Shown here piece by piece: positions 1 through 64,000 of a stretch of 64,000 nucleotides of DNA. Each line of letters starts with the position of its first letter. Positions within the stretch are counted from its first letter, which is position 1. Position numbers and translations under genes: made by a program. The stretch is taken from the sequence record OP172784. The stretch is one strand, 5' to 3'. This DNA comes from Escherichia phage ECO07P1. The notes beneath the pieces are model-generated. The model made no database searches and was not told the origin of the DNA. It worked only from the letters and a program-made list of their open reading frames with translations.

Positions 1-396
1 CAGGCCTTTAATTTCGACTTCTTTTGTTACGGTTTTAGCGTCACGAGCATATTGGCGAACAACAGCGCTCTTTTTATACTCTGCTGGTTTTCCACCAGTA
101 ATTTCGTTCCCTTGCCCAGCAGCAATGCTTTGCCAGTCAACAAACTTCTGGCGAGCATCATGTGCCTCATCGTTCATTACTGTAACAGTCCAGTCATCGA
201 ATGTACGATCGCCTGCTACGTTAATTTTACGGTTCATAAATCCGACTGGAATTTTTTCTACAATACCAGCTGGTAAAGCAGTGGCTTTACATTGAAACGT
301 AAAATTTTGTCCAAGATAAGAAATTTCTACTTGGAATAAGTTAGGTCGAGCAAAATCACCAGATTCAAACGCTCGTGTTACATCATCTACAAACAT
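1..396 (-). CDS. 19: tail tube protein gp19, N-terminal ~132 codons (rest of gene outside window)
   Basis: Minus-strand translation from ATG at 396 reads MFVDDVTRAFESGDFARPNLFQVEISYLGQNF; frame open to window edge; TATAAATA late motif upstream. Confidence 0.85.
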   Translation of the reverse strand, partial: MFVDDVTRAFESGDFARPNLFQVEISYLGQNFTFQCKATALPAGIVEKIPVGFMNRKINVAGDRTFDDWTVTVMNDEAHDARQKFVDWQSIAAGQGNEITGGKPAEYKKSAVVRQYARDAKTVTKEVEIKGL

Positions 397-410
397 ATTA
401 GCCTCTGTAG

Positions 411-418
411 TATTTATA
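411..418 (-). promoter_or_regulatory. T4 late promoter motif TATAAATA (gene 19)
   Basis: Minus strand reads TATAAATA followed by GAGG Shine-Dalgarno and gene 19 ATG. Confidence 0.6.
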
Positions 419-469
419 TCCCTATGTTTAACCTAGGGCATATAGAATTAAAGAATTAAGGATATAGTG

Positions 470-477
470 TATTTATA
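470..477 (-). promoter_or_regulatory. second TATAAATA late-promoter-like motif
   Basis: Minus-strand TATAAATA just downstream of the HNH ORF and its hairpin. Confidence 0.4.
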
Positions 478-478
478 T

Positions 479-496
479 GGCCTGCCGAAACAGGCC
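479..496 (-). terminator. hairpin downstream of HNH ORF (terminator or RNA-stability element)
   Basis: GGCCTG-CCGAAA-CAGGCC inverted repeat; no clear T-run. Confidence 0.35.
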
Positions 497-503
497 TTTA
501 GAA

Positions 504-1121
504 TCATTCTAGTAAATCCCAAAGATCTACGCTATTTCTTTTTGACTTTTCTCGGTTAGATTCCCAAGTGATTATTTCTAAATTATTAATACCGCCAATT
601 ATTTTAGCAGGAATTAAATTATCAAAACCGTATTTGATAGATACCTTATGATCAAGTTGGTAAGCACCTTCTGTACCACACACTCCTATCTTATCAGCAT
701 TTGGCCATTTTGACCAAATTTTCTTATGCTTACGAGTTTCTCTATATACCGATGAAATATATTCACGCATTTCAGATTTATTTGGGTTCCATCTTGGATG
801 ATTTACGCCATGCATACATTCTACGGTTTTTCCTTTATTCGCTGAACCATATGAATTATTATGCATTTTATCTTTATGACGGCAATCACAACAAATATCA
901 GTGTTTCTTCCAATGCGTTGATTATATTCAATTCCACATTTATCGCAACGACATTTTACATACGCAGTACTACCTTTAATGTCTTCAACTTTAACATCAA
1001 TTTCATAATACTTAAATCCGTGTTTAACCGCTCCAAGAGGTGTTAATTTATATCCCTTTGACTGATAATGTTTAAAATTTGATGGTACAATTTTTACTTT
1101 AATGAATTTAGAAATAATCAC
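504..1121 (-). CDS. HNH-family homing endonuclease-like protein with Cys-rich N-terminal region
   Basis: 205 aa ORF; CxxC...CxxC cluster (CRCDKCG, CCDCRH); C-terminal HNH-like signature QLDHKVS...IGGINNLEIITWESNREK; sits between genes 18 and 19. Confidence 0.5.
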   Translation of the reverse strand: MIISKFIKVKIVPSNFKHYQSKGYKLTPLGAVKHGFKYYEIDVKVEDIKGSTAYVKCRCDKCGIEYNQRIGRNTDICCDCRHKDKMHNNSYGSANKGKTVECMHGVNHPRWNPNKSEMREYISSVYRETRKHKKIWSKWPNADKIGVCGTEGAYQLDHKVSIKYGFDNLIPAKIIGGINNLEIITWESNREKSKRNSVDLWDLLE

Positions 1122-1138
1122 TTGATTCCTCGAGAACA

Positions 1139-1152
1139 GGGGCCGAAGCCCC
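1139..1152 (-). terminator. hairpin after gene 18
   Basis: GGGGCTTCGGCCCC (UUCG loop) on minus strand after gene 18 stop. Confidence 0.45.
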
Positions 1153-1159
1153 TTATCAA

Positions 1160-3139
1160 TTAACCTGCAAGACCAGTTAACTCATCGAAATCTGCACCAG
1201 TAGCAGTTGCGACGAAATTCAAAGTAATATAATTTATACTGCGCGCCGGTTGGATGTAGAATGTTGCAACAAACTCATTTCTATCAATTACTGACGGAGT
1301 GTTATTTGTTGTATCGCAAACTACACGATATTCATAAATTCCACCGAGAGCTTTAATTCCCTGCAAGTACTGGGAAGTTTCTGTGCGGAACGATGAACGA
1401 GTAAACGCGTTGTTTAATTCGAACAAACGATATTTTGAACTACGTCCGATATTCGTTTTCAACATATTAAACAGACGACGAACGTTAATACGATCAAATG
1501 GAGAAGGAACAGAAGTAGCTGTTTTATCACCATACAATACGTAACCATCACCACCTGTACCAGTTACTGGGTTGATAGCTTCTTGGTATAAACGGTCGCG
1601 CTGCGCCTGGCGAGTTTCAATAGCAAGTTTAATAACGTTAAGAATCTGGCCACGATTATAACCAGCTGGAGACATCCAAGTCTGAGAAACGTTATCAGTT
1701 CTTGCGCATAAACCAGCAATATCAGCTGCTAATGGAACCCAACGATTCACATCATTATATTTGTCATACTGATACTTGTAGTTACCATCAATTGCTGCAT
1801 AGGTTGAACTGATATTAAAGTTATTATCAGTGTATGAACCTGCTGCAGTTCTCCAATTGACTAAGTTATCAACAGCACGAGTTACAGGAATTCCAACCAC
1901 AGTTTCACGCGGTGGTGAGCACAATACCAAGCAATCTTGGCGAGCATCACCAATTGAAACAACATGTTTTTGGACAGTAGATGCTGTTTCAAGAGATTCA
2001 CCGGCACAAGAACCAGCAATAAACAACTGAACGTCAACAGATTCACGGTCAGCAAAGAAGTCCCAGGCTTCCATCAAATCTCCTGCTGTTACTTCAGCAT
2101 TTGACGATAATCCACCAGACAGAGTTAAAATTCCGGAGAAGCCTTCTGGCCAGTTTTGTGCAGTTGCGAAAATATATTCTGAACCGCCTTTTGCGAAAAA
2201 GTCATCAATATAGATGTTACTATCGTAAATATCTTTTTCACCACGCTTTGTTGAAAGAACAACGCTTTGAACAATAGCATCATTGCGACGAACTATAATA
2301 GCGTATTGTGAATCAGTTTGTGGTCCATATCCAAACACTGCTTTGGCAGTAGATGCGCGTGTTCCGCCACCTGGATAAATTGGTAGTAATGCAGAAGCAC
2401 CTTTTGCGTAGTCAGCTTTAGATACGATTTCAATTTCGATTTTATCGCCCAACTCGCCTGGATAAAGAGCTACTACTCCTGGAATTCCATATTTTTCGAG
2501 ATTTGTTTGAAAGTCAACAGCTGTCATGGCAGCTTCGGCATTTTCAATTTCAGCTAATAAAATACCAGAATCAGTAATAATTTTTCCAAGAGTTATTACT
2601 GCAGCTAAACCAGAGGAAGACGAAGAAATTTCTGCGGTCCAGTTAGAACCTAGTGCTGGATATTCGCCTACTTCTTTCGCTTTAGCGATAATTTTTGCGG
2701 TAGGAATATTAATTTTCTTAATTTTTCCATCAGCATCTACTTCGGTAATTTTACATTCTGTTTCAATGTCTTCTGAAACATACTTAACCGTGATTTTATC
2801 TCCAACCGCGTAGTTACTACCTGGGGTAGAAATAGTGTATTCAATATTACCGGCAATCGGAGATGAGTTTTTAGCGGTATCTCTATCGACAGCACGCACA
2901 ACTCGCAAATCATTTCCGTATTGTAAGAAATTCATTGCAGACATAAAATAGTCAGCAGTTTCAGCTGTAGGTTGACCAAAAGTATTAACTAAATCTACTT
3001 CATTTGTAACCTGTTTAATTTGAAAAGCAGGACCCCACTGGAATTTACCGGCCAGAGCTGCTGTACCAGTAGAGTTATTAACCACGGTGCTTTGAACCGT
3101 AGTTTCTTTGAGCTCAATGCCCGGAGATAATAAAGTCAT
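1160..3139 (-). CDS. 18: contractile tail sheath protein gp18
   Basis: 659 aa, same length as T4 gp18; position between 17 and 19. Confidence 0.92.
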   Translation of the reverse strand: MTLLSPGIELKETTVQSTVVNNSTGTAALAGKFQWGPAFQIKQVTNEVDLVNTFGQPTAETADYFMSAMNFLQYGNDLRVVRAVDRDTAKNSSPIAGNIEYTISTPGSNYAVGDKITVKYVSEDIETECKITEVDADGKIKKINIPTAKIIAKAKEVGEYPALGSNWTAEISSSSSGLAAVITLGKIITDSGILLAEIENAEAAMTAVDFQTNLEKYGIPGVVALYPGELGDKIEIEIVSKADYAKGASALLPIYPGGGTRASTAKAVFGYGPQTDSQYAIIVRRNDAIVQSVVLSTKRGEKDIYDSNIYIDDFFAKGGSEYIFATAQNWPEGFSGILTLSGGLSSNAEVTAGDLMEAWDFFADRESVDVQLFIAGSCAGESLETASTVQKHVVSIGDARQDCLVLCSPPRETVVGIPVTRAVDNLVNWRTAAGSYTDNNFNISSTYAAIDGNYKYQYDKYNDVNRWVPLAADIAGLCARTDNVSQTWMSPAGYNRGQILNVIKLAIETRQAQRDRLYQEAINPVTGTGGDGYVLYGDKTATSVPSPFDRINVRRLFNMLKTNIGRSSKYRLFELNNAFTRSSFRTETSQYLQGIKALGGIYEYRVVCDTTNNTPSVIDRNEFVATFYIQPARSINYITLNFVATATGADFDELTGLAG

Positions 3140-3167
3140 TTTTAATCCTCTTTAATATGCTTTAATA

Positions 3168-6308
<3,141 letters not shown>

Positions 6309-6349
6309 GATTTCTCCTAATCTGGGCTTTAATTAGTTTATAATATTTA

Positions 6350-8051
<1,702 letters not shown>

Positions 8052-8081
8052 TTAAAATCCTTTGGGGCCTTGCGGCCCATG

Positions 8082-9545
8082 TTATGCTGGTGATAAAAAG
8101 GTAGAAAGCAATACCCATTCGCCGTCTTTACGAACGTAAGCTTGGCCATCTTTTGGAGCTTCAGGAATATAACCTGCTTCTTGTAGAGCTTGAACATCAC
8201 CTTGCAGAGAAGATATACTGCCTTTGGCTGTATTCACTTCTTGTGTAACTGATGCAATGTTGGTTTCGTTAGCTTTTATTGAATTGGTTAATCCACGTTC
8301 TTCGACAGTTGAACCGTTTGGATTAGTTCCATTTACTAAAGTATTTAACGCTACAACTTGCCCTTTAATTCCTGTGCTGTTATTACCAATCTCTACTTGT
8401 AGGTTTTGAACATCATTATTCAAGCCTGAAACAGAAGTTTCAATTGTAGAAACTCGGTTTAAAAGAGACCCAGGAGGAGAAGGTTGTCCACCGCTAGAAT
8501 CAGTTCCAACAATTTGGTTTAACCATGAAACATTCGCTCTTAAACCGGATGAAGTGTTTTCACCTACAATTCCGTTTAGAGCTTCGATTGAAGTTGTATT
8601 ATCTTTAATTTGTCCTTTAATACTCGAAGGAATATCATCTGAACCGATAGAAGTTTCTATAGCGGTTAAACGCTGTTTAATACCTCCACTTTGATTTAGC
8701 TCTAAATTAATAGATGCAATATTATCAGTGTTTGTATTAACACTCGTGATAATCGAATTATTTCCTGGATATCCTATTGAGGTCTTAATAGCACTAATGT
8801 CAGATTCAAATGTTGTCTGTTTAGTGTCAATTTCATTTAAACGACTATAAACGTTTTGTGAAAATGATGGCGGTTTCGGTCCAAGCTCTTCACGAAGATT
8901 ACCAACTTCAATAGTCAAAGAACCTACATCAGATTCAATAAATTTTGTTTCTAATTCGCTTAAACGTATTCCCTGTGAAGTAATGGCATCAGTATTATTA
9001 ATAATGCGATGCTTCATTCCACTACTAGGATTTCCTACAACAGGAAGACCATTAATATCTTGACCTGCGTATTGTCCAAGTTCACGCTTTATCCACAGTA
9101 AATCATTTCTGATTGTTCTGTATACAGAGTTGGCCTCAGAGTTAAATGGACCAATATCAGCAAGAATACTGTCAACCGTACTATTAGTTCCATTTAATAT
9201 TTCTGTATGTTCACTGGTTAGCGTTTTGAGGTCAGAAATATCCTTTTTATTGATACCTATTTGGGCCAAAGCTTCAATATCACCAGATACATCTAAGATG
9301 CCCTGAATTGTTTTAATATCACTATTTGCGGTTTCTAAAGATGTTTTAAGTATTCCAATATTTTTATCAAGAACTTCAACATTTCTTAGTACAGAAACTG
9401 TAGGTCTATTCATTGAACCTTCGCTTCCATACTGCGTGTCAGCTCCTAATATTTCTTCGCCGTTTTTAATCCAGGAAATGCGGCTCTGGCCCTCTGCAGG
9501 AGAGCCGTCAACGAATGGTAAGTCATTCAGTACAATATCTGTCAT
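8082..9545 (-). CDS. wac: fibritin (whisker antigen control)
   Basis: 487 aa; repetitive coiled-coil body; C-terminal foldon [27 protein letters not shown]. Confidence 0.92.
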
Positions 9546-11125
9546 TCTTTTACCTTAATTATGTAGTTTAAAGAAATGTTCCATGGACGTGTTTCATTTC
9601 CAATTAATTCAGGACGATTTAGTGTATATTTGGAATTTCGTTGTGATGCTGGGTCAATTTCATATCCGTCATTGGTGAAGTATGAATGGTTATCCCAGTC
9701 AAGTCCTTTACGTGTACCAACAAAATTTGATCTACGAGTATTACCGAATGCCCCAGAATCATCAGCCTCACCAAATCCGCCAGCGTGTTTATGATAAGAC
9801 ATCTGCTGTTTTTGTACTTCACCGACATATCCACCGGTACAACCTACACCTAATCTAGGCTTACCAAATTGGTCATTACCATTAACATTTGGATTCGTTA
9901 AGTGAGAGCCACGACCAGAGCCACGAACAAAAAGACCACGCATGTCAGGCAATCCAGGATTTGATGAGCTTCCGCCATATCTTGTTCCAATTCTAGAAGC
10001 ATATAATGGGCAATCTGACGCAGAAACAGTTCCACCATGACAGAAGCGCCAAGCATCACTAGGAAGACTATCTGCCGCCCACATCATAATAGCTCCGACA
10101 GGAATAGTTCTATCTATTTCATTCTGCGTTACAACACGCTTACCTTGAATATAACCACCGGTCATGTTAACTGTTCCGGTAATATTTGCTCCGCCTGAAG
10201 CTATTGTAAGCGTATTATTAATACGAAGTGTTCCATTAATCGTTTGACCACCTCTTTGGTGGATAACGTCAGCATTCCAAGCTAGTGCTGATGAAGCATC
10301 ACCTCCGCTCTGTGAACCGGCGGTTGTAGTTAATTTAACCACGCCTCTCATTGACGTTGTAGAACCACGACCATTAAGAGTTGCGCCAGTAACCGCAACA
10401 GAAGCATTATTTGAGTTAACTTCTGATTGTGTTCCTAATTTAATTACGCCTTTATATTCTTCAGTAGCAGTAGAATTCATTAGCGTATAAGGAGAAATTG
10501 CATAGCCTTCTCTTAAGGTTCCTTGACGAACTTGAGCTACTGTCGCTAATTGAACAACGCCTTGGTCCGATTCGGTAGCTGTGGTTTCAGAAGGAGCGAT
10601 TTGCGCAATTAGTTTAATAGCTAACTGCTGCGTTTTTAATGGAGTCATTGCAGTAGTATCATCTGCGCCAGCTAATGCTTGCGGTAGAGATGAAATTTTA
10701 ATAACACCATTCGAGGATTCAGTTGAAACACGAGTTTCAAACGCATTATTAAGAGCAACAGTAAATTTAGCTGGAGTTATAGAAGATTCGTTATTAACTC
10801 CGGCAATGGCTTCATCATTGGTTGAATATCTTGTTAATCCGTAAACAGTTTCAGTTGCATTTGGATAAGATAATCTTGTTGCCAACGTTGCTGGTGTAAC
10901 TGCTTTGGTATTATTAGTTCCATCTATAACTTCCTGTTCAGTGGCAAGAAATAAAATTCCCTTTGTTGTTGACGATGCATCAGGAACTCCATTTACGCCA
11001 GCAGGAGAAATGGCTGCTATAGCAGCCTGAACATCAGTAATCTCTGGTGGAAAATTCGTATCGGTAGGATCAAATTTTACATAACGAGATTCATTAGAAA
11101 CGTGTTGATATGTATTATTACTCAT
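9542..11125 (-). CDS. 12: short tail fiber protein gp12
   Basis: 527 aa matches T4 gp12; Gly/Thr/Ser-rich fibrous composition; synteny. Confidence 0.88.
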
Positions 11126-11781
11126 GCTGTTCTCTCAAAATGATAAAATACTGTAGGAGTATGCTGATTATCTAAAGTTACCGTTTGTGCGCCTAATAAA
11201 TTCCATGTACCGTAGCCAGGTTTAGACTCAGAAATAATTTCCTGCGAAATAGTTATTCCATATGTAGAATATGTGCTTAATACATGTTTTTGATTATCTA
11301 AATAAGTAACTTCTAATTTACTACCATCTGTTGGATGGTCTTTATATGAGTTGATAGCAGTAAATGACGCAATAGCTTCTTGAAGGGCAACACGAACTTT
11401 GGCGACAAACTCAATAGCTGTCATTCCAGTTGTTGCTGAAACTGGAAGACCGAATACTAATACAGTAACAGGAGAACCAGGAGGAAGCGAATCATCTGTT
11501 ACAGTTCCCGAAAATGCCCAATAATCAGTTTGAGAAACACCCTCAGGAGAAACACCAGTTTTATTAGTAATAATTGTACCAACGTCTTTTATAGAAAAAT
11601 TATGAACATCATTAATAGCTGATTCTACGTTTGGTTCATAAAATCCTTTCGCTAATTGAGAAATTGTCACTGACCCAACTGATTGACGATTCATTACATC
11701 GATGTCACCAGTTTTAGGTCTAAAACCAAGAAAATCGGCTAAGCGGGAAATAACTCCCGCTTTATTATTAAGTAAACTCAT
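11122..11781 (-). CDS. 11: baseplate wedge protein gp11
   Basis: Start set at [20 protein letters not shown] (219 aa, matches T4 gp11) rather than the longest ORF; start overlaps gene 10 stop. Confidence 0.85.
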
Positions 11782-13589
11782 TATGCAATCCTTATCCAAC
11801 GATAAACTGTAATATATGGTTGAATGTTAGTTATTGATGTTGGCGGAGTGTGAGTAGAGTTAGTAGATGCTTTAGCTTCACGGTATTTCGTGTAAACTGG
11901 ACCGGATTCATCTGGATCGTATTGACATCCACCAACAATGACTGATCCATTTTCATCAACTATTAGAACTTCTTCATCTGTTTCAGTTGCAGGAAGATTA
12001 GCATTTTCCAATGTAACAGAAGTAGAACCGCCTGTTCCACCTGCAGTATGTGAAGGATTTCCACCCGAATCTAAATCGTTGTTATTTAGAGCAAAGTTAG
12101 GGTCCGAAATATCTTCATTCCATCCAACTAAAACTTTTCCTTGCCCAAATAATTTCCATGAGCCGAATCCCATATATGTAACAGGGTTATTTGGATTAAC
12201 AGCGTTTTCATATATAGTTCCAATAGGATAAATCGTATCAAAGATATTTGAAACAGCATTAAATTCGCGTTGATAGGATTGAACTGCTTCTACATTTGGC
12301 CAACCAATTTTATCGAAGTCTGTTAAATTTACATCACCTGAAATATCTACTCCCGGTCCTTGCGATACATAGAGATTATCAGTTTCATCAATAATCTCAT
12401 CTTTTGTTAATAATGTACCTAAATCATTATTAAACCAGGTGATATTGATAATGTCACCATGCTCAAATACTCTATCGAAATGTAAAATTTCCGGTATGCC
12501 GTTTTCGTCAGTTTCAACTGAATAGTCGGTATGAGACTGTTCCCAAGTTCCACCTAAAACAGAGCATTCTACTTCATCGTCTGAATCGGCACCAACACAA
12601 TGAAATAATGGCATTCCAACTGTTCCAGCCAATTCTTGTAAAATTCCATTAAAACGAACCTCAAGAGAATTAGGATTAATAGGTTCACCTGGAATTAATC
12701 CAAAAGCTGAAAATGGAATTGATTTCATTGTTGATAAATCAGTAACGTAAATGCTTCCTTCTAAAGAAGTTTTTGACGTTAATTTTGAATCTAACAGTCT
12801 AATTTGGCGTCTTGTATATGAACTTCTCCATTGTGATACACCATCCATAAATGTTTCAATTTGAACAGTGTCGCCAATATTACAAGGCTGTCTTAATCGA
12901 ATATTAAATCCATCAAGAGGAACTAATTCGCCTTCATTTTCGCCCGGAGAGCCAAAATCACTGTTTTCACTAAATACATCGCCGTAATACAATTCGTTAC
13001 CACGATGTTTTACTCTGATGTTATTTACATTATAACTAGTTCCACGGAAAACATCTAAAAAGTCTGTTTGTCCTTGGACTTCGACTAAAAATTCTTTACG
13101 AGCTACATTACTAATGTCTGAACTGGTAATTTTGTCAATTTGTTTATTTTTGACATATTCCCAACGTCCTGGGGCGCAATACACTAATTCCAAATCGCTG
13201 AATTGAACATTAATTTCAACTGGTACTGCAGAACCTTTAATCGTATCGCCGGAAGCAGCTACTAGCGTAACTGGGTTAACGTTCCATGTAGCAAATACGT
13301 CTCTAGCTCTAATTACTTTGTTGTAATCATTGACAGTTCCTTTTGGAAGATTTATAGTTACTCTTCCAGAAGAGGTATTAATAGCGTATGATTTTCCCCA
13401 TTCGGCTTTTAGTGTTTGGCCAGATGAAGCATCATAAGTTTTCCAGGCACCGGCTGAATATGGAACATCTCCATCACCGAGCTCGTAATAAAGCTCATCA
13501 AAGTTTTCATTTATTTTTATACCACCTTTACGCAGGTAGTCACCGGTACCATCATCAACAACATTACCGATATTAATATTTTGTTTCAT
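11781..13589 (-). CDS. 10: baseplate wedge protein gp10
   Basis: 602 aa matches T4 gp10; synteny. Confidence 0.88.
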
Positions 13590-14455
13590 TATTGAGCCAC
13601 CCCGATTTTCTGCGTAGCGATAACTTTAACTGCTGCTCTCATACCGACAGTTGAAGAACTTATAGTCGCCGTTACATAATTTTCTTTAATACTAAATGCA
13701 ATATTAGCGATTTCGTCTTCTTCGGTTTCATTCCCAACTCGCATGACAGCATATTCAGAAGAAATGACCTCTGAATTAACAGTATCCACAAGAATATTTA
13801 TTTCTGCCGTTTTAATTTTTCTTCCATCTACTGATTGGCATGTAACTAACAATTTAGCCATGTTATATTCAGTACGATGAAATAGTGGAATATCAACTGA
13901 TCCGGATGTAGAAATATTCCATGTACCTTCAGCAGGTGATTCCTTTTGACCAAACATACTTTCAATAGAATAATTCCACACCGATGTAGAATTATCAGAT
14001 GAAATACAACGTAAAGTTACTTTACTATATGGGCTAGTTACTACTAAATTACCTGAAACACCTTTAATTGAATCAATGGCTTGAATTGTTAAAGGATTAG
14101 TAACTGATATTGATCCATTTGAGTTAATAAATTCAACACAATCACCAAGTTCGCCTCTTTCAATGATAACTTTAACACCTACAGTAGAGGTATCAATATC
14201 ATGTCTAGTGCCAACTTTCACTGGAGTTGCGTACTCTGCAATAGAGTGTTTTTGATAATATCCAGTAGCATGGATAATTTGACCATCTGCTCCAGTGCCA
14301 TTTGCTACTGCCATTTTGCGCTGATCGCCAAACGCATTATAAATTGCGTTAAAATCACTATTAATTTTATTACCACCGTCGAATAAGATATCACCAGTAG
14401 AAGCGTTACCAATTTCGCCGGTATCAATCAATTTCTTTGGTTCTTGAATGAACAT
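13589..14455 (-). CDS. 9: baseplate wedge protein gp9 (long tail fiber socket)
   Basis: 288 aa matches T4 gp9; TATAAATA late motif upstream on minus strand. Confidence 0.88.
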   Translation of the reverse strand: MFIQEPKKLIDTGEIGNASTGDILFDGGNKINSDFNAIYNAFGDQRKMAVANGTGADGQIIHATGYYQKHSIAEYATPVKVGTRHDIDTSTVGVKVIIERGELGDCVEFINSNGSISVTNPLTIQAIDSIKGVSGNLVVTSPYSKVTLRCISSDNSTSVWNYSIESMFGQKESPAEGTWNISTSGSVDIPLFHRTEYNMAKLLVTCQSVDGRKIKTAEINILVDTVNSEVISSEYAVMRVGNETEEDEIANIAFSIKENYVTATISSSTVGMRAAVKVIATQKIGVAQ

Positions 14456-14479
14456 AGCGGTTTCCTTATGAGTTTATAG

Positions 14480-14487
14480 TATTTATA
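14480..14487 (-). promoter_or_regulatory. T4 late promoter motif TATAAATA (gene 9)
   Basis: Minus-strand TATAAATA between gene 8 terminator hairpin and gene 9 start. Confidence 0.6.
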
Positions 14488-14490
14488 AAG

Positions 14491-14513
14491 AAAAAGGGAG
14501 CCCATGGGCTCCC
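14491..14513 (-). terminator. rho-independent terminator after gene 8
   Basis: Palindrome GGGAGCCCATGGGCTCCC followed on minus strand by TTTTT. Confidence 0.65.
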
Positions 14514-14518
14514 TCAAT

Positions 14519-15523
14519 TTAAAATGTAAACAGAATATTGATTTCTTCTGTTTGATCCATTGCCATGATAATAGGTGGCCTATTTTCCATATAAATCATT
14601 TCGCCCGAATGCCTCATTAAATCTTCCGGATCATAATAATCCTTTTCAGCTTTAACGTTTGGGTCATTTGGATGAGCTTTAGCTTCAAGAGGATTCGTGA
14701 TTATTGATATTTGTCTAAATCCTTTATTTCCTGGCAATGCAGCTTCAGGAAAATAAACTGAATCTAAATATGCTTTAAAACGGATAGTATTTGCCTTAAC
14801 CCGATAAATTAATCCAAAATCATCTTGTTGCCAAGTGAGATTATCTTCATACCCCCATCTAGTCGGGTCTTCTTTTAATTCCTCAGGCCAAGGAACCACA
14901 ATATATTCATTCGTGCATCTATTTATAGATACATCGGGCGGAATCTCAAAAAGATATTCCCATACATATCCGTCTCCAGGTTCAATTGTTCCTTCCGCGT
15001 CTCCTCGACCTTCAGGAGGAGTCATTGACCTAGCAGAAGGAGTCCATTTTCCACCTAACTTAAGGCATTCATCTTTATCAGTTAAAGATGCTATTGAACA
15101 CATTCCGGTATCAGGAACATCTAAACAACGATATACTAACCAGCCTGCGCCTGATTCGGTAGCATTGTAAGGAGCTGAGTTACACACTACAATATCGTTA
15201 ATTCTAAATGTGTATGGATCCGGATATCTAGTATCTCCCCAATCTCGACGAGGAATAACTGCATCAAGCATAGATGGAAGAACCTTCACGGTTCCCATCA
15301 TATGAGTCCACATGTCAGTTACACCTAATACAGAATCGGTGGGATAAGGTGGGGCAAATCCCACCTCATTTTCATTTGATGACCATGGTTCTGATCTTCC
15401 AAATGTGATAAAGATAGTGTTTTTATCCGGACCACTTCCAATTGAATTATAAAAATTCAACATTTTTTCTGTTCTAAATTTTGAAGTAACTATCGCACGA
15501 TAGATAACACTTGAATCATTCAT
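14519..15523 (-). CDS. 8: baseplate wedge protein gp8
   Basis: 334 aa matches T4 gp8; synteny. Confidence 0.88.
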   Translation of the reverse strand: MNDSSVIYRAIVTSKFRTEKMLNFYNSIGSGPDKNTIFITFGRSEPWSSNENEVGFAPPYPTDSVLGVTDMWTHMMGTVKVLPSMLDAVIPRRDWGDTRYPDPYTFRINDIVVCNSAPYNATESGAGWLVYRCLDVPDTGMCSIASLTDKDECLKLGGKWTPSARSMTPPEGRGDAEGTIEPGDGYVWEYLFEIPPDVSINRCTNEYIVVPWPEELKEDPTRWGYEDNLTWQQDDFGLIYRVKANTIRFKAYLDSVYFPEAALPGNKGFRQISIITNPLEAKAHPNDPNVKAEKDYYDPEDLMRHSGEMIYMENRPPIIMAMDQTEEINILFTF

Positions 15524-18500
15524 CTATTTTAACCTGTGTTGGATTTTCAGGGTCTCTTGGATTTCCTATATTATCTTTTAGACGTTTATTAACTAAATCT
15601 CTAAATTGTGCAAATGTTGTTCCAGATGCGTCAAATAGAGGACTCATTAATTTACGTCGTTCAGATGGCAATTGACCTTGAAATATTGAATTATTATTTT
15701 CAGCATTATAGTCATCAGGAAGAGGATATTTTACACCAGCCATTGGGCCAGGTTCATAAATTGCTTCGCCTGTTACCGAATCATGCTCAATTTCACCGGT
15801 TGGAGTCAATTTAGCTACTCTATCAGCATATTCAGTAGGCAATCCAGAATCCCATTTATAGTTTTTGTATTTATTAATTATAGTCTCTGTGTGTTTAAGA
15901 GTTAAACCAACATTAATAAACATTGTTAAAAGAGTAATTGCTATAAATCCAAATCCTACCGGATGAACAAAACGAATAACGTCAGATTTCCAGCGGGAAG
16001 AAGGTAAATTGGATTTAATTTTCATTACATAATATGATCGACTTCTATTAATATAGTCTATATTATTTTGAAGCAAATCCTTTCCTTTAACCCCGCGAAT
16101 AATTTCGCCTTCAAAACTAGGGAGTCTTTCTGCTTTAACTTCTTGACCGGCAATTAATCTTCCTAAAAGATTATGAATAGTTACAGTCCATTGCAATTTA
16201 CCATTAGAATAGCTTCTTTCTATATAAGTAACATTACATCTTCCTGTAGCTGTATAAATTGTTTGTCCTACTAAGTCTTCAGTCAAAGAATCAGATTGAA
16301 CGATTATATCATATTCAGTACCAGCCCCAGATTCAATTTCAATTTCAACTTCTTCATTATAAAGAACTTTAAAAAGAAATTTGTATGATGCTTCAATTCC
16401 TTTAGTGGAATAAAAATCATAGCTGCGTGATTCGAAAAATCTTGCAACAGCATCGCGTTTGTCAGCATTCAAATAAATGTTTCTTTTATATATCTCTGAC
16501 CACAAATATTCCCATGCATGCTCTTCTCGTGGATATTTGTTACGAATTAAATTTCGTAAATTGTTATACTGAGTTCCATATCCATCAGAGAGATACTGAA
16601 TATATGCTTCACAAAATGCCTCAAAATTCGAATCCTGTAACAAATAAGAATCAGGCATCATTGTGCCAATCAATGGTCTTAAATCAGGGTCAGCTAATCC
16701 ACGCTCTTCTTCGGGCGACCAAGGAGTTTCATGCTCTTGGTTTTGTAAAAATGCTTTTAAAAATACTTCAGTTGGCTTCCAAATAATTTCGACAGTGTCT
16801 CTAACACGATAGTTAAAATCATAGTAAGAAATTATTTCACCGGAGGCTTTATAGAAAAGCATCCCAGATGCATATTTTTTAAATCCAGTGAATTTAACAT
16901 TTGGCATTACTATAGTGCAATCGCCATCATCCCAGTATTCATGAACTAATCTATCTGGTGATGTTTCAGGAATATTTTCTATAACTTTAGTGTATTTTAA
17001 ATCAGCATAAACTACTACAACCCTGTCAGAGTTGTTTATCCAACAGCGTGTGTTAGATTTTTTAGACCAGTTAAAGAATGGTTCAGCGTAGTATTTCATC
17101 GGCTGAGGAGTAAAAGTTTCCCAATCAGACTTTTCATCTGCTATAAATGCCATCATATGATAATGCTTATCAGCTAACCATTCACGAGGAAATTCATATT
17201 TAACAGCACCGATTAACTGATATTTTGCTGCAGTTTCAGGGTCATTAACAACATTATCACTTAAAAATTTAAAATTACTCGATGATAGAGAAACTAATTT
17301 ACCATCAGTTGACATATTCGCATACCCTGGTTGAATACGTCTTCTTTCTTCTTCAGTGTTGCCAAAAACTCTTTTCCATGTTTTTGTGTCATGATTTAAA
17401 ACATATATTCCTTTATCAGCAGAATCAATTATTTTTGATGTTCTAGGATTAGCATTTAATGTTTCAACTTCACCAATAATAAGAGCAAAAACTTTATCAC
17501 CGACAGAATCCATTTTATAGCATACTGCTTTAGGATTTCCAGTTATAGTCATAGTATCAGGTTCAAAAAGCCTTTCCGAATATGTCGGAGATAATGGATC
17601 AGAATCTATAGGTGCATTACTCGTTTTTATGTATCTAACTTTATCTCTGGCGACAACGTAAATGTAATCATCGGTGCAAGTAATAGCTTCTGCAATACGG
17701 TATACATTAGCTGGTAAAGTCGCGTAAGTGGCAAAAATTTCTACATCAAATCCTAGATGTAATTGGTCACCGAGTTTAGCGAATGTTATATCCTGAGAAC
17801 TAAATCTGACATCATCAGCTGACCATCTAACATCAGTCGATTTGCGGCCATAGAAAATCTTGTCGTATCCTAGAACGTATGTTGTGTTCGCAGATTGGTA
17901 ATATACTGTCTTAGATAAAGGATATCCTACGCGGTCATTGAAGAGCTTTACAGCTTTCCAGGTTTGTCCTTTATCATTGGATACTTTAACTACAGGTTGA
18001 TAACGCTCAAAAAGATATAGAATCCCTTCTGATTCCATCAAATAAACTCGGTTAATATCCTTACATACTTGCTGAATAGAACCTTGTATTTCATGATACT
18101 CATTTTCACCAATAATAAAATTACTTATTGATGAAACGTCAACATATGATGGGCTGAACTGAAATGATTCATTCATTAATGCAGCCATTATAGTGTCATT
18201 ATTAAAATTAACATAATCAGAATTATTAAGAGTAAATTTTTCCTGAATGAATTTATTAGCTAATTGCATTTCAATCATGTTTTGAAATGTATAAGCATTT
18301 GTAGCAAAAGTTTCAAACTCTTCGGTATAAATCCAATCAGACTGCTCAAAATCTTGTGCAGCTGTAGCTACTCTAATAACGTATGATGTCAATGGGTCAG
18401 CATCATCAAAAAAGAAGCTGTTATTTGCAGTATATCCTAAGTTAATCCATCTGTATTGATTACTCGGGAGATTTTTCCCCGAGTTTGTTTTTGTCTCAGC

Positions 18501-18614
18501 GATTTCTACAAAATAGTAGAAATTAGCACCAACGTCATCCCAGCGTACTTGCACCTGATTTGCGGATAACTTGGAAATTCTGAGACTAGTGACTGAAGGT
18601 GCTTTTACTGTCAT
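15516..18614 (-). CDS. 7: baseplate wedge protein gp7
   Basis: 1032 aa matches T4 gp7. Confidence 0.9.
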   Translation of the reverse strand: MTVKAPSVTSLRISKLSANQVQVRWDDVGANFYYFVEIAETKTNSGKNLPSNQYRWINLGYTANNSFFFDDADPLTSYVIRVATAAQDFEQSDWIYTEEFETFATNAYTFQNMIEMQLANKFIQEKFTLNNSDYVNFNNDTIMAALMNESFQFSPSYVDVSSISNFIIGENEYHEIQGSIQQVCKDINRVYLMESEGILYLFERYQPVVKVSNDKGQTWKAVKLFNDRVGYPLSKTVYYQSANTTYVLGYDKIFYGRKSTDVRWSADDVRFSSQDITFAKLGDQLHLGFDVEIFATYATLPANVYRIAEAITCTDDYIYVVARDKVRYIKTSNAPIDSDPLSPTYSERLFEPDTMTITGNPKAVCYKMDSVGDKVFALIIGEVETLNANPRTSKIIDSADKGIYVLNHDTKTWKRVFGNTEEERRRIQPGYANMSTDGKLVSLSSSNFKFLSDNVVNDPETAAKYQLIGAVKYEFPREWLADKHYHMMAFIADEKSDWETFTPQPMKYYAEPFFNWSKKSNTRCWINNSDRVVVVYADLKYTKVIENIPETSPDRLVHEYWDDGDCTIVMPNVKFTGFKKYASGMLFYKASGEIISYYDFNYRVRDTVEIIWKPTEVFLKAFLQNQEHETPWSPEEERGLADPDLRPLIGTMMPDSYLLQDSNFEAFCEAYIQYLSDGYGTQYNNLRNLIRNKYPREEHAWEYLWSEIYKRNIYLNADKRDAVARFFESRSYDFYSTKGIEASYKFLFKVLYNEEVEIEIESGAGTEYDIIVQSDSLTEDLVGQTIYTATGRCNVTYIERSYSNGKLQWTVTIHNLLGRLIAGQEVKAERLPSFEGEIIRGVKGKDLLQNNIDYINRSRSYYVMKIKSNLPSSRWKSDVIRFVHPVGFGFIAITLLTMFINVGLTLKHTETIINKYKNYKWDSGLPTEYADRVAKLTPTGEIEHDSVTGEAIYEPGPMAGVKYPLPDDYNAENNNSIFQGQLPSERRKLMSPLFDASGTTFAQFRDLVNKRLKDNIGNPRDPENPTQVKIDE

Positions 18615-20593
18615 TGTGATATAGGCTCCAAATCGATAGTTAAGTATTGTGGACGTAAGTCATTTTCAAATACAATCAGTGAACCATCGCGAGTAAAGAT
18701 AACATCATCTGTTGGGTCAGAATATAATTCAATAGTCTGAACTTCAAATTTTTCAGATGTTAAATTAATTTTAGCGATATTCCAATAAATCACATCAGCT
18801 GGATAATTTATTTCACCGATAACATAGTATTTGTCGCGTCCATCAGAATTTGCTAATTTGTTAAAATCGTTGCCTGTATACGGCTGAATATTTTCATTTT
18901 CTGTAACATCACCAGAAGCAAATGGACCAATAATAACTTTACCAATTCCTTTAGAATCTCGGTCTGTTGATACTATGCGAACGTCATATAATACATCTTC
19001 TTCTAAACCAGTATCAGGATTTACAACCTTTCGTCCAGAATTAAATGAAAACGTATTAGATTCCATAGAACGGTCTTTTATTTGATTATTGTATTTAATA
19101 CCTGCTTCAGGTGTTTTATAGAAGTTTTGTACTTCACGTACTATTTGAATTGTCGCCGATGAGCCAATGATAGAATGATCTGCATCATCTACATATGTCA
19201 ACATCTTAGATTTAGCGAAAGATGAGTTAAAAATTTCTACATCTTCGGTATAATAACGATCAATTTTATCAATTATTTGACCTTCGAGCCACTGTTCGGA
19301 TTCTTGCAGCTTATTTAAAGCATATGTGACTTTTAAATTAGTCTTAATAAAAAGATAATTAGGAGAAATAATTGATGGCGTAATAGGAGCTAAATTATAG
19401 TCTTTGAGATAATTTTTAATATCTTCGCGTTGTACAGTAGTTAAATACAACCCTGATTTAGGTTTAGCAGCAATAAATGCATAACCAGGTTTAGTAGAAT
19501 CAGTGAAAGTCTGAACTGCTTGAATAATAGAACCAAATCTCTCTGAAACGAATGTATCATAGTCAGTCGCAGTTACGCAGCGTTGCTGGGTTTCACGTTT
19601 AATAGTACCCAATTCGCGAATACGTTCAATATCTTCTGGGTCACCGCCGCCATCTGCCCCAACAAAATCTGGGTCATCGTTTGGATTTTCATTAATGTTG
19701 ATGACAGTTATATTTGTTAATGTATCTGCGTATGAAAATCCGACTGCGCCATTCGCATCGGCACCGTTAGTACTGATGTACTCAATAACAATCGTAGAGT
19801 TCTGGGTAGGTTTAAGACCTCCAATGTAATTAGCGGTCAATGCTCCTTCTGCCGCATTAACAGAAATCTCACCTTCACCAAAATAAAATTCAGTATTTCC
19901 ATCAATAGTTTCACGCATGTAGTAAATTGTTGATGTAGAACCAGCATGAACCATTGACTTTCTTGTCCAGTTAATCCATTCTGCTCCATCAACATACAGC
20001 TTAACTTGGTTTCTATCTATATTTTTGTCATAAATGATAATAGGTGTTAATTTATCATAAATGATTTCAGTTCTTACTATACGTCCCTGGGCTAATTTTA
20101 AACGCGGAAAATATTGGTTATTTTTATCGCGAATAGCAATAACATCTTCGGTAGAGACAAAGTTATATGGATTAACAGAAGTATCTTTTGCATATGCTAA
20201 AAAGCGAGTACCACGAGGAATAGTAATGTAATTTCTATTCAATGCATCTGTACACGTTAGCATAATTTCAGTTTGAGCAGCTGATTTTGAAGTAGGTAAA
20301 TATCCATTATCTTGTGCAGCTTGAACTACTGAACTACGCAAATTAGCAGTACGCATAAAGCTTTCATACACGGCAGCATTACCAAACTGCTGAATGTATA
20401 ATGTGTTATAAGCCAAAAGGTCACACAGAACGTTTAATCTTGAGCCTTCAAAATCATAATCCAAAAATTCATTTTGACCATTAAGCCATTCAATGAGGTT
20501 TTGTTTTATTTCAGCAAATGTACCCCCGACGAATATCTCGGGAATAGCATTTGCTGTTCTTGTTAATTGATAATTTACAGGGGTATTTGCCAT
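18611..20593 (-). CDS. 6: baseplate wedge protein gp6
   Basis: 660 aa matches T4 gp6. Confidence 0.9.
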   Translation of the reverse strand: MANTPVNYQLTRTANAIPEIFVGGTFAEIKQNLIEWLNGQNEFLDYDFEGSRLNVLCDLLAYNTLYIQQFGNAAVYESFMRTANLRSSVVQAAQDNGYLPTSKSAAQTEIMLTCTDALNRNYITIPRGTRFLAYAKDTSVNPYNFVSTEDVIAIRDKNNQYFPRLKLAQGRIVRTEIIYDKLTPIIIYDKNIDRNQVKLYVDGAEWINWTRKSMVHAGSTSTIYYMRETIDGNTEFYFGEGEISVNAAEGALTANYIGGLKPTQNSTIVIEYISTNGADANGAVGFSYADTLTNITVININENPNDDPDFVGADGGGDPEDIERIRELGTIKRETQQRCVTATDYDTFVSERFGSIIQAVQTFTDSTKPGYAFIAAKPKSGLYLTTVQREDIKNYLKDYNLAPITPSIISPNYLFIKTNLKVTYALNKLQESEQWLEGQIIDKIDRYYTEDVEIFNSSFAKSKMLTYVDDADHSIIGSSATIQIVREVQNFYKTPEAGIKYNNQIKDRSMESNTFSFNSGRKVVNPDTGLEEDVLYDVRIVSTDRDSKGIGKVIIGPFASGDVTENENIQPYTGNDFNKLANSDGRDKYYVIGEINYPADVIYWNIAKINLTSEKFEVQTIELYSDPTDDVIFTRDGSLIVFENDLRPQYLTIDLEPISQ

Positions 20594-20601
20594 TTTAAAT
20601 C

Positions 20602-20895
20602 CTATTTAATGAATACTTTAGATGATGCCTGAGCCACAGTATCACCGCATGATATTGGATCAGCCATTTGAACAGCTTTCTTTCCAGTGACATATACCTT
20701 AGAAGTTCTAGGTTGTGTCACTCCGCCATGTGTTTCATATGGCTTTTTAATTTCTGTATGTTCTGTAATTGGATCACCTGCTACGAGAACAGCAATTCCT
20801 CCAGTGAATACTTTACTTTGTGTAGCATTCACAACTGTTGGAGGCCACGCTTCATGGCCGGCAGTAACACACTTATCATAGCTTAATCCTGACAT
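20602..20895 (-). CDS. 5.4: PAAR-like spike tip protein gp5.4
   Basis: 97 aa as T4 gp5.4; Gly-rich PAAR-like repeats; between 5/5.1 and 6. Confidence 0.8.
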
Positions 20896-21450
20896 TTATG
20901 GCCTCTCATACACGTAGCTTCTCAATTTATTAGCCCAGCGACTCCAATTTCCAACTATAGTTTTTGTATAATTTTTAACAAGAGTTTTTCTTATTGGAGC
21001 AGGAGGATCAGTTGGTTCAGTAGTATCAGAAGATGACCTAGAATTACTGCCAGAACCTCCAGATTCACCTTGTTCTTGGTAGTCATATATTAATGTTACT
21101 TCGTAAGTGAATGTCTTCTGGAGGTTCTGAGGAGCTTTCCATAGATATAACTGAGTATTAGAATCAGTTGGAAGGTCTTCCCATGAAGCAGCGGTTTTAA
21201 ATTCATTATCTAAACGATATTTCAACGCATCATTTCCAAATCCAAATACAGATTCATACGTTCCATATAAACGATTTTCTTCTACTAAAACCCCAGGAGT
21301 TTTTTCGTAACTAGTTATATTTATAGATACTAACGTTTCACCCGTTTCTAATTGAGCGGTAAAGGTGACGTCGATAGAAGAACCTTCCATGGATTCTCCT
21401 AAATCAGCGCTCATTGGAAGTATATTAGCCAATGTCAATCCTCGATCCAT
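20896..21450 (-). CDS. gp5.1-like baseplate-region protein (start uncertain)
   Basis: About 185 aa ORF between gene 5 and 5.4; start overlaps gene 5 end; no recognisable motif. Confidence 0.55.
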
Positions 21451-23152
21451 CAATTGTGTATTGACCAGATGAAATAGAACTCATAGATGCCATTTTTTCT
21501 GTCCAATCACCACCAACGTCCCAATCAACTGTCCCAGCAACTTTCCAAGAAAGATTTCCATTTACTGTATTAGTTTGATTTCCTTCAACTAAAGTAGTAG
21601 CATCCCCTTTAACTGTAATGTCAGCATTACCTTCAACTACAATAGTAACATTACCTTTAACTAGGATAGTTCCATTACCTTCAACTGTCTTAGTTTCATC
21701 GCCACGCACAAATATTGTGTTGCTTCCATCTATTTGGTGAAGACGATTATCCATGTTGTAATAAATTTCTGATCCACCGACGTTAGTCTTTTTATCACCG
21801 GCTACCAAAAAATTACCATCGGCATTTGTTATATCATACAAATTATCAATAGTTTTTCTTGTTCTTCTTCCTGATGGTGATACTTCCTCATACGTTCCAG
21901 TCGGATGAACTAATCTGTATCGTTCTTGCCCAGGGGTATCGTCAAATTCCTGAATATGACCGCTTTCAGTTTCCATTGTGTGAACATACGGATATTCACC
22001 TTTATATGAAGAAACAGGTTCTTTGAATAAAATTCTTGAATCATTCGGAATAGGAGGGTCAGCCGGGTCAGAAGACTTTGCTACAGTAGCAGCCATTGCT
22101 GACAAAGACCTGGCTGGCGTTTTCACTTCAATACCGTATGATTCCAAATTCCCTGTAAGAATAATCATGGTAACACGGGATGCACGGCCTTTTGTTTGTT
22201 GATACCACAATGAATCACGGCCGGCTTTATATGCTTTTTCCCAATCTCCGGCTAACATAGCAGTTAACATTGTGTTAAATTTAGCTACGCCGCCAACGCC
22301 CATCTGAAATGCCATATTTTCTAATGCCATTTGACGAGAACGATTAACTGCTTTCCAAACTGGGCCAACTTTAGAATGTGATTTAATGTCACGTTGCATA
22401 TCAGCTAAATCACGTTCAAATAAAGTTACCGCTTCTTCCATTGTAATAGAACCTGGATTTCCGGTAATTTCACGTCCAACTTGTTTTGATAAAACTTTAT
22501 TAATTTGGGTCATATCACGAACTGGCTGCTTCATGATAAGATGACCAATACCAATTGTCGGATATCCTTCAGTATCCCAATAAACTTTTAGTCTTAATCC
22601 TTCATCACGGCGAAGCATTTCAGCCATTGACATATTTGGATTATCATCAGTTGGAATCTCTGATAGCGGTCTATCATCGGGATTTATTGCAGTATCTAAA
22701 TTACTGTCTTGGATAATGTTAGAAGACGAATCATATCCTACTTCTCCGCCTTGGTTTAATACGTTAGTATCATTTCCTAGACGTCTAGGATACTGTCCAG
22801 TCGGGTCAGAAAATCCTTCAAGTCTATTAGGCTTTTCGCGAACTATTCCACCATACGTGCCAAGGACAATTCCGTTAGTTTTCCATTTGTCTAAAAAATG
22901 ACCATAAACTCTAGTTCCTTCTACCGGACCAGTAACGGAGCCTCCAATTCCAGACATTGCTGCAGAAGTTATAGGTTGAATAACTGACATCCATGGCAAT
23001 TTATCGGTTGGAATACCCATTACGTCGCCTTGCGCTCTTTGGGGTGGATGCAGACCAACTACACGAACACGAACACGACCTAATTTTAATGGGTCCATTC
23101 TATCTTCAACAACACCAACAAACCAATTAAGGTTATTACTTATCATTTCCAT
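21425..23152 (-). CDS. 5: baseplate hub / cell-puncturing protein gp5 with lysozyme domain
   Basis: 575 aa; N-terminus MEMISNNLNWFVGVVEDRMDPLKLGRVRV; internal lysozyme segment EMLRRDEGLRLKVYWDTEGYPTIGIGHL paralogous to gene e. Confidence 0.92.
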   Translation of the reverse strand: MEMISNNLNWFVGVVEDRMDPLKLGRVRVRVVGLHPPQRAQGDVMGIPTDKLPWMSVIQPITSAAMSGIGGSVTGPVEGTRVYGHFLDKWKTNGIVLGTYGGIVREKPNRLEGFSDPTGQYPRRLGNDTNVLNQGGEVGYDSSSNIIQDSNLDTAINPDDRPLSEIPTDDNPNMSMAEMLRRDEGLRLKVYWDTEGYPTIGIGHLIMKQPVRDMTQINKVLSKQVGREITGNPGSITMEEAVTLFERDLADMQRDIKSHSKVGPVWKAVNRSRQMALENMAFQMGVGGVAKFNTMLTAMLAGDWEKAYKAGRDSLWYQQTKGRASRVTMIILTGNLESYGIEVKTPARSLSAMAATVAKSSDPADPPIPNDSRILFKEPVSSYKGEYPYVHTMETESGHIQEFDDTPGQERYRLVHPTGTYEEVSPSGRRTRKTIDNLYDITNADGNFLVAGDKKTNVGGSEIYYNMDNRLHQIDGSNTIFVRGDETKTVEGNGTILVKGNVTIVVEGNADITVKGDATTLVEGNQTNTVNGNLSWKVAGTVDWDVGGDWTEKMASMSSISSGQYTIDGSRIDIG

Positions 23153-23726
23153 AAGATTTCTCCATTATACGTATAAGGTCGTTCATAAATGAATTGATGT
23201 CTGATTTTGCTATTATTTTTATTTGACGAAGTTTTTCATTTTCAAGAACAGCAGCTTCATACGTATCGACCGCAGCAAGTGCTCCTTCATATTGAGGATA
23301 TTTTCTGGCTTTATCGCCTTTGTCATACCAAACATATGGGTTATCATCATATGATATTAAATTATAAAATTTTTCACCGTTCTCATTCACATGATATACT
23401 ATTTGGTCTCCACCTATGTTTTTGTATTTTTGTATAGATGCTTGATAAGCAGCTTCTTGCGAAGTAATCCATCCATAATACGGATCATAATTATCATTAC
23501 ACATCAATAAAACCCAATACAACTGCGGATTTCCATATATAGCATTTGCTAATTCTTCCGGGCGTGGTGAACCTTTAATATAATAAGTACGTAAGCGATA
23601 TCCCGCAAGAGCGCGTTTGAAATAGTCTTTATAGTTTCTAAAAATATCTGTCATAGGAATAGTCGGCGCGTTTTTATTCACCGTTTTGGCCGCATATTCA
23701 ATCGGATCAAAAAATGTAAAGAGCAT
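23136..23726 (-). CDS. 53: baseplate wedge protein gp53
   Basis: 196 aa matches T4 gp53; upstream of and overlapping gene 5. Confidence 0.82.
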   Translation of the reverse strand: MLFTFFDPIEYAAKTVNKNAPTIPMTDIFRNYKDYFKRALAGYRLRTYYIKGSPRPEELANAIYGNPQLYWVLLMCNDNYDPYYGWITSQEAAYQASIQKYKNIGGDQIVYHVNENGEKFYNLISYDDNPYVWYDKGDKARKYPQYEGALAAVDTYEAAVLENEKLRQIKIIAKSDINSFMNDLIRIMEKSYGNDK

Positions 23727-23739
23727 GGGCCCTCCTGTT

Positions 23740-23747
23740 TATAAATA
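23740..23747 (+). promoter_or_regulatory. T4 late promoter motif TATAAATA (gene 4)
   Basis: Plus-strand TATAAATA 26 nt upstream of gene 4 ATG. Confidence 0.55.
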
Positions 23748-23754
23748 TATTATC

Positions 23755-23762
23755 TATTTATA
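23755..23762 (-). promoter_or_regulatory. T4 late promoter motif TATAAATA (gene 53), divergent
   Basis: Minus-strand TATAAATA about 29 nt upstream of gene 53 start. Confidence 0.5.
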
Positions 23763-23773
23763 AGGAGAATCCA

Positions 23774-24226
23774 ATGGCATATTCTGGAAAATGGGTTCCT
23801 AAAAATATATCAAAATATAGAGGTGACCCTAAAAAAATTACGTATAGATCAAATTGGGAAAAATTCTTTTTTGAATGGTTAGATAAAAATCCAGAAATTA
23901 TTGCATGGGGTAGTGAAACAGCAGTAATTCCTTATTTTTGTAATGCAGAAGGGAAAAAACGTAGATACTTCATGGATATTTGGATGAAAGATTCTTCTGG
24001 GCAAGAATTTTTTATTGAAATAAAACCTAAAAAAGAAACACAACCACCAGTTAAACCAGCACATCTAACAACTGCGGCGAAGAAAAGATTTATGAATGAA
24101 ATTTATACATATTCCGTTAATACCGACAAATGGAAAGCAGCACAATCTTTAGCTGAAAAGCGTGGAATAAAATTTAGAATTCTAACAGAAGATGGATTAC
24201 GAGCTCTTGGCTTTAAGGGGGCATAA
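23774..24226 (+). CDS. 4: head completion protein gp4
   Basis: 150 aa matches T4 gp4; divergent from gene 53; TATAAATA upstream. Confidence 0.82.
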
Positions 24227-25050
24227 TGGCTATTTTTCAAATAATTAATGAAAGCACTCCCCAAGTTCCAAAGGTTAAGCAATCATTAAACGAAAAGAAA
24301 TGGATTCAGATAGGTCTTGAATACAAAAAGGCCAAAGCAAAAGGAATGACAGGAAAGCAATTTGCTGAAGAAAGAGGAATCAAATACTCTACGTTTACTT
24401 CGGCAATGTCAAAATATGCTTCAGGAATTAAAACAGCTGAAAAGATTCAAAATCTTGAATCAAAACCAATGAATAAACTCAATAAGCAAGAAAGACAACT
24501 GCTTATGATAAATTCATTCAGGCAAACGTTGCGTGATAAAATTCGTAATGAAGGTGCAGCAATTAATAATAAAACCAGAAAGTGGTTTGCTGAAACTATT
24601 AAGCAGGTAAAAGGACATAAAGTTGTTCGCCCGCAGCCGGGACGAATATATGCTTTTGCTTACGATGCTAAACACAAAGAAACTCTTCCTTATTGGGATA
24701 AATTTCCTTTGATAATTTACCTTGGTTTAGGTAAACATAATTTAATGTACGGATTGAACTTGCACTATATTCCACCTAAAGCTCGTCAGCAATTTCTAGA
24801 AGAGCTTTTAAAGCAATATTCAAATACACCTACTATTACTAATAAAACGAAATTAAAAATTGATTGGAGTCAAGTGAAAGGATTTAGGGGTGCAGACCAA
24901 ATGATTAAGGCATATATACCTGGTAATATCATGGGTAGTCTTGTTGAAATCGCCCCGAAAGACTGGGCGAACGTTGTGTTAATGCCACTTCAGCAGTTCG
25001 TTTCAAAAGGAAAACGTTTCTCTGCAAACAAAGTCTGGTCAAATATCTAA
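24226..25050 (+). CDS. 2: DNA end protector protein gp2
   Basis: 274 aa matches T4 gp2; order 4-2-3-1. Confidence 0.82.
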
Positions 25051-25156
25051 TTCTATTATCTTCCATTCTTTTCTATTGTTTGTTCTAATTGGAATTGAAT
25101 GGAAGGGACTTAGACCCATTATACCACCAACACTTATAAAGCATTATGAGGAATAT

Positions 25157-25687
25157 ATGTCGCAAGCATTGCAACAAATTTTTAACCAAGCAAATACAAC
25201 TAACTTTGTAGTATCAATACCGCATAGTAATACTACATCTGCTTTTACTTTAAATGCTCAGTCAGTTCCTATTCCGGGAATTAGGATACCTGTTACTGAT
25301 ACCGTGACTGGGCCGTTTGGACTAGGCCGAGCACAGCGTCCAGGAGTTACATTTGAGTACGATCCACTCATCGTGAGATTTATAGTTGATGAAGAGCTTA
25401 AGTCATGGATAGGAATGTATGAATGGATGCTAGGAACTAGTAACTATCTTACAGGCGAAAATACTGCCCAAAAAACAGGTCCTGAATACATTACGCTTTA
25501 CATTTTAGATAATAGTAAAACTGAAATCGTGATGTCAATAAATTTTTATAAGCCTTGGGTTTCTGACCTGTCTGAAGTAGAATTTAGCTACACGGAAGAT
25601 TCAGACCCAGCTTTAGTATGTACAGCAACGATTCCTTATACGTATTTTCAAGTAGAAAAAGATGGCAAAATTATAGCAGAAGTTTAA
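25157..25687 (+). CDS. 3: tail tube terminator / tail completion protein gp3
   Basis: Start chosen at MSQALQQ (176 aa as T4 gp3) with GAGGAA Shine-Dalgarno; the longest ORF begins at 25076. Confidence 0.78.
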   Translation: MSQALQQIFNQANTTNFVVSIPHSNTTSAFTLNAQSVPIPGIRIPVTDTVTGPFGLGRAQRPGVTFEYDPLIVRFIVDEELKSWIGMYEWMLGTSNYLTGENTAQKTGPEYITLYILDNSKTEIVMSINFYKPWVSDLSEVEFSYTEDSDPALVCTATIPYTYFQVEKDGKIIAEV

Positions 25688-25711
25688 TGCTTCAGTTTCA
25701 TGTGTTATAAT
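25688..25711 (+). promoter_or_regulatory. MotA-dependent middle promoter (gene 1)
   Basis: MotA box TGCTTCA, 11-nt spacer, TATAAT. Confidence 0.55.
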
Positions 25712-25736
25712 CTTAACTAAATTTGAGGAGAAACAT

Positions 25737-26461
25737 ATGAAACTAATCTTTTTAAGTGGTGTAAAGCGTAGTGGAAAAGATACTACTGCAGATTTTATCA
25801 TGGAAAATTATTCTGCAGTTAAATATCAACTTGCTGGTCCTATTAAGGATGCATTGGCTTATGCATGGGGTGTATTTGCAGCAAACACTGACTATCCTTG
25901 CTTAACTCGTAAAGAGTTTGAAGGAATTGACTATGATCGTGAGACTAATTTAAATCTGACTAAATTAGAAGTAATTACGATTATGGAACAAGCATTTTGC
26001 TATCTTAATGGTAAAAGCCCAATTAAAGGTGTGTTTGTTTTTGATGACGAAGGACAAGAATCAGTTAATTCCGTAGCATTTAACAAGATTATTGACGTTA
26101 TAAATAATATTGAAGATCAATGGTCAGTCCGTCGTCTGATGCAAGCCCTAGGTACGGATTTGATTGTTAATAACTTCGACCGCATGTATTGGGTAAAATT
26201 ATTTGCTTTAGATTATCTTGATAAATTTAACTCAGGTTATGATTATTATATCGTTCCTGATACTCGTCAAGATCATGAAATGGATGCGGCTAGGGCGATG
26301 GGTGCTACAGTAATTCATGTAGTTCGTCCTGGTCAAAAATCCAATGATACTCATATTACAGAAGCTGGATTGCCAATTCGTGATGGCGATTTAGTAATTA
26401 CAAACGATGGTTCTCTTGAAGAACTTTTTTCTAAAATTAAAAATACACTAAAGGTACTATA

Positions 26462-26462
<1 letters not shown>
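25737..26462 (+). CDS. 1: deoxynucleoside monophosphate kinase gp1
   Basis: 241 aa as T4 gp1; P-loop-like GVKRSGKDT; MotA-type middle promoter upstream. Confidence 0.85.
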
Positions 26463-27159
<697 letters not shown>

Positions 27160-27171
27160 TTTCACAAAGTT

Positions 27172-27201
27172 GTTTACACGGGGTTTTAGTTGTGATACTA
27201 T
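27172..27201 (+). promoter_or_regulatory. T4-type early promoter
   Basis: GTTTAC-N18-TACTAT with A-rich upstream element. Confidence 0.6.
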
Positions 27202-27237
27202 TACCCTATCAAAACAAATGAGTGATTGGAGAATAAA

Positions 27238-27510
27238 ATGAAAACATTTAAAGAATTTATCAATGAAGCTGCTTTTAACGAAAAAGTAAAAATTAGCAAA
27301 GCTGTCAAGACTATGATTGATAACATCAATTACCTATATGGTATTGATTTAACTGACTATGTAACAGTTGGTAACAAACGTAACTATTTCGTGTTTGACA
27401 TCTCTGAACTTGACCAGAATCAAATTAACAACATTGAGCGTTTTGCTAATGATAAGGGTCTTCGTCATGAGTCAGCGGGTTATAAAAAATACGCAATTTA
27501 TTTAAAATGA
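27238..27510 (+). CDS. internal-protein-like protein with capsid targeting sequence (ipI-locus cassette 1)
   Basis: N-terminus MKTFKEFINE-A matches the T4 IP capsid-targeting sequence with gp21 L/I-x-E cleavage site; own early promoter and GGAG Shine-Dalgarno. Confidence 0.65.
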   Translation: MKTFKEFINEAAFNEKVKISKAVKTMIDNINYLYGIDLTDYVTVGNKRNYFVFDISELDQNQINNIERFANDKGLRHESAGYKKYAIYLK

Positions 27511-27540
27511 GTTTACTTTTAAATAGGGTTGTGGTACTAT
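27511..27540 (+). promoter_or_regulatory. T4-type early promoter
   Basis: GTTTAC-N18-TACTAT. Confidence 0.6.
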
Positions 27541-27570
27541 TATCTCATCAAAATTAATTAGGAAAATAAA

Positions 27571-27879
27571 ATGAAAACATTTAAAGAATTTATCAATGAA
27601 GCGGCTGCACCAAAGACATTCATTATTTATACTCAAGCGGGTCTTGATGATGAGTATGCGGAAGCAATTCTGAGGTCACTTGCTAAGAACGGTGTTGAAG
27701 TAATTGCTTCGGACTTTAAGAAAGGGGCTTCCGAGATGTTTATTTCTATAACTAAAGGATCTAAAGCTAAAATCAAATCATCATTCGGTGTTGCTCGTAC
27801 CGATCAAATCGACAATCATGACTTTAAACAAACTGGTGCTAAACGACAGAATACAATTGCATCACGCGGAATAAAATAG
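27571..27879 (+). CDS. internal-protein-like protein with capsid targeting sequence (cassette 2)
   Basis: N-terminus MKTFKEFINEAA, nucleotide-identical over ~29 nt to the cassette-1 start; own early promoter. Confidence 0.65.
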   Translation: MKTFKEFINEAAAPKTFIIYTQAGLDDEYAEAILRSLAKNGVEVIASDFKKGASEMFISITKGSKAKIKSSFGVARTDQIDNHDFKQTGAKRQNTIASRGIK

Positions 27880-27891
27880 TTTATAAAAACC

Positions 27892-27921
27892 GTTTACTTT
27901 TAGATAGGGTAGTGATACTAT
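27892..27921 (+). promoter_or_regulatory. T4-type early promoter
   Basis: GTTTAC-N18-TACTAT. Confidence 0.6.
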
Positions 27922-27949
27922 TACCCTATCAACTACTGAGGAGAATAAA

Positions 27950-28174
27950 ATGAAAACATGTAAAAAATTTATTGTAGAAGCTAAAAGACACGAAGACGAA
28001 CTGCCTTTTGTTTCAAAAACCTTTGATGGAACATTGGCTGATTTTAAAAAAATTCCTAATGATAAACTTGCTAAATTGGTTGGTTCTATTAGTGAAAAAG
28101 ATGGCAAGGTCACATTTTCTGCTCAAGGCGTTGCCAATCTCAAGAAACTTTTGAAAGCCGCTGGTGTTGAATAA
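27950..28174 (+). CDS. small basic protein with degenerate CTS-like N-terminus (cassette 3)
   Basis: MKTCKKFIVE-A N-terminus; own promoter/RBS module GAGGAGAATAAAATG. Confidence 0.55.
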   Translation: MKTCKKFIVEAKRHEDELPFVSKTFDGTLADFKKIPNDKLAKLVGSISEKDGKVTFSAQGVANLKKLLKAAGVE

Positions 28175-28177
28175 ATT

Positions 28178-28207
28178 GTTTACATAGGGTTTTAGTTGTG
28201 ATACTAT
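28178..28207 (+). promoter_or_regulatory. T4-type early promoter
   Basis: GTTTAC-N18-TACTAT. Confidence 0.6.
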
Positions 28208-28235
28208 TACCCTATCAACTACTGAGGAGAATAAA

Positions 28236-28418
28236 ATGAAACGTTGTGAATTAATTCGAAATGTTGCTATTGCAATTTCTGCTTCTGCTTTTAGTTTTTC
28301 AATGTTTGTTGGATTTATATGCGGATTATTGACTACAGCAGAAAATGTTTTTTCACTTGTAGTAGCATTTTTAATTGGTTTAATTGCTATCGTTATGGAT
28401 AAAATTTCTAAAGGTTAA
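28236..28418 (+). CDS. small two-helix membrane protein (cassette 4)
   Basis: 60 aa with two hydrophobic segments; same promoter/RBS module as cassette 3. Confidence 0.5.
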   Translation: MKRCELIRNVAIAISASAFSFSMFVGFICGLLTTAENVFSLVVAFLIGLIAIVMDKISKG

Positions 28419-28420
28419 TA

Positions 28421-28708
28421 ATGATTCTTTATGCGAAAGTATCGTCCGTTGAAAATGGATATAAATATGATCAAGATGCGGCTAAAGCCTTGATTGATGA
28501 TTATGGCATTTTAACATGTTTTGAAGTTGAAAAGGTTTACATTGACCGTTCATCTTCTCAAGTTAAATTAGTAAAGGAAGACCGTAAATTTAATACAGTA
28601 AATTTTGATTTCTTTATTGAAACAGAAAAAGGTCCTCTTGAATATGATATTTTCAAGAATCCTTTGGGTCTTGAATGCATCGTAAACATGTATTATCATA
28701 AATGGTAA
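28421..28708 (+). CDS. hypothetical protein
   Basis: 95 aa ORF starting at TAATGA overlap with preceding ORF stop. Confidence 0.5.
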   Translation: MILYAKVSSVENGYKYDQDAAKALIDDYGILTCFEVEKVYIDRSSSQVKLVKEDRKFNTVNFDFFIETEKGPLEYDIFKNPLGLECIVNMYYHKW

Positions 28709-28805
28709 ATATGCTTTAAGAATTATTTGTTATTATTAACTCATATCACACTGATTAATACCCTCTATCATCAAGGGTTCTTGCTTGAGAGCCTTTGTTA
28801 ATAAT

Positions 28806-28878
28806 TGGGAATTAGCCAAGTTGGTAAGGCACTGGATTTTGATTCCAGGATGCAAAGGTTCGAGTCCTTTATTCCCAG
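28806..28878 (+). tRNA. tRNA-Gln (anticodon UUG)
   Basis: Cloverleaf by eye: acceptor TGGGAAT/ATTCCCA, anticodon loop TTTTGAT, T-arm GGTTCGAGTCC. Confidence 0.85.
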
Positions 28879-28879
28879 C

Positions 28880-28966
28880 GCGAGAATGGTCAAATTGGTA
28901 AAGGCACAGCACTTAAAATGCTGCGGAATGATTTCCTTGTGGGTTCGAGTCCCACTTCTCGCACCA
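28880..28966 (+). tRNA. tRNA-Leu (anticodon UAA), long variable arm, CCA encoded
   Basis: Acceptor GCGAGAA/TTCTCGC, anticodon loop CTTAAAA, T-arm GGTTCGAGTCC, 3' ACCA. Confidence 0.85.
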
Positions 28967-28971
28967 AATTT

Positions 28972-29045
<74 letters not shown>

Positions 29046-29055
29046 ATTTAATTTA

Positions 29056-29129
29056 CTCCGTGTAGCTCAGTTTGGTAGAGCGTCTGCTTTGGGAGCAGAA
29101 TGTCGCAGGTTCAAATCCTGCCGCGGAGA
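29056..29129 (+). tRNA. tRNA-Pro (anticodon UGG)
   Basis: Acceptor CTCCGTG/CGCGGAG, anticodon loop CTTTGGG, T-arm GGTTCAAATCC. Confidence 0.85.
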
Positions 29130-29131
29130 CT

Positions 29132-29221
29132 GGAGGCGTGGCAGAGTGGTTTAATGCACCGGTCTTGAAAACCGGCAGTCGCTCCGGCGACTCATAGGTT
29201 CAAATCCTATCGCCTCCGCCA
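29132..29221 (+). tRNA. tRNA-Ser (anticodon UGA), long variable arm
   Basis: Acceptor GGAGGCG/CGCCTCC, anticodon loop CTTGAAA, T-arm GGTTCAAATCC, 3' GCCA. Confidence 0.85.
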
Positions 29222-29226
29222 GTTTT

Positions 29227-29302
29227 GCTGATTTAGCTTAGTAGGTAGAGCAACTCACTTGTAATGAGAAGGTCGGCGGTTCGATTCCGTCAATCAGCAC
29301 CA
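29227..29302 (+). tRNA. tRNA-Thr (anticodon UGU)
   Basis: Acceptor GCTGATT/AATCAGC, anticodon loop CTTGTAA, T-arm GGTTCGATTCC, 3' ACCA. Confidence 0.85.
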
Positions 29303-29303
29303 A

Positions 29304-29378
29304 GGCCCTGTAGCTGGAAGGTTCAAGCAAGCGACTCATAATCGCCAGATGGTGGTTCAATTCCACCCAGGGCCACCA
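29304..29378 (+). tRNA. tRNA with CAU anticodon (Ile2 lysidine-type by T4 analogy, or Met)
   Basis: Acceptor GGCCCTG/CAGGGCC, anticodon loop TCATAAT, T-arm GGTTCAATTCC, 3' ACCA. Confidence 0.75.
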
Positions 29379-29391
29379 AATTAAGAATTAA

Positions 29392-29478
29392 GGGGAGTTA
29401 TCCCGTAGAGGTAGCGGTGTGGACTGTAAATCCATTGTCATTGCGACTCGGGTGGTTCGACTCCATCACTCCCCACCA
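29392..29478 (+). tRNA. tRNA-Tyr (anticodon GUA), class II long variable arm
   Basis: Acceptor GGGGAGT/ACTCCCC, anticodon stem GTGGA/TCCAT with loop CTGTAAA, T-arm GGTGGTTCGACTCCATC, 3' ACCA. Confidence 0.75.
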
Positions 29479-29482
29479 ATTT

Positions 29483-29557
29483 GGATGTGTAGCTCAATGG
29501 CAGAGCGATCGCCTGTTAAGCGATTGGTTATAGGTTCGAATCCTATCACGTCCGCCA
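29483..29557 (+). tRNA. tRNA-Asn (anticodon GUU)
   Basis: Acceptor GGATGTG/CACGTCC, anticodon loop CTGTTAA, T-arm GGTTCGAATCC, 3' GCCA. Confidence 0.8.
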
Positions 29558-29561
29558 AATC

Positions 29562-29637
29562 CGAGGCATAGCTCAGAAGGAAGAGCAAGGACCTTCTAAG
29601 TCCTAGGTCGTAGGTTCGATCCCTACTGCCTCGACCA
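29562..29637 (+). tRNA. tRNA-Arg (anticodon UCU)
   Basis: Acceptor CGAGGCA/TGCCTCG, anticodon loop CTTCTAA, T-arm GGTTCGATCCC, 3' ACCA. Confidence 0.85.
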
Positions 29638-29653
29638 ATTAAGTGAGGAAAAT

Positions 29654-30004
29654 ATGAAAGGTAATGTTTATTTAGTAGTTCATGATTTAACATTCTATTT
29701 TAATCATAATGACACTGTTATTTCTGAACGCGTAATTAATTTGCTTTATCAGCACGCAGATTATGTTTATGTCGAAAACGAATACGGTCATTGGCAATTT
29801 CTCAAAAATCGTTCATTTGGTTTAGATGGTTACGAATACTTTGAACGTAAAGACCTTTTAGATAAAATTCCATTATCTACACAATATCAAAATCACAAGT
29901 CTTTACATAAATGCCGTCCAATTCGAAATGTTGAATCTGCGTATGAAGCAATTGATTTGTGGCGTAAACGCCGTGAACAGATTGATGCTTTAAAAGAATA
30001 TTAA
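29654..30004 (+). CDS. hypothetical protein
   Basis: 116 aa ORF directly after tRNA-Arg with GAGGAA Shine-Dalgarno. Confidence 0.55.
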   Translation: MKGNVYLVVHDLTFYFNHNDTVISERVINLLYQHADYVYVENEYGHWQFLKNRSFGLDGYEYFERKDLLDKIPLSTQYQNHKSLHKCRPIRNVESAYEAIDLWRKRREQIDALKEY

Positions 30005-30355
30005 GAAACCGGGTCGCTACCGGTAAGTCGTCGGACTGATGTTCCCTGGGTAAGGACTGGCATTAACAAATCTTTACGATTTGTTAATGTCCCCTTACAT
30101 CACAGCAGAAACGGCGCACCGAATTATCGATTCGAGGAAATATCTTTGCCGTAAGCCGAGTAGCGTTTTTGACGGAACGTTCGGATATGGTCGAGATATG
30201 GCCTTTTAAAAATATTAAGTAGCGTCAACTGCTTAATAACCGGGTTCGAATCCCGGCGTTTCGTACAAACACTTGCCTTAGCAGGTGGAACCCCGACAAG
30301 GTTGCCGCAAGGCTTAGCCCCGACCGAAAGGTTGGGGCTTTTTAGTTTGAATCAC
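30005..30355 (+). ncRNA. putative stable small RNA region (T4 rnaC/rnaD-like)
   Basis: No ORF; higher GC than surroundings; hairpins (TTAACAAATC...GATTTGTTAA), tRNA-like T-arm CCGGGTTCGAATCCCGG, ends in 10-bp GAAA-tetraloop hairpin plus T-run. Confidence 0.4.
30326..30353 (+). terminator. rho-independent terminator
   Basis: 10-bp stem AGCCCCGACC/GGTTGGGGCT, GAAA loop, then TTTTT. Confidence 0.7.
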
Positions 30356-30433
30356 TCGGATAACGCTGTTACGGATAATAACAAAGTAATAAATAATTAA
30401 TAACCAACCGATAGATTATTTCAAGGATTTTAA

Positions 30434-30997
30434 ATGAAAACTTATGCCGAATTTTTAACCGAAGCAGCAAAATTACCATCTGAAGCAGAACTTACTAAAG
30501 TATTCTTCCAATTGGACCCAAAAGACCGTGGCGATTTTCTTAAGTGGAAAGCTAAAGCTATTGAAATGTATAACATTGATAATAGTTCTTTTACGATGAG
30601 TCAAGAAAATAAATTCAATAAAGCATTTTTCAAAATTTCTAAGAAACTGGCATCTGGCGCTCAGGTTCCTAAATCTGCCTTAGCTACTCCTGAACGTGCG
30701 CCTGTTAAAATTTCTAAGAATATGTTCGACACTAAAAAATACGTTAATGCTTTGAATAAAGCTCTTGATGCATTGGATGATGCAAAGAAGGCAGCCCGTG
30801 ATCTTCAAGACGTGTACATCGATTTTGATCGTAAAACTAAAGGTTCTATTTCAAATAGCGAACGCAATAGTGTAAGCGTTTATTCTGATAGCCTTGACGT
30901 TCTTGGCGATGCGTATACTGAAATTAAAAATCGTATTAACACCGCATCTAAACTAAAAGCTGCCGCAGAAGCTATAATAGCTAAACTAGATAAATAA
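30434..30997 (+). CDS. capsid-targeting-sequence protein, candidate novel internal protein
   Basis: 187 aa; N-terminus MKTYAEFLTE-A (CTS with L-x-E cleavage site); Lys/Ala/Asp-rich; terminator follows. Confidence 0.6.
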   Translation: MKTYAEFLTEAAKLPSEAELTKVFFQLDPKDRGDFLKWKAKAIEMYNIDNSSFTMSQENKFNKAFFKISKKLASGAQVPKSALATPERAPVKISKNMFDTKKYVNALNKALDALDDAKKAARDLQDVYIDFDRKTKGSISNSERNSVSVYSDSLDVLGDAYTEIKNRINTASKLKAAAEAIIAKLDK

Positions 30998-31005
30998 TTT
31001 TAAAT

Positions 31006-31030
31006 CCCTATCTAAATGATAGGGCTTTTT
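31006..31030 (+). terminator. rho-independent terminator
   Basis: CCCTATCTAAATGATAGGG hairpin then CTTTTT. Confidence 0.6.
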
Positions 31031-31164
31031 GGTATCTAGGCCTTTCTGGACCTCTCTAAGAATCATTTAGTTTCTACCCTTTATAATATATTATCCTATC
31101 CTTTAATTGCCCCTCCCTGTCCTAGAATTCCCTAAAACTTTTTAAAAAATTTTTTCACAAAACT

Positions 31165-31194
31165 GTTTACATCCCCGTTCTTCCATGGTACTAT
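31165..31194 (+). promoter_or_regulatory. T4-type early promoter
   Basis: TTTTCACAAAACTGTTTAC-N18-TACTAT. Confidence 0.6.
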
Positions 31195-31238
31195 ACAACT
31201 ATCAACTACTGATACAGAAAAACAACTTGGAGAATGAA

Positions 31239-31502
31239 ATGGATAATTACGGCGAACTGTTCAACTTCTTTATGAAATGCGTTTCAGAAGATTTCGGTCG
31301 TACAGTGAATGATATTAAAGTCATCGGTCCTGACCATCCGATGTTTGAAACTTACGCAGTAATGGGTAATGAAGACGGTCAGTGGTATACTGTAAAAGTT
31401 GTGATTAATATGTTCACTGCTGAAGGTTATGTTAAACTGTCTTCTAAAGTTTACCACGATAACGATGAAATCGCAGAAGAATATTTCAATAATATGAAAT
31501 AA
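31239..31502 (+). CDS. hypothetical protein
   Basis: Start chosen at MDNYGELFNFF after GGAGAA Shine-Dalgarno; longer ORF start at 31185 lies inside the promoter. Confidence 0.55.
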   Translation: MDNYGELFNFFMKCVSEDFGRTVNDIKVIGPDHPMFETYAVMGNEDGQWYTVKVVINMFTAEGYVKLSSKVYHDNDEIAEEYFNNMK

Positions 31503-31570
31503 GTGTGTACAAACACCAAGGATGGTGTTATTATAGACTTATCAAAACAATCACAGAAGCGGAGAAATAA

Positions 31571-31747
31571 ATGACTACTTTAACTATTTGGTTTGACGAA
31601 AATGAAGAAACATACTGTGTGAACATTGATGAAAGTCCAATGCCAGAATTTGAATCTTCAGATAAAAACTCGGTTGTATCTTGGGCTGAAGGTTATAAAG
31701 CAGCAAAAGGCGATGTTGAAATAGTTTACAAACTATCCGGAGTATAA
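31571..31747 (+). CDS. hypothetical small protein (58 aa)
   Basis: ATG after GCGGAGAAATAA; MTTLTIWFDENEETYCVN...; below the ORF-track size cutoff. Confidence 0.4.
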   Translation: MTTLTIWFDENEETYCVNIDESPMPEFESSDKNSVVSWAEGYKAAKGDVEIVYKLSGV

Positions 31748-31790
31748 TACTCTCATGGATTTTAAATCTTAATTAACCTAAGGAAATACT

Positions 31791-32384
31791 ATGAACACAC
31801 TGAAGAAAATTGTTGATTTTATTCGCACTAAACTTGGTTCTGCAATGGCTAAAAATCTATCTGTTGAAGAACAGTATACTGCTGCAGCAGCAAAACTGCT
31901 TGATAAAATTAAAGACCTAAAAACTGCTTCTGTTAAATCTATTAATGAAGAAAAACGTATTCGTGAACTTATTGTTGAAAAGAATAAACAGGCTGAATCA
32001 AAAGAGCGTGAAATTCGCAAGCTTCTTTCCGAAGGTCAAGATGTAACAATGCATGCTAAACTTGGCTTGCTATATCGTCGAACAGCTGAACAGCTGACTA
32101 CTAAAGCTGATGGGTATGCTGAAATGCGAATTGAAATCGCCAAGAAAGTAGTTGAGTTAGATGATGCTCGTCAAGAACTTGCAGTTAAATTGGAATATAT
32201 CCGTGAAACTCGTGCGGCAAATGCCCTTGGAATTAGTACTGCTGATGATGTAGTTGAAATCGCAGCGCTAACTAAGGTTGATATTGAAGATACTCTTGCT
32301 CGAGTTGAAACCTTTAACGGTAATATTTCCGGGGTTGAAACCACCTCTGCCGATGTCCAGGAATATATTAATTCTCTGAAATAA
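31791..32384 (+). CDS. coiled-coil protein (possibly PspA/IM30-like)
   Basis: 197 aa predominantly helical, heptad-rich; followed by GGGGCTTCGGCCCC hairpin. Confidence 0.5.
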
Positions 32385-32389
32385 TGATA

Positions 32390-32405
32390 AGGGGCTTCGG
32401 CCCCT
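32390..32405 (+). terminator. terminator-like UUCG hairpin
   Basis: AGGGGCTTCGGCCCCT after the 31791 ORF; weak T-run. Confidence 0.45.
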
Positions 32406-32425
32406 ATTACTTGGAGTAAATAGGA

Positions 32426-33034
32426 ATGAAAATGCAAAGTGATTTCAATTCAATGTTTGAAGAGTTCCAAAGACAGGTTGATGTTCCAGACCAATTACTA
32501 AATGCTCTTAAACGTATGGCAGAAGGACGTAATTATTATTGGGGGTCTTCATATGAAACTGATGAAAGTCTTTCTGGAAGATTTTCTAGAGGTAAAAAGT
32601 CTTTAATACGTCCTGGAATACTCATTAAAAGTATTGAATCAATTCATTCATTGACGTGTGATTTTGATGTTGAATTTACTGATTTCATTTCTCCTGAATG
32701 GACAGTTTGTTATTTAAATGACGATTATGATTATCTTGGCGTTTATAGTTTAAGTGACGCATGGTTTAAACGTAATTTACAAAAGTCAAATTTGTTCTAT
32801 ATTGATACTACGGTAAAATTTCAGGGAAAGAAATATTTCTTTACTCTTATAGTTGACTCTGAAACAAAATATGAAAATAAGCGTATTCTTAGTAAAAAGA
32901 ATATCTTAACTATCGTTGATGATCTTTTTGATAAATTCGTGGAAAATCCTAATTTTGAAAGCGATTTATTATTAGAAAAATTTGTTAAGGAATGTAGAGA
33001 ATATGTCAAAGCCATCACTATACCTTCCAAGTAA
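32426..33034 (+). CDS. hypothetical protein, paralog family member 1 (soluble)
   Basis: 202 aa; C-terminal motif LLEKFVKECREYVK shared with the next three ORFs. Confidence 0.6.
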   Translation: MKMQSDFNSMFEEFQRQVDVPDQLLNALKRMAEGRNYYWGSSYETDESLSGRFSRGKKSLIRPGILIKSIESIHSLTCDFDVEFTDFISPEWTVCYLNDDYDYLGVYSLSDAWFKRNLQKSNLFYIDTTVKFQGKKYFFTLIVDSETKYENKRILSKKNILTIVDDLFDKFVENPNFESDLLLEKFVKECREYVKAITIPSK

Positions 33035-33395
33035 ACCTGTGAAGTATGAACTAAAGCGTCAGCTAATTCCTACTGATGTATTAATAGGTCCTGTGACAGC
33101 TATATCATTTGTAATTCTATTGATTGTTGGAATGGTTATAGACTTTATGACTGATATTGAATCTGGCGTAATATTTTTGTTAATATTAATTCTTCCATTA
33201 GTAGTTCCATTTTTATTGGTACCTGTAAATTGGGTAGGATATTGGTATCAAGGAAGGCATTATCGTAAACGTGTACGTGAATGGAAAGCTCAGTGTAAAA
33301 AGATTAAAAAGGAACACCAGCTTAAACTAAATATGTATGAATTTAATGAAATTATGAAATTTGTTAAGGAATCACGATGCAAAAGCCAAAACTAA
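33003..33395 (+). CDS. small two-TM membrane protein, paralog family member 2
   Basis: Two hydrophobic helices then basic tail ending FVKESRCK; start MSKPSLYL chosen. Confidence 0.55.
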   Translation: MSKPSLYLPSKPVKYELKRQLIPTDVLIGPVTAISFVILLIVGMVIDFMTDIESGVIFLLILILPLVVPFLLVPVNWVGYWYQGRHYRKRVREWKAQCKKIKKEHQLKLNMYEFNEIMKFVKESRCKSQN

Positions 33396-33751
33396 ATAAA
33401 GTCAAATATTCTTTTTCTGAGTCATTTTTAATTTTTGCTGTGGCGTTGGCTGCAGCTCTTGCTGGTAGTCTTATTGGATTAATGATTGACTGTATTATTT
33501 TAAACATCCGCAGTAACGTCAGCGGTATAGTAGATATAATAGAAGTTTGGAGTGAACTTCATTATACTATAGCAATTTCATTATTTTCATTCTTTAGTAT
33601 CATTTTATATTTTCATTATGATAATTTTAAAATAAATTGGCAAAGAAAAAAGGATTACAAAATACAATTAAAAGAATATAATAACTACATGTCTTATATT
33701 GAAAATGAATCAATGGAAGAGTTTGTGAGTGATTGCAGGAAAATCAAATGA
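33377..33751 (+). CDS. small two-TM membrane protein, paralog family member 3
   Basis: 124 aa; two hydrophobic helices; C-terminus EEFVSDCRKIK. Confidence 0.55.
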   Translation: MQKPKLNKVKYSFSESFLIFAVALAAALAGSLIGLMIDCIILNIRSNVSGIVDIIEVWSELHYTIAISLFSFFSIILYFHYDNFKINWQRKKDYKIQLKEYNNYMSYIENESMEEFVSDCRKIK

Positions 33752-34236
33752 TTTTAAAAACTCGCTGGTATGATTTAGATGACGGGGATGATGGCATTTC
33801 AGTTGATAGAGTTGACTGGAATGGCTGTTCCGAAGATATGAAAAATTTGCTGATTAGGGAGTTTAGAATGGGATATCAACCAGTTAAGCCATCTACTGCA
33901 ACAGATGATAAGTTTGTATGTATTCAAAATGGCCGCGCTAAGTTAACGAACGCTGATTGGTTCACAGATAAGAAGGTTATTCTGTGGTATATCATTAGTT
34001 TTCCTGTGACATCATTTGTATTTTGCTTCTTTGGAGAAAGTCCAGTAGGCAGAACGGGAGATTGGATTCTTTTAACCATACTTGTTAATATTTTTACAGC
34101 AGCAATATTATCTGGGATATGGTACATGTTCATTGAAATGCCATGGCGGTTACGTAGGCAGCAAAAGATTTTTGATGAAAAGAAATATACTCAAAATTTA
34201 AATAACTTTATCACTGAATGCAGGAAATTAAAATGA
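33748..34236 (+). CDS. two-TM membrane protein, paralog family member 4
   Basis: Start MILKTRWY at ATGA overlap; two hydrophobic helices; C-terminus NNFITECRKLK. Confidence 0.55.
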   Translation: MILKTRWYDLDDGDDGISVDRVDWNGCSEDMKNLLIREFRMGYQPVKPSTATDDKFVCIQNGRAKLTNADWFTDKKVILWYIISFPVTSFVFCFFGESPVGRTGDWILLTILVNIFTAAILSGIWYMFIEMPWRLRRQQKIFDEKKYTQNLNNFITECRKLK

Positions 34237-34673
34237 AAACATTATCAGCTGGTATTATCTTTATGACAGAAGATAAAGATTTATTTATGGGACGAGTTAC
34301 TGGTTCTCGTAAGCCCGGAATGATGGCACATCGCTGGGATATTCCAAAGGGCCGCGTAGAAAGTTTTGATTTGAATGCACTGGAAGCTGCAAAAAGAGAA
34401 TGCTCAGAAGAGACTGGTTTTAGCAATTATAATCCAGACCTTCTAGAAGACCTAGGTGTATTTAAATATTCTAGTAATAAAGACTTACAGTTATTTTATT
34501 ATACGATTCCAGTAGAGCATGAGATGTTTAGAAATTGCCATTGCGAGTCTTATTTTGAAAATAAAGATGGCGTTATGATTCCAGAGATGGATGCTTTTGC
34601 TCTTATTCCTCGTACTCAGTGGCAATATGTGATGGGTCCTTCACTTTACCGAATAATGAACAACCTCTTTTAA
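34233..34673 (+). CDS. nudE: Nudix hydrolase
   Basis: Nudix box GRVESFDLNALEAAKRECSEETGF; upstream of e as in T4; alternative start at 34218. Confidence 0.75.
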   Translation: MKTLSAGIIFMTEDKDLFMGRVTGSRKPGMMAHRWDIPKGRVESFDLNALEAAKRECSEETGFSNYNPDLLEDLGVFKYSSNKDLQLFYYTIPVEHEMFRNCHCESYFENKDGVMIPEMDAFALIPRTQWQYVMGPSLYRIMNNLF

Positions 34674-35476
<803 letters not shown>

Positions 35477-35477
35477 T

Positions 35478-35507
35478 GTTTACTTCCTCCAAGGACTTTG
35501 ATACTAT
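35478..35507 (+). promoter_or_regulatory. T4-type early promoter (denV)
   Basis: GTTTAC-N18-TACTAT. Confidence 0.6.
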
Positions 35508-35534
35508 ACATTCATCAACTACTTGGAGGAAATT

Positions 35535-35948
35535 ATGACTCGTATCAATTTAACACTTGTTTCTGAACTGACCGACCAACATCTTATGGCTGAGTATCGT
35601 GAATTACCACGCGTATTTGGTGCAGTCCGTAAACATGTTCAAAACGGTAAACGTGTAAAGGATTTTAAAATCTCTCCAACATTTATCTTAGGCACAGGTC
35701 ACGTAACATTCTTTTACGACAAACTCGAATTTTTACGTTTACGTCAAATCGAGCTAATCGCTGAATGCTTGAAACGTGGTTTCAAAATCAAGGACACGAC
35801 TGTCCAGGATATTTCCGACATCCCTGTCGAATTTCGTAATAATTATGTCCCGTCCGAAGCGTCCATTGCGATAAGTCAAGCTCGCTTAGATGAAAAAATT
35901 GCTCAACGCCCTACTTGGTACAAATACTATGGTAAATCAATTTACTAA
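35535..35948 (+). CDS. denV: endonuclease V, pyrimidine-dimer DNA glycosylase
   Basis: [35 protein letters not shown]..., near-identical to T4 DenV; early promoter upstream. Confidence 0.92.
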
Positions 35949-35954
35949 GGAAAA

Positions 35955-36213
35955 ATGAAAATGTATCAAGAATTTATCGCTGAAGCAGATGCCAAAGGCC
36001 CCAAATTTAAAGTTAAAGCTTTCGTTGGTGATGCGGAAGACTTTGGCTCATTAAAACGTAATGGGTATTTTTCCTAGGCGGCGATGGTAGAGAAATAAAC
36101 ACCTATGCAAAACGTAGTGAATTGCTTATGTTGCTGCAAGTCCTAAAGTAGATGTTGACGATATTGGATACGATTTTAACAACTTCGGAATTATTTCTGG
36201 CGGTGAAGCTTAA
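35955..36213 (+). pseudogene. decayed internal-protein gene remnant
   Basis: Starts MKMYQEFIAEADAKGP (CTS-like), stops after 40 codons; remaining sequence has short ORFs in other frames. Confidence 0.45.
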
Positions 36214-36216
36214 ACG

Positions 36217-36246
36217 GTTTACGCTTAAGTATTAATATGGTATAAT
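36217..36246 (+). promoter_or_regulatory. T4-type early promoter (ipIII-like)
   Basis: GTTTAC-N18-TATAAT. Confidence 0.6.
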
Positions 36247-36276
36247 TACTCTATCAAAACAAACAAGGAAACAAAA

Positions 36277-36855
36277 ATGAAAACGTATAAAGAATTTATT
36301 GCTGAAGCTTCTGTGGAAAAGGCCAAAGGCATTAATAAGGACGAGTGGAACTATCGTGGTGGAAACGGCTTTGACCCTAAAACTGCTCCACTTGAACGAT
36401 ATCTAGCCACAAAAGCTTCTGACTTTAAAGCTTTCGCTTGGGAAGGACTTCGCTGGCGTACCGATCTAAATATTGAAGTTGATGGGCTTAAATTTGGCCA
36501 TATTCAAGATGTTGTTGCTAGTAACTTGGATGCAGCTTTTGTTAAAGCTGACGGTGACCTTCGTCGCTGGAATTTAAAACTATTCTCTAAACAGAAAGGC
36601 CCGGTGTTTGTGCCTAAAGCTGGTAAATGGGTTATTGATAATAAATTAGCTAAGGCTGTCAACTACGCTGGTCTTGAATTCGCCAAGCACAAATCATCAT
36701 GGAAAGGTCTGGATGCAATGGCTTTCCGTAAAGAATTTGCTGATGTTATGGCTAAAGGCGGCTTTAAGGCAGAAATAGATACCTCTAAAGGTACGTTTAA
36801 GGACGCTAATGTTCAGTACGCTTATGCCGTTGCTAACGCAGCCCGTGGTAATTAA
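36277..36855 (+). CDS. ipIII: internal protein III-like
   Basis: 192 aa; MKTYKEFIAE-A CTS; length and N-terminus match T4 IPIII from memory. Confidence 0.7.
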   Translation: MKTYKEFIAEASVEKAKGINKDEWNYRGGNGFDPKTAPLERYLATKASDFKAFAWEGLRWRTDLNIEVDGLKFGHIQDVVASNLDAAFVKADGDLRRWNLKLFSKQKGPVFVPKAGKWVIDNKLAKAVNYAGLEFAKHKSSWKGLDAMAFRKEFADVMAKGGFKAEIDTSKGTFKDANVQYAYAVANAARGN

Positions 36856-36896
36856 TAAGGCCGATACTTAGGCTTATTTACATTTAAAGGAAACAT

Positions 36897-37199
36897 ATGA
36901 AAACATATCAAGAATTTATTACTGAAGCTCGAGTGAGTGCAGGTAAATTAGAATCCGCTATAAATAAAAAGGCCCATTCATTTCATGATTTGTCCGATAA
37001 AGACCGTAAGAAACTTATAAGCCTTTATATTGACAAAGAGCGTATTCTCGCTCTTCCTGGCGCTAATGAAGGTAAACAGGCCAAGCCTTTGAATGCTGTC
37101 GAAAAGAAAATTGATAACTTTGCTTCTAAATTCGGTATGTCTATGGATGACCTTCAGCAAGCGGCTATCGAAGCAGCTAAAGTAATTAAAGGTAAATAA
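36897..37199 (+). CDS. ipII: internal protein II-like
   Basis: 100 aa; MKTYQEFITE-A CTS; length matches T4 IPII. Confidence 0.65.
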   Translation: MKTYQEFITEARVSAGKLESAINKKAHSFHDLSDKDRKKLISLYIDKERILALPGANEGKQAKPLNAVEKKIDNFASKFGMSMDDLQQAAIEAAKVIKGK

Positions 37200-37342
37200 C
37201 ATGGGAACAACCTGGACCTCATGATTCTATGAGGGATTCCCGCCAACCTGTAATAAGGGTCGAGCCCAAGTGCGGTAATGGGTAAACACAGAAATGGACA
37301 ATTCATGCGCCACGGAATGGCCCAACCTAAAAGAGAAACTAA

Positions 37343-37882
37343 ATGAGAACATTTTTAACTGGTCCTTATCTATCCCTGATGAATGCTTTTACACACCATT
37401 CTGATGCTAGAGTAGAAGAAATTTGTAAGAATGATTATGTCCCACCATTTGAAGACTTACTCAAACAGTATTGCACACTTCGACTAGATGGTGGACGTCA
37501 ATCCGGTAAATCAACTGCAGTAACTAATTTTGCCGCTAATTGGTTGTATGATGGCGGAACAGTTATTGTTCTTTCTAATACTTCAGCTTACGCTAAAATT
37601 TCTGCAAATAACATTAAAAAGGAATTTTCGCGTTATTCTAATGATGATATACGTTTTCGTTTATTTACTGATTCTGTCCGTAGTTTTATCGGTAATAAAG
37701 GAAGCAAGTTCAGAGGTTTATCGCTTTCGCGGATTTTGTATATAATCGATGAGCCTGTTAAATCTCCTGATATGGATAAAATTTACGATATTCATATTGA
37801 AACTGTGCACCACTGTTGCAATAGTAAATGCTGCATTGGTGGTATTATTCGTCCACAGTTTTTCATAATCGGAATGCAATGA
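37343..37882 (+). CDS. small P-loop NTPase-like protein
   Basis: Walker A-like DGGRQSGKST and Walker B-like ILYIIDEP; C-terminal Cys cluster. Confidence 0.5.
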   Translation: MRTFLTGPYLSLMNAFTHHSDARVEEICKNDYVPPFEDLLKQYCTLRLDGGRQSGKSTAVTNFAANWLYDGGTVIVLSNTSAYAKISANNIKKEFSRYSNDDIRFRLFTDSVRSFIGNKGSKFRGLSLSRILYIIDEPVKSPDMDKIYDIHIETVHHCCNSKCCIGGIIRPQFFIIGMQ

Positions 37883-38061
37883 TGACAGACACGCAACTTT
37901 TCGAATATCTTTATTTTTCGCCAAAAACTGTTAAAAATAAATTGGTGAATCATTTTGAAATTTTGGCAAATAACAACGTCTTGAGCGAATTTTATCCTAA
38001 GCAATACAAATTACAAAAAAGGCGTATTCAAAGGATGCAGAGTTTTGTGCACTGCTCCTAA
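37879..38061 (+). CDS. hypothetical small protein
   Basis: ATGATGA overlap with upstream stop; about 60 aa. Confidence 0.4.
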   Translation: MMTDTQLFEYLYFSPKTVKNKLVNHFEILANNNVLSEFYPKQYKLQKRRIQRMQSFVHCS

Positions 38062-38217
38062 TGCAAGATTAATGAATAAAATTCCATATTTTACCATGGA
38101 ATTTATTGATGGGCCTTTTAAAGGACTAATCACGCAGAGTTTAATGGCATATGATTCTGAGCCATTTTTAATTAAAGAACAATCTTGGATAAATTTATTT
38201 TCTAATTGAGAGGTTAT

Positions 38218-38580
38218 ATGAAAGCATATCAAATTCTTGAAGGCACGCATAAAGGTACTATTTATTTTGAAGATGGTATTCAAGCACGAATTATTGTCTC
38301 TAAAACTTTTAAAGAGGACTCTTTTGTAGACCCAGAAATTTTCTATGGTTTGCATGCCCGTGAAATTGAAATTGAAACACAACCTACAGTTAAAATTGAA
38401 GGTGGTCAACACCTGAACGTTAACGTTCTGCGTCGCGAAACTCTGGAAGATGCAGTTAAGCATCCGGAAAAATATCCGCAGCTAACCATCCGTGTATCCG
38501 GTTATGCAGTTCGCTTTAACTCTCTGACTCCGGAACAGCAGCGCGACGTTATCGCTCGTACCTTTACTGAGAGTCTGTAA
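38218..38580 (+). CDS. autonomous glycyl radical cofactor (GrcA/YfiD-like)
   Basis: C-terminal half carries the glycyl-radical signature [25 protein letters not shown]; 3' half uses host-like codons (CTG, CGT, CCG); GAGAGG Shine-Dalgarno. Confidence 0.85.
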
Positions 38581-38801
38581 TGGCAAAGATAATTATTGAA
38601 GGTTCTAAAGATGTGCTAAATGCTTTCGCCGAATGGTTTAGTAATTCAGGCGAACAGCAATTTAATGAAGCGTGGAATATGGGTGATATTGATGGAATTT
38701 ATCCTACGACAGAAATTTCTGTTCAAGGATATGGAATTCATGAGCCTATTCGTTTAGTTGAATATGATTTAGGTACTGGTGAGGAAGTAAAATATGATTG
38801 A
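38580..38801 (+). CDS. hypothetical protein (vs.5 position)
   Basis: 73 aa; TAATG overlap with upstream stop. Confidence 0.55.
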   Translation: MAKIIIEGSKDVLNAFAEWFSNSGEQQFNEAWNMGDIDGIYPTTEISVQGYGIHEPIRLVEYDLGTGEEVKYD

Positions 38802-39060
38802 AGATATTAAGGGTTATAAGCCACATACTGAAGAGAAAATCGGTAAAGTGAATGCTATTAAAGACGCTGAAGTTCGTTTAGGACTTATCTTTGGTGCTTT
38901 ATACGATGAATTCTGGGAAGCACTAGATAATTGTGAAGACTGTGAATTCGCGAAGAATTATGCTGAAAGCCTTGATCAGTTAACTATTGCTAAAACTAAA
39001 CTCAAAGAAGCCAGTATGTGGGCTTGTCGTGCTGTGTTCCAACCAGAGGAAAAATACTAA
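38794..39060 (+). CDS. small protein at vs.4 position (possible Acb2-like cyclic-nucleotide sponge)
   Basis: 88 aa; position between GrcA-like gene and regB corresponds to T4 vs.4; call by synteny and size only. Confidence 0.4.
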
Positions 39061-39338
39061 TGGCTCAATTAAGCGCAGGGTTTGGTTATGAGTATTATAC
39101 TGCCCCTCGTCGTGTATCTGTTGCTCCTAAGAAAATTCAAAGTCTTGATGACTTCCAGGAAGTAGTTCGTAACGCTTTCCAGGACTATGCACGTTATCTT
39201 AAAGAAGATTCACAGGACTGTCTCGAAGAAGATGAAATTGCTTACTATGAGCAGCGTCTTGAACAGCTTAAAAACCTACATGAGGTTCGTGCAGAAGTTA
39301 CAAAGTCTATGAATAAATTGATTAGATTTAAAGAATAA
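39060..39338 (+). CDS. hypothetical acidic protein
   Basis: Start [13 protein letters not shown] at TAATGG overlap; 92 aa. Confidence 0.5.
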
Positions 39339-39340
39339 CT

Positions 39341-39370
39341 GTTTACTTTTCCTCTTGACTGTGGTATAAT
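39341..39370 (+). promoter_or_regulatory. T4-type early promoter (regB)
   Basis: GTTTAC-N18-TATAAT preceded by TGG. Confidence 0.65.
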
Positions 39371-39397
39371 TTTTCTATCAGTTAAGAGGAGAATAAC

Positions 39398-39859
39398 ATG
39401 ACTATCAACACAGAAGTTTTTATCCGTCGAAATAAGCTCCGTCGTCACTTTGAGTCGGAGTTTCGTCAAATTAACAATGAGATTCGTGAGGCATCAAAAG
39501 CAACAGGAGTCTCATCGTTTCATCTAAAATATTCTCAGCATCTTCTTGATCGTGCAATTCAGCGGGAGATTGATGAGACATATGTTTTTGAATTATTCCA
39601 CAAAATAAAAGACCATGTTTTAGAAGTTAATGAATTCCTGAGTATGCCTCCACGCCCTGATATTGACGAAGATTTTATTGATGGTGTTGAATATCGTCCT
39701 GGACGTTTAGAAATCACAGATGGAAATCTTTGGCTTGGATTTACAGTTTGTAAACCTAATGCGAAGTTCAAAGACCCGTCGCTTCAATGTAGGATGGCAA
39801 TTATCAACAGTCGTCGTTTACCAGGAAAGGCTTCTAAAGCAGTAATTAAAACTCAATGA
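39398..39859 (+). CDS. regB: RegB site-specific endoribonuclease
   Basis: 153 aa; MTINTEVFIRRNKLRRHFESEFRQINNEIREASKA..., near-identical to T4 RegB; early promoter upstream. Confidence 0.9.
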   Translation: MTINTEVFIRRNKLRRHFESEFRQINNEIREASKATGVSSFHLKYSQHLLDRAIQREIDETYVFELFHKIKDHVLEVNEFLSMPPRPDIDEDFIDGVEYRPGRLEITDGNLWLGFTVCKPNAKFKDPSLQCRMAIINSRRLPGKASKAVIKTQ

Positions 39860-39866
39860 GGTAAGC

Positions 39867-40412
39867 ATGAGAAAAGCACTACTCGCTGGTCTATTGGCCA
39901 TTTCTATGATGGCACATAGCTCCGAGCATACTTTCAGTAATGTCCAACTCGATAACATGCGTTACGCGTATCAATTCGGGGAACAATTTTCTAAGGATGG
40001 AAAATATAAAACACATAAAAATATCCACAAGAGCGGATTAGGTCATATAATGGCTGCTATTTTATGGCAAGAAAGCTCTGCCGGAGTTAATTTAAAATCT
40101 AAACCAAAGCATCATGCCTATGGAATGTTCCAAAATTATTTGCCGACCATGCGAGCAAGAGTTAAGGAACTTGGTTATAATATGACCGATGCCGAAATAA
40201 AAAGAATGTTGAATAAACGGTCCAATTCAGCTTCCTGGGCGTACATTGAACTTTCTTATTGGTTAAATATACATAAGGGTGATATAAGAAAGGCAATATC
40301 CTCTTATAATTCGGGATGGAATGTTAAAGCAGGTTCTAAATATGCTTCTGAAGTCCTAGAAAAGGCTAACTACCTTAAAAATAATAAACTGTTGGAAATA
40401 GTAAATGACTAA
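39867..40412 (+). CDS. secreted lytic transglycosylase-like protein (vs.1 position)
   Basis: Signal peptide MRKALLAGLLAISMMAHS; SLT-like motifs WQESSAG, YGMFQN, SYNSGWN. Confidence 0.6.
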   Translation: MRKALLAGLLAISMMAHSSEHTFSNVQLDNMRYAYQFGEQFSKDGKYKTHKNIHKSGLGHIMAAILWQESSAGVNLKSKPKHHAYGMFQNYLPTMRARVKELGYNMTDAEIKRMLNKRSNSASWAYIELSYWLNIHKGDIRKAISSYNSGWNVKAGSKYASEVLEKANYLKNNKLLEIVND

Positions 40413-40746
40413 AATTTTGGTTTTATGTGTAGGATTAATTTCATTTTCTGCGTTAGCAAATACATCATACACTGAAATTAGAGAGTATGCAAACCGTACT
40501 GCCGCGGATTATTGTGGGAAAAATAAAGCATGCCAAGCTGAATTTGCACAGAAATTAATATATGCATATAAAGACGGAGAAAGAGATAAATCAAGCAGAT
40601 ATAAAAATGATACTTTATTAAAACGATATGCTAAAAAGTGGAATACTTTAGAATGTTCAGTTGCGGAGGAGAAAGATAAAGCCGCTTGTCATTCAATGGT
40701 TGACCGTTTGGTAGATTCTTATAATCGAGGATTGAGTACTAGATGA
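40405..40746 (+). CDS. vs: secreted small protein at vs position (valyl-tRNA synthetase modifier-like)
   Basis: 113 aa with signal peptide MTKILVLCVGLISFSALA; position between vs.1-like and tk.4-like genes. Confidence 0.4.
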   Translation: MTKILVLCVGLISFSALANTSYTEIREYANRTAADYCGKNKACQAEFAQKLIYAYKDGERDKSSRYKNDTLLKRYAKKWNTLECSVAEEKDKAACHSMVDRLVDSYNRGLSTR

Positions 40747-41222
40747 TTGTAAAATATATCAAGGGCGATATTGTCGCCCTATTTCTTCAAGGAAATATTA
40801 TTGCGCACGGGTGCAATTGTTTTCATACTATGGGTTCAGGTGTAGCGGGTCAATTAGCAAGGGCCTATCCTAAAATTTTAGAAATAGATAAAACCACTAC
40901 CGAGTACGGTTCTCGTGATAAATTAGGCGATATGTCTATTGTTTTTAAGCATAGTCCTACGGGATTTGGTATATGCTATAACCTGTATACGCAATACGAA
41001 CCGGGTCCTAATCTTGATTATGGTGCTTTAGTAAATTGCATGATAGAATTAAATCTACAGGCAGAAACCCTTTTGTTTAAACCAGTAATTTACATTCCAC
41101 GCATAGGTTGCGGTATTGCTGGAGGCGATTGGGATAAGGTTTCTAAATTAATCGACATGTTTACTCCTGATATTGATTTAATAGTGGTGGATTATGAAAG
41201 CACATTACCCGCATCCGTTTGA
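40743..41222 (+). CDS. macro-domain-like protein (tk.4 position)
   Basis: Macro-like motifs NIIAHGCNCFHTMGSGVAGQLA and PRIGCGIAGGDWDKV. Confidence 0.5.
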   Translation: MIVKYIKGDIVALFLQGNIIAHGCNCFHTMGSGVAGQLARAYPKILEIDKTTTEYGSRDKLGDMSIVFKHSPTGFGICYNLYTQYEPGPNLDYGALVNCMIELNLQAETLLFKPVIYIPRIGCGIAGGDWDKVSKLIDMFTPDIDLIVVDYESTLPASV

Positions 41223-41406
41223 CCCTAAAAATAAAGCGGAAATTATTCGTCAATGGGAACGCATTTGCCGTACTAAATGCCCAATTAATAGTCCACATGA
41301 TGTAGATAAAGACTATATTGGAACATTCGTTGAATATACCTTTATTGATAAGAAAGGTCGTAAACAACATGTAGAAGAATATTGCTTAAAGGTTACATGG
41401 TTATGA
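41194..41406 (+). CDS. hypothetical protein
   Basis: 70 aa ORF with Cys/His residues; overlaps upstream gene end. Confidence 0.45.
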   Translation: MKAHYPHPFDPKNKAEIIRQWERICRTKCPINSPHDVDKDYIGTFVEYTFIDKKGRKQHVEEYCLKVTWL

Positions 41407-41588
41407 GTCTGAGTAAAGAACAAAAAGACAGACTGTTTTCTCTTATTCACGAAGTTATGGATAAAAATAGTGAATTGGAAAAAGTTTGCGATGAATGCGG
41501 TCCTTTTAATACCGACGAATACGAAGAACTGTGTAAAGATTTCGACGATAAAGAACAAGAACTTATTGATTATATAAATTCCTTATGA
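41403..41588 (+). CDS. hypothetical acidic small protein
   Basis: ATGA overlap start MSLSKEQKDRLF. Confidence 0.45.
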   Translation: MSLSKEQKDRLFSLIHEVMDKNSELEKVCDECGPFNTDEYEELCKDFDDKEQELIDYINSL

Positions 41589-41773
41589 TTACTCGCGAAC
41601 AAAAGAATGAAATACGATTTTTAATCAGCGAAATTACTAGTTTAGAACGAGATTTATCTTTTGAATTGGCTTCGGATTATGGAGATGCTGAAACATACTA
41701 CGAATTAGTAAAATCTATCGATAAAGCTGAAAATGATTTAGAAACATATTTAGAAAATTTAACTAAGGACTAA
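41585..41773 (+). CDS. hypothetical small protein
   Basis: 62 aa; overlapping-start arrangement. Confidence 0.45.
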   Translation: MITREQKNEIRFLISEITSLERDLSFELASDYGDAETYYELVKSIDKAENDLETYLENLTKD

Positions 41774-41774
41774 G

Positions 41775-42356
41775 ATGGCGAGTTTAATTTTTACTTATGC
41801 AGCAATGAATGCTGGAAAATCTGCTTCTCTTTTGACTGCTGCGCATAATTATAAAGAACGTGGAATGAGTGTATTAGTTCTTAAGCCTGCTATTGATACT
41901 CGCGATTCTGTCTGTGAAGTCGTTTCTCGCATTGGAATTAAGCAGGAAGCGAATATTATTACGGATGATATGGATATTTTTGAGTTCTATAAATGGGCTG
42001 AAGCACAAAAAGATATTCATTGCGTATTTGTAGATGAAGCCCAATTTTTAAAAACTGAACAGGTGCATCAATTAAGTCGAATTGTTGATACATATAATGT
42101 TCCTGTTATGGCTTATGGTCTAAGGACTGATTTCGCTGGAAAATTATTTGAAGGTTCTAAGGAACTTTTGGCGATTGCAGATAAACTTATTGAACTGAAG
42201 GCAGTTTGTCATTGCGGTAAAAAAGCGATTATGACAGCTCGATTAATGGAAGATGGAACACCAGTTAAAGAAGGTAATCAAATCTGTATTGGTGATGAAA
42301 TTTATGTTTCTTTGTGTAGAAAACATTGGAACGAATTAACTAAAAAGCTCGGTTAG
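41775..42356 (+). CDS. tk: thymidine kinase
   Basis: 193 aa as T4 Tk; P-loop NAGKSAS; C-terminal CHCGKKA...CIGDE zinc motif. Confidence 0.9.
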   Translation: MASLIFTYAAMNAGKSASLLTAAHNYKERGMSVLVLKPAIDTRDSVCEVVSRIGIKQEANIITDDMDIFEFYKWAEAQKDIHCVFVDEAQFLKTEQVHQLSRIVDTYNVPVMAYGLRTDFAGKLFEGSKELLAIADKLIELKAVCHCGKKAIMTARLMEDGTPVKEGNQICIGDEIYVSLCRKHWNELTKKLG

Positions 42357-42398
42357 TGCAAAAGTTATAAATAGGTTTATCTAACTAAAGGGGTATAT

Positions 42399-42611
42399 AT
42401 GCTACAATTAACTGAAAAGCAACTTCGCAATCTTACTGTTCTTCAATTAGATGAAATTCGTAGGGAAGTTGGAAATATCATTTCAGCTTTGCGTCGAGAA
42501 GTATCGCTCAACCAATCTCCGGCAGACTATACTAGATTGCGAAATTTTGAAAAATACCTTGATAAAGTTAAGGCCGTACATCGGCATAAAGTAAATACAG
42601 GACAAAAATGA
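42399..42611 (+). CDS. hypothetical protein (rI.1 position)
   Basis: 70 aa between tk and rI. Confidence 0.5.
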
Positions 42612-42623
42612 TAGGAGGCCTTT

Positions 42624-42917
42624 ATGGCCTTAAAAGCAGCGGCACTATTCGCCATGCTAGGATTAGCGTTTGTTTTATCTCCGCCGATTGAAGCGAATGT
42701 CGATCCTCATTTTGATAAATTTATGGAATCTGGTATTAGACATGTTTATACGCTTTTTGAAAATAAAAGCGTAGAATCATCTAAACAGTTCTATAGTTTC
42801 ATGCGAACGACCTATAAAAATGACCCGTGTTCTTCTGATTTTGAATGTATAGAACGAGGCGCGGAGATGGCACAATCATACGCTAGAATTATGAACATTA
42901 AATTGGAGACTGAATGA
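42624..42917 (+). CDS. rI: lysis inhibition regulator rI
   Basis: 97 aa; MALKAAALFAMLGLAFVLSPPIEANVDPHFDKFMESGIRHVY matches T4 RI. Confidence 0.88.
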   Translation: MALKAAALFAMLGLAFVLSPPIEANVDPHFDKFMESGIRHVYTLFENKSVESSKQFYSFMRTTYKNDPCSSDFECIERGAEMAQSYARIMNIKLETE

Positions 42918-43300
42918 AATTCAGCGACTTTTCACAAAGTGGAAAACCTTCAAAGGCAGATGAATACTTAGGTTTATTAATGGCTGCGCAAGCTTATTTT
43001 CATTCTGCGCATTTTGAAACTAAAAGTTATGCTAGACACAAAGCATACGATTTTATTTTTTCCGAGTTGCCAGATTTGATTGATAAATTTGGTGAGCAAT
43101 ATTTGGGGTATTCTGGTAGAAAATACACACCTTCAATTCCAGATGCTAGTAAACTTCCTACCGACACAATTAAAATGATTGATCGTATACTAGACCAATC
43201 TAACAGCATTTACAAAGAAATGCCTCCAGCCATTCAAAGCACGATAGATGATATTACTGGAATGTTTTATCAAAGTAAGTATCTTCTTTCCCTCGAATAA
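42914..43300 (+). CDS. hypothetical protein (rI.-1 position)
   Basis: 128 aa; overlap with rI stop; terminator follows. Confidence 0.55.
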
Positions 43301-43304
43301 CATT

Positions 43305-43328
43305 AGTCTCCTTCGGGAGACTTTTTTC
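43305..43328 (+). terminator. rho-independent terminator
   Basis: AGTCTCCTTCGGGAGACT then TTTTTT. Confidence 0.7.
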
Positions 43329-43337
43329 ATTTTACCG

Positions 43338-43367
43338 GTTTACTTTCCATTTGAGCTGTGATACTAT
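43338..43367 (+). promoter_or_regulatory. T4-type early promoter
   Basis: GTTTAC-N18-TACTAT. Confidence 0.6.
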
Positions 43368-43395
43368 ACAACCATCGGATAAAGAGGAGAACATC

Positions 43396-43584
43396 ATGAA
43401 AATTGAAGCACTTAATCAAGAAGGAAATATCTACGTCATCATTAATGGTGATTTTTTCGTCGACATGGATGAAGTTACCAGTGAAGAGCTTGTAGAACTT
43501 CTTAAGAAACGTTATGATATGTGTGATGAAGCTGCAACTCATATGGCGTGTGCAATGTTCTCTCTTTCATATGTGGTGGAATAA
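43396..43584 (+). CDS. hypothetical small protein
   Basis: Start MKIEALNQ after AAGAGGAG Shine-Dalgarno; early promoter upstream. Confidence 0.5.
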
Positions 43585-43787
43585 TGATTAGTATAGAACA
43601 AGCAGATAAAATTAAAGAATTGATAGCTTTAATTCGCAAAGCAGACGAGGAACTTAGTGACTTTGCTTGGTTTTCGGCAGGCATTGCAAATAAAGGCGCT
43701 GAAGAACTTGAAGCTAAAGTTGATAATGCTGTAGAAGCTTTAGATATGTTTCTTGATGAAATTATCGATCACAATACGAGAGTTTAA
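43584..43787 (+). CDS. hypothetical acidic small protein
   Basis: TAATG overlap start [13 protein letters not shown]. Confidence 0.5.
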   Translation: MISIEQADKIKELIALIRKADEELSDFAWFSAGIANKGAEELEAKVDNAVEALDMFLDEIIDHNTRV

Positions 43788-43789
43788 GT

Positions 43790-43984
43790 ATGCTAACACG
43801 TGAACAGTTTGAAAAAATCATTAAATTAGCACGTGATATTGAAATAGATTCATACCAATTGGCAGTTGAGCATTGTGAAGGATATTCATACGATGGTATA
43901 GAAGCGGCTAAAAAGGATTTGGATAAATCCAAAGCTAAGTTAGTTCAATATCTTGAAATGATTAGGTGGAATAATGAAAACTGA
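43790..43984 (+). CDS. hypothetical small protein
   Basis: 64 aa; compact operon spacing. Confidence 0.5.
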   Translation: MLTREQFEKIIKLARDIEIDSYQLAVEHCEGYSYDGIEAAKKDLDKSKAKLVQYLEMIRWNNEN

Positions 43985-44147
43985 AAAGCAGATGTTTTTA
44001 ATGAAGCTAATTGAAGAATATGCTAATGCAGTTTCTGACTACGATTATTCTTCTCGTGAAAGAGGTACAGCTTTCGCAAAGGAAGAAATGAAAATCATGG
44101 TTGATGCTCACACAAAACTCCAGAATTTTATTGAAAACGTCATTTAA
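43974..44147 (+). CDS. hypothetical small protein (57 aa)
   Basis: ATG overlapping upstream stop; MKTEKQMFLMKLIEEYANAV...; below ORF-track cutoff. Confidence 0.4.
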   Translation: MKTEKQMFLMKLIEEYANAVSDYDYSSRERGTAFAKEEMKIMVDAHTKLQNFIENVI

Positions 44148-44149
44148 CG

Positions 44150-44179
44150 GTTTATAAGTTGGCAAGGTTATGGTATAGT
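44150..44179 (+). promoter_or_regulatory. T4-type early promoter variant, -10 inside a palindrome
   Basis: GTTTAT-N18-TATAGT; -10 lies in the loop of inverted repeat GTTGGCAAG...CTTGCCAAC. Confidence 0.45.
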
Positions 44180-44207
44180 AATCTTGCCAACTGCCAGGGA
44201 GAAGAGA

Positions 44208-44312
44208 ATGAAAGTTTTGTTTGTTGTGTATGTGATGATTCAATATTATCATCCGATGTTTACTTATAATCTGGTGAACAACATTATTGATATTATTCAA
44301 AGGAGTATGTAA
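44208..44312 (+). CDS. hypothetical hydrophobic peptide (34 aa)
   Basis: GGGAGAAG Shine-Dalgarno then MKVLFVVYVMIQYYHPMF...; downstream of early promoter at 44150. Confidence 0.3.
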   Translation: MKVLFVVYVMIQYYHPMFTYNLVNNIIDIIQRSM

Positions 44313-44314
44313 TT

Positions 44315-44872
44315 GTGAGTGAGTCGAAGAGAATCAATATGAAACGATTAGTATTAGAAGTTAGTCCGCTTTTTGGTGAATTGGCTATAGAAAAAGTAAA
44401 TAACATGTATCGTTTGACGCAAGAAGACGATATGCTATATTTTACGCCTAGTGAAATCATTCATTTAACCCAAATTGAAAATCCTTATACTGATAAAATT
44501 GTAAGCATTAATGATGAGCATAAAATTCATTTTTATTCTTTATGCCCAGGATTTAATATTGAAAGCGAGTCAATATGCTTATCAATTAATAATTGGGATA
44601 ATTTTATAACTTACATTAAATATTTTTATTATTCTAATGAAAGAAAACATAGTTTAAAATGGCTTAAAAATTGCAATGCTATTATTACTAACGCTTGCGA
44701 TCAGAATGATGAAACTGTTTTAAGTGTATCAAAATGTTATGAAGAAGGAGATGTCTTAACTATTCGTCAAATTGATGATTTTCGAGCGCATATTGTCACA
44801 TTTACCAAAGATGAAGCTATTGCGTTAAAGACTTATCTTGATTCTGTCATTCCAACTATGATTTCAAAGTGA
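44315..44872 (+). CDS. hypothetical protein, tandem paralog A
   Basis: 185 aa (GTG start after AGGAG; alternative ATG at 44339); shares GFNIE and C-terminal motifs with the next ORF. Confidence 0.55.
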   Translation: MSESKRINMKRLVLEVSPLFGELAIEKVNNMYRLTQEDDMLYFTPSEIIHLTQIENPYTDKIVSINDEHKIHFYSLCPGFNIESESICLSINNWDNFITYIKYFYYSNERKHSLKWLKNCNAIITNACDQNDETVLSVSKCYEEGDVLTIRQIDDFRAHIVTFTKDEAIALKTYLDSVIPTMISK

Positions 44873-45402
44873 GGAAATATGTGTTTATTTCAAGTGAAAG
44901 CGGTTTAATTCGTGTTGAATTTAAAAATGACATCTTCCTTATTCAAGGAGATGATATTATTAAAATGAGTTATGACGAAATCAAGAAAATTTGCCGTGCT
45001 CTTGAAAGTCATGGAAAAGTAAATGCTACTATCGATATAGGTGATTTATGGGTGACACTTTATGAAGTATCCGAAGGATTTAACATTGAAGATGAAAACA
45101 ACATCTTAGCTATTGATAAAAGAAGTGATTTGTTTGATGTGTTAAAAGTTTATGAACAGTCAAACGGTGGAAGAAAAGCTGCATTGATTTATCAAAAACC
45201 ACATTCATGTGGAACTGCTTCAATCATTTCAAATATTGAAGATGAAACTGATACTTATATGTGTGTTTTAAAGGCTGGCGGTGATCGTCATCCGGATTTT
45301 ATTTCTATTCGTCAAAACAATGGAGAAATTTCATTATCAAAATCAGAAGCTGAAGCTATGATTAAGTATTTAACAACTGTTACACCTTCAATGAAAGGAT
45401 AG
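44869..45402 (+). CDS. hypothetical protein, tandem paralog B
   Basis: 177 aa; shares GFNIEDEN and SEAEAMIKYLTTVTPSM with paralog A. Confidence 0.55.
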   Translation: MRKYVFISSESGLIRVEFKNDIFLIQGDDIIKMSYDEIKKICRALESHGKVNATIDIGDLWVTLYEVSEGFNIEDENNILAIDKRSDLFDVLKVYEQSNGGRKAALIYQKPHSCGTASIISNIEDETDTYMCVLKAGGDRHPDFISIRQNNGEISLSKSEAEAMIKYLTTVTPSMKG

Positions 45403-45404
45403 TT

Positions 45405-45866
45405 ATGATTATTAATGAAAGCTCTTGGCACTATAAATTATTCAAAATGTTTAATGATGAATGGAAACGACCTAAGACACTGTGCGCGTATTTTTGGTCT
45501 ATTGTTATTCCTACATTTTTCGTTTCTTTTTTCGGATGTACTATACTCGCAGGTCTAACTATCATCTGCGCAGAAATTATGCAGAAATGGCTTATTTTTG
45601 GTAGTTTATGGACTCTTATTCCATCAGCATTTATACTTGCCATTTTGCTTGTTTTACTTATTATTGGTTCATTTGTTATTCCTGCACAACTGCGTGAAAA
45701 ATATAAAGATTATAAATGGAAAAAGGATTATGCTTTACATGTAGAAAATATTGATAGGGCGTATAAAGGTTTACCTCCTATTCAACCCAAGAAATCTATT
45801 ATCGTCGAATTTTTAAAAACGCGTAAAGCTAAAGTATGTCCTGTTATTGAATATAAGGCTGAATGA
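45405..45866 (+). CDS. two-TM membrane protein
   Basis: 153 aa with two long hydrophobic segments and basic C-terminus. Confidence 0.55.
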   Translation: MIINESSWHYKLFKMFNDEWKRPKTLCAYFWSIVIPTFFVSFFGCTILAGLTIICAEIMQKWLIFGSLWTLIPSAFILAILLVLLIIGSFVIPAQLREKYKDYKWKKDYALHVENIDRAYKGLPPIQPKKSIIVEFLKTRKAKVCPVIEYKAE

Positions 45867-46876
45867 TGAAAACTGTAGTTAAGTCTTATTTTGGTAGTCA
45901 TCTTTATGGAACTTCTACTCCAGAATCTGATGTAGATTTTAAAGAAATCTTTGTTCCTCCTGCTCGCGATATTCTTATCGGAAATGTTAAAGAGCATATG
46001 AGTAAAAATACTAACAACACATCATCTAAAAACACTAAAGATGATATTGACCATGAACTATACAGTCTTAAGTATTTCTTTAAATTAGCAACAGATGGTG
46101 AAACCGTAGCATTGGATATGCTCCACACTCCACCTGAACTGGTAGTTAAATCTGATTTGCCTGATGTATGGAAGTTTATTCAAGACAATCGTTCTCGTTT
46201 TTATACGACTAACATGAAATCCTATTTAGGATATGTCCGCAAGCAAGCTTCTAAATATGGTGTTAAGGGTTCTCGTTTGGCCGCATTACGTGATGTATTG
46301 AAAGTAGTTAATCAAATCCCCGATCAGTGGGTTGATTACCGAGAAGATGGAACACAAGGACAACGTCGTACTAAAATTGCAGATATTAAGCATCGTCTTC
46401 CAGAAAACGAGTTCTGCGAATGGGTATTCCATAATCATGAGAAAACGGGCCCGCAAACGTTCTATACTGTGTTGGGTCGTAAATATCAAACAACGCTTTC
46501 TCTTATTGAGCTTAAGCAGTCTTTGAATAAACTTGATGCTGAATATGGTGAACGTGCTCGTAAAGCTGAAGCTAATGAGGGCATTGACTGGAAAGCACTG
46601 AGTCATGCTTGCCGAGGTGGACTCCAACTATTGGAAATTTACAAAACTGGTGACTTAGTCTATCCACTCCAAGACGCTCCATTTATTCTCGACGTGAAGT
46701 TGGGTAAACATCCATTTAAAACTGTTCAAGAGTTTTTGGAAGATGTGGTCGATCAAGTAGAAGCAGCATCCATTGAAGCTTCTAAGAACGGTATGCAGCA
46801 AAAAGTAGACATGGGTTTCTGGGATGACTTCCTTGAGAGGGTTTATCTTGAAAACCACCGAAGTTATTATAAATGA
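45863..46876 (+). CDS. nucleotidyltransferase-fold protein (Pol-beta-like)
   Basis: 337 aa; N-terminal GS...DxD signature GSHLYGTSTPESDVDF; terminator follows. Confidence 0.55.
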   Translation: MMKTVVKSYFGSHLYGTSTPESDVDFKEIFVPPARDILIGNVKEHMSKNTNNTSSKNTKDDIDHELYSLKYFFKLATDGETVALDMLHTPPELVVKSDLPDVWKFIQDNRSRFYTTNMKSYLGYVRKQASKYGVKGSRLAALRDVLKVVNQIPDQWVDYREDGTQGQRRTKIADIKHRLPENEFCEWVFHNHEKTGPQTFYTVLGRKYQTTLSLIELKQSLNKLDAEYGERARKAEANEGIDWKALSHACRGGLQLLEIYKTGDLVYPLQDAPFILDVKLGKHPFKTVQEFLEDVVDQVEAASIEASKNGMQQKVDMGFWDDFLERVYLENHRSYYK

Positions 46877-46878
46877 TA

Positions 46879-46902
46879 GGGAGCCTTCGGGCTCCCTTTT
46901 TT
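46879..46902 (+). terminator. rho-independent terminator
   Basis: GGGAGCCTTCGGGCTCCC then TTTTTT. Confidence 0.75.
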
Positions 46903-46925
46903 GTTTAAAATGACGTCACAAAGTT

Positions 46926-46955
46926 GTTTACTTCTATCGCAAAGCATATTATAAT
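46926..46955 (+). promoter_or_regulatory. T4-type early promoter
   Basis: CACAAAGTTGTTTAC-N18-TATAAT. Confidence 0.65.
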
Positions 46956-47001
46956 ATATGTGTAGTTAATTAATTGCTCTTTAAAAATTGAGGAGAATAC
47001 A

Positions 47002-47487
47002 ATGCATATTTTAATGCAATGCCTTGGCAACAAAATTAATGATTTTAATCATAAGCGTGTTAATGATTACATTAAAGACAAACTTGAGATTAAAGACATA
47101 CTTTTTAGAGGACTTACAATAGAGGAAGTGCTATCTTATAAGTTTGAAGTTAATAGGAGAATCAAATTTAAAAGAATAACTTCCTTTAGCAGTGAGTCTC
47201 ATATAGCTGAAACGTTTGCTGCAGAACGCTATATGACTAATATTTTAGTAGTGTTAAAAAATGCAAACGTTTTTGACTATTCGACTGCTATGATTGACAT
47301 TTTAGAAAATTTAATCGCAATTGAAGAATCTGGCCAAACTGACGATGATAAGCTTAACAAGCTTTATGATAATCTTTGCATGGTAGATTATGAAAGAGAG
47401 TTTTTACTGCCAATTAATTCTGAGTTAATAGTTAAAAACATATATTTTGATAGCAAAAAGAACATGCATATAGTAGAAATGGAATAA
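47002..47487 (+). CDS. hypothetical protein, stand-alone early unit
   Basis: 161 aa between its own promoter and terminator; weak FRG / SFS / ERE pattern reminiscent of ADP-ribosyltransferases, speculative. Confidence 0.5.
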   Translation: MHILMQCLGNKINDFNHKRVNDYIKDKLEIKDILFRGLTIEEVLSYKFEVNRRIKFKRITSFSSESHIAETFAAERYMTNILVVLKNANVFDYSTAMIDILENLIAIEESGQTDDDKLNKLYDNLCMVDYEREFLLPINSELIVKNIYFDSKKNMHIVEME

Positions 47488-47498
47488 ATCAACACAAA

Positions 47499-47522
47499 GG
47501 GGACCCTAGAGGTCCCCTTTTT
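47499..47522 (+). terminator. rho-independent terminator
   Basis: GGGGACCCTAGAGGTCCCC then TTTTT. Confidence 0.75.
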
Positions 47523-47548
47523 ATTTCAAAAAATTTTTTCACAAAACG

Positions 47549-47578
47549 GTTTACAAGCATAAAGCTTTATGGTACTAT
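47549..47578 (+). promoter_or_regulatory. T4-type early promoter
   Basis: TTTTCACAAAACGGTTTAC-N18-TACTAT. Confidence 0.65.
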
Positions 47579-47615
47579 ACAACTATCAACTACTGATACA
47601 GATTTGGAGAATAAA

Positions 47616-48584
47616 ATGAAAACTGTAACTATCAATAAGGGTATCTACTTCGGTAAAGAAATCTCTGGAACTTTTGAGCTCTTAGGCGAATGGTTCCCAG
47701 ATAATGCTCCGGTAGATGCACAAGGAGATGGTAAAGTTTTTGTTGAAATTGACGGTAAACGTCGCGGTGTTTGGGTTTACAAATCAGATATTTCATATGA
47801 TGGTGTAAAAGTTGAAGAAGTTAAAGAATCATATGAAGATATGAAAACCCGCATTAATAAAAGATTTAATGTTATGGGAATGATGACGAATGGTATTATT
47901 AATGGAAATATTCGTTCATTAATTATCTCTGGCGCAGCAGGTATTGGTAAAACGTATTCTTTAGATAAAGCTTTAAATAAAGCAAATGATAATGGATACA
48001 TTGAATATAAAAGCATTAATGGTAAAATCTCTGGTATTGGTCTTTATGAGCAGCTTTGGAATAATCGTGAAGAGAACTCTGTCCTTTTGATTGATGATGT
48101 GGATGTTTTCTCTGATATGGACATTCTTAATCTTCTAAAAGCTGCTCTGGACACTGGAGAGACCCGTAAAGTCTGCTGGAGCACTGCATCTTCTTACTTA
48201 GAAGAAAAAGGCATTGACCGTGAGTTTGAATTTAAAGGAACGATTGTTTTTATCACAAACGTTGACATTGACCGCGAATTAGACCGTGGTACTAAACTTG
48301 CTCCACACTTACAAGCATTGGTGTCCCGCTCAGTTTATTTGGATTTGGGTGTTCACACTAATGAAGAAATTATGGTCAGGGTTGAAGATGTTATTCTTTC
48401 AACTGACATGATGCAAAAGCGCGGTCTTTCTGATGAAGAAACTTATAAAGCATTATCATGGATGAAAGTCAATGTTAATCGTTTACGCAATGTTTCACTG
48501 CGTACTGCTCTTTATCTTGCTGACTTTATTATGACCGACAAAAACGGTTGGGAAGAAATTGCTGAGGTTACTCTTCTGAAATAA
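47616..48584 (+). CDS. P-loop ATPase
   Basis: Start MKTVTINKG after GGAGAA; Walker A GAAGIGKT, Walker B LLIDDVD. Confidence 0.6.
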   Translation: MKTVTINKGIYFGKEISGTFELLGEWFPDNAPVDAQGDGKVFVEIDGKRRGVWVYKSDISYDGVKVEEVKESYEDMKTRINKRFNVMGMMTNGIINGNIRSLIISGAAGIGKTYSLDKALNKANDNGYIEYKSINGKISGIGLYEQLWNNREENSVLLIDDVDVFSDMDILNLLKAALDTGETRKVCWSTASSYLEEKGIDREFEFKGTIVFITNVDIDRELDRGTKLAPHLQALVSRSVYLDLGVHTNEEIMVRVEDVILSTDMMQKRGLSDEETYKALSWMKVNVNRLRNVSLRTALYLADFIMTDKNGWEEIAEVTLLK

Positions 48585-48685
48585 TTCATAAGAGGACTTC
48601 TATGACAAAAAGGCAGTTCAGAAATAGATTATATGGACTGCCATCAAAAAGATGACTAGAATTAAACTGGTGAATGGAGGTAGTG

Positions 48686-48988
48686 ATGTTATACTCAAAG
48701 GCTCGTGAAATTTACGAAACTAAGATTAAAGAAGCTGTATTTCAATTCGCAACGACAATGCGATGGACAAATGACTGGGAGTATTCAAAAAATCATAAGA
48801 AGCCCATGGTGACAAGAAAGGCTCATATGTTAGTGTTAATAGACCGTGAGCAGATTAAAGCCCGAGAAGCCCTCCAGAATCATAAAAAGGCTGCCTTTGA
48901 ATGGTTTATGGATAACACTGCTCCTGAGACTAAGAAAGCAGTGAGCGCATGGTTCAGTGGAAAAAATTGTGAAAGAAGTTTCTTTTAG
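48686..48988 (+). CDS. hypothetical basic protein
   Basis: Start MLYSKAREIY after GGAGG Shine-Dalgarno. Confidence 0.5.
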   Translation: MLYSKAREIYETKIKEAVFQFATTMRWTNDWEYSKNHKKPMVTRKAHMLVLIDREQIKAREALQNHKKAAFEWFMDNTAPETKKAVSAWFSGKNCERSFF

Positions 48989-48990
48989 TG

Positions 48991-49020
48991 GTTTACAAGA
49001 CTGTTCCTCTGTGGTACTAT
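48991..49020 (+). promoter_or_regulatory. T4-type early promoter
   Basis: GTTTAC-N18-TACTAT. Confidence 0.6.
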
Positions 49021-49048
49021 ACAACTATCAACTACGGAGGAACAGAAA

Positions 49049-49576
49049 ATGAACGCTAAAGATATTTTCAACTTGGTAAATTACAATGATGGTAAATTTA
49101 AATCTGAAGCACAAAGCAAGTTCTTTAACGACATCTCAATCGGAGGTGAAATCACTGTTGATGGAGGACAAATTTACAAATCCCGTTGGAATTGGATCGT
49201 TATTATTGATGAGATTGGTATTGTAGAAATTTACAAGAATACGAATAAAAATCGTACATTACATTGGTCTCGTGATACTAACGAACAGTACAAAAAGGAT
49301 AAAGCATCTAAATTATCTCGTGTAACTCAAGAAGATATTGAGTTTATCAAGAAAGATATTTTAATGTATGATAACTTAATTGCTGAAGAACAAGCTGTTA
49401 TTGATAAATTTGATGAGATTAAAGCTTCTCGTGAAATTCCTGATTTTATGAAAGAATCAGTAAATGAACGATACTCTCTCATTTCAGAGCGTATTGAAAC
49501 TTACAAAAAGCAAAGAGCTGAACGCCAAAATACTCTTCGGAAGTTTGAAGAACGGTTAAAGACGGTACTCGCATAA
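49049..49576 (+). CDS. hypothetical protein
   Basis: 175 aa; early promoter upstream; C-terminal helical basic tail. Confidence 0.55.
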   Translation: MNAKDIFNLVNYNDGKFKSEAQSKFFNDISIGGEITVDGGQIYKSRWNWIVIIDEIGIVEIYKNTNKNRTLHWSRDTNEQYKKDKASKLSRVTQEDIEFIKKDILMYDNLIAEEQAVIDKFDEIKASREIPDFMKESVNERYSLISERIETYKKQRAERQNTLRKFEERLKTVLA

Positions 49577-49577
49577 C

Positions 49578-49602
49578 CGCTTTATACCAAGGATGGTATA
49601 AT
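49578..49602 (+). promoter_or_regulatory. MotA-type middle promoter candidate
   Basis: CGCTTTA (MotA-box-like), 12-nt spacer, TATAAT. Confidence 0.4.
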
Positions 49603-49631
49603 GGTTCTAAGCCCTTTTAATTGAGATTATT

Positions 49632-50039
49632 ATGAAACAGTTGATAATTAAAAGATTGAATTTATTGATATGTTGTTTATGTGTAGTAGTTGCATACGGT
49701 TATTACGCAATTAATGATTATATGCATTATAAAGATTATGATGTTACTGTAGTTAATACCATTACAGGAACACAAGGAAAAGGGTCTAGTTTATCGTTTA
49801 TTGCCGTATATGAACTTAAAGACGGTTATAGATTTAGTGAATATATTTCCCCAGAGATGTATTCTTCAATAGAAAAAGGTGATAATATTACTGTAAGTTT
49901 ACGTCCTTTCGACGTAAAACAGACAATGTTTGATAATATTGTTTGGTTCTTTGGGATGGTATTAGTTCAATCCGTGTGTGGCGCTTATGTAGTCTGTTCA
50001 ATCATATTCTGTGTATTTAGTAAAATTGAAATTGAGTGA
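49632..50039 (+). CDS. membrane protein (N- and C-terminal TM segments)
   Basis: 135 aa; hydrophobic LLICCLCVVVAYGYYAI and WFFGMVLVQSVCGAYVVCSIIF; MotA-type promoter upstream. Confidence 0.55.
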   Translation: MKQLIIKRLNLLICCLCVVVAYGYYAINDYMHYKDYDVTVVNTITGTQGKGSSLSFIAVYELKDGYRFSEYISPEMYSSIEKGDNITVSLRPFDVKQTMFDNIVWFFGMVLVQSVCGAYVVCSIIFCVFSKIEIE

Positions 50040-50046
50040 GGAAAAT

Positions 50047-50937
50047 ATGTCAGTGGTAATTAATAATGTCAATGCAGTAATTAAATCTTTAGTTAATAAA
50101 AAAATGATGAATGAATGGACTGTATTTCGTCGTGGAGAGCCAGATAAATTTTTTCATAGATTTAACCCAACTTTGGATTTGAATGTTATCGACAAAGATG
50201 TTCATGCAGAAATTTTAGATAAGTTTAAAGTTGATATTGGATTTGGATTAGAAAAACATTTACAGCGAACAAGCGGATCTGGAATGAGTTTATCTAATCG
50301 CATTATGAAAGCCCTTAATAAAATTGGAGCATTGTCTCGTATTAATGCGAGTGAAATTCTTCGTAATTATAATAAAGGATATGACCTTTATGGTCGACTA
50401 ATGCCGAAATTATCATTCGATCAAATGATTGCGGATTTGTGGGAAAATCAACGACGATTATTAGCATTAGGCGCTCGATTAGCTAAAGGTCTAGATAAAC
50501 AAATGATTTTTAAGACCAATAATACAGAAGACCTTAAATGCTTTAAATTTAGTATTCGTGGAGATGATTATTACATCAGAGCTCACTCTACAGATTATGT
50601 CAATATGGGGCATCATCTCTGTTTAGCTTTTGAAGTTTTAAAAGAAGCTGGAACATTAGAATATTCATCTGGTGCTAAATGCCCTATTGGTTCAAGTTGT
50701 ATTTTAATTTATCGCCCGGATGAATTCAGTTCAACTAAATTGCCTACAAAACCTGTACCGGTTCGTAGTAACGAAAAACATTCTGAACAAATTGATTATT
50801 TTAATAAGCAGATTGAAGAGCTGAATATTTCTATTCAACAATATGACGATGAAATTTTCAGACTATCTGGATTGAGTAGTAAAGCTAAATCTGAGCGTGA
50901 AAAGTTAATTAAAATTGTTGATTTACTTAAATCTTAA
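50047..50937 (+). CDS. hypothetical protein with C-terminal coiled-coil tail
   Basis: Start MSVVINNVNAV after GAGTGAGGAAAAT; last ~45 aa heptad-like. Confidence 0.55.
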   Translation: MSVVINNVNAVIKSLVNKKMMNEWTVFRRGEPDKFFHRFNPTLDLNVIDKDVHAEILDKFKVDIGFGLEKHLQRTSGSGMSLSNRIMKALNKIGALSRINASEILRNYNKGYDLYGRLMPKLSFDQMIADLWENQRRLLALGARLAKGLDKQMIFKTNNTEDLKCFKFSIRGDDYYIRAHSTDYVNMGHHLCLAFEVLKEAGTLEYSSGAKCPIGSSCILIYRPDEFSSTKLPTKPVPVRSNEKHSEQIDYFNKQIEELNISIQQYDDEIFRLSGLSSKAKSEREKLIKIVDLLKS

Positions 50938-50945
50938 GGAACACT

Positions 50946-51974
50946 ATGAAAACTCGTTCTCAAATTGAAGATATGGTTCGTAATGCCAGCTATACTCGTG
51001 ATGTTATGACATTTTTGTGTGAAAATAATTTAGACCCTGATAAAGTTAATCGTGTTATTCATCACTTTAAGTATACGAATAGCAGTGAATGGGTGCGTAA
51101 TTTTAGTAAAGCAGGGTATATTACACAAATGACGGCTCGTGAGCAGCTCACCGATTTCTGTAAAACTATTGATTATAAAAATCCTCTATTTGTTCAAGGC
51201 GTTGGTCAAAGTAAGGTCGATTTATCATCTGGATTTTTTAATCCAAATCATTATCGTATTGAATGGAGATTTATTGCTCTGTTCCGTAAACAATTAAAGC
51301 AAATTTTGTCTACTGCTAGTCGATTAAAAGGCTCTGATATTAACTTAAAGAACCTGAAATTTGATGGTTATACTCTTCAGATGGAAGTAAGACCATTAAA
51401 AGAAAATAATAGAACTGCACGAATTAGCTTTAAACCTAATACAAAAAATTCTCTTTCAATTTGCGAATGCCTTAAATCACAGTTAACAGAAGCATTTAAG
51501 TATATGGATGTTGTTGCCGCTGTTCAGTCTAAGATTTTACCTCGTTTTGAGCGAAATTGGGAACATACAACAACGTATGAACTTGATATGATCGTTTCAT
51601 TTAAATACGATTTTTTGAGAAAGGACGAAGTCACGCAAGAGAAAAAGCAGGAAGTGCAAGATAACTTAAATTTAAATTTATCCAATTACTCATCAAACGA
51701 TCCTAAATTTTGGATGTATAGTTCAGGTAATAAGGATGCATGGAAATTCAATAAAGTGAATTTTCTTCCTGATGAAAATCCGAGTCTTAAACCTGTTGAA
51801 AAATGGCATGCTGATGCGATTGAGAAGTCTCTTAAGGCAGTAGATGATGAACTCGTTAAAGCAACTAATGAAGTGTTAGAAGCTGAAAAGATGCTAGAAA
51901 AAGCTCAAGAAAAAGTCAAAAATCTTACGAAGCAACGTTCTAAACTGAACAATGCACTAAATGCACTAAACTAG
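50946..51974 (+). CDS. hypothetical protein with C-terminal coiled-coil tail
   Basis: 342 aa; C-terminus ...EAEKMLEKAQEKVKNLTKQRSKLNNALNALN. Confidence 0.55.
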   Translation: MKTRSQIEDMVRNASYTRDVMTFLCENNLDPDKVNRVIHHFKYTNSSEWVRNFSKAGYITQMTAREQLTDFCKTIDYKNPLFVQGVGQSKVDLSSGFFNPNHYRIEWRFIALFRKQLKQILSTASRLKGSDINLKNLKFDGYTLQMEVRPLKENNRTARISFKPNTKNSLSICECLKSQLTEAFKYMDVVAAVQSKILPRFERNWEHTTTYELDMIVSFKYDFLRKDEVTQEKKQEVQDNLNLNLSNYSSNDPKFWMYSSGNKDAWKFNKVNFLPDENPSLKPVEKWHADAIEKSLKAVDDELVKATNEVLEAEKMLEKAQEKVKNLTKQRSKLNNALNALN

Positions 51975-52004
51975 TTTACTTTGCCACAAGGATGTGGTAT
52001 AATG
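51975..52004 (+). promoter_or_regulatory. T4-type early promoter
   Basis: GTTTAC-N18-TATAAT. Confidence 0.65.
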
Positions 52005-52031
52005 TTCTTACTTTCTACTGAGGAGATTAAT

Positions 52032-52958
52032 ATGACTCGTAAACATTATATTGATTATTTTGATAGTCTTATTACTAAACATCGTAATTATCAGATAGGA
52101 CACAGAGCAGTAATCAATAATATTCTTCGTGATTTTTTAGACTATATTGGGTGGGAAAACCATATTTGTAAAGATACACAAAATGCATATTCACATTCTC
52201 TTGGTTCTTTGCTAGAGTGGTTCAAACGTTCCCGATTACTATCTTCTGTGATAGCTCGTGATAACATTAAAAACTTTATGAAGCCGAGCTTTATTAAATC
52301 TGAGACATCTATAACTGATTTGGTTGAATTTACTATTGTTAACGATGTTAAAAAGACCCGTTTGGCTGATTGGTTATCTACCATTCCTGAAACTAAATTT
52401 GCTGATAAATTTGCTTGTCAATTCAATGACCAAGTGAATATGCTTTTTAAGCATGCTCGCAAACTATTTACCGCAGGCGATGATCGTACAAATAAAGTTC
52501 ATGTTAAAGATTGGGTTACTGCAGTATTCAAACCAACCGGTAATGGTAACGCATCATTATCAATTGATATCCAGGTTCCTTATTATTACTCACGTAATCT
52601 CGGCACCATGACAGCTAGAGAAATTAATAAGCATAACAAAACTATTCGTTCGTTGTCTTATAAACTCTGCACGATGGTGGAGATGATGGACGTAGTGGAA
52701 ATGTATGATGAAACCGAAGATAATAGTTCAATGTTATACAGTTCACGCATTTTAATTAAACTGAAGAATCCTAATACATATAAGCCAGTTGTAAAAGAAC
52801 CTAAAGTAGAAAAGGTTGATAACTTGAGCGAAGAACGTGAATACCTCAAATCTCGACTAGTTGAAGTTGAAGCCCAGATTGCCGAACACACCAAATTGTT
52901 AAAAGCTCTTAATGCAAAAGCAAATGGTTTACGCAATGCTATTGAGGTATTGAAATGA
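52032..52958 (+). CDS. hypothetical protein with C-terminal coiled-coil tail
   Basis: Start MTRKHYIDYF after GAGGAG; C-terminus ...[30 protein letters not shown]. Confidence 0.55.
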   Translation: MTRKHYIDYFDSLITKHRNYQIGHRAVINNILRDFLDYIGWENHICKDTQNAYSHSLGSLLEWFKRSRLLSSVIARDNIKNFMKPSFIKSETSITDLVEFTIVNDVKKTRLADWLSTIPETKFADKFACQFNDQVNMLFKHARKLFTAGDDRTNKVHVKDWVTAVFKPTGNGNASLSIDIQVPYYYSRNLGTMTAREINKHNKTIRSLSYKLCTMVEMMDVVEMYDETEDNSSMLYSSRILIKLKNPNTYKPVVKEPKVEKVDNLSEEREYLKSRLVEVEAQIAEHTKLLKALNAKANGLRNAIEVLK

Positions 52959-53272
52959 AAAAGCGTCTATTAGAAGATATTGCAGCTTCAAGTAATTCCA
53001 GTCTAATTAAAATTATTATGGCTGGTGAAGAAGACGATATGGAAATGCGTGGAAAGATTCATGGTTGCGATGATTTAGACTTTAAACCTCCAGCCTGGGA
53101 TGCCATTATGGTTATGGTTGAACGCCGCGAAAGGGCTTCTAAGAATGTTCCGAACTGCCCAAAATGTGGTACTGAACAGGTTCAATTAATTCATTGGCAG
53201 ACTAGTAATCTTCGTTATAAATGTCGTCATTGCAAACACCGATTTAACCGAGAAGAAAATGACCAAGCGTAA
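52955..53272 (+). CDS. zinc-ribbon protein
   Basis: 105 aa; CPKCG...CRHCKH four-Cys ribbon. Confidence 0.55.
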
Positions 53273-53501
53273 AGAATATATGGAGATTGCTGAAAAGGCA
53301 GTCCGTGAATTAGCAATAGCGTATTATAATGAACATGGTAAATTTCCTGATAGATACAGCGTGCTTAAATCTGCTTTAACTCGTTCATATAAAAATATGC
53401 TATCAGAAGTAAGTGATATTATATACAAACATAAAGAACAAACGGGCCAAAGTCTTGATTACGACGAGACTTTTAAACAAGTACTAGGAATTAAGGAATA
53501 A
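53259..53501 (+). CDS. hypothetical protein
   Basis: 80 aa; overlapping start. Confidence 0.5.
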
Positions 53502-53502
53502 T

Positions 53503-53766
53503 ATGTTTAAAGTATATGGTTATGATAGCAACATCCACAAATGTGTGTATTGCGATAATGCAAAACGTCTCTTGACTGTGAAGAAACAGCCGTTTGAATT
53601 TATCAACATTATGCCTGAAAAAGGTGTTTTTGATGATGAGAAAATTGCTGAGCTTCTGACGAAACTAGGTCGTGATACTCAAATCGGATTGACGATGCCT
53701 CAGGTATTTGCTCCTGATGGAAGTCATATTGGTGGATTTGACCAATTGCGGGAATACTTTAAATGA
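53503..53766 (+). CDS. nrdC: glutaredoxin / thioredoxin NrdC
   Basis: 87 aa as T4 NrdC; active site CVYC near N-terminus. Confidence 0.85.
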   Translation: MFKVYGYDSNIHKCVYCDNAKRLLTVKKQPFEFINIMPEKGVFDDEKIAELLTKLGRDTQIGLTMPQVFAPDGSHIGGFDQLREYFK

Positions 53767-53978
53767 TGCTTGAAGGAACTGATTATATCCATGACTACCG
53801 CGGAAGCGCGGTATATGTGGGTGATGAGGTTGCAGTTTATTATGGATATGGAACTTTGATGACAGCAAAGGTTATTCAAATTAAAAATGGCCGCGCTAAA
53901 CTCGAAGTTTATTATTCTAATGGTGAAAAGTCTATTTCTAAATGGAAATATGGCGATTGCATGGTCAAACTGGGGTAA
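53763..53978 (+). CDS. hypothetical protein
   Basis: 71 aa; ATGA overlap with nrdC stop. Confidence 0.5.
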   Translation: MMLEGTDYIHDYRGSAVYVGDEVAVYYGYGTLMTAKVIQIKNGRAKLEVYYSNGEKSISKWKYGDCMVKLG

Positions 53979-53980
53979 AT

Positions 53981-54289
53981 ATGATTTACGATGTTGATGC
54001 AGTTCTGAGTGAAATCATCGAAGACCATGATGCATTTTCAGAAAACTATGATTTCGATTTTTCGGATTATCTTAAACCTATCGAAATAGAAGACTGGGTA
54101 CAAGATGGCAAATGCCAATATCGGCAGTGTGTTTATTTTAGTCCAAAACATAACGTTCATGTGTCTGTAAATGAATCTCGCTCAGGTTCTTACCATTCTG
54201 ACTGGTATTATGCAGTTCCGACTGTTGAACTAGTTGAGCCCCGTGAACGTGTAGTAACTCAGACAATACGAGAATGGATTACGCTATAA
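53981..54289 (+). CDS. hypothetical acidic protein
   Basis: Start MIYDVDAVLSEII after GGGGTAAAT. Confidence 0.5.
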   Translation: MIYDVDAVLSEIIEDHDAFSENYDFDFSDYLKPIEIEDWVQDGKCQYRQCVYFSPKHNVHVSVNESRSGSYHSDWYYAVPTVELVEPRERVVTQTIREWITL

Positions 54290-54412
54290 AACCTTGGTGG
54301 GCGGCTAGATGGGAAACAGTAGAGCCAGAGCCGGAAGAACCGGTTTACACTGATGAAGAAACAGTATATAATGAACCAACGATAAATGACTTAATTGATA
54401 TGGAGATGGGAC

Positions 54413-54859
54413 ATGATTACAGTAGATAAGTGGTTTAGAATTAATCGTGCTGATATAGGGCTGTGTAATTACTGGCCGGAACTTAGTGCAGGTACTGTCT
54501 TTAAAGTTCGTGAACTTGCAAAAGAATGTGAAGATGATATAGAACCTGATACTGGAATTATTGAAATTGAACTTTCTGGCGGAAAGGTTATTAACATTTA
54601 CGATAAGCCAATTACGTATTGGTGCTTGTGGAATACTGAATCAGTAGAAAATGGCGAAATTGAAGAAATCGTAGAACGAGTTGATCAAGCTATTCATAAA
54701 CCTAAAGCCGCTTTTCAAGGTGAACGTATTTCATATGCATTAGCTAAATTAGCTGCACAAGAAAATAACGATGGTTATGAAGGAAATTTGATGCAAGCTG
54801 CGGCAGAATATATTGAATGGCTTGAAACTCAAATTTCTTTTTCTGACCGAGCGTTTTAA
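54413..54859 (+). CDS. hypothetical protein (possibly pin, Lon protease inhibitor, by position)
   Basis: About 148 aa immediately upstream of gene 49; assignment by synteny only. Confidence 0.35.
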   Translation: MITVDKWFRINRADIGLCNYWPELSAGTVFKVRELAKECEDDIEPDTGIIEIELSGGKVINIYDKPITYWCLWNTESVENGEIEEIVERVDQAIHKPKAAFQGERISYALAKLAAQENNDGYEGNLMQAAAEYIEWLETQISFSDRAF

Positions 54860-54877
54860 TACTTGAAAATAATAAAT

Positions 54878-54906
54878 ACCCTTATCTATTCAAGGTAAGG
54901 GTTTTA
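54878..54906 (+). promoter_or_regulatory. hairpin immediately upstream of gene 49 start (terminator and/or RBS-occluding structure)
   Basis: ACCCTTA-N11-TAAGGGT then TTTTATT, ending 3 nt before the gene 49 ATG. Confidence 0.45.
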
Positions 54907-54908
54907 TT

Positions 54909-55382
54909 ATGTTATTGACTGGCAAATTGTACAAAGAAGAAAAACAAAAATTTTATGATGCACAAAACGGTAAATGCTTAATTTGCCAACGAGAACTAAA
55001 TCCTGATGTTCAAGCTAATCACCTTGACCATGACCATGAATTAAATGGACCGAAAGCTGGAAAGGTGCGTGGATTGCTCTGTAATCTTTGCAATGCTGCG
55101 GAAGGTCAAATGAAGCATAAATTTAATCGTTCTGGCTTAAAGGGACAAGGTGTTGATTATCTTGAATGGTTAGAAAATTTACTTACTTATTTAAAATCCG
55201 ATTACACCCAAAATAATATTCACCCTAACTTTGTTGGAGATAAATCAAAGGAATTTTCTCGTTTAGGAAAAGAGGAAATGATGGCTGAGATGCTTCAAAG
55301 AGGATTTGAATATAATGAATCTGACACTAAAACACAATTAATAGCTTCATTTAAGAAGCAGCTTAGAAAGAGTTTAAAATGA
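54909..55382 (+). CDS. 49: endonuclease VII (Holliday junction resolvase)
   Basis: 157 aa; MLLTGKLYKEEKQKFYDAQNGKCLICQRELNPDVQANHLDHDHELNGPKAGKVRGLLC matches T4 gp49. Confidence 0.92.
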   Translation: MLLTGKLYKEEKQKFYDAQNGKCLICQRELNPDVQANHLDHDHELNGPKAGKVRGLLCNLCNAAEGQMKHKFNRSGLKGQGVDYLEWLENLLTYLKSDYTQNNIHPNFVGDKSKEFSRLGKEEMMAEMLQRGFEYNESDTKTQLIASFKKQLRKSLK

Positions 55383-57196
55383 CAATTGAAAAAGAAATTG
55401 AAGGATTGATTCATAAAACTAATAAAGACCTTTTAAACGAGAATGCTAATAAAGATTCTCGTGTTTTTCCAACTCAACGGGACCTTATGGCTGGTATTGT
55501 GTCTAAACACATTGCCAAAAATATGGTCCCGTCTTTTATTATGAAAGCGCATGAAAGCGGAATTATTCATTTCCATGATATTGATTATTCCCCTGCTCTT
55601 CCATTTACTAATTGCTGTTTAGTAGATTTAAAAGGAATGCTTGAGAACGGATTTAAGCTCGGTAATGCACAGATTGAAACTCCTAAATCAATCGGTGTTG
55701 CTACTGCAATTATGGCACAAATTACTGCACAGGTTGCTTCCCATCAATACGGTGGAACGACTTTTGCGAATGTAGACAAAGTACTTTCTCCTTATGTTAA
55801 ACGCACATATGCGAAACATATTGAGGACGCAGAAAAATGGCAAGTCGCTGATGCGTTGAATTATGCCCAATCTAAAACAGAAAAAGACGTATACGATGCA
55901 TTCCAAGCTTATGAATATGAAGTAAATACTCTCTTTAGTTCAAACGGACAAACGCCTTTTGTAACAATTACATTTGGTACGGGAACTGACTGGACTGAAC
56001 GAATGATTCAGAAAGCAATTCTGAAAAATCGTATTAAAGGTCTTGGTCGTGACGGGATAACTCCTATTTTCCCTAAACTTGTTATGTTCGTTGAAGAAGG
56101 TGTTAATCTTTATAAAGACGATCCGAACTATGATATTAAGCAGCTTGCTCTAGAGTGTGCAAGCAAAAGAATGTATCCTGACATCATTTCGGCTAAGAAC
56201 AATAAAGCTATCACTGGTTCATCTATTCCTGTTTCTCCAATGGGTTGTCGTAGTTTCTTGGGCGTATGGAAAGATTCGACTGGTAATGAAATTCTTGATG
56301 GACGTAATAATCTTGGTGTTGTAACACTGAATCTTCCTCGCATTGCGCTAGATTCTTATATTGGAACACAGTTCAATGAACAGAAATTTGTTGAGCTATT
56401 TAATGAACGAATGGATCTGTGTTTTGAAGCCTTGATGTGTAGAATTAGTTCCTTAAAAGGAGTTAAAGCAACTGTAGCTCCTATTCTTTACCAAGAAGGT
56501 GCATTCGGGGTTCGTCTTAAACCTGATGACGATATAATTGAGTTATTTAAAAACGGTAGAAGTTCAGTGTCCCTAGGATACATTGGTATTCACGAATTGA
56601 ATATTCTTGTCGGTCGTGATATTGGACAAGAAATTTTAACTAAAATGAATACTCGTCTTAAGCAGTGGACTGAAAGAACCGGATTTGCTTTTAGTTTGTA
56701 TTCTACTCCTGCTGAAAACCTGTGCTATCGCTTCTGTAAACTTGATACCGAAAAATATGGAAGTGTAAAAGATGTTACTGATAAAGGCTGGTACACTAAC
56801 AGTTTCCACGTTTCAGTAGAAGAAAATATTACTCCATTTGAAAAGATTTCTCGCGAAGCCCCATATCATTTCATTGCAACAGGCGGTCACATTTCTTATG
56901 TTGAACTTCCTGATATGAAAAATAACTTAAAAGGCCTTGAGGCTGTATGGGATTATGCTGCACAACATTTAGATTATTTTGGTGTTAATATGCCAGTAGA
57001 TAAATGTTTTACGTGTGGAAGTACCCATGAAATGACTCCTACTGAAAACGGATTTGTTTGTTCTATTTGTGGAGAAACTGATCCTAAAAAGATGAACACC
57101 ATAAGAAGAACATGTGGCTATTTAGGAAATCCGAACGAGCGCGGATTTAATCTTGGCAAAAATAAAGAAATCATGCATAGGGTTAAACACCAATGA
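55379..57196 (+). CDS. nrdD: anaerobic ribonucleoside-triphosphate reductase
   Basis: 605 aa; C-terminal glycyl-radical motif RRTCGYLGNP and Cys cluster CFTCGS...CSICG; uninterrupted ORF. Confidence 0.92.
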   Translation: MTIEKEIEGLIHKTNKDLLNENANKDSRVFPTQRDLMAGIVSKHIAKNMVPSFIMKAHESGIIHFHDIDYSPALPFTNCCLVDLKGMLENGFKLGNAQIETPKSIGVATAIMAQITAQVASHQYGGTTFANVDKVLSPYVKRTYAKHIEDAEKWQVADALNYAQSKTEKDVYDAFQAYEYEVNTLFSSNGQTPFVTITFGTGTDWTERMIQKAILKNRIKGLGRDGITPIFPKLVMFVEEGVNLYKDDPNYDIKQLALECASKRMYPDIISAKNNKAITGSSIPVSPMGCRSFLGVWKDSTGNEILDGRNNLGVVTLNLPRIALDSYIGTQFNEQKFVELFNERMDLCFEALMCRISSLKGVKATVAPILYQEGAFGVRLKPDDDIIELFKNGRSSVSLGYIGIHELNILVGRDIGQEILTKMNTRLKQWTERTGFAFSLYSTPAENLCYRFCKLDTEKYGSVKDVTDKGWYTNSFHVSVEENITPFEKISREAPYHFIATGGHISYVELPDMKNNLKGLEAVWDYAAQHLDYFGVNMPVDKCFTCGSTHEMTPTENGFVCSICGETDPKKMNTIRRTCGYLGNPNERGFNLGKNKEIMHRVKHQ

Positions 57197-57663
57197 ATTA
57201 TGATAGATTTTATCCTTGCGATTTTGTGAATGGCCCTGGATGCAGGGTCGTTCTTTTCGTTACAGGTTGTTTGCATAAATGCGAAGGGTGTTATAATAAA
57301 TCAACATGGAATGCTAGAAATGGCGTTCCATTCACTGGTAAAACACTAGAACAATTAATTGAATGTTTGAATAATGATTATATAGAAGGATTAACTATAA
57401 CTGGAGGAGACCCTCTTTATCCTGATAACCGAGATGATGTTCATTGCATTGTTCAAACGGTAAAAAATCTTTATCCGAATAAAAGCATTTGGTTGTGGAC
57501 AGGGTACAAGTTTGAAGATATTAAACAACTAGAAATGCTTAAATATGTTGATGTTATTATTGATGGGAAGTATGAGAAAAATCTTCCGACCAAAAAGCTG
57601 TGGCGAGGTTCAGATAATCAGCGACTTTGGTCAAATACCGATGGGGTGTGGAAACATGATTAA
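57193..57663 (+). CDS. nrdG: anaerobic RNR activating enzyme (radical SAM)
   Basis: 156 aa; Cys cluster CLHKCEGC; ATGA overlap with nrdD. Confidence 0.9.
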   Translation: MNYDRFYPCDFVNGPGCRVVLFVTGCLHKCEGCYNKSTWNARNGVPFTGKTLEQLIECLNNDYIEGLTITGGDPLYPDNRDDVHCIVQTVKNLYPNKSIWLWTGYKFEDIKQLEMLKYVDVIIDGKYEKNLPTKKLWRGSDNQRLWSNTDGVWKHD

Positions 57664-57777
57664 ACTGAATTATATTATTGATACTATAAATGATATGATT
57701 TTTCATTTTGGTCCAGAATTTTATTCGCAGTATAGTTTAGTACTTATCAATGCTTGGTTAATCAATTAAGGGTAAAT

Positions 57778-57993
57778 ATGTATAAATTTCGTAAAGGTTT
57801 AGCTGATTTTCTTACAACTGTAACGTTCTTTTTGTTTATGGCAGTTGGTGCTATTTTTCTTATTCCTTTTATTGCTATATTTTTCGTGATTAGCTTAATT
57901 TCTCCAGAAAAAGGCTTATCTTCTAGCGAGTTCAATGAGCGTCTGGATAAAATTACTAACAAACTGAATTCTGTTCTTGACAAAAAGGCTTAA
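57778..57993 (+). CDS. small membrane protein
   Basis: Start MYKFRKGLADFLTTVTFFLFMAVGAIFLIPFIAIFFVISL; one or two TM helices. Confidence 0.5.
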   Translation: MYKFRKGLADFLTTVTFFLFMAVGAIFLIPFIAIFFVISLISPEKGLSSSEFNERLDKITNKLNSVLDKKA

Positions 57994-57995
57994 TT

Positions 57996-58307
57996 ATGAT
58001 TAGTTTTGAGCGGTATGTGGTAGAGAGTTGGAAGGGTTTTGATATGTTCGGTAATGACTATTATTTCTATGAATGTAGTCTAAATCCTAGTTTTTGGGCT
58101 GGACGAGAACGAGAACTCGAAGAAATTAATAACCGTGCTGAATTGTTAGGTGAATTACCTACGGTGTATTTTACCTTTGACGCATCTGGATTTGTTATCC
58201 AGGTTTATTTTCCTGAAGAAAATTCTGGCGATGATTCTGTTAACCCGCCATACTGGGCTTATCAAGGAATTATTTCTCGTGGAACAAAACTCGAACTTAA
58301 AGAATAA
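57996..58307 (+). CDS. hypothetical protein
   Basis: 103 aa; start 2 nt after upstream stop. Confidence 0.5.
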   Translation: MISFERYVVESWKGFDMFGNDYYFYECSLNPSFWAGRERELEEINNRAELLGELPTVYFTFDASGFVIQVYFPEENSGDDSVNPPYWAYQGIISRGTKLELKE

Positions 58308-58602
58308 GATTGAAGTCTATGGAATTCCAGATGAAGTAGGTCGTTGTCCTGGATGTCAATCAGTTACAAAACTTCTAAAGGAGCTCAATGCTCCTTTTAC
58401 TTTCTATAAAGTTCTTACAAATAATGGTAAGATTGAGTATGATCGCCCACTGATTGTATCTCTTGCTAAACGCGCTGGATTCACATCTCTTAACATTCGT
58501 TATCCAGTCATTTTCATCAATGATTCTAGACAAAAGAACATTAAACACTTCAAAGAAACTCTCATTTCACTTGGATATGATAGAGATATCATAGAAGACT
58601 AA
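58279..58602 (+). CDS. NrdH-like glutaredoxin-fold redoxin (start uncertain)
   Basis: KIEVYGIPDEVGRCPGCQ thioredoxin-fold CxxC; no ATG near domain start, GTG at 58279 after AAGGA chosen; ORF-track GTG start at 58150; overlaps upstream ORF in +1 frame. Confidence 0.55.
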   Translation: MEQNSNLKNKIEVYGIPDEVGRCPGCQSVTKLLKELNAPFTFYKVLTNNGKIEYDRPLIVSLAKRAGFTSLNIRYPVIFINDSRQKNIKHFKETLISLGYDRDIIED

Positions 58603-58611
58603 GACGGGCCC

Positions 58612-58630
58612 TCTGGGCCTTTCTTTCTCA
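58612..58630 (+). terminator. weak terminator-like hairpin
   Basis: GGGCCCTCTGGGCC then CTTTCTTTCTC. Confidence 0.35.
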
Positions 58631-58699
58631 CATTCTGTATATTACCATTCTAACTATCATTCACTTCTTATCATTCCCTAAAATAATTTTCACAAAGTT

Positions 58700-58729
58700 G
58701 TTTACAAGAAGTTCAAACTGTGGTATTAT
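58700..58729 (+). promoter_or_regulatory. T4-type early promoter
   Basis: TTTTCACAAAGTTGTTTAC-N18-TATTAT. Confidence 0.6.
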
Positions 58730-58759
58730 TAACATATGAATTGCCTTTGAGGATTTGAT

Positions 58760-58936
58760 ATGGTTGATAAAGAGATTAAAAGGAAACAGTATTATCGTGT
58801 TAACGGACATATTGTTATTGTTACAGCAGTAGATGATCTAGATGTTCATTATACTGTACTTAAATGGAACAAACACATGATTTGTGACCGTGCTGTATTT
58901 AGTTCAGTTGCTAAGGAAATTAAACTCCATGGGTAA
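58760..58936 (+). CDS. hypothetical small protein (58 aa)
   Basis: ATG after GAGGAT; downstream of early promoter at 58700. Confidence 0.4.
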   Translation: MVDKEIKRKQYYRVNGHIVIVTAVDDLDVHYTVLKWNKHMICDRAVFSSVAKEIKLHG

Positions 58937-59222
58937 AACGTATCGTCGTAAAGATTTAAAAGTGCGTGATTATGACTATTTCGGAAAGCGTAAAGCTCCT
59001 GATGGTGTAAGTCATAAAGATATGGTTGAAAACATTTTTCGCTCTGATAAATGGCGTAGAATGAAAGGCATTGATTCAGAAGTTAAAGATGAGCTAAACC
59101 GTCAATTGCGTAGTGAAGTAAGAAAGTTGAAAAAATCAGTTTACATTGACGATGATTTTGATTATAATACTTCTCAACGAGTTGCTAAACGTAAATCAAA
59201 CGAGTGCTATCGTTACAGCTGA
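58929..59222 (+). CDS. hypothetical basic protein
   Basis: Start MGKTYRRKDLKVRDYDYFG, overlapping upstream stop. Confidence 0.5.
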   Translation: MGKTYRRKDLKVRDYDYFGKRKAPDGVSHKDMVENIFRSDKWRRMKGIDSEVKDELNRQLRSEVRKLKKSVYIDDDFDYNTSQRVAKRKSNECYRYS

Positions 59223-59229
59223 GGAAAAT

Positions 59230-59430
59230 ATGAATCCTGAATCTAAATTATCGCAACGAATTGCCGAAGCTCGTCGTCAGTTCTTTGAAAATATGATAGC
59301 CCAGGGTATTGATGACGAAGTTTTTCTAAACTGGTTTTGGAATCACAAATATTCAAGTTGCTCAGGAGCAATATTAATATCAGCTGCAATGATGTATGAA
59401 GGCTGGAAAGGTGCCAAACAGTTTAGCTAA
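59230..59430 (+). CDS. hypothetical small protein
   Basis: Start MNPESKLSQRIAEARRQ after GAGGAAAAT; terminator follows. Confidence 0.5.
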   Translation: MNPESKLSQRIAEARRQFFENMIAQGIDDEVFLNWFWNHKYSSCSGAILISAAMMYEGWKGAKQFS

Positions 59431-59447
59431 GGGCTTCGGCCCTTTTT
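59430..59447 (+). terminator. rho-independent terminator
   Basis: AGGGCTTCGGCCCT then TTTTT. Confidence 0.7.
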
Positions 59448-59482
59448 GGATAATAAAATTTTAACGCAATTGAGGATAATGT

Positions 59483-59809
59483 ATGACTATTCAAATTAAA
59501 AACGCCATCAATTCTTATGCATATGATAAAGTAGTTTCTCTGCTAGAAAAAGGCGATATTGTAACTCCTCAAATTTTGGATAAATGGGAAAAAGAGCTTC
59601 ATCAGACGATGAAACAGAATGATCAGAAGATTGGACGAAATACTGTCCGTGAATTGTTGGTTCAATATATCCTGTCAGAATTTGATGTTAAAGCTTTTGG
59701 TGTAGAATCTAAAGCTTATCAAAAACATGAAATTTCCGATAAAACTATTCGTCGTATGAAAAATCAACGCAAGAAAAAATTTGCTGACCTGAAAATTACT
59801 AAGGCATAA
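59483..59809 (+). CDS. hypothetical protein
   Basis: 108 aa; GAGGATAAT Shine-Dalgarno. Confidence 0.55.
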   Translation: MTIQIKNAINSYAYDKVVSLLEKGDIVTPQILDKWEKELHQTMKQNDQKIGRNTVRELLVQYILSEFDVKAFGVESKAYQKHEISDKTIRRMKNQRKKKFADLKITKA

Positions 59810-59811
59810 TT

Positions 59812-60027
59812 ATGAACGAAGCTCTTATTAACGATTTACGTCTTGCCGGATATGAAGTAAATATAAACGGCGTTGGTTTAACTCAAATTGAAGGAAATGG
59901 ATTCATCCTTGAGTATGAATTTAGCCAATGGTGGTTATATGCTAATTATGGCGAATTAATTGAATATGTCGATCAATTTGATTCACTAGATGCAGCTCTC
60001 GAAGCGGCTAACTTAATGAATGCGTGA
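59812..60027 (+). CDS. hypothetical acidic protein
   Basis: 71 aa; 2-nt spacing from upstream stop. Confidence 0.5.
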   Translation: MNEALINDLRLAGYEVNINGVGLTQIEGNGFILEYEFSQWWLYANYGELIEYVDQFDSLDAALEAANLMNA

Positions 60028-60109
60028 AATTGATTCATCCTCTATGCTTTAAGATAGATCTTCAAATATTATGATATAATAGATCTATGAATTGAGCTAA
60101 GAGGTGAAA

Positions 60110-60667
60110 ATGTCAGAAACTAAGCCTAAATATAATTACGTAAACAATAAAGAGCTTTTACAAGCTATTATTGATTGGAAAACAGAATTAGCAAATAATA
60201 AAGACCCAAATAAAGTAGTTCGTCAGAATGATACTATCGGATTGGCCATTATGCTTATTGCAGAAGGCTTATCTAAACGTTTCAACTTTTCAGGATACAC
60301 CCAATCTTGGAAACAAGAAATGATTGCAGATGGTATAGAAGCTTCTATTAAGGGGCTTCATAATTTTGATGAAACGAAATATAAAAACCCACATGCGTAT
60401 ATAACTCAAGCTTGTTTTAATGCATTCGTCCAACGTATTAAAAAAGAACGTAAGGAAGTTGCAAAGAAATATAGTTACTTCGTTCACAATGTCTATGACA
60501 GTCGTGACGACGATATGGTTGCGTTAGTAGATGAAACTTTTATTCAAGACATCTACGATAAAATGACGCATTACGAAGAATCAACCTATAGAACACCGGG
60601 GGCTGAAAAGAAAAGTGTTGTAGACGATTCTCCTAGTTTGGATTTTTTATATGAGGCTAACGATTAA
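60110..60667 (+). CDS. 55: late-transcription sigma factor gp55
   Basis: [32 protein letters not shown]...; 185 aa as T4 gp55; GAGGTGAAAATG Shine-Dalgarno. Confidence 0.9.
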
Positions 60668-60869
60668 CCTCTCCGGATTCTTGGAAGAAATACCTGAAGT
60701 TGAAGCTATTCCCTATTTACTTAAAATGTATCTCAGGGAAGTTTTAGCTCTTGACATTGATATTGATCCAGAAAATCCGTATGATACCGCTTTTAAATCT
60801 AATGGTGTAGAATTAAACTATCGGTATCATTTAACAGATGATGATTTTTATTTTATATTAGAGAAATAA
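60651..60869 (+). CDS. hypothetical protein
   Basis: 72 aa overlapping gene 55 end. Confidence 0.45.
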
Positions 60870-60870
60870 T

Positions 60871-61188
60871 ATGACTGATAAACCCGAAATTAATGATGAA
60901 GTGGAAAAGCTTATTTCTTCTATTGAAGAAAAGAACCGTCTTGAAGCAGAAAGAAAAGCAAATAAGTTATTGTCTAAAAATAAACGCGAACTGAACCGTC
61001 TTTATAAACACGCTCAGATTGCAGCTGAAAACAATAATTTTGCTCAATACGAATATGCTATCAAGAAAAGTCGGGATATTCTAAAACAGCCATATAACGA
61101 TGAACTCATTAGTATTCTTTGGAAGACTACTAGATCGCAGATTGAGGATATGATTGATGCTTACACACGTAAAATTCAAGCGTCTTAA
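60871..61188 (+). CDS. hypothetical protein
   Basis: 105 aa; helical Lys/Glu-rich. Confidence 0.5.
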   Translation: MTDKPEINDEVEKLISSIEEKNRLEAERKANKLLSKNKRELNRLYKHAQIAAENNNFAQYEYAIKKSRDILKQPYNDELISILWKTTRSQIEDMIDAYTRKIQAS

Positions 61189-61360
61189 AATTAATGCAGG
61201 ATTTACTGAATCTTTGAACGGTCATCTTTGTGTGAAAATTTCTGAAAAAGAATACCATGATAGTTCAATTAAAGAAGTTAATCCTCCTATTGTAAGAGCA
61301 GACCCTAATATGAAAGTGTGGGTTGATTCTTATCAAGTCAAAAAATGGTGGCAACTGTGA
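61154..61360 (+). CDS. hypothetical protein
   Basis: 68 aa; overlaps upstream ORF end. Confidence 0.4.
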   Translation: MMLTHVKFKRLKINAGFTESLNGHLCVKISEKEYHDSSIKEVNPPIVRADPNMKVWVDSYQVKKWWQL

Positions 61361-61363
61361 AAG

Positions 61364-61537
61364 ATGAACACCCAGACTTCTGAAATAGATTATAATAAAA
61401 TTCGTTCCTCTAAAGTAGAAATGATGAGACGCTTTAAAGAGTCTCATGATAAAGCTAAAGCAGAAGGAACTATAACGTATAAGCGCATAAAATTTAGAAG
61501 CTCTAATGAGCCTCTGTATGGTGTATTATGCGGATAG
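61364..61537 (+). CDS. hypothetical small protein (57 aa)
   Basis: MNTQTSEIDYNKIRSSKVEMMRRFKESHDKAKAEG...; ends at GGAGCTTCGGCTCC hairpin. Confidence 0.35.
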   Translation: MNTQTSEIDYNKIRSSKVEMMRRFKESHDKAKAEGTITYKRIKFRSSNEPLYGVLCG

Positions 61538-61552
61538 GAGCTTCGGCTCCTA
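61535..61552 (+). terminator. UUCG hairpin (terminator or RNA-stability element)
   Basis: TAGGAGCTTCGGCTCCTA; no T-run. Confidence 0.4.
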
Positions 61553-61555
61553 TAT

Positions 61556-61580
61556 TGCTTTATAAATTTTTTTGTAAAAT
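61556..61580 (+). promoter_or_regulatory. MotA-type middle promoter candidate (a-gt)
   Basis: TGCTTTA, 12-nt spacer, TAAAAT. Confidence 0.35.
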
Positions 61581-61604
61581 AAACCAAAACAATGAGGATA
61601 TTAA

Positions 61605-62807
61605 ATGAAAGTATGCATTTTTCTGGCTCGGGGTCTTGAAGGTTGCGGTGTAACTAAATTTTCTCTTGAGCAGCGTGATTGGTTTATTAAAAATGGTCAT
61701 GAAGTAACTTTGGTTTATGCTAAAGATAAATCATTTACTCGTACAAGTTCTCATGACCACAAATCATTTTCAATTCCAGTTATTTTAGCTAAAGAATACG
61801 ATAAAACGCTTAAGCTGGTAAATGATTGTGATATTCTAGTTATCAATTCAGTTCCTGCTACTTCAGTCGAAGAAGACACAATTAATAACTATAAAAAAAT
61901 TATTGATAACATTAAACCTTCGGTTCGTGTTGTAGTTTATCAGCATGACCATTCTTCTCTTTCTTTGCGTCGAAATTTGGGATTAGAAGAAACTGTTCGT
62001 CGAGCTGATGTTATTTTTAGCCATTCTGATAATGGCGATTTTAATAAAGTTCTGATGAAAGAGTGGTATCCAGAAACTGTTTCTCTGTTTGATGATATTG
62101 AAGAAGCACCGACCGTATACAACTTTCAGCCTCCTATGGATATTGCGAAGGTTCGGTCAACTTATTGGAAAGATGTTTCTGAAATTAACATGAATATCAA
62201 CCGTTGGATTGGTCGTACGACTACATGGAAAGGTTTTTATCAGATGTTTGATTTTCATGAAAAATTCTTAAAACCTGCTGGTAAATCCACTGTATTGGAA
62301 GGTCTTGAACGTTCCCCTGCTTTTATTGCAATTAAGGAAAAAGGTATTCCGTATGAATATTATGGTAATCGTGAGATTGATAAAATGAATCTCACGCCGA
62401 ATCAACCGGCACAAATCCTAGATTGTTATATTAATAGCGAAATGCTTGAACGAATGAGTAAATCTGGCTTTGGATATCAGTTGAGTAAACTTAACCAGAA
62501 ATACTTACAACGTTCACTCGAATATACTCATCTTGAATTAGGTGCTTGTGGTACAATTCCTGTTTTCTGGAAATCAACAGGTGATAATTTGAAATTCCGT
62601 GTTGATAATACTCCTTTGACCTCGCATGATAGCGGTATCATTTGGTTTGATGAAAATGACATGGAATCAACATTTGAGCGTATTAAAGAACTGTCATCTG
62701 ACCGAGCTCTTTATGACCGTGAACGCGAAAAAGCTTATGAATTTTTGTATCAGCATCAAGATTCAAGCTTCTGCTTTAAAGAACAGTTTGACATTATTAC
62801 AAAATAA
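61605..62807 (+). CDS. a-gt: DNA alpha-glucosyltransferase
   Basis: 400 aa as T4 AGT; MKVCIFLARGLEGCGVTKFSLEQRDWFIKNGHEVTLVYAK. Confidence 0.9.
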   Translation: MKVCIFLARGLEGCGVTKFSLEQRDWFIKNGHEVTLVYAKDKSFTRTSSHDHKSFSIPVILAKEYDKTLKLVNDCDILVINSVPATSVEEDTINNYKKIIDNIKPSVRVVVYQHDHSSLSLRRNLGLEETVRRADVIFSHSDNGDFNKVLMKEWYPETVSLFDDIEEAPTVYNFQPPMDIAKVRSTYWKDVSEINMNINRWIGRTTTWKGFYQMFDFHEKFLKPAGKSTVLEGLERSPAFIAIKEKGIPYEYYGNREIDKMNLTPNQPAQILDCYINSEMLERMSKSGFGYQLSKLNQKYLQRSLEYTHLELGACGTIPVFWKSTGDNLKFRVDNTPLTSHDSGIIWFDENDMESTFERIKELSSDRALYDREREKAYEFLYQHQDSSFCFKEQFDIITK

Positions 62808-62822
62808 AGGGCTTCGGCCCTT
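62807..62822 (+). terminator. terminator-like UUCG hairpin after a-gt
   Basis: AAGGGCTTCGGCCCTT then TTAGCTTTA. Confidence 0.5.
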
Positions 62823-62846
62823 TAGCTTTATACGGAGTTTGATATA

Positions 62847-62987
62847 ATGATATTTCTTGGATATGTGATACTTTTTCTTGCATTTTATCTATTCACCAAA
62901 GCATGCTGGATTGGGTTCTTTAGCACTCCAGATGGGTTTATTTCAATAATTTTATTTTGCATTTCAATGACGGTTCTTGATATATGA
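62847..62987 (+). CDS. small hydrophobic protein (46 aa)
   Basis: MIFLGYVILFLAFYLFTKACWIGFF...; stop overlaps gene 47 start. Confidence 0.35.
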   Translation: MIFLGYVILFLAFYLFTKACWIGFFSTPDGFISIILFCISMTVLDI

Positions 62988-64000
62988 AAATTTTAAATTT
63001 AGGTGATTGGCATTTAGGTGTTAAAGCCGATGATGAGTGGGTTCAATCAATCCAGTTGGATGGAATTAAGCAGGCGATAGAATATTCTAAGAAAAATGGA
63101 ATTACTACATGGATTCAATACGGTGATATTTTTGATGTGCGAAAAGCAATCACGCATAAAACTATGGAGTTCGCACGTGAAATAGTTCAAATGCTTGATG
63201 ATGCTGGTATTACCCTACATACTGTTGTAGGAAACCATGATATGCACTTTAAAAATACTTTAACTCCAAATGCTTCTACTGAGCTTTTAGCTAAATATCC
63301 TAATGTTAAAGTATATGATAAGCCTACTACAGTAGATTTTGACGGATGTTTGATTGATTTAATTCCTTGGATGTGTGAAGAAAATACTGGTGAAATTCTT
63401 GAACACATCAAAACTTCATCTGCTTCTTTTTGTGTTGGTCACTGGGAACTGAATGGATTTTATTTTTATAAAGGAATGAAATCTCACGGTCTTGAACCTG
63501 ATTTCCTTAAGACTTATAAAGAAGTGTGGTCTGGTCACTTCCATACTATCTCTGAGGCTGCTAACGTCAGATATATTGGGACACCATGGACACTAACTGC
63601 AGGTGACGAGAATGACCCTCGTGGGTTCTGGATGTTTGATACAGAAACAGAACGAATGGAATTTATTCCAAACAACACTACCTGGCATCGTCGAATTCAA
63701 TATCCATTTAAAGGAAAAATTGACTATAAAGATTTTACAAATCTGTCAGTACGTGTTATAGTAACTGAGGTAGACAAAAATCTGACAAAGTTCGAATCTG
63801 AACTAGAAAAAGTTGTGCATTCATTACGAGTTGTGTCAAAGATTGATAACTCTGTCGAGTCAGATGATAGTGAAGAAGTTGAAGTTCAATCTCTTCAGAC
63901 GTTGATGGAAGAATACATTAATGCAATTCCAGACATCACTGATTCTGACCGTGAAGCACTTATTCAATATGCAAATCAGTTATATGTAGAGGCAACACAA
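62984..64000 (+). CDS. 47: recombination endonuclease subunit gp47 (Mre11-like), 3' end outside window
   Basis: MKILNLGDWHLGVKADDEW...; phosphoesterase motifs GDIFD and GNHD; open to window end (339 codons). Confidence 0.9.
   Translation, partial: MKILNLGDWHLGVKADDEWVQSIQLDGIKQAIEYSKKNGITTWIQYGDIFDVRKAITHKTMEFAREIVQMLDDAGITLHTVVGNHDMHFKNTLTPNASTELLAKYPNVKVYDKPTTVDFDGCLIDLIPWMCEENTGEILEHIKTSSASFCVGHWELNGFYFYKGMKSHGLEPDFLKTYKEVWSGHFHTISEAANVRYIGTPWTLTAGDENDPRGFWMFDTETERMEFIPNNTTWHRRIQYPFKGKIDYKDFTNLSVRVIVTEVDKNLTKFESELEKVVHSLRVVSKIDNSVESDDSEEVEVQSLQTLMEEYINAIPDITDSDREALIQYANQLYVEATQ

Follow-up and report, generated by a model that had tools for sequence, protein, structure and literature searches.

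A C-terminal tail shared by the e.5, e.4, e.3 and e.2 proteins of a T4-type phage and its possible role as a docking tag

Introduction

Comparable known peptides are the C-terminal clamp-binding tails of gp43, gp33 and gp55 in phage T4, and the PIP-box-like motifs. The tail described in this study resembles the clamp tails in that it is a short hydrophobic C-terminal peptide borne by unrelated carriers, which in the clamp case docks on a common hub. Unlike the clamp tails, it has another sequence pattern, its carriers are membrane or accessory proteins and not replication or transcription factors, and its hub is a candidate.

The Psp system combines PspA with the small inner-membrane proteins PspB and PspC, which bind to it and regulate it. 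The present locus is similar in that a candidate PspA/Vipp1-like coiled-coil protein, e.6, which was assigned by a fold search, is encoded beside small inner-membrane proteins predicted to have cytoplasmic tails. PspB and PspC have one transmembrane (TM) helix each, whereas e.4, e.3 and e.2 have two. Comparison of these three proteins with PspB, PspC and PspD gave no sequence similarity, the best pair being e.3 and PspB (E 0.76, 11 residues). The T4 Imm protein (83 aa, two TM helices) is likewise a small, early, inner-membrane protein that is dispensable in the laboratory, but it has neither a long basic C-terminal helix nor the tail motif, and its match with e.4 had an E value of 0.56 in a database of 11 sequences.

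The capsid targeting sequence of the T4 internal proteins, MKTYQEFIxEA, is N-terminal, is cleaved by the prohead protease, and packages proteins into the head. Examples are located at 35955 and 36915 of the 64,000-nucleotide stretch of DNA analyzed here (hereafter, the window). This sequence shares with our tail the E-F-I-x-E core, the occurrence on otherwise unrelated proteins and the same accessory region; however, it lacks C-R and is N-terminal and cleaved, whereas the tail of e.5-e.2 is C-terminal. The resemblance is probably coincidental. Likenesses to the capsid-targeting EFIxE, to FtsZ C-terminal peptides and to the ESCRT-III MIM1 were considered and set aside, since the registers fit poorly.

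Arbiol et al. (2010) reportedly proposed promoter-stem-loop cassettes (PeSL) for modular shuffling in T4-type genomes. Like these cassettes, the repeats described below are short boundary repeats serving as crossover points that remove, and presumably add, whole genes. Unlike PeSL, which is an intergenic promoter or hairpin, the repeat of e.5-e.2 lies inside the coding tail, together with a ribosome-binding site.

Results

Gene organization of the locus

The window is derived from Escherichia phage ECO07P1 (record OP172784). All the features described below lie on the plus strand. Positions 32426-34236, which are about 92% identical to T4, contain the T4-type genes e.5, e.4, e.3 and e.2. The first-pass annotation had described a run of four coupled open reading frames (ORFs), and the positions match exactly: e.5 and e.4 overlap by 32 nt, e.4 and e.3 by 19 nt, e.3 and e.2 by 4 nt, and e.2 and nudE (34233) by 4 nt. 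The gene order e.6-e.5-e.4-e.3-e.2-nudE-e is common to phages ime09, Lutter and T4. The T4 counterparts of the four genes were originally named msp4-msp7 (GenBank L13089; UniProt P39223, P39222, P32274 and P32273).

Upstream, e.6 (31791..32384) encodes a conserved coiled-coil protein of 197 aa; it is context here and lay outside the finding of the first-pass annotation. Between e.6 and e.5 there is a G+C-rich hairpin, aggggcttcggcccct (32390..32405), which was obtained by a terminator-like scan of the complementary strand. A terminator or stem-loop is annotated at the same position in phage Lutter and in the T4 record L13089.

The e.5 gene (32426..33034; phrog_2607, E 7.6e-110) encodes a soluble protein of 202 aa with the tail ..LLEKFVKECREYVKAITIPSK. 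The codons of its tail motif, F-V-K-E-C-R, lie at 32981..32998, and the AAGGAA within them is the Shine-Dalgarno sequence of e.4. The e.4 gene (33003..33395; phrog_2604, E 3.8e-71; precomputed Pfam assignment PF26873) encodes 130 aa forming a predicted two-TM hairpin (TM1 33084-33140, TM2 33165-33227), then a predicted basic cytoplasmic C-terminal helix with the tail ..IMKFVKESRCKSQN. The last base of its motif codons, F-V-K-E-S-R (33360..33377), is the beginning of the ATG of e.3.

The e.3 gene (33377..33751; phrog_2330, E 8.1e-62) encodes 124 aa, again with a two-TM hairpin (TM1 33425-33493, TM2 33557-33616) and the tail ..SMEEFVSDCRKIK. Its motif codons, F-V-S-D-C-R (33722..33739), are immediately followed by AGGAAA, the Shine-Dalgarno sequence of e.2. 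The product of e.2 (33748..34236; phrog_2203, E 1.7e-79; precomputed Pfam assignment PF26896) has 162 aa and consists of an N-terminal region (76 aa) that is soluble and acidic, the two helices of the hairpin (TM1 33976-34032, TM2 34063-34131) and the tail ..NLNNFITECRKLK. Just after its motif codons, F-I-T-E-C-R (34207..34224), AGGAAA is the Shine-Dalgarno sequence of nudE (e.1; 34233..34673), a Nudix hydrolase gene (Pfam NUDIX, E 1.7e-12; annotated as nudE in related phages) that is translationally coupled to e.2 via an ATGA overlap. The phrog matches of the four proteins span each whole protein. The e.2 gene of the window is intact, whereas in the T4 reference a frameshift leaves a product of 102 aa that is devoid of TM2 and the tail.

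The T4 records describe e.5-e.2 with no more than 'conserved hypothetical / predicted membrane protein', and no mention of the shared tail was found. The first-pass annotation could not place the family among the characterized T4 proteins; the genes are uncharacterized T4 ORFs, and their function was still given as unknown in 2025. The labels 'sulfurtransferase', 'host specificity protein', 'DNA primase' and 'capsid' of some GenBank records were judged to be annotation noise, because no profile backs any of them.

Hydrophobic helices were called from Kyte-Doolittle windows of 19 residues. The helices obtained were aa 28-46 and 55-73 of e.4, 17-35 and 61-79 of e.3, and 77-95 and 106-124 of e.2, and no TM helix was detected in e.5 by the same windows (maximum 0.85). 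This topology prediction agrees with the initial description of three two-TM proteins and a soluble first member. The e.4, e.3 and e.2 proteins are predicted to be N-in/C-in two-helix hairpins. In e.4, Lys and Arg residues number 5 in the N-terminus, 0 in the loop and 15 in the C-terminus, which fits the positive-inside rule.

Sequence and specificity of the tail

All four proteins terminate in F-[IV]-x-[ED]-[CS]-R, the tails being ..EKFVKECREYVK.. in e.5, ..MKFVKESRCKSQN in e.4, ..EEFVSDCRKIK in e.3 and ..NNFITECRKLK in e.2. When the 64-kb window was translated in all six frames, F[IV].[ED]C[RK] was encountered three times, each time in one of these tails. The strict motif was absent from the other real ORFs of the window and from those of T4 at 1-45 kb and 100-169 kb. 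The looser pattern F[IV].[ED].R, counted where it lay within 12 aa of the stop and the open frame was 80 aa or longer, gave 4 instances as against 0.01 expected from shuffles.

We then scored the tails with a position-specific scoring matrix (PSSM) trained solely on 26 tails from other genera. The values were 27.1 bits for e.2, 22.3 for e.5, 22.0 for e.3 and 16.0 for e.4, and the next best among 442 ORF C-termini was 3.6. In all four proteins, the motif also follows [LIVM]-[ED]-x and is no more than about 30 residues away from the C-terminus; we define the tail module by these features. The common C-terminal motif noted at first is thus genuine and significant (16-27 bits, versus at most 3.6 for the 438 other ORFs). 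The C-terminus of e.6 (..EYINSLK) was considered as a tail variant and rejected, as it gave no PSSM score.

Relationship among the four proteins

The first-pass annotation had regarded the four genes as a paralog family. Pairwise BLASTP among the four proteins was weak: the best pair, e.3 and e.2, had an E value of 0.005, and the other pairs gave at least 0.06. At the level of sequence, the similarity among the four is essentially the tail.

Once e.4, e.3, e.2 and RB69 ORF133c had been stripped of their tails, hhalign gave no more signal among them than for the reversed-sequence control, except for e.4-e.3, which retained an E value of about 0.001-0.002 versus 0.16 for the control. In full length, e.4-e.3 reached 85% probability, and e.3 also weakly matched phrog_2604, the family of e.4 (E 0.0067). 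With the tail included, the hhalign match between e.4 and SP18 gp142 extended over 104 columns (probability 92.6%). SP18 e.4 matched gp142 at E 0.016. The similarity of e.2 to e.4 and e.3 without the tail was at background level. The membrane proteins e.4, e.3 and e.2 have in common an N-terminal Y-x-P / MxKPxL motif, and there are short runs of nucleotide identity as well. In contrast, e.5 aligns with the other three over just 9-19 columns of the tail and belongs to a separate ortholog family, phrog_2607 and its relatives.

These data bear on the possibility that all four genes arose by tandem duplication of one membrane-protein gene, the tail being the last, functionless remnant; e.5 would then have lost its TM hairpin, or else acquired another domain at its N-terminus. 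The tandem arrangement, the identical architecture of e.4, e.3 and e.2, their common N-terminal motifs, the collinear e.4-e.3 similarity, the SP18 gp142 matches, and a 10-nt identity where TM1 begins in e.4 and e.2 are all in accord with such an origin. However, e.5 aligns by the tail only and has its own orthologs in at least 10 genera, soluble everywhere; further unrelated small soluble proteins bear the tail; e.2 and ORF133c do not rise above the control without it; and if the tail were a neutral remnant, it would not surpass the rest of the protein in conservation. We consider this origin of the whole set unlikely. Because the tail-less profile signal is close to the control except for e.4-e.3, the membrane proteins appear to be distant paralogs at most, a relationship suggested by the common architecture, the Y-x-P / MxKPxL motif and the short nucleotide identities. 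The proposed four-gene family is partly right: the e.4-e.3 link is weakly supported, e.5 matches by the tail only, and e.2 is at background level once its tail is removed.

Distribution and conservation of the tail

About 30 proteins in 13 genera of Straboviridae bear the tail, and they are either soluble or membrane-bound. The soluble carriers are the e.5 family, Marfa gp125, and proteins of ZPAH1 (80 aa), PG7 (117 aa) and a Kosakonia phage (92 aa). The two-TM carriers are e.4, e.3, e.2, RB69 ORF133c, three proteins in PG7 and two in Jiaodavirus. Orthologs of e.5 were found in RB69, SP18, Marfa, Jiaodavirus, and Kosakonia and Aeromonas phages, and those of e.4 in RB69, SP18, Marfa and Jiaodavirus. 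The e.3 orthologs are RB69 e.3 (37% identity) and SP18 gp142 (hhalign probability 97.5%), and RB69 also has an e.2 ortholog. The initial view of a local amplification in the hyperplastic e.x region was therefore too narrow, since the tail is an ancient module that accompanies e.6 in 13 genera.

A merged e.4/e.3/e.2 HMM, used in an exhaustive search of 1.84 billion representatives, obtained 11 matches. All were T4-like variants, bar one likely false positive, and neither distant relatives nor annotated families were among them. Scans of IMG/VR gave 5-9 loci, all from close relatives.

The tail was retained in 90 of the 99 e.4 clusters and 42 of the 50 e.2 clusters formed at 90% identity. Across four genera, only 10 columns of e.5 are invariant, and F186, C190, R191 and E192 are among them; the tail is the best-conserved part of e.5 across genera in which the protein is otherwise 22% identical. 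The codons of the conserved residues vary synonymously (ttt/ttc for F, tgt/tgc for C, agg/aga/cga/cgt for R). As judged from these synonymous changes at F, C and R and from the peak of conservation in e.5, the tail is a module under selection at the amino acid level. In RB43, POP12 and Dev_CS701, the motif stands 25-32 aa before the C-terminus. In the e.4 lineage, S, I or V replaces the C of the motif. A metal or redox function of the tail cysteine is thus unlikely, and the replacement suggests that the residue contributes to a hydrophobic face rather than to cysteine chemistry.

Ribosome-binding sites within the tail

Every tail of the window holds the Shine-Dalgarno sequence of the next gene, either as AAGGAA (K-E codons) or as AGGAAA (R-K codons). 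For 24 of the 30 tail proteins, the distance from the motif end to the start codon of the following gene is between -1 and +25 nt. Since the tail overlaps the next ribosome-binding site in these 24 proteins, part of its conservation operates at the RNA level.

It may then be asked whether the tails are a mere by-product of translational coupling, that is, copies of a Shine-Dalgarno sequence and its spacer encoding a functionless peptide. The embedded sites, the position of the next start, the gene overlaps of 4-32 nt and the 16 identical nucleotides in the e.5 and e.4 tails would all be expected from such copying. Yet the Shine-Dalgarno sequence falls on differing motif codons in different members (K-E, R-K or R-G-K), and F, I/V and C lie outside it and are conserved nonetheless, with synonymous codon changes. 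Moreover, the motif is kept in 5-6 proteins in which the next start is 31-258 nt away (ZPAH1 80-aa, PG7 117-aa, SW69-9, Dev_CS701 and Kosakonia 234-aa), and it is kept far from the C-terminus in RB43, POP12 and Dev_CS701. It is also the top-conserved segment of e.5 at 22% overall identity. We regard an origin from coupling alone as very unlikely.

Recombination at the repeats

The tails of e.3 and e.2 share a 9-nt repeat, tgcaggaaa (33734..33742 and 34219-34227), which is the crossover site of a natural e.2 deletion. Phage PP01 lacks e.2, and at its junction, ..gattgcaggaaa/ttaaaATGAaaaca, the e.3 tail runs directly into the last part of the e.2 tail and the start of nudE. The resulting hybrid ending ..CRKLK was found in 5 of 45 e.3 clusters. 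A 10-nt repeat, tcctgtgaca, lies at the start of TM1 in e.4 (33089..33098) and in e.2 (34002-34011), and it is here that crossover produced a natural e.4::e.2 fusion, which is in register (protein P0143; phage UFV11, locus L015). The tails of e.5 and e.4 share an exact repeat of 16 nt, aaatttgttaaggaat (32978..32993 and 33357-33372). The tail-coding repeat is thus a crossover point at which whole genes are deleted in frame, and presumably it also adds whole genes in frame.

Expression and possible functions

All of e.5, e.4, e.3, e.2 and e.6 have early transcripts, and their proteins have been detected; by protein abundance, e.4 and e.5 were classed as early, e.2 and e.6 as middle, and e.3 as late (PMC9697503). 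Knock-down of e.2-e.6 had no effect on fitness on the laboratory host (PMC11879866). The e.5-e.2 genes are early-expressed and dispensable on laboratory hosts, and because the knock-down gave no phenotype there, no functional read-out supports any of the models considered here.

The first-pass annotation had linked this architecture to superinfection exclusion, the timing of lysis or anti-defence, and the membrane proteins might indeed be effectors of these kinds, the tail being incidental. They are small, early, dispensable inner-membrane proteins of a variable accessory region, where e.2 is lost or truncated in some phages and RB69 has the extra ORF133c, and the absence of a phenotype on the laboratory host is what would be expected of host-range or competition genes. 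Direct support was not obtained, however. BLASTP of the four proteins against T4 Imm, Imm.1, Sp, holin T, RIII and Ac gave no similarity (E at least 0.56), PADLOC gave no match at E 1 or below, and Pfam and NCBIfam searches returned sub-threshold noise only. A search of PDB sequences gave nothing informative. An effector function would also leave unexplained why soluble proteins and the conserved e.5 bear the same tail, and why the link to e.6 is constant. We consider effectors with an incidental tail quite unlikely; effector functions as such are compatible with docking by the tail rather than opposed to it.

C-terminal tags on otherwise unrelated proteins are classically degrons, as in the case of the ssrA tag. 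The tail could in the same way be a signal for degradation or turnover by a host or phage protease, limiting the early proteins in time. A common tag on otherwise unrelated proteins, its predicted exposure in the cytoplasm, and the differing protein-abundance classes despite early RNA for all would suit such a signal. On the other hand, one degron for all four predicts like kinetics of the proteins, and the kinetics differ; a motif 25-32 residues from the C-terminus, as in RB43, POP12 and Dev_CS701, is unusual for a terminal degron; and no link to a protease was found. The chance that the tail is a degron seems to us small.

Discussion

In 13 of the 13 genera sampled, a tail protein is encoded one or two genes downstream of e.6. 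The genes upstream of e.6 vary, being tRNA genes or nrd genes, while the adjacency of e.6 and the tail holds. This adjacency could simply be that of a conserved e.6-e.5 gene pair, without physical interaction. The best PDB matches of the e.6 model were Vipp1, a fold assignment that is not decisive. At the sequence level, e.6 had no match to Pfam PspA_IM30, hhalign against E. coli PspA gave E 0.23, and an e.6 HMM search of PDB sequences gave nothing relevant.

Because the tail recurs on unrelated small proteins beside e.6 in every genus sampled, it is probably a common docking tag. We infer that it would form a short C-terminal amphipathic helix, [LIVM]-[ED]-x-F-[IV]-x-x-[C/I/V/S]-[RK], in which the hydrophobic side chains would all point to the same face and basic residues would come after them; its helicity is suggested by the residue pattern and by a low-confidence model of e.5 (single-sequence AlphaFold, pLDDT 38.8). 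In e.4, e.3 and e.2, the tail would end the basic cytoplasmic helix that follows the N-in/C-in hairpin, so that it would be exposed on the cytoplasmic side of the inner membrane. The e.5 protein carries it at the end of a soluble domain. All the carriers may bind the same partner surface; the membrane would then be the meeting place of anchored and soluble carriers, or the two kinds would be competitors for binding. As the partner, the product of the invariably adjacent e.6, a conserved coiled-coil protein that may be Vipp1/PspA-like, would be the most likely; alternatives would be a host protein that is itself conserved, or bundling of the tails with one another. We tentatively propose, with a probability of roughly 0.45, that the tail of e.5-e.2 is a shared C-terminal helix that docks on one common partner, most likely e.6.

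A further proposal, which we hold to be doubtful, is that e.6 acts as a Vipp1/PspA-like hub on which adaptors dock by the F-[IV]-x-x-C-R helix. The adaptors would be a changeable set of early proteins, namely the soluble e.5, the hairpins e.4, e.3 and e.2, and, in other genera, further proteins. If this is true, the phage would remodel, protect or reprogramme the inner membrane of the host during infection, and the tail-coding repeats would let recombination swap adaptors in and out. Should the partner be a Vipp1/PspA-like e.6, the locus would be a phage-encoded module for membrane maintenance or membrane remodelling.

The tail-coding repeat has three uses at once, as a peptide motif, a ribosome-binding site and a recombination joint, and this helps to explain the clean gain and loss of accessory genes in T4-type genomes. 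T4 is the best-studied large phage, and about half of its genes, e.2-e.6 included, have no known function. A shared tag under strong selection ties together at least four of these orphan T4 genes, and about 30 across the family, and links them to e.6. The tag is short enough to be used as a bait peptide, or to be mutated while the rest of each protein is spared. Several unrelated unknowns thus become a single testable question, that is, what the binding partner of the tail is.

Identity and layout of the locus

The window is a segment of a Tequatrovirus genome with 92-98% identity to many T4-like phages, and over positions 32426-34236 its identity to T4 record L13089 was 91.8%. The names of the four ORFs in this region were transferred from the annotations of ime09, PP01, RB69 and T4. 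They are e.5 (32426-33034), e.4 (33003-33395), e.3 (33377-33751) and e.2 (33748-34236), which as genes are T4 ORFs known for a long time. Upstream lie e.6 (31791-32384) and, beside it, a G+C-rich hairpin (32390-32405); nudE (34233-34673), the lysozyme gene e (34710-35198) and denV follow downstream. Re-examination confirmed the ORFs of the first-pass annotation, their overlaps (32, 19, 4 and 4 nt) and their tails, that is, the short C-terminal peptide F-[IV]-x-x-C-R. Each protein matched its own PHROG (phage protein family) over the full length (E 1e-62 to 1e-110); none of the four families has an assigned function.

Several GenBank records name e.3 or e.4 homologs "sulfurtransferase" or "DNA primase", e.6 "host specificity protein", and small neighboring ORFs capsid, tail or baseplate proteins; none of these names was backed by a profile search. 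Met41 of e.2 (33868) is used as the start in some records, giving a 122-aa protein (P0189) that begins MGYQPVKP.. and resembles the e.4 N-terminus (..LYLPSKP); translation from this Met would result in an e.4-like protein. The match to a 151.8-kb T4 record was confined to 14% of the region, at query positions 1559-1811, which suggests a deletion.

Specificity of the tail motif

The motif F[IV].[ED]C[RK] occurred three times in the six frames of the 64-kb window, each time as a tail of the e.5-e.2 set, and a looser tail pattern gave four C-terminal matches in the window against 0.01 expected. For the most stringent test, a PSSM made from 26 tails solely of other phage genera was scanned against the last 25 residues of 442 ORFs (at least 50 aa) in a composite T4-type genome (T4 1-45 kb, the window and T4 100-169 kb). 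The top four ORFs were e.2 (27.1 bits), e.5 (22.3), e.3 (22.0) and e.4 (16.0), and the fifth scored 3.6 bits. By these counts and this ranking, the common C-terminal motif claimed earlier is not a chance resemblance.

The EFIxE core of the capsid-targeting sequence has a superficial likeness to the tail motif, yet is N-terminal. The ORFs at 35180-35476, at 35955-36077 and from about 36906 onward look like internal head proteins with this sequence; two of the starts read MKMYQEFIAEA.. and MKTYQEFITEA...

Selection on the peptide

The Shine-Dalgarno sequence of the next gene sits inside each window tail, and we therefore needed to test an explanation at the RNA level, in which the tail is purely an artefact of the ribosome-binding site. 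However, the Shine-Dalgarno falls on different codons in different members (K-E as AAGGAA, R-K as AGGAAA, R-G-K as CGAGGAAAA), and it leaves out the conserved F, I/V and C, whose codons vary synonymously (ttt/ttc, tgt/tgc); the Arg codon may be agg, aga, cga or cgt. Moreover, the next start codon lies 31-258 nt past the motif in 5 or 6 of 30 tail proteins, and in RB43, POP12 and Dev_CS701 the motif is 25-32 residues ahead of the stop. The variable codons, synonymous changes and distant starts indicate that selection acts on the tail peptide, the ribosome-binding site being an added, co-adapted use of purine-rich codons.

In the e.4 lineage, S, I or V replaces the tail Cys. This disfavors cysteine chemistry and points to a hydrophobic helical face, formed by L/M(-3), F(0), I/V(+1) and C/I/V(+4) and followed by a basic residue.

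Relationship among the four proteins

The genes had been described as a four-gene paralog family, and this stood only in part. BLASTP between pairs was weak (e.3-e.2, E 0.005; remaining pairs, at least 0.06). We compared profiles made from orthologs of RB69, SP18 and other phages, including ORF133c, an extra two-TM gene of RB69. The probability was 75-86% for e.4-e.3, e.3-e.2, e.3-ORF133c and e.2-ORF133c, 2% for e.4-e.2 and 9% for e.4-ORF133c; SP18 gp142, the e.3 ortholog (97.5%), reached 92.6% with e.4 over 104 columns, tail included. The tail supplied most of the scored columns. When it was removed, every pair dropped to the level of the reversed-sequence control save e.4-e.3 (E 0.001-0.002 vs 0.16), and e.5 aligned with the other three over 9-19 tail columns only. 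One rival reading explains the tail simply as a leftover of paralogy.

Distant paralogy of the membrane proteins must thus rest on other points. e.4, e.3 and e.2 have one common architecture; e.4 and e.3 share the N-terminal motif MxKPxL..KP.KY, and e.4, e.2 and two PG7 proteins share an N-terminal Y-x-P. Tail-less BLASTP gave weak collinear matches (SP18 e.4 vs gp142, E 0.016; a Jiaodavirus 98-aa protein vs Marfa gp130, E 0.002), and e.4 and e.2 have a 10-nt identity at the TM1 start. An exhaustive search with a merged-profile HMM gave 11 matches in 1.84 billion representatives, all T4-like variants bar one likely false positive, and these membrane proteins thus form a very narrow group.

Distribution of the tail and linkage to e.6

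RB69 carries the tails ..QFIMECREYVK.. (e.5), ..EFVKEIRCK.. (e.4), ..NFIKECRK (e.3), ..RFITECRNLR (e.2) and ..NFIKECRGK (ORF133c), and SP18 carries ..RFIAECREYAK.., ..EFIKEVRNG.. and ..TFIKECKS. In Klebsiella phage Marfa, tails end an e.5-like protein (..EFIKHCREAVNG), an e.4-like protein (..AFLKEIRK) and a 102-aa soluble protein (..SFIKYCRGKHVS). Because tblastn detected e.6 in 1106 phage records, we chose it as the anchor for nine more genera. In Jiaodavirus, Karamvirus PG7, Kanagawavirus, two Aeromonas phages, Cronobacter Dev_CS701, RB43 and Pectobacterium POP12, tail genes lay a short way downstream of e.6; a weaker variant of the tail was present in Aeromonas phage Assk. The carriers were soluble (80-300 aa) or two-TM (98-124 aa) proteins. 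The e.5-position proteins were connected by tail-less BLASTP (Jiaodavirus to Marfa, 9e-10; to Kosakonia, 2e-9; to SW69-9, 7e-7) and by PHROG cross-matches (Kosakonia protein vs phrog_2607, 8.5e-37), and they thus constitute a fast-evolving ortholog family. Only ten columns were invariant across four genera, four of them being the tail F, C, R and E. These results demonstrate the motif, selection at the peptide level, a modular distribution and confinement to the e.6-adjacent locus, and the tail is an ancient module of wide distribution.

Other genera have a second tandem family at this locus, made up of small soluble proteins (65-105 aa) that all end in G-x-W-[VIL]-S-S-S-x-x-C directly before the stop (e.g. 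GAWVSSSAMC, GGWVSSSMEC, IWYPSSC); its genes are at times interleaved with tail-bearing genes. It was found in the comparison loci of RB69 (L007, 2061-2856, reverse-complement coordinates), SP18 (L005, 4191-5459), Marfa (L008, 3778-5350), PG7 (L027, 5302-5828) and Kosakonia (L030, 5710-7315); a regex scan found none in the window. In RB69, a 3.1-kb insertion of nine ORFs (L007, 2061-5206, reverse-complement coordinates) separates e.3 from e.2 and contains ORF133c, the fifth tail-bearing gene, and the 318-aa ORF134c, which is found in PG7 and Kosakonia too.

Membrane topology and recombination

By hydropathy, e.4, e.3 and e.2 each have two TM helices and e.5 has none, as the first-pass annotation had stated. 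K+R counts of the N-terminus, loop and C-terminus (e.4, 5/0/15; e.3, 4/1/9; e.2, 12/1/9) predict that both termini are cytoplasmic and the short loop periplasmic. P0197, a 69-aa metagenomic variant of e.4, has both helices precisely deleted in frame (..DVLIG|VREWKAQ..) and keeps the N-terminus, basic helix and tail; it could be genuine or an assembly artefact.

e.2 is whole in the window (162 aa) and missing from PP01 and many relatives. There, the e.3 tail passes into the last part of the e.2 tail inside the common 9-mer tgcaggaaa (junction gattgcaggaaa|ttaaaATGAaaaca), giving an e.3 terminus ..CRKLK and leaving nudE right after e.3 with coupling kept. This hybrid ending occurred in 5 of 45 e.3 clusters. 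Phage UFV11 has an in-register e.4::e.2 fusion (106 aa) with its crossover within the common tcctgtgaca at the TM1 start, and 16 nt are identical between the e.5 and e.4 tails. In reference T4 (L13089, AF158101; compared at L002, 2927-3414) and in cluster P0193 (22 members), e.2 is frameshifted to 102 aa, with TM2 and the tail still legible in another frame. Topology, ribosome-binding sites within the tails and the products of recombination also count among the demonstrated findings.

Possible function of the tail

In T4, e.2-e.6 are early transcripts whose proteins have been observed; by protein, e.4 and e.5 are classed as early, e.2 and e.6 as middle and e.3 as late (PMC9697503, supplements 4 and 6). 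CRISPRi-ART classed all five as of unknown function and "Not Fit", meaning that knock-down did not alter fitness on the laboratory host used (PMC11879866, supplements 8 and 15). The first-pass annotation had guessed at exclusion, lysis or anti-defense roles. On such a reading the proteins would be stand-alone effectors; they showed no similarity to T4 Imm, Imm.1, Sp, T, RIII, Ac, PseT.3 or 55.8 or to E. coli PspB, PspC or PspD, and matched no defense-related profile. A degron common to all carriers is a further rival.

Our limited literature search found no mention, in annotations or papers, of the common tail, its Straboviridae spread on unrelated carriers, the e.6 linkage or the role as a recombination joint. 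The best-supported model is that the tail may be a cytoplasmic docking helix common to soluble and membrane-anchored early proteins, which would steer its carriers to one common partner. The prime candidate is e.6, because of its invariant adjacency to tail genes; alternatively, the tail may bind a conserved host factor, or tails may bundle with each other.

Follow-up and report, generated by a model that had tools for sequence, protein, structure and literature searches.

The vs.6 gene of Escherichia phage ECO07P1 (sequence record OP172784) is a mosaic within a single reading frame, its 5' half being phage-like and its 3' half almost identical to grcA of E. coli. The main reading, which we hold with high confidence, is that vs.6 encodes a phage GrcA whose 3' half has been overwritten repeatedly by host grcA through gene conversion. 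A more far-reaching view seems moderately likely: conversion from host to phage is ongoing and keeps the radical half of vs.6 in concert with the grcA allele of the main host species of a Tevenvirinae lineage, by at least two and probably many independent events that share one fixed junction. The DNA analysed, referred to here as the window, is one strand of 64,000 nucleotides, and coordinates refer to it unless gene positions are named. The vs.6 gene and its biochemistry are already known at textbook level for T4, and no new gene is discovered here.

The window is a segment of a T4-type (Tequatrovirus) genome. Its gene order, nudE-e-denV-ipII/III-...-regB-vs-tk-...-49-nrdD-nrdG-55, is that of the T4 minus strand, and the 2.6 kb around the vs.6 gene are 96-97% identical to many sequenced relatives. 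The reading frame (Table 1) starts with the ATG at 38218-38220 and ends with the TAA at 38578-38580, which overlaps the ATG of the next gene. The GAGG in front of the ATG is located directly 3' of the TGA stop (38207-38209) of the vs.7 frame. A TTG start at 38206 was considered and rejected, since the ATG at 38218 has the GAGG and agrees with the T4 annotation. Promoter and terminator scans around vs.6 returned sites no commoner than in shuffled sequence.

By sequence and position the gene is the ortholog of T4 vs.6 (Y06I), a refinement of the original prediction, which had named Y06I as a T4 homologue of YfiD. The two genes have equal length (363 nt), and 118 of the 120 amino acids are identical. 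Two residues differ (T54P and R73H in T4), and there are some synonymous differences, few in number. The same genes flank them, vs.8 and vs.7 on one side and vs.5, vs.4, vs.3 and regB on the other; vs.6 keeps its place in the denV-regB-tk early region, between vs.7 and vs.5, with flanks 87-100% identical to T4. T4 vs.6 also carries the same E. coli-identical 3' tract, and the RefSeq name of its protein is GrcA.

The protein has the size of the GrcA/YfiD family (TIGR04365, IPR011140), whose members are small stand-alone proteins (about 14 kDa) with a C-terminal glycyl-radical domain. The Pfam domain Gly_radical (PF01228) is found in residues 60-101 with 67.2 bits (cut-off 22.2). With phmmer, the E. 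coli YfiD of the NMR structure PDB 6OWR matches the phage protein with an E-value of 4.6e-42, in an alignment that begins at residue 22. Residues 61-120 also align to PflB 697-759 (E 4.8e-26), and both the PFL-type RVSGYAV loop and the C-terminal helix are present. The role of the residue equivalent to Gly95 as the glycyl-radical site is that given in PMC8683613. The NCBIfam equivalog model for GrcA, TIGR04365, aligned over residues 20-120, scores 154.6 bits, under its 170-bit cut-off, because the N-terminus of the vs.6 protein is divergent. The protein has the defining sequence features of the GrcA family except for this full-length score. E. coli GrcA/YfiD (6OWR) resembles it in the whole radical module, RVSGYAV loop included, where GrcA 68-127 corresponds to phage 61-120, and the presumed partners, PflA and PflB, are the same. 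The N-terminal regions are only distantly homologous: the phage protein is 7 residues shorter, and its N-terminal 60 residues are only about 30% identical. Another difference is that vs.6 belongs to a lytic phage, whose signals drive its expression.

Table 1. Coordinates of vs.6, its parts and related features in the window
Feature	Position	Strand	Remarks
tRNA cluster	28806-29637		10 tRNAs: Gln, Leu, Gly, Pro, Ser, Thr, Met/CAT, Tyr, Asn, Arg
Shine-Dalgarno-like GAGG	38210..38213	+	Putative, read from sequence; 4 nt 5' of the vs.6 ATG
vs.6/Y06I ortholog, phage autonomous glycyl-radical cofactor (GrcA-like)	38218..38580	+	ORF, 120 codons plus stop
5' part of vs.6	38218..38395	+	GC3 0.16; homologous to bacterial GrcA N-termini
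Core tract, host-derived, probably by conversion	38396..38570	+	174/175 identical to E. coli K-12 grcA
Gly95 codon in RVSGYAV, glycyl-radical site	38500..38502	+	Equivalent to GrcA Gly102 and PflB Gly734 in the YfiD/PFL alignment
Right-junction zone, last 10 nt	38571..38580	+	GAGTCTGTAA (Glu codon third base, AGT CTG TAA); E. coli differences cluster here
nrdD	55379-57196	+	605 aa, uninterrupted ORF; about 17 kb downstream of vs.6
nrdG, anaerobic ribonucleotide reductase activase	57193-57663	+	ORF

The two halves of vs.6 differ sharply in their relationships. From 38396 to 38580, 182 of the 185 nucleotides are identical to grcA of E. coli K-12 (98.4%), all three differences are synonymous, and residues 61-120 are identical to GrcA 68-127 without exception. 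Among 5,426 complete E. coli genomes, the best match to the tract in each genome is 95-99% identical. Upstream of 38396 the nucleotide identity to grcA is 43%, while the same part (38218-38395) is 76% identical to the gene of a CC31-like phage. With this CC31-like gene and E. coli grcA as parents, the maximum chi-squared method places a breakpoint with 64 phage-like and 5 host-like informative sites on its left and 1 phage-like and 36 host-like sites on its right (chi-squared 82, permutation p<=1e-4). In the core tract the sole private difference is a G>A change at 38484 (CTG>CTA). Positions 38571 and 38574, in the last ten nucleotides, differ from E. coli and are variable among phages; this end of the gene is probably residual phage sequence or the product of variable conversion end-points.

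Base composition changes at the same place. GC3 rises from 0.16 in the 5' part to 0.43 in the 3' part, compared with 0.45 in the same region of E. coli grcA. In the 3' part Leu is encoded by CTG five times, Pro by CCG three times and Arg by CGT or CGC only, with ATC for Ile and CAG, whereas the 5' part uses CTT/TTG, CGA/CGT, CCA/CCT, ATT (nine times) and CAA. The tract, with a G+C content of 0.486 (z=2.9), belongs to the top 0.8% of the 185-nt windows; only the tRNA cluster is higher, and the tract is the most G+C-rich coding stretch of the window. The original prediction of a phage-like 5' half and a host-like 3' half, with a GrcA/YfiD module in the C-terminal 60 or so codons and G/C-ending codons of host type, is thus borne out in identity, breakpoint and codon usage alike; codon usage is not uniform across the reading frame and nucleotide identity to host grcA is not low. 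When the whole window was compared with all E. coli genomes by megablast, there was no other chromosomal match besides the tract, and the remaining matches are tRNA-like and to plasmid records only.

E. coli grcA itself shows the relatedness expected of an enterobacterial gene. Its 3' module shares 98% identity with that of another Escherichia species; for Citrobacter, Klebsiella and Salmonella the values are 92%, 89% and 83%, and the 5' half has a similar pattern of relatedness. The phage module of 180 nt, from GGQHLN to the stop codon, is 98.3% identical to E. coli and 96.7% to another Escherichia species, and dS and dN between the phage tract and E. coli grcA are 0.069 and 0. Since E. coli grcA has a normal place in the enterobacterial identity gradient and the phage tract is closest to E. 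coli, the transfer went from host to phage. These identities point firmly to E. coli or a very close relative as the donor. The vs.6 gene is therefore a phage-host intragenic mosaic with a supported breakpoint, identified parents and a direction, the recipient lineage being represented by the CC31-like genes, which are AT-rich throughout.

The same in-frame mosaic occurs in more than 600 independently sequenced phage genomes, the T4 reference included. The original prediction of a recent capture of a host gene segment is correct in the host origin of the 3' half, but a single private event does not fit a tract found in hundreds of Tequatrovirus genomes, T4 among them, and repeated conversion is indicated. 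A second type of tract is found in the Jiaodavirus phages of Klebsiella. The grcA gene of K. pneumoniae matches 106 Klebsiella-phage records at 95% identity or more. Two Jiaodavirus genes were sampled for comparison with both hosts: in the first 150 nt of the tract their identity is 98-99% with K. pneumoniae but 87-89% with E. coli, and the window shows the reciprocal pattern. The K. pneumoniae reference here is one allele, and KP179 has a divergent tract. The left junction is identical in Tequatrovirus and Jiaodavirus, directly 5' of GAAGG(T/C)GG (E-G-G). The right junction is not fixed; within a range from about nt 338 to 363 of the gene, it lies at about 353-363 in the window, at about 338 in most Jiaodaviruses and at 348 or beyond in Nispero. 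The Klebsiella-type tract in Jiaodavirus, the left junction that it shares with Tequatrovirus and the differing right junctions are solid observations. In protein sequence, the E. coli-type and Klebsiella-type modules differ at L/E and E/K in ..ETL[E/L]DAV[K/E]H... The type of tract follows the phage lineage, not the host of isolation, as in the Yersinia phage ZN18, a Tequatrovirus with an E. coli-type tract. No Salmonella-type tract was found in phages, the best matches (84%) being E. coli-type tracts. The genes pflB and tdcE were rejected as donors: the Klebsiella-phage vs.6, the only gene with which this distance was measured, is 73-83% identical to pflB/tdcE and 96% to K. pneumoniae grcA, and the window tract shares 98.4% identity with grcA of E. 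coli.

Some side observations concern the Klebsiella sequences. The KPV15 record (Jiaodavirus) has a 1-nt deletion that frameshifts its vs.6 gene. Two PLSDB entries labelled as plasmids, CP125156.1 (5.37 Mb) and LR134122.1, are actually chromosomal sequence of K. pneumoniae and K. aerogenes, respectively, and K. aerogenes grcA is frameshifted in the LR134122.1 assembly.

The number of conversions is the point at which another history has to be weighed. A single conversion in the common ancestor of Tequatrovirus and Mosigvirus, with one more in Jiaodavirus, would account for a tract common to hundreds of related phages, the low divergence of the tract then being due to constraint or to exchange between phages. 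The module protein is almost invariant in bacteria, so that selection on it must be strong, and the window and T4 differ about as much in the tract (5/185) as in the flanks. Comparison of more distant phages argues in the other direction. The Mosigvirus ATK47, whose vs.6 gene occupies 601-963 of the sequence compared, is 97-100% identical to the window in the tract and 70-90% in the flanks, and the edges of this island of identity are also the edges of identity to E. coli. The differences number 4/185 in the tract and 22/178 in the 5' part (Fisher p=1.5e-4), and synonymous divergence between the genera is 4-fold lower in the tract, with a dS of 0.094 in the 3' half and 0.40 in the 5' half. The Jiaodaviruses show the opposite: their 5' parts differ at 2-3/178 sites and their tracts at 10-12/155, every one of the tract sites being a third codon position (p about 0.01). 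Divergent tracts in such a near-identical 5' context are what would be expected from different donor alleles.

Polymorphisms of E. coli are also seen in the phages. Gene nt 192 (A/G) and 219 (C/T) vary among the three E. coli alleles sampled, and the same bases vary among the phages. At nt 219 the window has C, as in the K-12 allele, and T4 has T, as in an alternative E. coli allele; in the core tract, a single private mutation separates the window from one extant E. coli allele, and likewise T4 from another. This comparison within Tequatrovirus covers nine phage alleles and three E. coli alleles, and the shared polymorphisms could be parallel synonymous transitions. Some of the spread of the tract may also be due to transfer from phage to phage in co-infections. 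Given such small samples, the ATK47 island, the reversed Jiaodavirus pattern and the shared polymorphisms are suggestive of repeat conversion. The variable right junctions argue the same way. In each group, more than one round of conversion seems to have affected the tract, and we regard a history of just two conversions as improbable.

Repeated conversion presupposes a resident phage gene, and the 5' half has the properties of one. When phage and bacterial N-terminal alignments are compared with hhalign, they match with 92% probability (E 5e-7, 48 columns), and BLASTP of the phage N-terminal part against GrcA gives 34% identity over 41 aa. Among phages, the dN/dS of the 5' half is 0.08-0.4, which indicates purifying selection. 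Full-length homologs are found in Karamvirus/CC31-like, Krischvirus, Pseudotevenvirus, jumbo and T5-like phages. In the Karamvirus, Krischvirus, Pseudotevenvirus and T5-like genes the 3' module is 63-84% identical to E. coli grcA, and several of the phages with unconverted homologs infect E. coli, yet their modules stay in this range. The CC31-like and T5-like genes have a low GC3 throughout, and the dS of the CC31-like gene to E. coli is about 1.2. Host-identical tracts are absent from the Karamvirus, Krischvirus, Pseudotevenvirus, Slopekvirus-like and T5-like genes, which are 63-84% identical to all bacterial grcA genes sampled. The Pseudotevenvirus and Slopekvirus-like genes have a slightly raised 3' GC3 (0.42-0.45), which could stem from old, ameliorated conversion events. 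Judged from these homologs, the ancestral state is an old, ameliorated, full-length and AT-rich phage grcA.

These data also bear on whether a host 3' fragment was fused once, in frame, to an unrelated phage ORF and then inherited vertically. Such a fusion would produce the sharp break in composition and identity at 38396, and the 5' half alone has no match in Pfam. It is nevertheless very unlikely: the 5' half is homologous to GrcA N-termini, other genera have full-length homologs with diverged modules (those of the CC31-like and T5-like phages also having a low GC3 throughout), and the Klebsiella-type tracts, the variable right ends and the island of low divergence do not fit a single fusion. 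The homologous N-terminus and the AT-rich full-length homologs elsewhere imply instead gene conversion of a resident phage gene, a better term than capture, as used in the original prediction, for a diverged GrcA N-terminus joined to a host-derived 3' half. That no transfer took place, the likeness being due to extreme constraint, convergence or host DNA contaminating the assembly, is scarcely credible even though the module protein is identical across many Enterobacterales, since the synonymous sites match E. coli (dS 0.069), enterobacteria with the same module differ by 8-24% in DNA and the other coliphage genera by 25-37%, and the same mosaic recurs in all those independently sequenced genomes.

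How the tract was acquired can be outlined under repeated conversion. In the Tequatrovirus lineage, the 3'-terminal 175-185 nt or so, which encode most of the structured radical domain, were overwritten by E. coli grcA through homologous recombination, and in Jiaodavirus the same replacement, with the same left junction, was made from Klebsiella grcA. Recombination of the T4 UvsX type could have used fragments of degraded host DNA as its substrate, and this gene may be the only phage sequence that still has usable homology to the host. In the unconverted state the exact runs in register are only 11-20 nt long, while the converted tract is 87-99% identical to enterobacterial grcA. Because of this high identity, re-conversion should be easy and the left end should be pinned at the edge of homology. 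The radical module would thus evolve in concert with the host gene, and the N-terminal half as ordinary phage sequence.

The position of the junction can be compared with the structure of the host protein. In YfiD, residues 1-60 are disordered and help the protein to bind damaged PFL and to be activated efficiently, and residues 61-127 are structured and replace PflB 693-759 (PMC8683613). The structured part begins a few residues before the conversion junction, which corresponds to GrcA residue 67/68. Y06I is activated by PFL-AE and restores oxygen-cleaved PFL, according to Wagner et al. (2001), as cited in PMC8683613. By analogy with this T4 ortholog, host PflA would install the glycyl radical on Gly95, and the structured C-terminal module would plug into host PFL that is oxygen-cleaved or inactive and restore its activity. 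T4 stops host gene expression, and a spare part encoded by the phage may keep PFL flux going during infection in a micro-aerobic, anaerobic or oxygen-fluctuating gut. This flux would supply acetyl-CoA, ATP and formate, the last possibly as the reductant for the class III NrdD of the phage. Class III ribonucleotide reductases, T4 NrdD among them, usually use formate as their reductant (PMC4493059). A functional link from vs.6 through formate to nrdD/nrdG is thus plausible. The original prediction had taken co-location with nrdD/nrdG to suggest support for anaerobic infection; the genes lie in the same arm of early genes, but about 17 kb apart and not adjacent. The two downstream genes are taken to be nrdD and nrdG from their sequences and from the T4 gene order. 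The nrdD gene of T4 has a group I intron with I-TevIII, and ECO07P1 nrdD appears to be without this intron.

Several other features of the window differ from T4 or have a distinctive form. The vs.7 gene, which encodes 109 aa in T4, is split into overlapping ORFs at 37828-38061 and 38045-38209, because one extra A is present, relative to T4, in a poly-A run (38014-38021); a pseudogene, a slippery run or an error of sequencing may lie behind the split. At 37300-37345, a 7-nt deletion and substitutions relative to T4 disrupt the first 40 or so codons of vs.8, and the vs.8 ORF of the window (37343-37882) starts at a Met equivalent to residue 41 of T4 Vs.8. Three consecutive ORFs at 35955-37199 share a near-identical N-terminus, MK(M/T)Y(Q/K)EFI(A/T)EA, which resembles the capsid-targeting leader of the T4 internal proteins (ipII/ipIII region). 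In the tRNA cluster, the tRNA-Tyr part (about 29388-29481) has a 90.5% match in an E. coli plasmid record, and a 25-kb chunk of the window is matched at 80-90% by another 257 plasmid records; these records may be phage-plasmids with T4-like tRNAs.

Intragenic recombination between host and phage is described for the cyanophage genes psbA and psbD (Sullivan et al. 2006, PMC1484495; Zeidner et al. 2005 as cited there). As in that system, vs.6 is a phage copy of a damage-prone part of a host protein, with patchy G+C content and a statistically supported exchange of segments. Unlike the cyanophage case, the vs.6 tract forms one block, whose one fixed junction falls a few residues into a structured domain, it is 98-99% identical to the allele of a present-day host species, it occurs in enterobacterial T4-like phages, and the donor species and the direction from host to phage are unambiguous. 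The literature covered on vs.6, YfiD and grcA in T4-like phages holds no account of the mosaic or of its host-matched recurrence, key older papers being outside that scope, and recurrent host-matched conversion is possibly undescribed before.

The tract has a practical side as well. As a core-gene PCR/qPCR marker for Straboviridae coliphages, grcA has been proposed (PMC12845203), and primers placed in the 3' half of vs.6 could amplify host grcA, which is 97-98% identical. For the biology of these phages, the point of interest is that the only stretch of the window that is still base-for-base host-like encodes the module that docks into a host enzyme and is activated by a host activase, and that the allele of the matching host species is carried in two phage genera. 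The tract thus makes three questions tractable: the frequency of recombination between lytic phages and host DNA, the role of selection, as opposed to residual homology alone, in keeping the spare part host-matched, and the use of a short tract to tell which host a phage lineage has recently had. If repeated host-matched conversion is true, this tract of about 180 nt would be a natural, scorable reporter of recombination between strictly lytic, host-DNA-degrading phages and the host chromosome, and a molecular record of the recent principal host of a phage lineage.

Follow-up and report, generated by a model that had tools for sequence, protein, structure and literature searches.

The 64,000-nucleotide stretch of the Escherichia phage ECO07P1 genome analyzed here (sequence record OP172784; called the window below) contains an ATG-initiated ORF of 159 amino acids (aa) at 40743 to 41222 on the plus strand, defined from the ORF list and by inspection of the sequence. 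A sequence-only reading had assigned this ORF to a macro-domain-like protein in the tk region, on the basis of its Gly-rich motifs, and had suggested that the product reverses DarT-type ADP-ribosylation of DNA. The locus raises the question of what kind of macrodomain this is and from which molecule it would remove ADP-ribose. The reading favored here, with a probability of roughly 70%, is that the product (Tk.4) is an ALC1-like macrodomain that reverses the ADP-ribosylation of DNA by DarT2 with SCO6735-type catalysis. The gene is already known: hundreds of records describe its product as a macrodomain, and a genetic function has been published for its T4 ortholog. Beyond the published work, the present analysis makes minor additions, namely, a predicted active site of the Gln type, the application of the name AdfM to two lineages, and an apparent allele swap across genera, and these leave the basic picture unchanged.

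Genomic position and orthology with T4 tk.4

A 2.6-kb stretch around the ORF shares 96% to 98.5% nucleotide identity with many Escherichia, Shigella, and Salmonella T4-like phages, and by this measure the window can be assigned to Tequatrovirus. Alignment with the annotated T2 and T4 genomes gives the gene order vs.6, vs.5, vs.4, vs.3, regB, vs.1, vs, tk.4, tk.3, tk.2, tk.1, tk, rI.1, and rI. The order from regB through vs.1, vs, tk.4, and tk.3 to tk is common to the window, T4, and T2, so that the ORF stands where T4 has tk.4. Its earlier placement in the tk region is borne out, with tk itself at 41775 to 42356. The position between vs and tk.3 is the same in the Dhakavirus phages VR5 and IME281, and the vs-tk block of Jiaodavirus JY1 also contains tk.4, with vs there followed by one extra ORF. 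The window and T4 Tk.4 proteins align over 155 aa without gaps, with 58% identity and 74% positives (E = 1e-70). Both are encoded between vs and tk.3 in phages of the Tequatrovirus host range group, and both have H22, N25, Q84, G122, G124, and W130. They differ in length (159 aa in the window versus 155 aa in T4, the window protein having a 4-residue C-terminal extension) and in the phosphate-binding loop, which is GCGIAGG in the window and GAGIGKG in T4. The ORF is the ortholog of phage T4 tk.4, which has been renamed adfM (anti-DarT factor, macrodomain).

The gene is closely packed with its neighbors (Table 1). Its ATG overlaps the vs stop codon as ATGA, a GAGGA Shine-Dalgarno-like motif lies 11 nucleotides (nt) 5' of the start, and at its 3' end 29 nt are shared with tk.3, compared with 4 nt in T4; tk.4 is thus embedded in a dense same-strand operon or gene array. 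It is probably transcribed with the early gene block regB-vs.1-vs-tk.4-tk, for which an early promoter upstream of regB is plausible. The gene vs.4, which we take to be Acb2, is placed in the same early-gene block by the alignment with T4. The link that had been drawn between the ORF and Acb1-like and Acb2 genes holds for this shared genomic neighborhood and does not extend to function. Within the 5' end of tk.4, a terminator-like scan found a G+C-rich hairpin, and an equivalent of about -13 kcal/mol is present in T4, T2, and two Dhakavirus alleles and absent from the tk.4 gene of Jiaodavirus JY1. Promoter-like sites showed no enrichment, 16 being found versus 20.4 expected from shuffled sequence. 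Within this unenriched set, one strong promoter-like site stands 5' of regB, at 39342 to 39370.

TABLE 1 Coordinates of the features at and around tk.4 in the window
Feature	Position	Strand	Basis
vs (valyl-tRNA synthetase modifier), upstream neighbor defining synteny	40405..40746	+	T4 and T2 annotation
Translation-initiation region: GAGGA Shine-Dalgarno-like motif (40727-40731) and ATGA overlap with vs (40743-40746)	40727..40746	+	Read from sequence
tk.4/adfM CDS, stand-alone macrodomain protein of the ALC1-like class, 159 aa	40743..41222	+	
G+C-rich hairpin AGGGCGAT-ATT-GTCGCCCT within the tk.4 5' end	40762..40780	+	Terminator-like scan
Divergence island, tk.4 part strongly unlike T4 in near-identical DNA	about 40800..41200	.	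60-nt windows
Putative substrate-binding loop 1, residues 22-36 (HGCNCFHTMGSGVAG), with invariant H22, N25, and G33	40806..40850	+	Conservation, alignments
CAA codon of Gln84, at the catalytic Lys position of TARG1 (K84) and DarG (K80) and the essential Gln85 of SCO6735	40992..40994	+	Profile-to-PDB alignment
Putative phosphate-binding loop 2, residues 119-130 (PRIGCGIAGGDW)	41097..41132	+	Likeness to SCO6735 and BT1257 loops
tk.3, downstream neighbor	41194..41406	+	ORF list, T4 coordinates

Macrodomain fold and class

The ORF product matches the Pfam Macro profile PF01661 over profile positions 2 to 117 of 118 with 32 bits (E = 1.3e-7), the gathering cutoff being 22 bits, and matches PHROG 335 with an E value of 1.2e-71. 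The protein database holds 777 homologs at an E value of ≤1e-5, and sequence matches in the PDB comprise BT1257 (4e-10), Poa1p, SCO6735, the Mycobacterium tuberculosis DarG (MtDarG), and TARG1. The AF2 model (pLDDT, 94.8; pTM, 0.89) has the three-layer alpha/beta/alpha macro fold, and Foldseek matched it with a probability of 1.0 to TARG1, BT1257, Poa1p, and DarG. Both Gly-rich loops that bind ADP-ribose and phosphate are present, MGSGVAG at residues 30 to 36 and GCGIAGG at residues 122 to 128, together with the conserved Asn before the first loop (N25). The profile matches are far beyond chance, and profiles and model agree in identifying a macrodomain protein, so that the earlier description of the product as macro-domain-like, together with the ORF and the motifs quoted for it, is upheld by both kinds of evidence. 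The closest relatives in structure and in sequence are ALC1-like rather than members of the MacroD, PARG, or macroH2A classes. Tk.4 is a single-domain macrodomain of the ALC1-like class, which also includes TARG1, DarG, SCO6735/BT1257, and Poa1p. The family is widespread, with a recognizable homolog in about 2,800 phage records. The identical protein is encoded in other sequenced phages, such as PBM-1, and the BASEL phage AndreasVesalius carries this allele with 98.7% identity. Database entries for proteins that are 99% to 100% identical are variously called "phosphatase," "macro domain protein," and "RNase III inhibitor."

Active site

Residues Q84, N25, H22, N80, Y82, D49, G33, and A35 are invariant in all of 121 homologs, as are G23 and C26 of the first loop. 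This loop region reads AHGCNCFHTMGSGVAGQ from residue 21 and HGCNCFHTMGSGVAGQ from residue 22, in both cases to residue 37, and in it N18 and N25 precede the G31-S-G-V-A-G36 loop. In the second loop (PRIGCGIAGGDW), P119, G122, G124, and W130 are invariant in the homologs. H22 and N25 correspond to H24 and N27 of SCO6735, and N25 also aligns with the Asn of DarG and with N23 of PhiKZ AdfM, of which the N23A mutant has reduced activity (PMC13309987).

The profile-to-PDB alignment sets Q84 opposite K84 of TARG1 and opposite the Q of the BT1257 motif ANMIGQHG, which is Q85 of SCO6735. In a multiple alignment, Q84 stands opposite the lysine of the FPTK motif in both DarG proteins and PhiKZ gp104. 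A126 is placed opposite D125 of TARG1 by the profile-to-PDB alignment, so that the protein lacks the Lys or Lys/Asp arrangement for catalysis. SCO6735, which is efficient at removing ADP-ribose linked to thymidine in DNA and rescues cells from DarT toxicity, likewise has neither the Lys nor the Asp; its Q85A mutant is inactive, and N27 and G128 are important for activity as well (PMC9411070). The Tk.4 family is thus predicted to have a Gln-type, SCO6735-like site and not a Lys-type, DarG-like one. The sequence-only reading had named the loss of conserved catalytic or binding residues as the observation that would speak against it. In substance no such loss is seen, because H22, N25, and Q84 are kept in what appears to be a Gln-type site: the Gly-rich loops, N25, and H22 are conserved, and at the Lys position of TARG1 and DarG the replacing Gln84 is invariant, which is the SCO6735 configuration. 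A degenerate macrodomain that lacks the catalytic Lys and is capable of binding only was considered and rejected as the main reading, since the replacing Gln is invariant and is essential in SCO6735.

Comparison with characterized macrodomains

SCO6735 of Streptomyces coelicolor (PDB 5E3B) and BT1257 of Bacteroides (PDB 2FG1/2AFC), both ALC1-like, are about 26% to 29% identical to the window Tk.4. They share with it a Gln at the catalytic Lys position without an Asp partner, an H-x-C-N motif, and an almost identical PRIGCG[IL]AGGxW loop, the second loop of the window resembling PRIGCGLAGGTW in SCO6735 and PRIGCGLAGGKW in BT1257. SCO6735 is also a stand-alone enzyme and protects against DarT, although it is chromosomal, whereas tk.4 is phage borne. 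Other features set Tk.4 apart. In the "mobile loop," BT1257 carries about 6 residues that the Tk.4 profile lacks, and the loop length of Tk.4 resembles that of TARG1 and DarG; in the SCO6735/BT1257 subclass, this loop characteristically exceeds theirs by five residues (PMC9411070). K34 of SCO6735, the lysine of its GKG motif, is replaced by Ser or Ala in the Tk.4 family; both K34 and K89 were targets of mutagenesis, and the window protein has S32 and G88 at the corresponding positions. SCO6735 and DarG have a described electropositive DNA channel (PMC9411070), in contrast to the window Tk.4, which is acidic (pI 5.0; net charge, -5). With its shorter mobile loop, its Ser or Ala in place of the GKG lysine, and its acidic pI, Tk.4 is therefore not filed in the SCO6735 subgroup, and it would lie outside that subgroup while resembling SCO6735 at the catalytic position.

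Human TARG1/OARD1 (PDB 4J5R/4J5S) is the top Foldseek match, with an E value of 6e-10 and a TM score of about 0.73 to 0.82. It shares a similar length and the PRIGCG motif with Tk.4 but has a Lys84/Asp125 dyad, the corresponding residues of the window protein being Gln84 and Ala126. DarG of M. tuberculosis and T. aquaticus (PDB 5M3I and 5M31) and PhiKZ gp104 have in common with Tk.4 the Asn of the first loop and DarT2 as the opponent, but in them the catalytic Lys belongs to an FPTK motif (K80 in T. aquaticus DarG), whereas the window protein has LYTQ. In addition, the second, C-terminal domain of DarG, which binds DarT, is absent from the 159-aa Tk.4. The sole PADLOC hit was the DarG model, with 27.5 bits and at positions 3 to 144 of 329 only, and the best of three weak NCBIfam hits was NF048014 (DarG), with 27.7 bits versus a cutoff of 250. 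In the window, tk.4 is flanked by vs and tk.3, with no gene for an ADP-ribosyltransferase next to it. A bacterial homolog in Pelagimonas has no adjoining toxin partner either and stands as an orphan among unrelated chromosomal genes. An identification of the window protein as a true DarG was rejected on the scores far below the cutoff and on the absence of both the DarT-binding domain and the catalytic Lys.

The name AdfM was also given to PhiKZ gp104, which removes DarT2-made ADP-ribose from DNA in vitro, in a study published in Cell Reports in 2026 (PMC13309987). gp104 carries FPTK, matches MtDarG with an E value of 9e-25, and scores 132.9 bits on the PADLOC DarG model. Membership of Tk.4 in this PhiKZ family was rejected, as the similarity between the two is short and local and gp104 is clearly DarG-like. 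The name AdfM therefore spans two nonorthologous macrodomain lineages, T4 Tk.4 and the Lys-type PhiKZ gp104, that meet on the same target.

Proposed function in counterdefense

The function of the T4 ortholog was addressed in a HIDEN-SEQ preprint of November 2025: with a T4 transposon library on a DarTG2 host, the only significant hit was tk.4, and T4 became sensitive to DarTG2 after a clean knockout of this gene, which received the name adfM (bioRxiv 10.1101/2025.11.20.689424). From the structural similarity to DarG, the authors of the preprint inferred that AdfM removes ADP-ribose from DNA; the work is a preprint ahead of peer review, its evidence on T4 tk.4 is genetic, and the enzymatic reversal comes from homology (bioRxiv 10.1101/2025.11.20.689424). 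T4 without adfA and adfN keeps its full resistance to DarTG2, which implies a further factor (PMC11825919), and the AdfM phenotype fits this residual resistance. The reversal of DarT-type DNA ADP-ribosylation put forward in the sequence-only reading draws support from the screen and the knockout in T4, with the enzymatic step predicted. We infer that the window allele, at 58% identity, does the same job as T4 Tk.4 and that protection consists in the enzymatic removal of ADP-ribose from DNA.

In the proposed mechanism, the translation of tk.4 would be coupled to that of vs, and host DarT2 would ADP-ribosylate thymidines in single-stranded phage DNA, leading to a block of replication. The macrodomain would hold the ADP-ribose in the cleft between the MGSGVAG and GCGIAGG loops, and hydrolysis of the bond between ribose and thymine would restore the DNA. 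Catalysis would be of the SCO6735 type and not of the DarG/TARG1 type, with Gln84 in place of the catalytic Lys. Hydrolysis would be water mediated, in a site organized by Q84, N25, and H22, of which N25 and H22 may position the substrate and the activated water.

A hydrolase of small molecules, either an ADP-ribose-1''-phosphate phosphatase or an O-acetyl-ADP-ribose deacetylase that perhaps degrades NAD-derived immune signals, is an unlikely alternative that nevertheless survives best. The sequence-only reading had named the processing of NAD-derived signals as a second option, and this, like a role against Thoeris, would be speculative. Database labels point to it: the T4 record of tk.4 reads "phosphatase; contains A1pp phosphatase motif," PHROG 335 is labeled phosphatase, and the label "O-acetyl-ADP-ribose deacetylase" also occurs. 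A comparative survey made the case that soluble ADP-ribose derivatives may be preferred by many viral macro domains, and the N-terminal half of Tk.4 resembles the small-molecule phosphatase Poa1p and DNA hydrolases to an equal degree, which is a counterpoint to a DNA hydrolase. The similarity to Poa1p is strong in this N-terminal half only, however, and the phosphate-binding loop matches those of SCO6735 and BT1257. Phosphatase activity of the A1pp type in vitro is, moreover, a common side activity of macrodomains, which weakens the argument from the labels. The sole phenotype known for the T4 ortholog is the loss of DarTG2 resistance (bioRxiv 10.1101/2025.11.20.689424).

Slightly less probable again is a de-ADP-ribosylase that acts on protein (Glu/Asp-linked) or RNA and undoes the work of host toxins or of the phage enzymes Alt, ModA, and ModB. 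T4-like phages do encode ADP-ribosyltransferases, which would supply such substrates, but Alt and Mod modify arginine, and we know of no macrodomain of the ALC1-like class that cleaves this linkage. The close fold relatives TARG1 and SCO6735 also hydrolyze Glu/Asp-linked ADP-ribose on protein, although SCO6735 strongly prefers DNA over protein substrates (PMC9411070), and the phenotype of the T4 ortholog is specific to DarTG2 (bioRxiv 10.1101/2025.11.20.689424). A noncatalytic antitoxin mimic, neutralizing DarT2 mainly by binding the toxin or its product, is very improbable: the catalytically dead mutants SCO6735 Q85A, DarG K80A, and TARG1 K84A retain, through interaction, the ability to inhibit DarT in vitro (PMC9411070), but Tk.4 has no C-terminal DarT-binding domain, its match to the 329-position DarG model covering positions 3 to 144 only, and the strict invariance of Q84, N25, and H22 across the 121 homologs argues for catalysis.

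Allelic diversity of tk.4

The window tk.4 differs from that of T4 far more than the DNA around it. In 60-nt windows, the identity to T4 is 41% to 70% between 40840 and 41199 and 82% to 100% on both sides. Over whole genes, the nucleotide identity to T4 is 63% for tk.4 versus 89% to 99% for its neighbors (vs.1, 97.4%; vs, 94.0%; tk.3, 91.1%; tk, 97.3%), and the flanking gene products are 94% to 100% identical (94.8% for vs and 94% for tk.3) compared with 58% for Tk.4. Between the window and T4, dS is 1.42 for tk.4 and 0.135 for tk. The closest cross-genus allele is that of Dhakavirus IME281, to which the window Tk.4 is 92.5% identical in amino acids (88% in nucleotides), whereas the flanking proteins of IME281 are only 46% to 77% identical to those of the window. 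The dN/dS ratio between these two alleles is 0.07, which indicates a functional tk.4 gene under purifying selection. These comparisons point to an old tk.4 allele imported by recombination and not to decay. Rapid evolution in place was also considered as the source of the 58% identity and was rejected, given that dS is about 10 times that of the flanking tk and that a 92.5%-identical allele exists in another genus.

Within the phage collection, window-type alleles (at least 90% identity) occur in 312 records and T4-type alleles (at least 90% identity) in 224, and an allele 80% to 90% identical to that of T4 occurs in 159 records; in the protein database, intermediate tk.4 alleles form a near-continuum. 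Diverse alleles are expected at an antidefense locus, and tk.4, a hot spot of recombination, has alleles that diverge deeply, which fits a gene in an arms race. The loop that differs from the T4 allele could mean that specificity differs as well. A broader proposal, which we regard as tentative and on balance doubtful, is that tk.4/adfM is an exchangeable antidefense cassette, with at least three allele groups in near-identical Tequatrovirus genomes, a Dhakavirus-like import in the window, and alleles of differing specificity. If this were true, the loop difference (GCGIAGG versus GAGIGKG) may set the specificity for DarT2 variants or sequence motifs. Other options under the same proposal are that the alleles act against other nucleic acid ADP-ribosyltransferases or that they allow the macrodomain to evade a sensing or inhibiting host factor. 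The hairpin conserved in the 5' end of the gene would then mark the left recombination boundary.

Implications

The favored reading, a DNA-directed macrodomain with SCO6735-type catalysis, has practical consequences. The predicted Gln-type site tells which mutants to make, namely, Q84A and N25A and not a Lys mutant. The phage would carry a recently described anti-DarTG2 factor in the early-gene block of vs.4, and this is useful for predicting which defense systems a phage may overcome, for example, in estimating host range in phage therapy.

Allelic divergence and junctions of tk.4

The tk.4 gene of ECO07P1, which encodes the macrodomain protein, forms an island of divergence within an otherwise T4-like block, sharing 63% nucleotide identity with T4 tk.4, whereas its flanks are 89 to 99% identical. 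The same gene shows 88% nucleotide and 92.5% amino acid identities with the allele of Dhakavirus IME281. The low identity to T4 between similar flanks, together with the high identity to the Dhakavirus allele, indicates that the tk.4 allele of ECO07P1 was replaced across genera. Among sequenced T4-like phages, tk.4 alleles fall into at least three groups.

At the left border of this diverged stretch is a G+C-rich hairpin, located 20 nucleotides into the tk.4 coding sequence. Both T4 and T2 keep the hairpin, as do two alleles from Dhakavirus, despite variable synonymous sites nearby; in the comparison with these alleles, it is absent from that of Jiaodavirus JY1. It may represent a recombination boundary or an element of mRNA processing or stability, or it may be a coincidence with the codons for KGDIVAL.

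At the other end of the gene, tk.4 and tk.3 overlap in T4 by a 4-nucleotide ATGA, whereas the ECO07P1 allele passes the ATGA in another frame, acquiring a short C-terminal extension (...STLPASV) and a longer overlap. Farther downstream, the tk.3-tk.2 interval of T2 holds two extra small ORFs, about 380 bp in all (positions 4668 to 5050 of the T2 comparison sequence L001, set against about 41380 to 41440 in the window), which are also present in many Shigella and Escherichia phages and, in the alignment with T2, are absent from both the window and T4.

Features of the tk.4 region and of the vs.6 and vs.4 counterparts in ECO07P1
Feature	Window position	Description
T4 vs.6 counterpart	38206-38580	124-aa ORF; 97% nucleotide identity
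T4 vs.4 counterpart	38794-39060	88-aa ORF; 96.6% nucleotide identity
Hairpin in tk.4	40762-40780	AGGGCGAT-ATT-GTCGCCCT; about -13 kcal/mol
tk.4 divergence island	40800-41200	Compared with T4 and Dhakavirus IME281
tk.4/tk.3 overlap	41194-41222	29 nucleotides

Neighboring genes and distant macrodomain homologs

The vs.6 counterpart carries a glycyl-radical motif at its C-terminal end, and in the T4 annotation vs.6 is described as a GrcA-like autonomous glycyl radical cofactor. The sequence-only reading had noted an Acb2-position gene at 38794, which agrees with synteny, since the ORF there matches T4 vs.4, the anti-CBASS sponge Acb2. Functionally, this ORF and the macrodomain gene are unconnected.

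A Tk.4 homolog with 40% identity is encoded on the Pelagimonas phthalicica chromosome (positions 5001 to 5459 of the comparison sequence L006). It is an orphan surrounded by unrelated chromosomal genes, and no DarT-like neighbor was found among the genes around this locus. The name AdfM has been given independently by two groups to different proteins (PMC13309987; bioRxiv 10.1101/2025.11.20.689424). PhiKZ gp104 is DarG-like, with a catalytic Lys in FPTK and a score of 132.9 bits on the DarG model, whereas T4 Tk.4 is of the Gln type and scores 36 bits; the two AdfM proteins are not orthologous.

Follow-up and report, generated by a model that had tools for sequence, protein, structure and literature searches.

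The RlaP family of nucleotidyltransferases is said to have been named by Burroughs and Aravind in 2016. The name derives from gene neighbourhoods with RNA ligase or RNA-repair genes (PMC12776372, PMC7824862). The classical example is the rtcB-rlaP-rtcA operon of Pseudomonas fluorescens and P. aeruginosa (PMC12776372), and in jumbo phages the distribution of RlaP mirrors that of the RNA ligases (PMC7824862). In a December 2025 preprint, Pseudomonas RlaPs were found to add one or two NMPs to the 3'-OH ends of RNA, with a preference for mimics of broken tRNA and for Mn2+, and to be inactive on DNA or protein (PMC12776372). When a tRNA short of one nucleotide was treated with RlaP before ligation, a higher aminoacylation was obtained; the addition is non-templated, and the correct nucleotide is regained in only a fraction of the molecules (PMC12776372). 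[quoted passage not shown] This biochemistry was carried out with PfRlaP and PaRlaP, and NrdC.11 of phage T4 was placed in the family by name; in the SSN of the family, the NrdC.11 type constitutes cluster 5 and the classical RlaPs cluster 1a (PMC12776372).

The second system of reference is the healing-and-sealing pathway of T4, a phage that encodes Pnkp, Rnl1 and Rnl2. The anticodon nuclease RloC excises the wobble nucleotide, and the resulting lesion is expected to defeat T4 Pnkp and Rnl1 alone (PMC2610378). On laboratory hosts, T4 tolerates the deletion of nrdC.11 itself (PMC9825161); this fits an accessory role and gives no positive evidence for it.

The nrdC.11 ortholog of phage ECO07P1 and its transcription unit

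The window, that is, the whole stretch of 64,000 nucleotides of Escherichia phage ECO07P1 that was analysed, comes from a Tequatrovirus. The ORF at 45863, reported by an earlier sequence-only reading and present in the ORF list, encodes 337 amino acids when counted from the first ATG and 336 from the second one (45866), which is the start annotated in T4; both ATGs overlap the preceding gene's stop codon (ATGATGA). The gene is the ortholog of T4 nrdC.11, which the sequence-only reading had not recognised, with 96% identity over the full length of the protein (NP_049709.1), which is labelled "nucleotidyltransferase" in RefSeq and "uncharacterized 38.9 kDa protein in nrdC-mobD region" in UniProt. 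RefSeq, Pfam and the 2025 preprint thus already covered the gene together with its fold class and family, so that the value of these points as a discovery is small. With 3393 representatives of 50%-identity clusters matching at E ≤ 1e-3 and homologs in 1572 phage genome records, the feature lies far beyond chance.

In length and genomic position the ortholog agrees with its T4 counterpart: the mobD.x genes and tk precede it, and nrdC.10 follows. The immediate neighbours differ. Directly before nrdC.11, T4 has mobD, which codes for an HNH homing endonuclease; ECO07P1 has in its place another y05I paralog and the gene of a membrane protein, and an extra ADP-ribosyltransferase-like cassette stands between the NTase gene and nrdC.10. 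The features of the region are listed in Table 1.

Table 1. Features at and around the nrdC.11 ortholog of phage ECO07P1
Feature	Position	Strand	Basis
Upstream terminator-like hairpin, then T4-early-type promoter-like element	43305..43367	+	Terminator scan; direct sequence reading
Promoter-like site TTTATA-17-TATAGT with TG extension, upstream of the block	44151..44179	+	Consensus scan only
Two tandem y05I/MobD.1-family paralogs	44315..45402	+	PF24449 + PF24448 in both
Membrane protein gene (153 aa), upstream, co-transcribed; stop overlaps NTase start	45405..45866	+	PHROG 944, hydrophobic blocks
CDS, NrdC.11 ortholog, long-form RlaP-family nucleotidyltransferase	45863..46876	+	ORF list, T4 identity, PF10127, PHROG 388, AF2
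Codons for G11-S12 ... D23-V-D25, NTP/metal-binding signature (GS-x10-DxD)	45893..45937	+	Conservation, RlaP alignment, model
Codon for D63, inferred third catalytic carboxylate	46049..46051	+	Conservation, RlaP alignment, model strand
Codon for D85 in the 'ALDMLH' helix, near-invariant acidic residue, role inferred	46115..46117	+	Conservation, alignment
Intrinsic terminator closing the unit: AGGGAGCC-UUCG-GGCUCCCU, then T run	46878..46903	+	Terminator scan, folding, phage G29 annotation

The neighbours were largely as the sequence-only reading had described them. The tandem paralogs that it had noted at 44315 and 44869 each match PF24449 and PF24448, the N- and C-terminal domains of y05I, and their products share 28% identity (E 2e-11), the first one being the ortholog of T4 MobD.1 (86% identity). 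The product of the 45405 gene, predicted to span the membrane twice, matches the 'membrane protein' family PHROG 944 (E 1.7e-48) and is hydrophobic over two long stretches (residues ~29-60 and ~62-98); no counterpart of it was found in the T4 regions examined. The strong terminator claimed after the NTase gene was also recovered, as a hairpin at 46878-46897, with UUCG capping an 8-bp stem (6 of the pairs GC) and T6 following it, which folds at -18.3 kcal/mol (z = -4.1 vs shuffles) and is annotated as a terminator in phage G29.

As a second terminator-like hairpin was detected upstream (43305-43322), the two terminators bound a multi-gene block and not the NTase gene alone. Therefore, the idea of a terminator-bounded unit holds for the block, of which the NTase gene is the last cistron, and does not hold for the NTase by itself. 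The description of this unit as early agrees with its prereplicative type. A promoter of the transcript that ends at 46897 may correspond to the site at 44151..44179, as judged by its match to the consensus. Further upstream, GTTTAC (43338-43343) and TACTAT (43362-43367) form a putative T4-early-type element, whose score of 8/12 is under the threshold of the scan. A search for MotA boxes between 43300 and 46900 revealed no middle promoter.

Family assignment, catalytic residues and predicted fold

Membership of the RlaP family is firm, with a match to PF10127 over residues 8-135 that scores 42.7 bits (gathering score 23; E 7e-11), and with the same family precomputed for 120 of 120 close relatives. 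The protein also matches the 'nucleotidyltransferase' family PHROG 388 (E 8e-135), and a search against NCBIfam gave no match.

The GS-x9-DxD signature announced by the sequence-only reading was correct in its residues, G11-S12 and D23-V-D25, and wrong in its spacing, which is x10. These positions (G11, S12, D23 and D25), together with D63, are invariant in 43/43 diverse relatives of 34-54% identity, and D85 is conserved in at least 90% of the relatives aligned. In a profile–profile alignment, the GS, the DxD and D63 fall on the invariant GS, D39, D41 and D72 of classical, full-length RlaPs, with D63 on the invariant D of their 'LDxNGWD' motif, and D85 aligns with their invariant E94. The third catalytic acidic residue, the identification of which had been proposed as a check, is thus probably D63.

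The structure prediction proposed along with it gave a high-confidence AF2 model (pLDDT 93.4), in which an NTase domain is joined to a helical domain at the C-terminus. G11-S12 are located at the junction between beta1 and a helix, D23 and D25 at the start of beta2, and D63 at the start of strand E62-68. Judged by its intact catalytic carboxylates, the PF10127 match and the modelled NTase domain, the protein is a nucleotidyltransferase of the Pol-beta superfamily, as had been read from its sequence.

The ortholog shares with classical RlaPs the Pfam family, the aligned acidic and GS positions and, judging by the model, probably the two-domain layout with a helical part after the NTase domain. 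In contrast, it is about 80 residues longer (337 vs about 255-270 aa) and contains a beta-rich insert (residues ~155-209), followed in the model by a helical bundle (214-336) with terminal helices. The Pfam and hhalign matches are confined to the N-terminal ~105-130 residues, and the hhalign alignment with classical RlaPs covers residues 4-108 only and does not reach the C-terminal domain, whose half of the protein is unaligned at the profile level. As the C-terminal half and the insert differ in sequence from those of classical RlaPs, the substrate specificity may differ too.

Jumbo-phage NTases align with the whole of the model (TM ~0.5), among them those of Eowyn and PaBG, which are also classical-RlaP matches. 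Searches of the PDB by sequence, with the protein or with the family profile, found nothing in a set that did not include the PfRlaP structure, and Foldseek gave weak matches only against the same set (best E 2e-3), the nearest solved folds being HalB, kanamycin nucleotidyltransferase and similar proteins.

Linkage to RNA-repair genes

New support for a function in RNA repair came from cellular genomes, in which genes of the NrdC.11 subfamily are linked to RNA-repair genes. Homologs of RtcB, RtcA, Pnkp or Rnl1 were found within 8 kb in 13 of 82 cellular loci, and 10 of those 13 contain RtcB, against an expectation of ~0.3-1.6 (binomial p ≤ 6e-6 under generous assumptions). Several are operon-like (L117, L160, L130 and L088), with the order rtcB-rtcA-longRlaP in L117 and with longRlaP, Pnkp and Rnl1 side by side on one 4-kb contig in L088. 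A classical RlaP gene directly follows the NrdC.11-type gene in 24 of 71 cellular loci, and the catalytic residues are kept in both members of such tandems. This frequent adjacency of the two forms in bacteria suggests that they are not redundant; T4-like phages carry the long form only.

In phages, the NTase gene is not adjoined by RNA-repair genes in the window or in T4, where pseT and rnlA lie ~80 kb away. In 25 distant viral loci, a Pfam scan of the six flanking genes, three per side, detected no RNA ligase or Pnkp family and no recurrent partner. A primase-helicase and a DNA polymerase A are encoded downstream in 3 of these 25 loci. An RNA-repair gene was located within 10 kb in 6 of 78 viral loci, a proportion not clearly above chance for phages of 160-340 kb. 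When phage genomes are counted by genus, NrdC.11, Rnl1 and Pnkp reach almost the same numbers for the hosts of T4-like phages, a correspondence confounded by shared ancestry, and Pnkp or Rnl1 is present without a NrdC.11 gene in phages of Streptomyces, Mycobacterium and Campylobacter. Pnkp and Rnl1 are candidate partners of NrdC.11, present in T4 and distributed like it in T4-like phages; the proteins are unrelated to it, and the genes are non-adjacent in these genomes.

A putative role in tRNA repair and its alternatives

Since bacterial RlaP relatives extend damaged RNA ends by one or two nucleotides, the most likely function of the protein is accessory RNA repair and not the synthesis of a signalling nucleotide. 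We give a probability of roughly 55% to the reading that NrdC.11 is an accessory nucleotidyltransferase of RNA 3' ends, which perhaps lets T4 Pnkp and Rnl1 repair tRNAs deficient in a nucleotide, as after RloC. The N-terminal domain (G11-S12, D23, D25 and D63) would bind an NTP and two divalent metals, and the substrate of the enzyme during infection would be broken tRNA. Cutting and nucleotide removal by an RloC-type anticodon nuclease of the host would leave a gap; Pnkp would take off the 3' phosphate, NrdC.11 would refill the missing nucleotide and Rnl1 would seal the nick, the expected 3'-OH product being compatible with the 5'-phosphate ligase chemistry of Rnl1. Both the addition to RNA 3' ends, by analogy with classical RlaPs, and the participation in the Pnkp/Rnl1 pathway are putative. 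Against this reading, the gene stands apart from RNA-repair genes in phages, some phages have Pnkp or Rnl1 without it, the Pfam and profile matches to RlaP stop short of the C-terminal half, and non-templated addition would give back the correct nucleotide in only a fraction of the molecules. As the RlaPs characterised so far extend RNA 3' ends and leave proteins and DNA unmodified (PMC12776372), the suggestion of the sequence-only reading that a host target is nucleotidylated would be right only if the target is (t)RNA.

An unlikely alternative, still deserving consideration, is a general tailing of RNA 3' ends outside break repair, by which the enzyme would mend or complete tRNA 3' ends, including those of CCA-less phage tRNAs, or tag host RNAs and alter their stability. 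In vitro, RlaPs can use any NTP to label single-stranded RNAs as well as full-length RNAs of tRNA and rRNA size (PMC12776372), the NrdC.11 gene is not beside repair genes in phages, and two of the ten phage tRNAs in the window (Gln and Pro) have no encoded CCA. However, RlaP adds only one or two nucleotides with little specificity for the NTP, which makes it ill suited to building CCA, and no Pfam or NCBIfam match to the families of CCA-adding enzymes or poly(A) polymerases (PF01743) was found. Moreover, the maturation of CCA-less T4 tRNAs reportedly depends on the host cca enzyme, in work from 1974 by Deutscher, Foulds and McClain. The linkage of the subfamily to RtcB, RtcA, Pnkp and Rnl1 in cellular genomes also argues against tailing outside repair.

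The transfer of a nucleotide to a host or phage protein, in the manner of AMPylases such as MNT antitoxins, DrrA or GlnE, is quite improbable, as neither of the two RlaPs assayed modified E. coli proteins (PMC12776372) and no HEPN or other conserved protein partner accompanies the phage gene in the 25 distant viral loci. The minimal NTase family, to which the protein had tentatively been related, can be discarded, with PF01909 under its threshold (E 0.084, 13.7 bits; cut-off 21) and no adjacent HEPN gene. More improbable still is an oligonucleotide synthase like HalB of Hailong, producing a short oligo(d)A-type signal, or a decoy that keeps a Hailong-type effector off: the resemblance is confined to the generic NTase core, the protein is placed in PF10127 by its sequence, and RlaPs need an RNA primer and stop after one or two additions (PMC12776372). 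HalB is the nearest solved fold in a PDB set that did not include an RlaP crystal structure; both it (9dbh) and kanamycin nucleotidyltransferase (1kny/6nlt) show 10-16% identity to the protein, with no relationship at the sequence level and with other partners and substrates. The proposal of the sequence-only reading, a cGAS/DncV-like enzyme that makes a signalling nucleotide, cyclic or linear, or intercepts one and so interferes with CBASS, Pycsar or Thoeris, was largely refuted, as it shares with the protein only the Pol-beta NTase signature, and neither similarity to cGAS/DncV-type cyclases nor any match to PADLOC defence families or to CD-NTase, OAS or SMODS Pfam families was found. Hardly any credence is left for the modification of a small molecule, as by aminoglycoside or lincosamide nucleotidyltransferases (ANT): the matches are distant and at the level of the fold (8-14% identity), the Pfam search gave no ANT family, the tested substrates of the RlaP family are RNAs (PMC12776372), and the modification of antibiotics is of no obvious use to a lytic phage.

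With regard to tRNA repair by NrdC.11, we hold only tentatively, and with more doubt than belief, the stronger proposition that it is the missing third enzyme of T4 tRNA repair, refilling the nucleotide excised by RloC, and that the long form is functionally distinct from classical RlaP. If true, a phage NTase that fills gaps would extend a textbook repair pathway by a third step, and it would settle a question standing since 2008, that of the T4 repair enzymes facing anticodon nucleases that, like RloC, excise a nucleotide. In bacteria, the tandem long and classical RlaPs constitute a concrete lead for RtcB-linked RNA repair.

The ORF product and its active site

The window was found to be a segment of a T4-like (Tequatrovirus) genome. 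Across window bases 44000-49000, identity with Escherichia phage EP01 was 97.5%, and 785 phage records matched that part. The ORF at 45863-46876 (+) was confirmed in the ORF list of the window, and its product (N-terminus MMKTVVKSYFGSHLYGTSTPESDVDF) had 96% full-length identity with T4 NrdC.11, named "nucleotidyltransferase" in RefSeq. The protein matched PF10127 ("RlaP, RNA repair pathway DNA polymerase beta family") with 42.7 bits against a gathering threshold of 23, and PHROG 388 "nucleotidyltransferase" from end to end (E 8e-135). Its homologs comprised 3393 cluster representatives (50% identity) at E<=1e-3, nearly all of them full-length matches, and 819 at E<=1e-30. They were present in 1572 phage genome records, mostly of T4-like phages with Escherichia, Klebsiella, Shigella, Aeromonas, Acinetobacter or Vibrio as hosts. 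The gene had been annotated before, and a function had been predicted in print for the named family to which it is assigned. Many GenBank/UniRef entries call these homologs 'thioredoxin', apparently inherited from the gene name nrdC, and one database entry uses 'HNH homing endonuclease'; both names look like annotation errors.

The sequence-only reading had described a GS-x9-DxD signature. Both GS and DxD were present, although separated by ten residues (G11-S12, then D23-V-D25; GS-x10-DxD). When 43 relatives with 34-54% identity were aligned, G11, S12, G16, S22, D23, D25, N57 and D63 were invariant, as were Y124, Y132, R231, K244, H248, R251 and P268, with D61, D85, K131, R138, D242 and W243 nearly so. 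An AlphaFold2 model built on this alignment was confident (mean pLDDT 93.4, pTM 0.81) and, along with the PF10127 match and the conserved GS/DxD, bore out the NTase fold. In the model, GS lies at the junction of strand 1 with the next helix, D23 and D25 at the start of strand 2 and D63 at that of strand 62-68, the predicted positions corresponding to the canonical placement of the three Pol-beta NTase carboxylates. D63 is thus the predicted third catalytic acidic residue, and the C-terminal domain was modelled as a helical bundle. It is nearly certain that the protein is an NTase of the RlaP family and that its active site is intact.

Profile-profile comparison aligned residues 4-108 of NrdC.11 with six classical RlaPs, the shorter form of the family, all matching PF10127 positions 1-248 of 249 (probability 72%, E 3.3e-5). 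The GS, D39 and D41, the invariant D of LDxNGWD and the invariant E94 of these proteins aligned with the GS, D23 and D25, D63 and D85 of NrdC.11, respectively, and no sequence-level alignment was obtained for the C-terminal halves. At the level of fold, the classical-RlaP-type NTases of the jumbo phages Eowyn (Klebsiella) and PaBG (Pseudomonas) aligned with the NrdC.11 model over the full length (target-normalised TM 0.49-0.55).

Transcription unit and neighbouring genes

The tandem paralogs previously noticed at 44315 and 44869 both carried PF24449 and PF24448 (y05I N- and C-terminal domains) and shared 28% identity, and the putative membrane protein at 45405 had two long hydrophobic blocks and a PHROG membrane-protein family match. 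A strong terminator did follow the NTase gene, and it is annotated as such in a related phage. The proposed terminator-bounded unit held as a multi-gene block, since its upstream boundary is a terminator-like hairpin at 43305-43322 (Table); the NTase gene is its last cistron and is not bounded alone. In the T4 annotation nrdC.11 starts at the second ATG (45866). Within ATGATGA, both possible starts share bases with the stop codon of the preceding gene, which suggests translational coupling. In T4 (14430-15209 of the locus compared), the HNH homing endonuclease gene mobD lies directly upstream of nrdC.11, whereas here it is absent, and 44869-45866 instead holds a second, diverged y05I/MobD.1 paralog and the membrane protein.

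A self-contained cassette was located between nrdC.11 and nrdC.10. Its ORF (161 aa) matched PHROG 'RNA polymerase ADP-ribosylase' (E 1.8e-23), is called ModA/ModB-like in relatives and was missing from the T4 regions compared. The NrdC.10 ortholog was 99% identical to that of T4, with a P-loop (GAAGIGKT); its AAA/STAND NTPase matches were weak and did not reach the Pfam thresholds. Elsewhere in the window, ten tRNA genes were clustered (Gln, Leu, Gly, Pro, Ser, Thr, Met/Ile(CAT), Tyr, Asn and Arg), of which those for Gln and Pro had no encoded 3' CCA. T4 has eight tRNA genes and is not known to have any for Tyr or Asn.

Table. Coordinates of features in the window, in the NrdC.11 model and in compared loci
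Feature	Location	Detail
Terminator-like hairpin, upstream boundary	43305-43322	terminator scan
T4-early-type promoter-like sequence GTTTAC...TACTAT	3' of 43305-43322 hairpin	read by eye, below scan threshold
Second promoter-like site	44151-44179	consensus scan
Terminator after NTase gene	46878-46903	hairpin + T-run, -18.3 kcal/mol, z = -4.1
Cassette	46927-47520	early-type promoter-like site TTTACT-17-TATAAT
Cassette ORF	47002-47487 (+)	
Cassette terminator	47496-47520	
NrdC.10 ortholog	47604-48584 (+)	
tRNA cluster	28806-29637	
N-terminal alpha/beta NTase domain	strands 3-10, 24-31, 45-49, 62-68; helices to ~150	AlphaFold2 model
Beta-rich insert, variable in sequence	residues ~155-209	AlphaFold2 model
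C-terminal helical bundle	residues 214-336	AlphaFold2 model
rtcB-rtcA-long RlaP	L117:5724-9383	operon-like
rtcB-like gene, long RlaP, classical RlaP	L160:2064-4883	operon-like
Pnkp-phosphatase-like gene, long RlaP, then rtcB	L130:6401-10966	operon-like; rtcB 2 kb away
Long RlaP + T4-type Pnkp + T4-type Rnl1	L088:80-3626	operon-like; single 4-kb contig
Long + classical RlaP pairs	L102, L107, L110, L115, L132, L138, L150, L152, L160, L161, others; L005/L006	

Association with RNA-repair genes and classical RlaPs

No RNA-repair genes were found near nrdC.11 in the window or in T4, where pseT (Pnkp), rnlA (Rnl1) and rnlB are tens of kilobases away. The three nearest genes on each side of the NrdC.11-like gene, checked in 25 distant viral loci, included no member of an RNA-ligase or Pnkp family and no recurrent neighbour. 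A Pnkp, Rnl1 or RtcB homolog lay within 10 kb in 6 of 78 viral loci, which is not clearly above chance for genomes of 160-340 kb. On three distant viral contigs (L066, L082 and L083) the NrdC.11-like gene was directly followed by genes for a DnaB/Toprim primase-helicase and a family A DNA polymerase, a setting different from that in T4-like phages.

Of 82 bacterial and archaeal loci, 13 had a homolog of RtcB, RtcA, Pnkp or Rnl1 at most 8 kb from the NrdC.11-type gene. Ten of these had RtcB, against ~0.3-1.6 expected from random placement assuming one to a few RtcB copies per genome (binomial p 2e-12 to 6e-6, depending on the density assumed). The numbers of phage genomes with NrdC.11, Rnl1 and Pnkp were nearly identical by host genus (Escherichia, 640/638/679; Shigella, 83/83/84; Aeromonas, 75/77/77; Acinetobacter, 69/69/70), in agreement with co-occurrence in T4-like phages, with shared ancestry as a confounder.

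A long, NrdC.11-type RlaP was encoded directly 5' of a classical full-length PF10127 RlaP, on the same strand, in 24/71 bacterial or archaeal loci and in 0/78 viral loci; classical RlaPs occurred in 86 phage records, none of a T4-like phage. The residues aligned with the catalytic motifs were kept in both forms, which, given the tandem pairing, suggests a division of labour or a heteromer. The pair was preceded by a Fic gene on one conjugative-element-like contig.

Candidate functions of NrdC.11

Two RlaPs from Pseudomonas, whose genes lie between rtcB and rtcA, were characterised in a December 2025 preprint (PMC12776372). With low NTP specificity and a preference for Mn2+, they extend RNA 3'-OH ends by one or two NMPs or dNMPs, preferably ends from a broken anticodon loop; DNA and protein are not substrates. 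RlaP treatment ahead of ligation increased aminoacylation of a tRNA-Asp lacking one nucleotide, and the crystal structure shows a cleft between the NTase and helical domains. Its authors proposed RlaP as an antidote to nucleotide-removing "smart" ribotoxins such as RloC, and assigned T4 NrdC.11 to SSN cluster 5 of the family as a protein of unknown function (PMC12776372). In jumbo phages, the distribution of RNA ligases is mirrored by that of RlaP (PMC7824862).

By analogy with its family, NrdC.11 would add nucleotides to RNA 3' ends, and its divergent C-terminal half could alter the choice of substrate. The best-supported biological reading, to which we assign a probability of roughly 0.55, is that this activity would refill nucleotides lost from cleaved tRNAs, allowing Pnkp to heal the ends and Rnl1 to seal them afterwards. 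The chemistry would fit, as a 3'-OH product would meet a 5'-phosphate ligase. T4 can do without nrdC.11 on laboratory hosts (PMC9825161), as expected of an accessory counter-defence gene.

Alternatives considered were general RNA tailing or 3'-end mending, protein AMPylation, small-molecule modification, HalB-like oligonucleotide synthesis and cyclic-nucleotide signalling. Among PDB chains, which did not include the PfRlaP structure, the ortholog had no match by sequence or profile. The lower-placed matches in the solved-structure comparison were LinB, ANT enzymes, DrrA, GlnE and Tam41, and Foldseek against the PDB was weak but in agreement. A cGAS/DncV-like signalling enzyme, as the sequence-only reading had suggested, found no support: the solved-structure matches included no chain of cGAS, DncV, a CD-NTase or OAS, and neither the PADLOC defence-system models nor the CD-NTase Pfam families matched the ortholog.

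RloC excises the wobble nucleotide, a lesion that was argued to be able to defeat Pnkp/Rnl1 repair in T4, with the outcome left open (PMC2610378). Of remaining interest is the pairing of long and classical RlaPs in cellular genomes, and T4 NrdC.11 may bear on the 18-year-old question of RloC versus T4 repair.
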